A stretch of 20,000 bases of DNA from Chrysochromulina tobinii (GCA_001275005.1 JWZX01003263.1:46080-66079); one strand, 5' to 3'. Shown: positions 1 through 20,000, counted from the stretch's first letter. The notes: a model not told the origin generated them from the sequence alone. Translations and numbers: made by a program.

Positions 1-79
1 CTCAGACAGGCACCCAGGGAGACACACTCAGACACACGCAGAGAGGGCCATCCGAAGTCATCAGTGGTCGTGGGCGCAC
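1..79 (-). other. Spliceosomal intron (partial, runs off window)
   Basis: CAA|GTGCGC donor at 79, followed by CTGATGACTT/CGGATGGCC decamer-like filler. Confidence 0.6.
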
Positions 80-2821
80 TTGTACAAAGGGCACCCAATT
101 CTTCTCATTGTCCTGTAGTGTAAACGGACCGTCAGGCCCTTCGTCGATCGACAATTCCCACACAGCCTCCTGATGAGGGAGGCAATCCGATGTCATCAGA
201 GGGCATCAGAGGCACTCAGAGCCGCGCCACCTCGGGCGCCATGTACCTGCCTCAGTGTGCCACTCGCTGCATCGCCCGCTAGGCGCAGCAAGCACAGCCG
301 ACGCCGCCCGCGGCAGTCCTCGTGGTTGGCGACGAGATAGAGCGTGCCGCGGTGCACGAGCACACGAGCGTCCTCGTAACCGTCGTACTCGATGACGTGG
401 CGGCGCGGCGCGGCCGGCGCTGGTGCCGGCGGCGCTGGTGTAGGCGGAGGGAAGTCTTCAAAATTGGCCCGAACATTGGCGGCGTCCGCCGCTCGTACGT
501 CGGGGCCGTGCGCGCTGCGGCTCCGGGTTTGATTGGAGCCTCCGCCAACAGCACGGCCCACACGAACGGCTCCAGAGACGCTGCCGCTGCTTGTGGTGGT
601 GTTGCCGCCGCCTTGCCCATGGCGGCCACCGCCTTGCTCGTCGCCCCCATCGGCGCTACGGCACCGTTCAAACGCAGCGACGGAGCGGCAGTTGGTGATG
701 GGCATGGCTGCGCCGAGCAGCAACAGTGCGCGTAGTAACCGCCCACGCGCCAGCCGCCGATGCGCGCGTGTGCGTCGGAGCGCGCAAAGCAGTTGCGCCA
801 CTCCCGCCGCGAAGCATCCGAAGATGAGGGATGAGGACAAGCGAGGTGCACCGGCCGCTAGCCGGCAGATGGCAGGCGAGAGGTCCGACCAGAGGTGCTC
901 TTCACATTCACACGGTGGGAAGGGCGCACTCAAGTTGAGCCACGAGACGAAACCGAGGCGTATCTCTCCAGTGCGCCGCTGCCGCTCCACCGTAAAGTAG
1001 CCTACCGCACTGAAGCCGCCACGCACGGCGCCGACGCCGCTCGCGCCGAGCGCCATCGCCTGGTCGTTGATCCACTGTTCGGTGGCGGGGAGGATCAAGG
1101 GCGTGCCGTCGGGCGCCTCCTCTACGTCAAAGATCTGGAGCTCGTCCTCCGAGATCGCGAGCTCGTCCTCTGAGATCTGGAGCTCGTCCTCTGAGATCGT
1201 GAGCTCGTCCTCCGAGATCGCGAGCTTGGCTCTGCGCCTGCTACTGCTGCTGCTCCTACTGCTGCTGTTGCCGCTGCTCCAACTGCTGCTGCTCCTACTG
1301 CCGCTGCTCCTATTGCTGCTGCCGCTGCTATTGCTGCTATTGCTTCTGCTGCTGCTAGTGCTGCTGATACTTCTCGTGCTCCTGCTGCTGGTGGATGCCC
1401 CGTTGTCCTCACCTTTGTGGGCCGCCAATCCCACGGCCTCAATCTCGGCCTCAATCTCGATCTTGGCCTCAATCTCAGCGGAGGCCATCTCAATCAGTGA
1501 ACGCCAGCGATCCGCCGCCCCATGGCCGCGCGCCTTGCTCTGCGCCTGCTCGATCACGGCGGCCAACTCAATCTCGGCCTCAATCTCGGCCTCAATCGAC
1601 GACAGCGCGGACGTCTCCTCCTTCGCCTGCTCGTCCTCCATGTCCCCATCAAGAGTTTCGACACCCTCGGCGTCCTCGGTGCCTGCCATATAATGGCCAC
1701 TTGGCCGGCGCATTGGGATCCTCATGGCTTCAGCCGCCCCGCCCTTTGCAGCGCCCATCAGCAACGGCCGACTCGGCTGCTCTGATTGCGGTTCCAATTG
1801 CTCTGATTGCGGTTCCAATCGCTCTGATTGCGGCTCCACTTGCTCCCGCTCGCCCGCCAGGATGGAGCCTACTCCGGCGCGTGCAACCGTGCCGCCTTTG
1901 GCCCCGCGAAGCAGCTCCCCGGCCTGCCGAACCTCGGTGACGAAACCCCGCTCCCCTGCTCGACGCTGCGCCGTTGCGGGCGTCTCGAGCTCGGGCACAT
2001 GCCCCTGCGAGAGGGCGGCGCGCCACTCGGGCCAGTCGACTGCTCGTTGCCACGCGCCAGCGGTCGTCGTCGTCCAAATCGAGCGCACCTGCATTCAGAA
2101 GCCATCAACGGTCATCAGAGGCCATCAACGGCAATCAAGGCGTCGTCCAGATCGAGCGCACGTTCGAGAAACGGAAGATGACGACGTAGCGTGCGATGTC
2201 GTCGTCATCATCGGCGGCGCCGAAGTCGTCAGCTGCCCAACCAAATGCGGAGCGTGGCGGCAGCGCTGCGATCGCTGGGTTGAAGGCGAAAAAGGGCCGT
2301 TGTGGCGCAGCTGTCAGGTGTTCGGACAGCGCCTCAGGTGGCAAAGGCTGGGGCAGCTCGATTGTGTGCGGTGGCGGCGGCTCCTTCCCGGTGGAGGCGC
2401 TCCCTGCGGCGTTGTGACGGGTATCAGCGGGCACGAGCGGCACGGTCGGCCGCAGGCTCGAACTCGACGTGACGCAGGCGTGGTAGGAGCCGACGGTGAT
2501 GTCACACGGCATCTGTTCGCACGTGGTTCGATACGACTCGTCGGCCTCCTTTCGACGCTGCGTCGCATACAGCAGCTGCCACACCTTGTAGTGCAGCGCC
2601 AGATCGTTGGGCATGCTGCGTAGCACGCTGCTGTACTCAGAGCGCGAGAGCTCCTCCCTATCTCCAGAGCCAAAGTGCATGGCGGACTCGGCGAGCTCAA
2701 TCTGACGCAAGATGTCGTGCGTTGAGGCAGAACGCCTCGGCCGGTACTGGTAATTGGACGGCGGCCCGAGCCACTCGGCCAACGCGCGGCTGGAGCTCGG
2801 CGTCGCGAGAGAGCTCGCCAT
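1..2821 (-). CDS. Multi-exon protein (3' partial) with five-bladed beta-propeller glycoside hydrolase/glycosyltransferase-like motifs and long low-complexity inserts
   Basis: Exons 2821-2162, 2088-247 and 169-80 join in phase 0 across GT..AG introns (FRFSN|VRSIW; GTLRQ|EAVWEL; PFVQ|intron running off the window). Motifs FNPAI...FRFSN, YEDARV and EKNWVPF resemble GH130/beta-mannosyltransferase-like propellers, by recollection and not by search. Extra unrecognised introns inside 2088-247 are possible. Confidence 0.6.
170..246 (-). other. Decamer-repeat spliceosomal intron (77 nt)
   Basis: CAG|GTACAT donor, CTGATG/CTGAGT/CGGATT decamers, TGCCTCCCTCATCAG acceptor. Splicing joins ORF 196..2094 to ORF 2..196 in frame. 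Confidence 0.75.
1130..1225 (-). repeat. 21-nt coding tandem repeat (xISEDEL x4)
   Basis: GAGATC..GAGCTCGTCCTC units on the + strand; translation ISEDELTISEDELQISEDELAISEDELQI. Confidence 0.85.
1240..1390 (-). repeat. Trinucleotide (AGC/AGT/AAT) low-complexity tract encoding poly-Ser
   Basis: (CTG/CTA)n on the + strand; Ser-rich run in ORF 196..2094. Confidence 0.85.
1779..1845 (-). repeat. 21-nt coding tandem repeat (EPQSExL x3)
   Basis: GCTCTGATTGCGGTTCCAAT[T/C] units on the + strand. Confidence 0.8.
2089..2161 (-). other. Intron (73 nt) whose first 21 nt duplicate the downstream exon start
   Basis: 2141-2161 CGTCGTCCAGATCGAGCGCAC vs 2068-2088 CGTCGTCCAAATCGAGCGCAC (20/21); decamer filler; TGCAG acceptor; both flanking ORFs contain VRSIWTT. 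Confidence 0.9.
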
Positions 2822-2881
2822 ATCACCGATCGGGGAACCGTGTGAACAGGCTGTTAATAAACCCGAAGAAACTAAATCACA

Positions 2882-5800
2882 CTATTTGAGGATCAAATCA
2901 TCGTCCAGCTGCTCGACCGCTTCGAGCCAGGTACCCTGCACCTCATCCCACCCGCTGTAAAAGTCGAGTCGGTCTTCAAAGACATCGAGGAAGAGGGAGA
3001 GGTCTTCCTTCGACACCGCTAGGAGCGTCCGAAGCCCGTCGAAGAGGATAAACTGTGCGGTGACGATGATGGCCAGTGAGAGGCAGCGCTGCTTGACGCC
3101 AGCGTACAGCACCGAGGCCTTAGCTGCCACGTCATCGGACTCAGCACCCGCGAGCACATCGTCCAGCGCTGCGCGCCAGTTGCGTCCAAATCCGCGGGCC
3201 GCACATCGGGTGACGACGGTATCGGCCGGATGGCTGACCAGCGCACCCATGAACCCGGCGACGATCCCGGAGATGAGGGAGACGACGAGTGCGAAGGAGG
3301 GCCGTTCACTCGCCGCGGGCAAGATCGAGAGCAGCGCGTCCTGAGTGCTCGCGTACACGAGGAGTTTCGTCACCTGCATGCAACGAGACTCGCAGTCAAG
3401 TCAAGTCAAGTCAAGTCAAGTCAAGTCACCTGCATGTAACGAGACTCGCAGGCGTTTCAGAGCGGAACTCAACGAGGGGCACTCAGAGGGTGCACTGACT
3501 CAGAGGGGTCGCACAGAGGGGTCGCACAGAGGGGGCGATCTCGGTGCAATCTCAGTTCTCACCCCAAACGGGAGCTCGCGCCCCATGAGCGTGGGTAACC
3601 CGTCCCATGGCCGGAGCACATCTCGCTGTTTATCTCGCTGTGCCGTGGACGAAACCACGCGCGCCGTCGCGGGCGTCGAGGTGACCACGGCAGCGCTGCT
3701 CGCGGCGGCGCGCTGTCGTGAGCTCTCATCTGGCATCGTGAGTGACAGCTTGGTCGACGTCGTCGCGACGCCTGCGCCTTCCGTGGCTGCTCGGGCAGCA
3801 GGAGCGTCACCTCGCATCACGAGGTCGAGAGCTTCCACAAGGTTCTGTGGCGCGTCGGGCGCGCCACTGCCCGTCATGATCTTCACTCGCGCCGTCTCAA
3901 AAGGGGAGGAGCACACGGAGGCCGCCACGGCCTGCAGCAAGCAAGCTGTGAAGAGGATCGGAGTGGCGAGGTCTGCGGGGGCCGCTGGGCCCATGACGAA
4001 CGCCGCCAGCTGCGGAATCGTGCGCCTGAGGAATTCAAACGTCCCAAACGAACCCGCACCTGCCGCGAAGCCCGCAGCAATGGACGCTTCGATGCCCAAA
4101 AAGGGCGACGAAGGGGGGGGCGGTGGTGCAGTCGCGGCAGCGGTGGGCGGGGGCGGGTCCCCGACGCCCGGGACGATGCCCCTAATGTGCTGCTCCGACT
4201 GCGCTGTGCTGTTGAGCGATGGCTGCGTAGGAGTCCCGGCGGGCGCTTTGGCTGTCTTGATCGCTGCCTGGCGACGCGTCTTGATGAGGTCGATGGGCGA
4301 CGTGACTGCACGGGTCGTGGCGGAGCAGAGTCCGCCGGCGATGGCCAGTCGAGCGACCAGCGCGGGGCTGAGCGGAACGTCCTGACGAACCCCACCCGAG
4401 ATGGATGTGGGCAGCGTGGAGACCTCCTGCGAGAGGAGACTCTCACTCTTGCGACCGGCCACTTGGTTTCCGACGAGGTTCCCCCTGCACACCGGCAGGC
4501 GCGCGCACCGCGTCCGAGGCGTTGGTGAGGGCACGGGTCCATTGGTCACGGGTCCAATCTCGGTGCAATCTCGGTGCAATCTCGGTACAATCTCGGGCAC
4601 GGATCCAATGGTAACGGGTCCAACGGTCAGAAGAACAGGGGAGGGCACCGCGGCGCGCGTAAAGCCCGCAATCTCGGTGCCATCTCGGGGCAATCTCCCG
4701 TACAGCCCGAAAGGCAGTCTCGGCGGCAATCTCGACGGCAATCTCGGCGCAATCTCGCGTACAGCCCGAGAGGAGCTTCGAAGACATAGTCAGGGTTGAT
4801 CGACTCGTACAGAAGGGATGGGAAGCGATGGCGAGGCGGTACGCCCACCGGGTACGTTCGGCTAGGCGGCTTGCCAGGGTCGAAGATGGGCGCGCCCTCT
4901 TCCGGCGGCAGGAGCGCGAGGAGCCGGTCGATGACGCCGTCGACGTCACGAGGATTCGAGGGCGGCTTTGGTGGGCGCTGCGGCGGCGAGTCCCTCTCGT
5001 CTTCATAACGGTCTTCTCGGTCACGCAGATCGATGCTACGGGATCGCCACGCCCATGCATCGATGCCCAAATTGGTGCTCGGGACGGCGTTACGAAGCCG
5101 GGAGATGCTCTCCTCGTACGACGGCGCCAGTCCGTCTGTCGCTGCCCGCTGCCGGCCGAGGGCCAGTGTCGCGCGCGGCGGACGTAGCATGAGGATGTCG
5201 GAGGTCGAACGCGCTGAGACCTGATCGCCGTACCGCGCCGCCATCGACTCGAGCGACCAGGGCGTGGAGGCGAATTCCAGTGGCGAAGGGGTGCGAAAGT
5301 TGCTCGATGGCGCCGTGGTGGGCGCCGTCGCCCTCGCGGCCATCGACTTCCGCACGCGCTCGTCACTACGCTCGCGATTGGAGTCACGCGAGGGGGTGCG
5401 CGGGGAGAAGAAGCGAACGTCGAGATCCTGTGAGGACCCATAGCCGGCGCCAAACCGGCTCAGCGGGACGGACCCTACCTCGTACTCCAAGAGCACCTGA
5501 TGAGGAGAGCCATCCGAGGGTCATCAGAGGTGCGCAATCAGCCGCAATCAGGGCTCGTACTCGTCGAGTATGCCGCAATCAGGGCCCTCGGCGCCCGTGA
5601 CGACGCCTGAGATGCAATCAACCACAATCGACTGCAATCAACCGCACTCAGGCGCACCTTGCCCTTGGCGCCCGCGACGACGCCGGTGAGGGCGCGCGGA
5701 GGTGGCGCGACCACAACCTGCACTCGATCCGTGCCCTTATAGCCTGCGCCCGGGTCCGTCAGCACAAACGCGACGACGGAGCCGTCGCGCACGATAGCTC

Positions 5801-7011
5801 GTGCCTGGGCGGCGCGCCTGCCACGGCGCCAAGGCTCGAGTTTCAAGAGAGTCGGGTCCTTGTAACGACCATCCTCCGGTGTCGAGCTGCTACCGCCTTG
5901 GGGAGCCGTGATTGAGACGAGGGGTGGACTCGTGTCATTGTAGCCCGAGCCGCCCGACGTGACCACCATCTCGTTCACTCTGCCGGTAGGGCGCAGCTGA
6001 GGCACGCCAGCGACCGCGGCCTTGGATGCTTGGCGGACCTGATGAGAGAGGCAATCAGAGACCATCGGAGGCCATCGGAGGTCATCGGAGGGCATCGGAG
6101 GGCATCCGTGGCAATTAAGTTGCAATCAGAGCTCATCGGTGTCATCGGATGTCATCAGATGTAATCAACTACAATCAGGCTCCTCAGGGCTCCGGCAATG
6201 GACGAACCAGTGGCGCGGCGGGTAGGGGCAGCGCGGGGATCGGCAGCCCGGCCGCCAGCCCCGCCTCGCTCAGGACGAAGGAGCCGCCATCGATCACCAC
6301 GATGCCCGAGGCACGCCGGTTCTCTTGCTCAGCCGCTAGCTGCTCGATCGAGTCGGTTGGCTGCACGCCCGGCGGGAGGAGAGAGAAGAGGAGCGCGAGC
6401 TGCCGGAGGGCATCGGGCCTCGCACCGTAGCGCGAGCGCAGCAGCGTCAACAGCTGCCGGATGCGCACGGCGTCCTGCGACGTGATCGGCTCAGCCCACT
6501 TTCCACTTGGCGGTGTGAATGAGCACAGGGCCTTCTCGACGGCGCCCGAGTACTCGCGAAGCTGCGTGATGCGCGCTTCCGAGACCTGCTTCCTCGTCCA
6601 CGCAAGGGGTATCTCGGCGGCGCGTGCGCGCCACAGCTGCCGTGACGGCCGATCGTAGGTGAGGAGAAAGCGCGACAAGTAATTGATGAACTTAGGCCCG
6701 AACGCAGCTCGTGCGTCTATCGCAGAGCAGGAGCCACCCACGGAGCTGCTCGCAGCTTTCCACACCAGGAGCCCGTCTGGCACCCCGACGACCGTCGCCG
6801 GCGCTGGCGCTGGTGTCAAAGCAGACAGCGCGGATCCGGCGGCTGCGAGTAGGAGGTGGCGCCGGCGCTCGTGAAACGTAGGATCCGGAGCTGTGTGGCG
6901 CCCTATCTCTGGAGGCGCCTGTGGGCTGTGCAATGGATGCGGAAGCCCTCCACAACGTGGAGCCATCCGAGGCGATGCACTGAGTCCAAATACTACGCAG
7001 AGCAGCAACAT
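2882..7011 (-). CDS. Mitochondrial carrier family (SLC25, phosphate-carrier-like) protein with a ~670-aa N-terminal extension and putative targeting presequence, ~1110 aa
   Basis: Exons 7011-6208, 6038-5658, 5496-4763, 4484-3563 and 3373-2882 sum to 3333 nt with all GT..AG junctions in phase. Three Px[DE]xx[KR]-type carrier signatures: SPIDLIKTRRQ, SPFETARVK, HPADTVVTR; also RELPFG|VTKLLVY. Hydrophobic N-terminus MLLLCVVFGLSA. Confidence 0.8.
3374..3562 (-). other. Intron (189 nt) containing a (TTGAC)6 insert between 27-nt direct repeats
   Basis: GGG|GTGAGA donor, CATGCAG|GTGACG acceptor; (TCAAG)6 at 3396-3425 on +, between 3369-3395 and 3425-3451 (26/27 identical). Confidence 0.85.
4485..4762 (-). 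other. Intron (278 nt) filled with CGAGATTG-type 11/12-mer repeats
   Basis: CT|GTACGC donor and TGCAG|G acceptor are both phase 2 and join ORF 4627..5496 to ORF 3500..4741 (PLGL-GNLVGNQ). Confidence 0.65.
5497..5657 (-). other. Decamer-repeat intron (161 nt)
   Basis: AAG|GTGCGC donor, CTCCTCATCAG acceptor; gives GAKGK|VLLEYEVGSV. Confidence 0.8.
6039..6207 (-). other. Decamer-repeat intron (169 nt)
   Basis: CTG|GTTCGT donor, CCGATG[A/G]CCT decamers, TGCCTCTCTCATCAG acceptor; gives AAPL|VRQASK. Confidence 0.75.
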
Positions 7012-7283
7012 GGCACACCTCGGCGACCAGACGTGGGCAAGCGTGGGTTTAGGAGGCCTCTATTGGCTCCGACCTTCCATGAATTCCTTTTCCTGATCAC
7101 AAGGCGGTGCCGAGATCGACCGAGATCAAGACGCTCTTTCCCCCGACTCAGGAGGAGGCGCGTACTCGAAACCACACCACACTTTCAAATTCAGGGCGCA
7201 AGACGCGTGTGCGCGCGCCCGCCCGCCGCACCTCTGGCGTTGTCCTAGTCTCCTAGCTGTACTTTGCTCGTGGTTTTCGAGAC

Positions 7284-8092
7284 CTAACGCAACGTATCCA
7301 CGACCGAATACCCCTGATCGAATGGCACCGGGATGCCCTGCCGTTCGAGTTCAGAGCGTGTGTGGTACTGGAAATGCGCGGCAAGCTGCGTGAGGAGCGG
7401 AGGGGCGAGCACGCTTCAGTGACGCACAGATGTGCTCGATGGGCTCGTGTCTGGAAGTCTCGCAAAAGGGCTGTACGTAAGGCTGTACGTAGGCTAGTTC
7501 GTAGGAGTCATCATGGGTGGAGCGTGCTGCCGCGAGTCACGGCTCGCGCGGGTCGATCGAGCATCATGCATCAAGGGCGAGCACAACGACGGAGCGTGTG
7601 CGCGCGCCGGCGCACCAGCTTGCGCGCGCGCTCAAACTTCAACTCTTCGGGAAGCGCTTGACCGCCAAGGTCCGCCGGGATGCAGAACTTGGCAGGGGCG
7701 GTCGTGCTGAATTCCAGTGGGAAGTCCTCCGTGCCGCCCCGCGCCTTGATGAGTCCAAAGCTGTCGGTGATCTTCACAGTCGTCTCTATGGCGTTGCTGT
7801 CGCTCGTGAAGGAGATGGAATGCCGCCCGGCCGGCGCGCAGTAGGGCCCAAACGCACGGTGCAGCCCCCAAAACGATCCGATCTCGTACGTTAGGGTGGA
7901 ATTGTCGGTTGCGTTTTGGAGCCGGAGCAGCCCACTGCCCTGGTTACCGTCGCCATTCTCGTCTCGGAAGTCGATGACGATCAGGTCGCCGTCACAGCAG
8001 CCGCTCTGCCACACGACACGGTTGTCGCCCGTGTGGACCCCCACGCGCGGATAGGCGATGGCGAGCGCGAGGTTGGGTAGCAGGAAGGACAT
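7284..8092 (-). CDS. Hypothetical, possibly secreted protein (~192 aa, 2 exons)
   Basis: MSFLLPNLALAIA hydrophobic start at 8092 within ORF 7571..8188, with globular-looking composition. Proposed intron 7386-7615 (CTG|GTGCGC ... CACGCAG|) gives ERARKL|LAAHFQYHTRSELERQGIPVPFDQGYSVVDTLR*. Confidence 0.55.
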
Positions 8093-8258
8093 GGGACCGT
8101 TCTGAGTCCGAGAAAAAAGGGACCAAAGCGTAAAAATTCGCATGCAAAGCCAAATGCGCGAACACATAGGCGACGATGACGCATGCATTCAATTGTATAG
8201 CCATGCGTAAACATGTCGTCTCGGGGAAGTTTCGAATCAACGTGTGATGTTCCTTTCT

Positions 8259-11200
8259 ATGAAGCGCATCCTCTGTGCGCTCGTCTGTGCGCTCGTGCTC
8301 GCGCTGCTGCAGCTCGGACCGCTGCAGCAGCGTATCTTGCTGGACGCCCGAGCTGCGTCAGATACGCTGCAGCAAGCTAACCTCTGCCGATTAGAGTGCA
8401 CGGTTGGCGGCGGGGCCGAGCCGGGATTCCTCGACGAAGGACCTTTGGTCGTGCCGCTGCCGCCTGGCGCGACGCTGCATCTGGCTGGCCGTCCCGGCCG
8501 AGGATGCGCCGTGGCGCCCAAGAGCATGCTGCAGCTGCCCCATGGCATCGGTCGGCTCCCTCGCATCCATTCCGCCTTTGGTGATCTTCGTCTGGTGCCG
8601 CATGGAGCACTGCTGCGATCGCCGCTGCCAACTGCAGATCGCCGCAACGACAGCCGATGCGTCGAGCCGTTTAACGAGCCTTCCGCTCACGAGCATGCAT
8701 CCATGGCCTCGACACGATGGCTCGCGTCGCGCTTGCACGCGCGCTGCATGCTCCCGCCAGGTACCTTGTTGGCCGACCTCTCCCCTGATTGCCTCTGATT
8801 GCCTCTGATGAACTCTGATGAACTCTGATTGCCTCCCACATCAGGTACCTTGTTGGCCGACCTCTCCTCTGATTGCCTCTGATTGCCTCTGATGACCTCT
8901 GATGACCTCTGATTGCCTCCCTCATCTTTCCCTCATCAGGTACCTTGTTGGCCATGTCGTCGGCCGCCGCCGCCGATGGCGCGCCACCGAGCTCAGAGGC
9001 CCATCACACGTCGTCGCGTGCCAGCGCAACGGACGAGGGATCTTGCGTGTCGGCGCCGCTGCGCCAAGCCTGGCTCCGTCCGTCTGCCTCTTTACAGCTT
9101 CGCTCTTCACAGCTCCATCCGTCTCCCTCGGCGCACGCGGGTCGCCAGTGGGTCGCTAGCGGCCACGACCCTCTAGGGATGACACGTACCGCGGCGGCAG
9201 CGGATGAGGAGGCAGCGAGCAACGCGGCGCTCAATGCATCGCTGGGTGCGGATGTAGGCGGCGCGGCGGCGCTCGAGGTGCCCACGACGGCGCTCGTGGT
9301 CTCCGTGCTCCTGCAACTGCCCACGACGGCGCTGCCAGACGAAACCACCCTCGCCACGCTCCGCCACCTCATCGCCCAGCTGAGTTGGTCCGCGAGCGCC
9401 GTCCCGGGCACGAGCGCCGTCCCGGGCACGAGCGCCGTACCGGGCGCGAGCGCCGTACCGGGCGCGAGCGCTTTACGGGCGCACCTCGAGGCAAGCGCTG
9501 GGCAGCCTAGCGCTGGGCAGCCTAGCGGCCTTGCTGCACGACCAAAAGGCGCGCGTGCCGCCGACGTGGCAGCTGCTGCTGCTCAGCGCCCGCCCGCTCT
9601 GTTCCGAACCTCCAGAGCTCGTCGATCTCCTCCGGCAGCTGCCCGACGGTGGTGCACTTGGCACCGGCGCGGGAGCGGGAGCCGAGCGCCGTACCGGGCG
9701 CGAGCGCCGTCACGGTCGCGACTGGCGACCTGGACGAGAGCGCCGTCTCGGGCGCGGATCAGAGCGTCGTCTCGGGCGCGAGCGAGGCGGCGGGCAAGCG
9801 CGCGCCGGTGCTGCTAGGCGCTCGGCCAATGCCGGCGCAGGACACGATGGCGCCCGTCACGGCGCCCCTTGAGGCTCCCCCCACGCCGCTGAGTGCGGAG
9901 GTGCGGCGCGTTTGGGACCTCTCCCCTGATTGCCTCTGATTGCCTCTGATGACCTCTGATTGCCTCCCTCATCAGGTGCGGCGCGTTTGGGACCTGCTGG
10001 CTCCTGCAACAGCGACACGCGTGCTCGCGGACTCGAGATCGCATCTGGCCGCTGGGGCACTGGCCGCGCGACTCTCGCTCCTTCACAAGAGCCCTCAGTG
10101 CGACGTGCTGTTCACACCGGCGGGCGCCACGGTCGCTGTGGACGGCGTCATGGCTGCTGGTGAGTTGCATGCAAGTGCTCACCACGGCGTCATGGCTGCT
10201 GGTGGCGGTGGTGCACGCGTCGGCGGCGCTGGTGGCGCCAAAGGCTCTGGCGAAACGCCCAAGGCGGTGCCCGACGCCACCGCCGCCACCAGCACTGCCT
10301 CCGCCGCCGCCGCCGCCACCGCCGCCGTGACTGGGGAGTCTATCGGTGGCAATCTCGGTGGCAATCTCGGTGGCAATCTCGATGGCAATCTCGGTGGCAA
10401 TCCCGGGGATGATGCCTCGTTGTCATCCAGTGCAGCGTCCTCCACCTCCTTTGATCCCACCTCCTCCTCCTCCTCCTCCTCCACCGCCGCCGCCGCAACG
10501 GAGATCGCCGCCGAGATGGCCGCCGAGATGGCCACGTACAGATCCGCCGTCGAGCCACTTCGCGCGTGGCACTTCTTCGCGCTCGCGCCAAATATGGCAA
10601 CCGACCACTCGACAGCCTACAGCCACGCCCCGCCGGCGCCGGCGGCCGCGGCGACGATGCCCCTCCCGTGGCTTCAACGAGCTGCGGTCGAGTCCGCCAG
10701 CGTGCCGCGTGGTGCCTGGCCCGTGTGGCGACCGTTGAGGCTGCCTGCCGCATGCCGCTCAGCCGGAGGGCCCTCGGCGGAAGCGCTCGGTACGGCGCTC
10801 GAGGCGGCGGCGGCCTTGGACGTCCAGCACGGCGCTTCCACAGATGCCGAGGGTGCGCCCAGCACGGCGCACAGAGCGTGGCAAGCGGACTACGCGGCCG
10901 CGGCGGTCGAGTTGGACTACTGGCTACGCTGCTTGCATGCGGGCGCCTCCATCTGCCATGTTGTGCCGGCCATCGACCCAAATATGGAGGGCGAGAGCGA
11001 TGAGCATGCAAGTGCTCACCACGGCGCGGCGCTCGGCCCAAATATGGAGGGCGAGAGCGATGAGCATGCACATGAGTATGCACCGGCCGCGCTGCACGGC
11101 GCGGCGCTCGGCGAGCTGCTGGCCCGGCATCGCCGCCCGTCGGCACTTCGCATCTTGGTGGTCAACGAGCAGGTGCCTTTGCATGCATGTTGATTAGCTT

Positions 11201-13161
11201 CGCATCTTGATGGTCAACGAGCAGGTGCCTTTGCATGCATGTTGATTAGCTTCGCATCTTGATGGTCAACGAGCAGAGGTGCCCGGGGCCGCGGAGGGAG
11301 GTCATCAAGCTGCATGCAAGTGCTCACCACGGCGCCCCTCACCCCCTTCATCAGGTGCCCGGGGTCACGGAGGGAGGCGATCTGCGGGCCGCGCAGCTCG
11401 TCAGCGAGATCGCGGCCGAGGGGCACGCGGTCACGTACGTGTCCCTGACGCCGGCGCGTCGGCCGGAGGATATCTCGGCGTTGCGAGATGCGGGCTGGCG
11501 CGCGTTCGCGCCCTCGTGTGCGGACTCTCGCGCCGCGTGGTGCGACGAGTGCGGCCAGGTGCAGAGTCGCCCGTTTGTGAGTTGCATGCAGGTGCTCACC
11601 ACGGCGTCCCACCCCCCTCATCAGGTGCAGAGTCGCCAGTTTGTGAGTTGCCGCGTGCAGTCAGCCTCGCGGCTGGCGCACCGCGTGGCCGTGATCGATG
11701 ACGACGCTCATCTGGACGCTCTGAGCAGCGCTCGGCACGACGCTCTGGGCAGCGCTTCCAGTGCGGTGGCAGCCGAGGCAGACGTGGTGCTTCTCATCGC
11801 ATGGTTCTGGCGCTGCGGCGCTCACCACGGCGCGGCGGAGCTGGCGATGCAGCGGCTGAGTCAGCAGCCGCTGGTGCGGCATTCGCGCGTCGTCGTCGTG
11901 AGCGACGACGTTCACTGGGTGCGTGACGCGTCCGCCCCTTTCTGTAACGACTCTGCGGCCATCCGGGTGCGCGAGCTCTGATGACCTCTGATGACCTCTG
12001 ATGACCTCTGATGACCTCTGATTGCATGCCTCATCAGGTGCGCGAGCTCGCTCTCTACTCGAGCCTCTGATGGCCTCTGATGACCTCTGATGACCTCTGA
12101 TTGCATGCCTCATCAGGTGCGCGAGCTCGCTCTCTACTCGAGCGCCGCTCTCACCCTGACTATCACCGATGAGGACCGCGCAAAGCTGAGCGGCCAGCGG
12201 CCCGGACTCCCTCTCCGCACACTCCCGTTTGCGGCGACGACACCAACGGCAACCGCGCTCGCCGCTGGCTGGGCACAACGGCGCGGCGTCCTCTTTGTCG
12301 GATCGTACCACCGGAGTGGCAACACGCGCGCACTCCGGTGGTTGCTGCGCCGCGTGTGGCCAAAGGTTCGTCAGGCGGTCCCGTCGGCGAGATTGCATCT
12401 CGTCGGCGCTCACGAGTGGCGCACGGAGGTGTGCGAGCTCTGATGACCTCTGATGATCCCTGATGACCTCTGATGACCTCGGATGGCCTCTGATGGCCTC
12501 TGATGAGTATCTGATGAGGACCGCGCGGAGGTGCGCGAGCTCACTGATGGCCATTGATGGCCACTGACTACCTCTGATTGAAATCAATTGCCACCGAGGA
12601 CCATTGATGGCCTCTGATGACCGCTGGTTGGCTCGGATGACCATTGATCGGCTTGGATGACCATTGATTGGCTTGGATGACCGCTGTGATTGGCTTGGAT
12701 GACCGCTGGTTGGCTTGGATGACTGATGGGCTTGGATGACCGTTGATTCGCTCTGAGTGCAGGTGCGCGAGTCACGTGCCGAGGGCGTCGAGTCGCTCGG
12801 TCAAGTGGAGGATTTGAGTCCAGCGATGCTCGAGGCTCGTGTGCTCGCGGCACCGGTGCTTGTGCATTCAGGCCTCGCGACCGAATGCATGCTAGCCTTG
12901 GGCCATGCGGTGCCGCTCGTGACGACGCCGGTGGGCGCTCGCGGGCTACTGACGGCACGCTCGCCCAGCGCGATCGCGATCGCGCGCACAAGCGACGAGT
13001 TTGCGGCGGCGCTAGTCTCGCTGCTGCTTGACCGAAGCGCGTGGGACGCGCAGCGCGCGCGCAGCGTTCACCATGCGGCTGCATATCTCGGCGCGCCCAG
13101 GCTGCATCGGCAGCTTCGCCGCGCCCTCAGCGAGATGCGAGGCGAGTTGGGCTTGGAGTGA
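8259..13161 (+). CDS. Membrane-anchored glycosyltransferase with a C-terminal GT-B / GT4 (Glyco_trans_1_4-like) domain, multi-exon
   Basis: N-terminal anchor MKRILCALVCALVLALLQL. Introns 8761-8939, 9901-9975, 11173-11354, 11559-11624, 11967-12116 and 12429-12762 all splice in frame. GT4-like motifs: LRILVVNEQ|VPGVTEGGDLR..GHAVTY, SDDVHWVR, VLFVGSYHRSGNTRALRWLLRRVWP, LGQVEDL, PLVTTPVGARGL, DEFAAAL. The reading frame between ~9490 and 9690 is unresolved. Confidence 0.8.
8761..8939 (+). mobile_element. Two stacked introner-like units (8761-8844, 8845-8939), each starting with a duplicate of the exon start
   Basis: CAGGTACCTTGTTGGCC occurs at 8758, 8842 and 8937; each unit is CTGAT[T/G].. decamers followed by CATCAG. 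Confidence 0.8.
9387..9470 (+). repeat. 18-nt coding tandem repeat (SAVPG[T/A])
   Basis: GCGAGCGCCGT[C/A]CCGGGC units, about 4.5 copies; related copies at ~9683-9785. Confidence 0.8.
9901..9975 (+). mobile_element. Introner-like intron (75 nt) with a perfect 20-nt exon duplication
   Basis: GTGCGGCGCGTTTGGGACCT at 9901-9920 and 9976-9995; decamer filler; TGCCTCCCTCATCAG end. Confidence 0.88.
10345..10403 (+). repeat. 12-nt tandem repeat GGTGGCAATCTC (GGNL x ~5), in frame in an exon
   Basis: Seen directly; same AATCTCGG core as the intronic repeats at 4555-4760. Confidence 0.8.
11173..11354 (+). other. Composite intron (182 nt): 52-nt tandem repeats plus an introner-like unit at 11279-11354
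   Basis: 52-nt period at 11146/11198/11250; 11279-11301 matches exon start 11355-11377 (21/23); filler TGCATGCAAGTGCTCACCACGGCG; ends CTTCATCAG. Confidence 0.8.
11559..11624 (+). mobile_element. Introner-like intron (66 nt, in frame, stop-free) with a 27-nt exon duplication
   Basis: 11559-11585 vs 11625-11651 (26/27); filler ATGCAGGTGCTCACCACGGCG; ends CCCCTCATCAG. Confidence 0.8.
11967..12116 (+). mobile_element. Two stacked introner-like units (11967-12037, 12038-12116) with 12-nt and 27-nt exon duplications
   Basis: GTGCGCGAGCTC at 11967, 12038 and 12117; 12038-12064 = 12117-12143; both units are (CTGATGACCT)n + GATTGCATGCCTCATCAG. Confidence 0.88.
12429..12762 (+). other. Long degenerate decamer-repeat intron (334 nt)
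   Basis: GAG|GTGTGCGAG donor resembles the exon start GTGCGCGAG; an internal second copy lies at ~12531; GAGTGCAG acceptor; joins EWRTE|VRESRAEG. Confidence 0.8.
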
Positions 13162-13940
13162 CCAAGGGCAGCTAGAGAACGCCTATACTATTTAGGGACC
13201 CAACAATAAGGTGGGTCGCGATTAAGGATTTAAGGTTGCGTGACTGTTGCGATCTGTGGGCGCATCTCGTCTGGCGAGCGTTTACTCTATTTATACAGCT
13301 CGGTCCTCGGCATGGTCCTCGGACGTGGGTTGTGCGTCGTGGCGTTTTTCGTGTCTGAAGGATCGATATCTCTGCGTTGCTTACTGCGTTGCTTACCGTA
13401 CGCGACCGCAGCGCGGCCGCGGGCTTTTTCTTTCGTGCAGGTCATCTCGGCGAGCGTGACGCGGCGCCGACTGGCCTTGAGCACGTGAAAAGGCGTCCTT
13501 GTAGCACACGGTCGATGTGCGTGACAAAGCCAGCCCTCAGGTGCGTCACCGAGTGCTGCACGCACCTGCTTGGCGATGCGAGTTTGCAGCCAGCCTCCAG
13601 CGCTGTTGTGCGCAATTGCGCGCCATCTTGCTTCTTGGTCAGATGGACCGGGCGGGCGGGCTGGTACGCGTGCAGGCGGTGCGCAGACTACGCCGGCACC
13701 CGCGGGCGGCCGTCGTGCCGTGGGCCGTGGCTTAGGGCGCCAGCCGCCGTCACAGCGCGAGTCCGGGCTTGGCGAACGGCTCGGACGTCGGAGGGTGACT
13801 CGGAGGGCGCGGGTGTCTGGAAGAAGGCCAGCATGGCGAGCAATTTTCTATCAGGTTCGATAGCTTCCACATTAGGAAATAACGTCACTGAACTCAAAGC
13901 ATCGATCCACACATGTTCACAGTGCTCTCACAATCATTTT

Positions 13941-16076
13941 CTACAATACCAACACAAATCCACTCCGGCCCTTCACCGCATCTCGCACCGCTTTTTTTCC
14001 TGCTTTTCCTATGTCGTTGTACTCGAGGTCGAGCTTGGTCAGGACCGCGTTGACCTTCAGAGCCTTCGCAAACGCCTTGGCTCCCTTGTCCCCGATGTTG
14101 TCGCATCCGACCATGGGGTTGTCGTTGCCGTTGCGTCCGAGGGAGAGGGTGGTCACCACCGCGTTGACCTTCAGCGCCTCCGCGATCGCTATGGCACCAT
14201 CATCGCTGATAGAGTTGACCTGCAGGTTCACCGAGGTCAACACCGCGTTGACCTTGAGCGCCTCCGCAATCGCCTTGGCACCCTCATCCCCGATCTTGTT
14301 GCTGATCAGGCCCACGGTGGTCAGGACAGCGTTGACCTTCAGCACCTCCGAGATCGCGATGGCTCCCTCGTCCCCGATGTAGTTCTGGTACAGGAGCAGG
14401 GTGGTCACCACCGCGTTGACCTTCAGCGCCTCCGCGATCGCCTTGGCACCCTCCGCACGGATCTTGTTCTCGTCCAGGCGCAGGGTGGTCAAGACCGCGT
14501 TGACCTTCAGAGCCTCTGCGATCGCCTTGGCACCCTCTGGACCGATGTTGTTGTGAATCAAGTCTAGGGTGGTCAGGACCGCGTTGACCTTAAGTGCCTC
14601 TGCTATCGCGATGGCTCCCTTGTCCCCGATGCCGATCGCCTTGGCACCCTCAACCACGATGGAGTTGTACCCGAGGTTGAGGGTGGTCAAGACCGCGTTG
14701 ACCTTCAGCGCCTCCGCGATTGCGATGGCACCCTCATCCCCGATGGAGTTGTACCCGAGGTAGAGGGAGGTCACCACCGCGTTGACCTTAAGCGCTTCCG
14801 CGATCGTGATTGCTCCCTCGTCCCCAAACTGGTTGTGTCCGAGGACGAGGGTGGCCCCCCCCGCGTTGACCTTGAGCGCCTCGCCGAGTGACGATGCGCC
14901 CTCCGGACCGATGTTGTTTCTGGAGAGGTCGAGCGTCCTCAAGGCCACAAAGCGGGGCAGCACCTCGCACAGCTCGACGACGTCGGCGGCGCCCCACTCG
15001 AGCCCTTGGAACTCGAGCTCGCCAACGTTGGTGACCTTGCCGAAGAAGGTCGCGTACAGGTCCGCGACCTTGCTCACGTCGGACGAGTTGGTGAAGCGCT
15101 TCTCCGTCTGCAGCAGGCGCCGGACCGTTTCCGGCGATGGCGGCGGCGGCCGACGCCGCGCGCACACGCGCGCGAGTATGTAGTCGGCTTCATCCCACGG
15201 CATCCCGGGCCCGTAGGCGCACGCCATCGCCAGCACCGTACGCTTGGCGAGGTCGAGGCGCAGGAAGCCGGGCTTGATGGCGGCGCTGATGGCGGCCTCG
15301 ACGTAGCACCAGCCCGAGTCCTCATACGTCTCCGCGAGGGGCGGCTCGCTCGCCCGCATCCGCGCCGCAAACCCCTCGGGCAGCTCGCTCTGCATCCACA
15401 CGACGGTGCGCGCGTGGCCATACCACACATTGGAGTTCTGCAGGCCCTTGGGGAAGAGCTTTGCCTCGGCGTCGGTGCGCGGCGGCTGGTGCAGGCTCGC
15501 ATAATCCCAGAACAGCGCGAACTCGGGGAGGCCGAGCCCGTGCTTCCGGAACGCCGCGGTGAGCTGCGACTTAAGTTTCCCCCCCCTCGGGTCGAGGTAG
15601 AGCTTGGCGACCGACGCCACGATGCCGAGGTGGAAGCCGTCGGGGTCGGGGTGCTCCTTTGTGAGCCACCGGTACGACAGCGCGACGAAGAGCACGCCAA
15701 AGTCGTCGCCCAGCGCCAGCGCGACCCTCCGCAGCTCGCCCGCCGACCAAAAGGCCTCGGGCGGAAGGTCCTGCCGGCGCGAGAGGCGGCCGCCGCGCTT
15801 GTGCAGGCCGACGAGCCAGGTGCCCTTCACCGCCGCGATCGCGCCGCTCTCCACCGATGCGAGCAGCGTCTCAACGTCAAAGTAGGGGTTCGGTGCGGCG
15901 GCGGCGGCGCTCGCGACGCTCGTCTGCGACTGGGCCGTGGGCGGCCCGCCTTGTGTTACTTTTTTCGGAGTTCGACCTCCTCGGAGGACTCGGCGGAGGA
16001 CTCGTCGGAGCACAGCGCGAATCGTGGTGGCCTCTGTCGAGGTGGAGGAGGAGCCTTTCGAGTTGGAGGCGCCCAT
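13941..16076 (-). CDS. HET-like domain + ribonuclease-inhibitor-type LRR protein (NLRC3-like repeats), 711 aa, intronless
   Basis: MGASNSK N-terminus (myristoylation-like); motifs FVALSYRW..EHPDP, LFWDYASLHQ, YEDSGWCYVE; ten 28-aa LKVNA..LxLxxNxIGxEGA repeats. Confidence 0.88.
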   Translation of the reverse strand: MGASNSKGSSSTSTEATTIRAVLRRVLRRVLRGGRTPKKVTQGGPPTAQSQTSVASAAAAAPNPYFDVETLLASVESGAIAAVKGTWLVGLHKRGGRLSRRQDLPPEAFWSAGELRRVALALGDDFGVLFVALSYRWLTKEHPDPDGFHLGIVASVAKLYLDPRGGKLKSQLTAAFRKHGLGLPEFALFWDYASLHQPPRTDAEAKLFPKGLQNSNVWYGHARTVVWMQSELPEGFAARMRASEPPLAETYEDSGWCYVEAAISAAIKPGFLRLDLAKRTVLAMACAYGPGMPWDEADYILARVCARRRPPPPSPETVRRLLQTEKRFTNSSDVSKVADLYATFFGKVTNVGELEFQGLEWGAADVVELCEVLPRFVALRTLDLSRNNIGPEGASSLGEALKVNAGGATLVLGHNQFGDEGAITIAEALKVNAVVTSLYLGYNSIGDEGAIAIAEALKVNAVLTTLNLGYNSIVVEGAKAIGIGDKGAIAIAEALKVNAVLTTLDLIHNNIGPEGAKAIAEALKVNAVLTTLRLDENKIRAEGAKAIAEALKVNAVVTTLLLYQNYIGDEGAIAISEVLKVNAVLTTVGLISNKIGDEGAKAIAEALKVNAVLTSVNLQVNSISDDGAIAIAEALKVNAVVTTLSLGRNGNDNPMVGCDNIGDKGAKAFAKALKVNAVLTKLDLEYNDIGKAGKKAVRDAVKGRSGFVLVL
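14020..14930 (-). repeat. 84-nt coding tandem array (LRR units)
   Basis: GCGTTGACCTT recurs on the + strand with an ~84-nt period (longer at two units with insertions). Confidence 0.9.
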
Positions 16077-16243
16077 GTTGATTTGCCTTTGATGAACTTT
16101 CGTACTAAGTTGAACCTCGATTAATTAACGAAACGTTGGCTTTCTGAACAAAATCTAGCGTTCTAGCTTCTAGGTCCGGGTGAATCCACGACGTCATCTT
16201 CGACGCATGGAACCCCAGTATACCCGCAGACTTCAATCTTCTA

Positions 16244-17305
16244 CTATCTACTTCTATCCATGCGATGCAATCCCATCAGCAGTTCGCCTCGAGACATCGC
16301 TACGCAACAGCCGCCTATCCGAACTGCTCCGACGCCGTCTGCCAGCCGCTCCGCCTCTGCCCGCAGCTCGCTCGGCCGCCCCATCTCCACCCCCTGAACG
16401 ACACGTGCCCTCACGAGCGCGGCGGAGCAGCCTGGTGGCGGCGCCAGGCTGGCGAGCACGCCTGCGAGGCAAGCGTTCGCCGCGCCCGTGCCGGCGTCTT
16501 CGGTGCCGTTCGCGCGGTGCATCCGCGCCCGAATCTGGTGCACCACGCCGCCGGCGCCCTCGCCTTTCTCAGTGCCTGTGTGCGTGTAGAGCAGCACCTT
16601 AGGCGGCACCGCGGCGAGAGCACACAGCTCCTCAAACGCGGCAGGCGCGCCGCGCGAGCGCGCGAGCGCATCGAGGCTCGCGCATTCGGCCACGATAAAG
16701 GGCAGGCCCGTGGTGGCCACGAGCGGCGGATGGTTGGACACGACCAGCTCCGAAGGCTCGAGACTGACGGCCGCGGCAACGTCCTTGACGGGCAGCGATG
16801 GCACGGGCAGAGAAAACGGCTCGGGCGCTGTCAGCATCGCACCCGTGGGCTGGCCGGCGGCATCGTGCAGGATGTTGAGGAGCACGAGGCCGGCCTTCTC
16901 CTCAAACCGCACGGTGTGGCCCACCGGCCGACCCATGAAGTTGCCGCGCCAGGCGAGCGCAGTAGCCGTGCCCACGTTCGGATGGCCTGCAAAGGGCATC
17001 TCATAGGTCGGCGAGAAGATTCGAACGTGCGCGGTGTTTGCCTCGTCGCTTGGCGGCAGCACGAAGGTGGTCTCCGAGTAGCCGAATTCGGCCGCGATGC
17101 TCTGCATCTGTGCAGCGGTCAGCTGCTTCTCCCGATCTCCGGGCCGTCTTTCGCCGTCAGGCGGGCGCTCGCAGTCTTCGCCCCCATCCCCTAGCAAGCG
17201 CGAGGCCGAGCGGGCCTCAAGCTGGGTCAGCGTTGACCAACGTCGTGCTCCACACGCACTATACCACAGTCGTTGGGCGAATCCCCAACAACTCTCCCTC
17301 CACAC
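16244..17305 (-). CDS. PhzF/PhzC-family (diaminopimelate-epimerase-like fold) protein; 5' end uncertain or truncated
   Basis: QMQSIAAEFGYSETTFV, VRIFSPTYEMPFAGHPNVGTA, EDAGTGAAN, QGVEMGRPS, VRIGG. Homology starts near 17120, and the canonical N-terminal D.F....GNP motif is not seen. Confidence 0.8.
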   Translation of the reverse strand: MWRESCWGFAQRLWYSACGARRWSTLTQLEARSASRLLGDGGEDCERPPDGERRPGDREKQLTAAQMQSIAAEFGYSETTFVLPPSDEANTAHVRIFSPTYEMPFAGHPNVGTATALAWRGNFMGRPVGHTVRFEEKAGLVLLNILHDAAGQPTGAMLTAPEPFSLPVPSLPVKDVAAAVSLEPSELVVSNHPPLVATTGLPFIVAECASLDALARSRGAPAAFEELCALAAVPPKVLLYTHTGTEKGEGAGGVVHQIRARMHRANGTEDAGTGAANACLAGVLASLAPPPGCSAALVRARVVQGVEMGRPSELRAEAERLADGVGAVRIGGCCVAMSRGELLMGLHRMDRSR

Positions 17306-17378
17306 GCACTATACCACAGTCGTTGGGCGAATCCCCAACAACTCTCCCTCCACACGCACTATACCACAGTCGTTGGGC
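17248..17378. repeat. Perfect 50-nt tandem repeat, 2.6 copies
   Basis: CTCCACACGCACTATACCACAGTCGTTGGGC at 17248, 17298 and 17348, separated by identical GAATCCCCAACAACTCTCC. Confidence 0.92.
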
Positions 17379-17488
17379 TCTTCATCGCCTTCTTCAACAA
17401 AACGCAGGCCAGGTGCTGCCCAGCAAGCAGCTTCGCCTCCCACTCCAGGCTCTGAGATTCGTGCGCCGCCTTCGGTGCAGATCCTGCC

Positions 17489-17761
17489 TCAGCCGCCTTC
17501 TCCGCCGCAAGTACCTTCTTCTTCACCATCTTCAGCGCCCTCGAAGTCCTCGACGTTGAAGTCCTGCGCTGCCTTCCACGCGTGCCACATCGTATCCGTC
17601 GGCGAGTATACGCGGTAGTAGGTGACAAAGTCGTCGTAGTAGTCGAACATGTACATAACTGGCCCAGCACCGGTGACCCAGCCAGCGTCGACGTTGTCGC
17701 CCGCCTCGGTGAGGAGGTCGGACTCCGTCTCGCTGTAGTCCGGGTCGATGTCCGCCATCAA
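17489..17761 (-). CDS. Small acidic hypothetical ORF (90 aa) or first exon/gene fragment
   Basis: Protein-like acidic/aromatic composition (MYMFDYYDDFVTYYRVYSPTD) downstream of an AT-richer spacer; no family recognised. Confidence 0.4.
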   Translation of the reverse strand: MMADIDPDYSETESDLLTEAGDNVDAGWVTGAGPVMYMFDYYDDFVTYYRVYSPTDTMWHAWKAAQDFNVEDFEGAEDGEEEGTCGGEGG

Positions 17762-17941
17762 TCGGATTGATTTCGGTGCATCACCGCAACGTTAATTTCA
17801 TGGACACTTTCGTATCAGCCCAGGGGGGGTTAACCTGGCACACGTTGTGTCGTTTGAGTTGTGTCTACCGTACATCACATGAGATCAAAGTGTTCAACTG
17901 ATCGTGTCAACAATTGCCCCGATTAAATTACACCTGTGTTT

Positions 17942-19078
17942 TCAATGCATGTAATAGATGAAGCGCCAGAACGGATGGTGGCCGGCGGGAGGGACGGGCG
18001 GCGCAACTCCCGGTGGTGCCGGTAGTGGGTTCTGCAGCTTGAGCCCGAACAGCAGCAAGTCGTGGAAGGGGCTCGCCCCCGGCTGAGGCCCGGCGTGCGG
18101 CAAGGCGTATGGATGGTTGGGCGGCACAAAGATGCGCATGTAGACGTGCGAGTCGAAGCCGTTCTCCTCCGTAAAGTGGCCTGGGTCGTATTCGACCGCG
18201 TGCCGCAGGTGGGCGAGCGTGGGCTGGAGGCCGGCGGCCGGGGCGCCCACGAGATGCTGGAGCAGCCCGAGCACGAGGCCGGGGGCACGGAAGGCGGGCG
18301 TGCCCAGAGGGAACCCCGACGCCCCGTCGAGCGGGCACCACGCATTGGACGCGTAGCAGTCGTGAACATCCTCGCCCATGTTCACGTGCCCGACGTCGCT
18401 CCACACAAGCGTCACAGGGTCTCGCTGCTCGACGACGCAGCGGTGCTGCCACGGGCGCGGTAGCACCGGCCCCACCAGGCCCGCGAGGAGGGCTGGGGGC
18501 GCGTGGATGGCATCGTGTTGCGGCTGCCAGTTTATACAGCCATGCCACCTCGGCGTCGGCGGCAGGGGGGGTGCGTTGGGGGCGGCCACGCGCACGCGCC
18601 AGACGAGTCGCGTCTGTCGGCCCGCGACCGCCGCGACCGGTGGCGGCACGCCCGGCGGCCCGACCGGGATGCCGGCCGCGATGGCCGCGATGGCCGCCGG
18701 CGTCGGGTAGTGGCAGAAGCGTAAGACGAGCGTGGCCACGTGCTGCCAACCCGGCGCGGCTCCAAGGGGCGGCGGGATCTTAATCGGGTGCGCGCCGAAG
18801 GGCACGCCGGTCGGCGGCATCGTGCCCGTCGTGTTCCAGGCGGCGCCGCCGAAGAGGTCCAGAGCGGGGTTTACAACGGCGAGGGGGTTTCCAGGCGCGG
18901 CGAGCGGCGGGGGATTGCCCGGCGTATAGTAGCCGTCCGCTGCGAGCTGGAGGGCGGGCGCGACGTTGGGAAAGTTGCGTCTATACATGCCCCAGATCCC
19001 GTGCCCCGTGAGCCGGGGGTTGGGGATGCCCGCCGGGTTGCCCGGCTGACCGACGTTGTTGAACGGGGCCGCCGCCAT
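17942..19078 (-). CDS. Hypothetical Pro/Gly/Ala-rich protein, 378 aa, intronless
   Basis: ATG-to-stop ORF with GC-rich third positions, bounded by AT-rich spacers on both sides; no family recognised. Confidence 0.65.
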   Translation of the reverse strand: MAAAPFNNVGQPGNPAGIPNPRLTGHGIWGMYRRNFPNVAPALQLAADGYYTPGNPPPLAAPGNPLAVVNPALDLFGGAAWNTTGTMPPTGVPFGAHPIKIPPPLGAAPGWQHVATLVLRFCHYPTPAAIAAIAAGIPVGPPGVPPPVAAVAGRQTRLVWRVRVAAPNAPPLPPTPRWHGCINWQPQHDAIHAPPALLAGLVGPVLPRPWQHRCVVEQRDPVTLVWSDVGHVNMGEDVHDCYASNAWCPLDGASGFPLGTPAFRAPGLVLGLLQHLVGAPAAGLQPTLAHLRHAVEYDPGHFTEENGFDSHVYMRIFVPPNHPYALPHAGPQPGASPFHDLLLFGLKLQNPLPAPPGVAPPVPPAGHHPFWRFIYYMH

Positions 19079-19196
19079 ATGGGATCGGTTTTGCCATTTT
19101 TGTTAATTGTGGTTTCCATTTATATACTTGATTAGTGGACGGGAACCGAGTGCGGCTGGCTCGGCGGAAGTAATTGCACTCTGCCCCCTGGCCAGC
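19079..19196. promoter_or_regulatory. Putative bidirectional promoter with an AT-rich/TATA-like core
   Basis: 118-bp spacer between divergent ATGs; TTTATATA at 19119-19126 in otherwise very GC-rich DNA. Confidence 0.45.
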
Positions 19197-20000
19197 ATGG
19201 CGGCCGCTGGCTCGCCATCGGGCCCGCCCCCGCCAGGCGACGACGACGACGACGACGACGACGAGGTGCCCAGCGGCGCGACGCCGGCGGCGGCCGAGCA
19301 CAACAAGCGGCCGCTGCCGAGCTGGTCGCCATCGTCCTCCGAGTCTTCATCGCATGCGAGTCCAGGATTTCTCGAGCCGCAAAAGTTCGACTGGGCCGGC
19401 GCGCCGATTGACTCTCCGACAGAGGCGGACTTGCTGGGCGCGCGGCGGGTCGCCGACGAGTCGCCCGCGCCGGTGAGCATCTCGCCCATGCTGCCTCGCA
19501 TCCTGGGTGAGGAGTTCGAGGCAGTGCTGCAGCAAGCCTCAGAGCTGCCTGCTGCGGTGCCATCGCCGCAGCAGTCAGCCAGCGAGGTGCGGGTGTACAA
19601 GCGCGGGCTCCGGGCCCTGCTCGGCGGGATGATGCTCGCCCAGAAGGCCGCAGAGGCCATCGCGGAGGCCGCCGCGGAGGCCGCGGAGGCCGCGGAGGCG
19701 GAGGAGGAGCCGATGTCGTCGCCTGCGGAGGTGGCCGAGGCGGGGTTCCTCCTGTTCGACGGGATGGGCTCACAGAGTGACTATGCGGCGGAGGATGCGG
19801 CGGATGCCGCGTGGGCCGCGGCGGCGTTGGCGGCGGCGATGCCGTCGCCTGCGGAGGTGGCCGAGGCGGTGGCTGAGGTGGTGGAAGAGCTCGTCCATCT
19901 CGTCTCGTGGGAGGAGAATCGTCAGGCTCGATGGGATGCGCGTGTTGCGCTCGGCCCATTCTGTGTCCATGAGGAGGAGGAGGAGGAGGAGGAGGAGGTG
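19197..20000 (+). CDS. Hypothetical acidic Ala/Glu-rich protein (3' partial, >=268 aa)
   Basis: Manual translation from ATG 19197 (MAAAGSPSGPPPPGDDDDDDDEV...HEEEEEEEEEV) is open to the window end. It is absent from the ORF track because it has no stop. Confidence 0.65.
   Translation, partial: MAAAGSPSGPPPPGDDDDDDDDEVPSGATPAAAEHNKRPLPSWSPSSSESSSHASPGFLEPQKFDWAGAPIDSPTEADLLGARRVADESPAPVSISPMLPRILGEEFEAVLQQASELPAAVPSPQQSASEVRVYKRGLRALLGGMMLAQKAAEAIAEAAAEAAEAAEAEEEPMSSPAEVAEAGFLLFDGMGSQSDYAAEDAADAAWAAAALAAAMPSPAEVAEAVAEVVEELVHLVSWEENRQARWDARVALGPFCVHEEEEEEEEEV

What the first reader, a model, noticed from the sequence alone, without database searches (positions are those of the whole stretch)
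8758..12762. Candidate new intron-generating system: [exon duplicate starting GT] + [tandem-repeat filler] + CCTCATCAG
Seen: at least eight intron units start with a copy of the first bases of the next exon. They are 2089-2161 (21 nt), 8761 and 8845 (14 nt), 9901 (20 nt), 11279 (23 nt), 11559 (27 nt), 11967 (12 nt) and 12038 (27 nt). The duplicate supplies the GT donor and the insert supplies the AG acceptor, so splicing restores the original reading frame exactly. There are no terminal inverted repeats, duplication length varies, filler copy number varies, and the 3' end is nearly constant. Established: the characterised algal introners (Micromonas, Aureococcus) are DNA-transposon derivatives with short, family-specific target duplications. 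Variable long duplications with a fixed 3' end are instead typical of target-primed reverse transcription or staggered-break repair. Inference: a nuclease plus a reiterative or templated polymerase (LINE/Penelope/telomerase-like RT, or Pol-theta-like repair) writes splice-ready repeats at ^GT sites. The 0-2 mismatches in the duplicates imply recent activity. I cannot verify whether this has already been described for this lineage.
Basis: partly seen in the sequence, partly recalled or inferred. Interest (0 to 1): 0.92.

Follow-up and report, generated by a model that had tools for sequence, protein, structure and literature searches.

The report
New introns copied from neighbouring introns
In the alga Chrysochromulina tobinii many introns are a short copy of the gene's own sequence wrapped around repeat filler that often matches a nearby intron, and some are present in certain wild relatives but absent in others, so new introns likely arise without a transposon, by error-prone DNA copying that borrows splice signals from neighbouring introns.

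Summary
Observation confirmed: all eight duplications exist with the stated lengths. The gene is a C. tobinii glycosyltransferase. An orthologue aligns gap-free across all six junctions. Genome-scale: 78 of 210 filler-preceded acceptors carry such a duplicate, against 14 of 540 controls. Relatives show presence/absence at 11967 and at 9808, where the window itself is the empty site.

Of 136 [duplicate]-filler-[duplicate] units only 54 have that form; 30 take both splice sites from the duplicate and 11 have the opposite polarity. No filler is 90% identical to one in another locus (0 of 95). Fillers instead resemble same-strand neighbouring introns within about 1-4 kb. The polymorphic 11967 intron matches the 12429 intron at 41 of 44 bases.

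Best reading (0.55): local duplication with filler templated from a neighbouring intron, then selection for spliceable products. No enzyme was identified and RNA junctions were not shown. The largest introner survey lists zero families for this species. The scan saw this footprint once before on another piece of this genome (e1-2577349).

The parts
8259..13161 (+). Host gene: GT4-type glycosyltransferase (Pfam PF13692) of Chrysochromulina tobinii (partial public model KOO22660.1), six introns; one 1-nt frame break near 9545 relative to relatives, probably a sequence error
8761..8939 (+). Intron of two serial units (8761-8844, 8845-8939), each starting with a 14-nt copy of 8940-8953; filler 8775-8811 is identical over 37 nt to 9916-9952 of the next intron
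9808..9828 (+). Empty site: single copy of a 21-nt GT-starting stretch; 8 proteins from relatives carry here a 24-codon duplicate-plus-filler unit ending like the 9901 intron
9901..9975 (+). Intron: 20-nt copy of 9976-9995, 10-mer filler, CATCAG acceptor; present in 17 of 17 relatives' proteins covering it
10142..10204 (+). In-frame exonic duplicate-filler-duplicate (21-nt repeat, 42-nt insertion) without acceptor; present in 4, absent in 3 relatives' proteins
10976..11070 (+). In-frame exonic 60-nt duplication carrying the same filler family; present in 3, absent in 4 relatives' proteins
11173..11354 (+). Composite intron: 52-nt tandem units holding a 27-nt copy of the upstream exon end (ends in AG), then unit 11279-11354 with a 23-nt copy of 11355-11377
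11559..11624 (+). Intron, 66 nt, in frame and stop-free: 27-nt copy of 11625-11651, filler, CATCAG; present in 16, absent in 1 relative's protein
11967..12116 (+). Polymorphic intron of two serial units (duplicates of 12 and 27 nt); absent in 6, present in 27 relatives' proteins; first 44 nt match 12429-12472 at 41 positions
12429..12762 (+). Older composite intron, present in 10 of 10 relatives' proteins including those lacking 11967 (likely donor); holds a 14-nt copy (12513-12526) of exon 12168-12181 and a 9-nt copy of the next exon start
2089..2161 (-). Unit of the same form in another gene: 21-nt duplicate (1 mismatch), 10-mer filler, TGCAG acceptor; splicing not tested
3369..3452 (-). 28-nt duplicate spanning a 3' splice site with a 5-mer repeat filler (serial unit in the mitochondrial-carrier gene)
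5497..5657 (-). Candidate intron holding an internal copy of the upstream exon end between filler blocks (duplication across a 5' splice site)

Best explanation
These are young spliceosomal introns made of an 11-50-nt duplication of the gene's own sequence around a 10-mer repeat filler, likely created when a broken or slipped DNA end copies part of a neighbouring intron and then rejoins slightly upstream, with selection likely keeping only products that can be spliced or stay in frame. Shown: the [D]-filler-[D] anatomy, three splice-site arrangements, filler resemblance to same-strand neighbours that decays with distance, presence/absence among relatives, and no such introns in the orthologue. 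Inferred steps: (1) a staggered break or replication slip frees a 3' end at the end of D; (2) it anneals by short homology to a nearby intron and copies branch-point-like repeats, with or without the CATCAG end; (3) it re-anneals at the start of D, so D is copied again; (4) purifying selection leaves GT/GC..AG or 3n products; (5) later slippage changes repeat number and adds serial units. Each new intron would then be a donor for the next. The enzyme (Pol-theta-like end joining is the textbook candidate) was not tested.
For: Spliceable without changing the protein: 95 of 136 units, null mean 31.7, maximum 44 of 500 shuffles.

Three arrangements (54 / 30 / 11), not one fixed end.

No master copy: 0 of 95 fillers are 90% or more identical to a filler in another locus, median 76%.

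Local donors: longest shared stretch with a neighbour 15.1 vs 11.8 nt null, for the 71 of 95 units with a neighbour. Same-strand block pairs average 9.8 nt at 150-500 nt and 8.4 nt beyond 4 kb, against 8.3 across loci; opposite-strand pairs are not raised. 8 of 9 hand-picked cases plus the window share a 20-22-mer found in no other locus. Donor candidates lie upstream in 17 cases and downstream in 13.

Case in the window: 11967 matches 12429 at 41 of 44 nt, including 11 of 12 nt of exon-derived homology. The 12429 intron is present in all 6 proteins that lack 11967.

Microhomology in class B: left 3.37 vs 1.29 null (19 of 30 testable), right 3.30 vs 1.36 (23 of 30). A 14-nt exon piece from 345 nt away is embedded in intron 12429.

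High background of plain duplications: 88 without filler, 67 of them 3n.

Filler is CTRAY-rich (5.6 vs 0.56 per 100 nt) and AG-poor.
Against: Left-junction microhomology in class A is not above null (1.55 vs 1.33; 29 of 54 testable), and the class-A right-junction excess is partly circular.

Only 30 of 95 units have a local match of 18 nt or more; 23 of 71 fall below their null median. The donor of the 3' part of 11967 was not found locally.

Neighbour similarity could come from later gene conversion. Pairs are not independent, so p-values are inflated.

Non-spliceable units are not enriched for 3n (10 of 41 vs 37 of 95). About 16 of 20 inspected by eye lie inside larger introns.

No RNA joint at these junctions among the 15 of 75 joints displayed, and several RNA-run contigs keep intron sequence.

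One 20-nt end is very common across loci, as a master element would also give; the loci were chosen by that pattern.
Confidence: 0.55

Rival explanations
1. Same outcome but RNA-templated: a reverse transcriptase (retroelement RT, telomerase or Pol theta) primes at a nick, uses the gene's own unspliced pre-mRNA as template and jumps between intron and target.
For: Similarity is raised only for same-strand neighbours and fades at gene scale. 222 of 224 touching blocks are co-oriented. Class A looks like priming at CAG|GT with variable 5' extent.
Against: Antisense filler carries 6.2 YAG per 100 nt against 0.45 in sense, so selection alone can explain the polarity. Opposite-strand pairs at short range are few (13-30 per bin). 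Plain duplications without filler are as common as those with filler (88 vs 95). No RT was identified.
Confidence: 0.2
2. One reading: a non-autonomous TPRT-type or Replitron-like mobile element with a fixed CATCAG end and variable target duplications.
For: Variable 11-50-nt duplications. 40 of 54 class-A units end in CATCAG, and 44 of 54 have G before the donor. Replitron-1 makes variable TSDs with one fixed end, and one Replitron locus is reported in C. tobinii (PMC10288648, passages and section 9 part 1).
Against: 41 of 95 spliceable units lack the carried acceptor. There is no end-to-end family identity and no nested truncation series. Private variants are shared only with neighbours. Inserts are about 55 nt of repeats, with no terminal direct repeats seen.
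Confidence: 0.12
3. No net gain: old introns are rebuilt by tandem duplications across their splice sites, homogenised by gene conversion, and empty sites are precise losses between the direct repeats.
For: Serial units at existing junctions are common. Direct repeats allow exact excision. Sites 11559 and 11967 show filled/empty and empty/filled combinations.
Against: The orthologue cluster P0001/P0003/P0004/P0007 reads as one open frame across all six sites, on contigs up to 9.5 kb. A second outgroup, P0038, is continuous at the four 3' sites. At 9808 the window, its public model and the outgroup are all empty while 8 proteins carry the unit.
Confidence: 0.1
4. Assembly artefact of short repeats.
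For: Serial near-identical units can be mis-assembled; one locus (L105) looks chimeric; the single empty 11559 call could be a k-mer collapse.
Against: 12 DNA runs hold 85-90% of the region's words. Independent assemblies encode the same duplicate-plus-filler with their own substitutions. Copies differ by mismatches.
Confidence: 0.02

Closest known systems
Intron gain by tandem genomic duplication of an AGGT-containing exon segment (reviewed in PMC3443670, passages)
   Same: Class B (30 units) takes both splice sites from the duplicated segment and restores the frame exactly.
   Different: Duplicates here (11-50 nt) are too short alone; a borrowed repeat filler supplies length and branch-point-like motifs, and in class A also the acceptor.
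Intron gain by staggered double-strand-break repair in Daphnia pulex (PMC4202315, passages)
   Same: Direct repeats at intron ends, repeated later events inside young introns, polymorphism in populations.
   Different: Daphnia repeats are 4-12 bp and the inserts mostly have no known source; here repeats are about 23 nt and the insert is one repeat family traceable to nearby introns.
Tandem duplications with locally templated insertions from staggered breaks, TMEJ/SD-MMEJ (PMC7407515, PMC8355091, passages)
   Same: Short duplication, microhomology, filler copied from nearby DNA, sometimes from several places.
   Different: Not described in those passages as an intron-generating process; the enzymes were not tested in this alga.
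Introners (PMC9860276, PMC12130899, bioRxiv 2020.10.14.339549); nearest listed: Emiliania huxleyi fam24/fam11, 5 copies, about 70 nt, '10bp terminal direct repeats', co-opt 5' carry 3'
   Same: Many recent introns of related sequence; one splice site co-opted from a duplication.
   Different: Introners have family-wide end-to-end similarity and, where described, fixed 3-9-bp TSDs. The marine Chrysochromulina introner of Fig. 2C has a 4-bp TSD and opposite polarity. C. tobinii is listed with 0 families; the 2022 pipeline requires similarity at both ends and drops low-complexity families.
Replitron-1 of Chlamydomonas (PMC10288648)
   Same: Variable-length TSDs, one precise end, flanking donor sequence carried along.
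   Different: 0.9-3.6-kb elements with 6-bp terminal direct repeats and an HUH transposase; none of this is seen in the inserts.

Membership tests
Introner (TE-derived intron family) | Sequence similarity between copies reaching both splice boundaries | tested here: not met
   0 of 95 fillers are 90% or more identical to any in another locus; 5' ends are locus-specific duplicates
Introner (TE-derived intron family) | Fixed family-specific TSD length and/or TIRs | tested here: not met
   Duplicates span 11-50 nt; no shared terminal repeats in the 186 units printed in large part
Introner (TE-derived intron family) | Recent gain with empty orthologous sites | tested here: met
   11967 empty in 6 of 33 proteins; 9808 empty in the window
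Introner (TE-derived intron family) | Autonomous partner element | not testable with these tools
   No genome held
Non-LTR/Penelope TPRT insertion | Variable-length TSD | tested here: met
Non-LTR/Penelope TPRT insertion | Fixed 3' end with nested 5' truncations of one master | tested here: not met
   54 of 136 units carry the acceptor; 51 distinct last 40-mers among 52
Non-LTR/Penelope TPRT insertion | RT-encoding element with the same 3' end | not testable with these tools
   No genome held
Replitron | Short terminal direct repeats, fixed left end 3' of RG, HUH transposase | tested here: inconclusive
   32 of 54 class-A donors follow RG, but no terminal repeats were seen and the transposase could not be tested
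Tandem-duplication introns | Duplicated exon segment supplies both AG and GT/GC | tested here: met
   30 units; not met by the 54 class-A units
Break-repair templated insertion (TMEJ/SD-MMEJ) | Junction microhomology | tested here: inconclusive
   Above null in class B and overall; not at the class-A left junction
Break-repair templated insertion (TMEJ/SD-MMEJ) | Insert templated from nearby DNA | tested here: met
   clear for a minority (30 of 95)
Break-repair templated insertion (TMEJ/SD-MMEJ) | Dependence on Pol theta or another repair polymerase | not testable with these tools
   Needs genetics; the literature search showed nothing on haptophytes among the 12 listed
U2 spliceosomal intron | GT/GC..AG ends, removal restores the homologous protein | tested here: met
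   Gap-free alignment to P0001 at 6 of 6 junctions; KOO22660.1 uses 3 of them
U2 spliceosomal intron | Junction seen in RNA | tested here: inconclusive
   Not among the 15 of 75 joints shown from environmental RNA contigs

The most novel reading that the evidence does not exclude
A self-seeding, transposon-free intron factory: the host's own repair or reverse-transcribing machinery copies splice signals from one intron into nearby exon positions of the same gene, so introns beget introns in cis. It would be active today, account for a large share (possibly thousands) of this alga's introns, and be invisible to introner pipelines because every copy has a private 5' end and low complexity.
Probability: 0.4. 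Interest if true: 0.9.

Novelty: new variant of a known kind. Interest (0 to 1): 0.74.

Why it matters
The sources of new introns are a long-standing question, and the latest survey concludes that ongoing gain is mainly due to transposons (PMC12130899, abstract passage). Duplication and break-repair routes rest on modest numbers of cases (table in PMC3443670).

Here about a third of sampled repeat-type acceptors (78 of 210) still carry the footprint. Filled and empty alleles segregate among relatives, and a candidate donor can be pointed to 462 nt away. The organism is cultured and sequenced, so population genomes, RNA-seq and mutation-accumulation lines can test the mechanism directly. It also shows a class of intron gain that current introner screens exclude by design.

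Tried and rejected
No whole genome or record handles were available, so no RT, HUH or template-RNA search was possible. The pattern and protein scans of viral and prokaryotic collections found nothing.

RNA contigs from four environmental runs gave no displayed joint at the predicted junctions. They are patchy and partly unspliced, so I take this as no evidence either way. No narrower read-level view of 11100-13200 was obtained, which leaves splicing unshown.

Overlapping loci from different assemblies (L002/L004, L037/L082) showed only repeat-number changes, no empty sites.

Non-AG acceptors were considered for the 41 units without a GT/GC..AG register and rejected: about 16 of 20 inspected lie inside larger introns with a normal downstream acceptor. 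A predicted 3n excess among those units was not found.

The 25 opposite-orientation blocks came largely from two seeds being reverse complements; redone. A telomere-repeat origin of the filler was set aside: the units do not resemble TTAGGG (recalled motif).

Two papers were not held.
Full report
IDENTITY. The window is nuclear DNA of the haptophyte Chrysochromulina tobinii. 182 residues from exons 11355-11558 and 11625-11966 occur verbatim in KOO22660.1. The gene at 8259-13161 encodes a protein with a C-terminal Glyco_trans_1_4 domain. No whole genome was held.

OBSERVATION. Removing 8761-8939, 9901-9975, 11173-11354, 11559-11624, 11967-12116 and 12429-12762 gives a protein that aligns without gaps at all six junctions to a 56%-identical orthologue, P0001. 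One 1-nt frame break near 9545 remains; relatives read through it. The public model uses three of these junctions and stops inside the 11967 intron. Splicing was not seen in RNA: none of the 15 of 75 displayed joints matched, and some RNA-run contigs retain intron sequence.

GENOME SCALE. A scan for the 20-nt intron end returned 129 loci from 4 of 64 parts of the collection, 689 kb after removing redundancy. These loci were chosen by that pattern, which inflates the CATCAG class: 26 of 54 class-A units end in it. 78 of 210 filler-preceded acceptors carry a duplicate of the next exon start, against 14 of 540 controls.

ANATOMY. A search not tied to the acceptor found 186 [D]-filler-[D] units. 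I dropped 50 (15 serial, 12 with filler inside D, 4 antisense artefacts, 19 with mis-set D), leaving 136; one unit is counted twice (L001/L105). Class A (donor from D start, acceptor from filler) has 54. Class B (AG|G[TC] inside D) has 30. Class C (acceptor from D end) has 11. 41 have no register, and about 16 of 20 inspected lie across the 5' splice site of a larger intron. 95 of 136 can be spliced out exactly, against a null mean of 31.7. D is 11-50 nt, peaking at 20-29. D and filler lengths are anticorrelated (rho -0.49, 85 units under 120 nt), as expected if total intron length is constrained. 83 of 136 duplicates are exact. The filler is 10-mer units built on CTGAT, ten times richer in CTRAY than flanking exon and poor in AG; its reverse complement is full of YAG. 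Plain duplications without filler are also frequent: 88, of which 67 are 3n.

NO MASTER ELEMENT, LOCAL DONORS. No filler is 90% identical to one in another locus (0 of 95). Class-A ends diverge quickly upstream of the acceptor. For the 71 of 95 units with a neighbour block, the longest shared stretch is 15.1 nt against 11.8 in length-matched nulls; 38 lie above and 23 below their null median. After dropping 62 pairs with homologous flanks, same-strand blocks share 9.8, 9.4, 8.8, 9.1 and 8.4 nt with rising distance, against 8.3 across loci. Opposite-strand pairs are not raised but are few at short range; pairs are not independent. 30 of 95 units have a local match of 18 nt or more, up to 56 nt, 17 upstream and 13 downstream. 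Eight of nine hand-picked cases, and the window's 8761/9901 pair, share a 20-22-mer found in no other locus. Junction microhomology exceeds the null in class B at both ends but not at the class-A left junction.

RECENT AND POLYMORPHIC. Open-frame calls on relatives' contigs read into retained introns and so report their state. Counts are proteins, not independent haplotypes. Site 11967 is empty in 6 of 33; these six share linked changes and still read into other introns of the gene. One filled allele is a shorter in-frame version. Site 11559 is empty in 1 of 17, possibly a collapse artefact. Sites 9901 (17 of 17) and 12429 (10 of 10) are always filled. At 9808 the window is empty while 8 proteins carry a 24-codon class-A unit ending like the 9901 intron 93 nt downstream; 3 are empty by pattern and 4 more by eye. 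The in-frame inserts at 10142 and 10976 also segregate. The orthologue cluster is one open frame on contigs up to 9.5 kb, two members with long upstream extensions, which I infer to be intronless genomic DNA. The first 44 nt of the polymorphic 11967 intron match the start of the 12429 intron at 41 positions, the first 12 being exon-derived. This is the clearest candidate donor-recipient pair, though the source of its last 20 nt was not found locally. Empty alleles could also be exact losses between the repeats.

MECHANISM. Shown: anatomy, classes, local similarity, polymorphism. Inferred: a freed 3' end switches by short homology into a nearby intron, copies filler, and returns upstream, duplicating D. 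Selection then keeps spliceable or in-frame products, and slippage edits the arrays. Staggered breaks are known to give short duplications and locally templated insertions (PMC8355091, PMC7407515; passages). I give this 0.55, an RNA-templated version 0.2, a mobile element 0.12, turnover of old introns 0.1 and artefact 0.02.

COMPARISON. It works like tandem-duplication and break-repair intron gain (PMC3443670, PMC4202315; passages) combined with intron-to-intron copying. It fails the introner tests of both-end similarity and fixed TSD. Gozashti 2022 (PMC9860276; passages, supplement rows) shows a marine Chrysochromulina introner with a 4-bp TSD and opposite polarity. Gozashti 2025 (PMC12130899; passages and supplement rows of files 3, 7, 8; files 13-14 not searched) lists C. 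tobinii with 0 families, and a 5-copy Emiliania family with 10-bp terminal direct repeats that may be the same phenomenon. Dinoflagellate classes have fixed 3-8-nt TSDs (bioRxiv 2020.10.14.339549, parts 1-2 of 4; supplements closed). Replitron-1 shares variable TSDs only (PMC10288648). Direct repeats near splice sites in general are reported in PMC11782384 (abstract only). The C. tobin genome paper's passages on introns and repeats do not mention it (PMC4580454). That Emiliania introns are rich in 10-11-bp repeats is recalled; the paper was not held.

NOVELTY. Ten literature searches showed no description of this system in their listings; subscription papers are not covered. The scan noted the same footprint once on another piece of this genome and read it as a mobile family (e1-2577349). 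The three splice-site arrangements, local donors and empty sites argue for a different mechanism. Verdict: a new variant of known intron-gain routes, unusually abundant and testable; interest 0.74.

Noticed in passing
window 9540-9550: One extra base relative to relatives' proteins breaks the frame of the glycosyltransferase gene; probably a sequencing error that also distorted the public gene model, which starts late and stops inside the 11967 intron.
   Followed up: partly
window 3540-3560, 4551-4757, 10343-10406: A second repeat family of 11-12-mers (CAATCTCGG type) fills introns of minus-strand genes and also occurs in frame in an exon.
   Followed up: no
window 3394-3428; L002/L004: 5-mer arrays (AGTCA type) act as another filler; RNA-run contigs pile up there.
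   Followed up: no
window 13944-16124 (-): Intron-free leucine-rich-repeat gene with 84-nt repeat units (LRR_6), with many look-alikes in RNA runs.
   Followed up: partly
window 16247-17308 (-): PhzC/PhzF-family gene with a 50-nt x2.6 exact tandem duplication near its 5' end (17248-17378).
   Followed up: partly
window 3503-4789 (-): Mitochondrial carrier domain gene with several repeat-filled introns.
   Followed up: partly
window 17945-19102 (-): 386-codon open frame with no Pfam match, next to AT-rich stretches around 17780-17960.
   Followed up: no
L105 178-401: Looks like a chimeric contig joined at a palindromic TGCATGCA inside filler; such repeats probably fragment assemblies of this genome.
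   Followed up: no
loci: 55 of 399 CATCAG ends are followed by GC and 12 by GA, some with duplicates, hinting at frequent GC and possibly GA donors.
   Followed up: no
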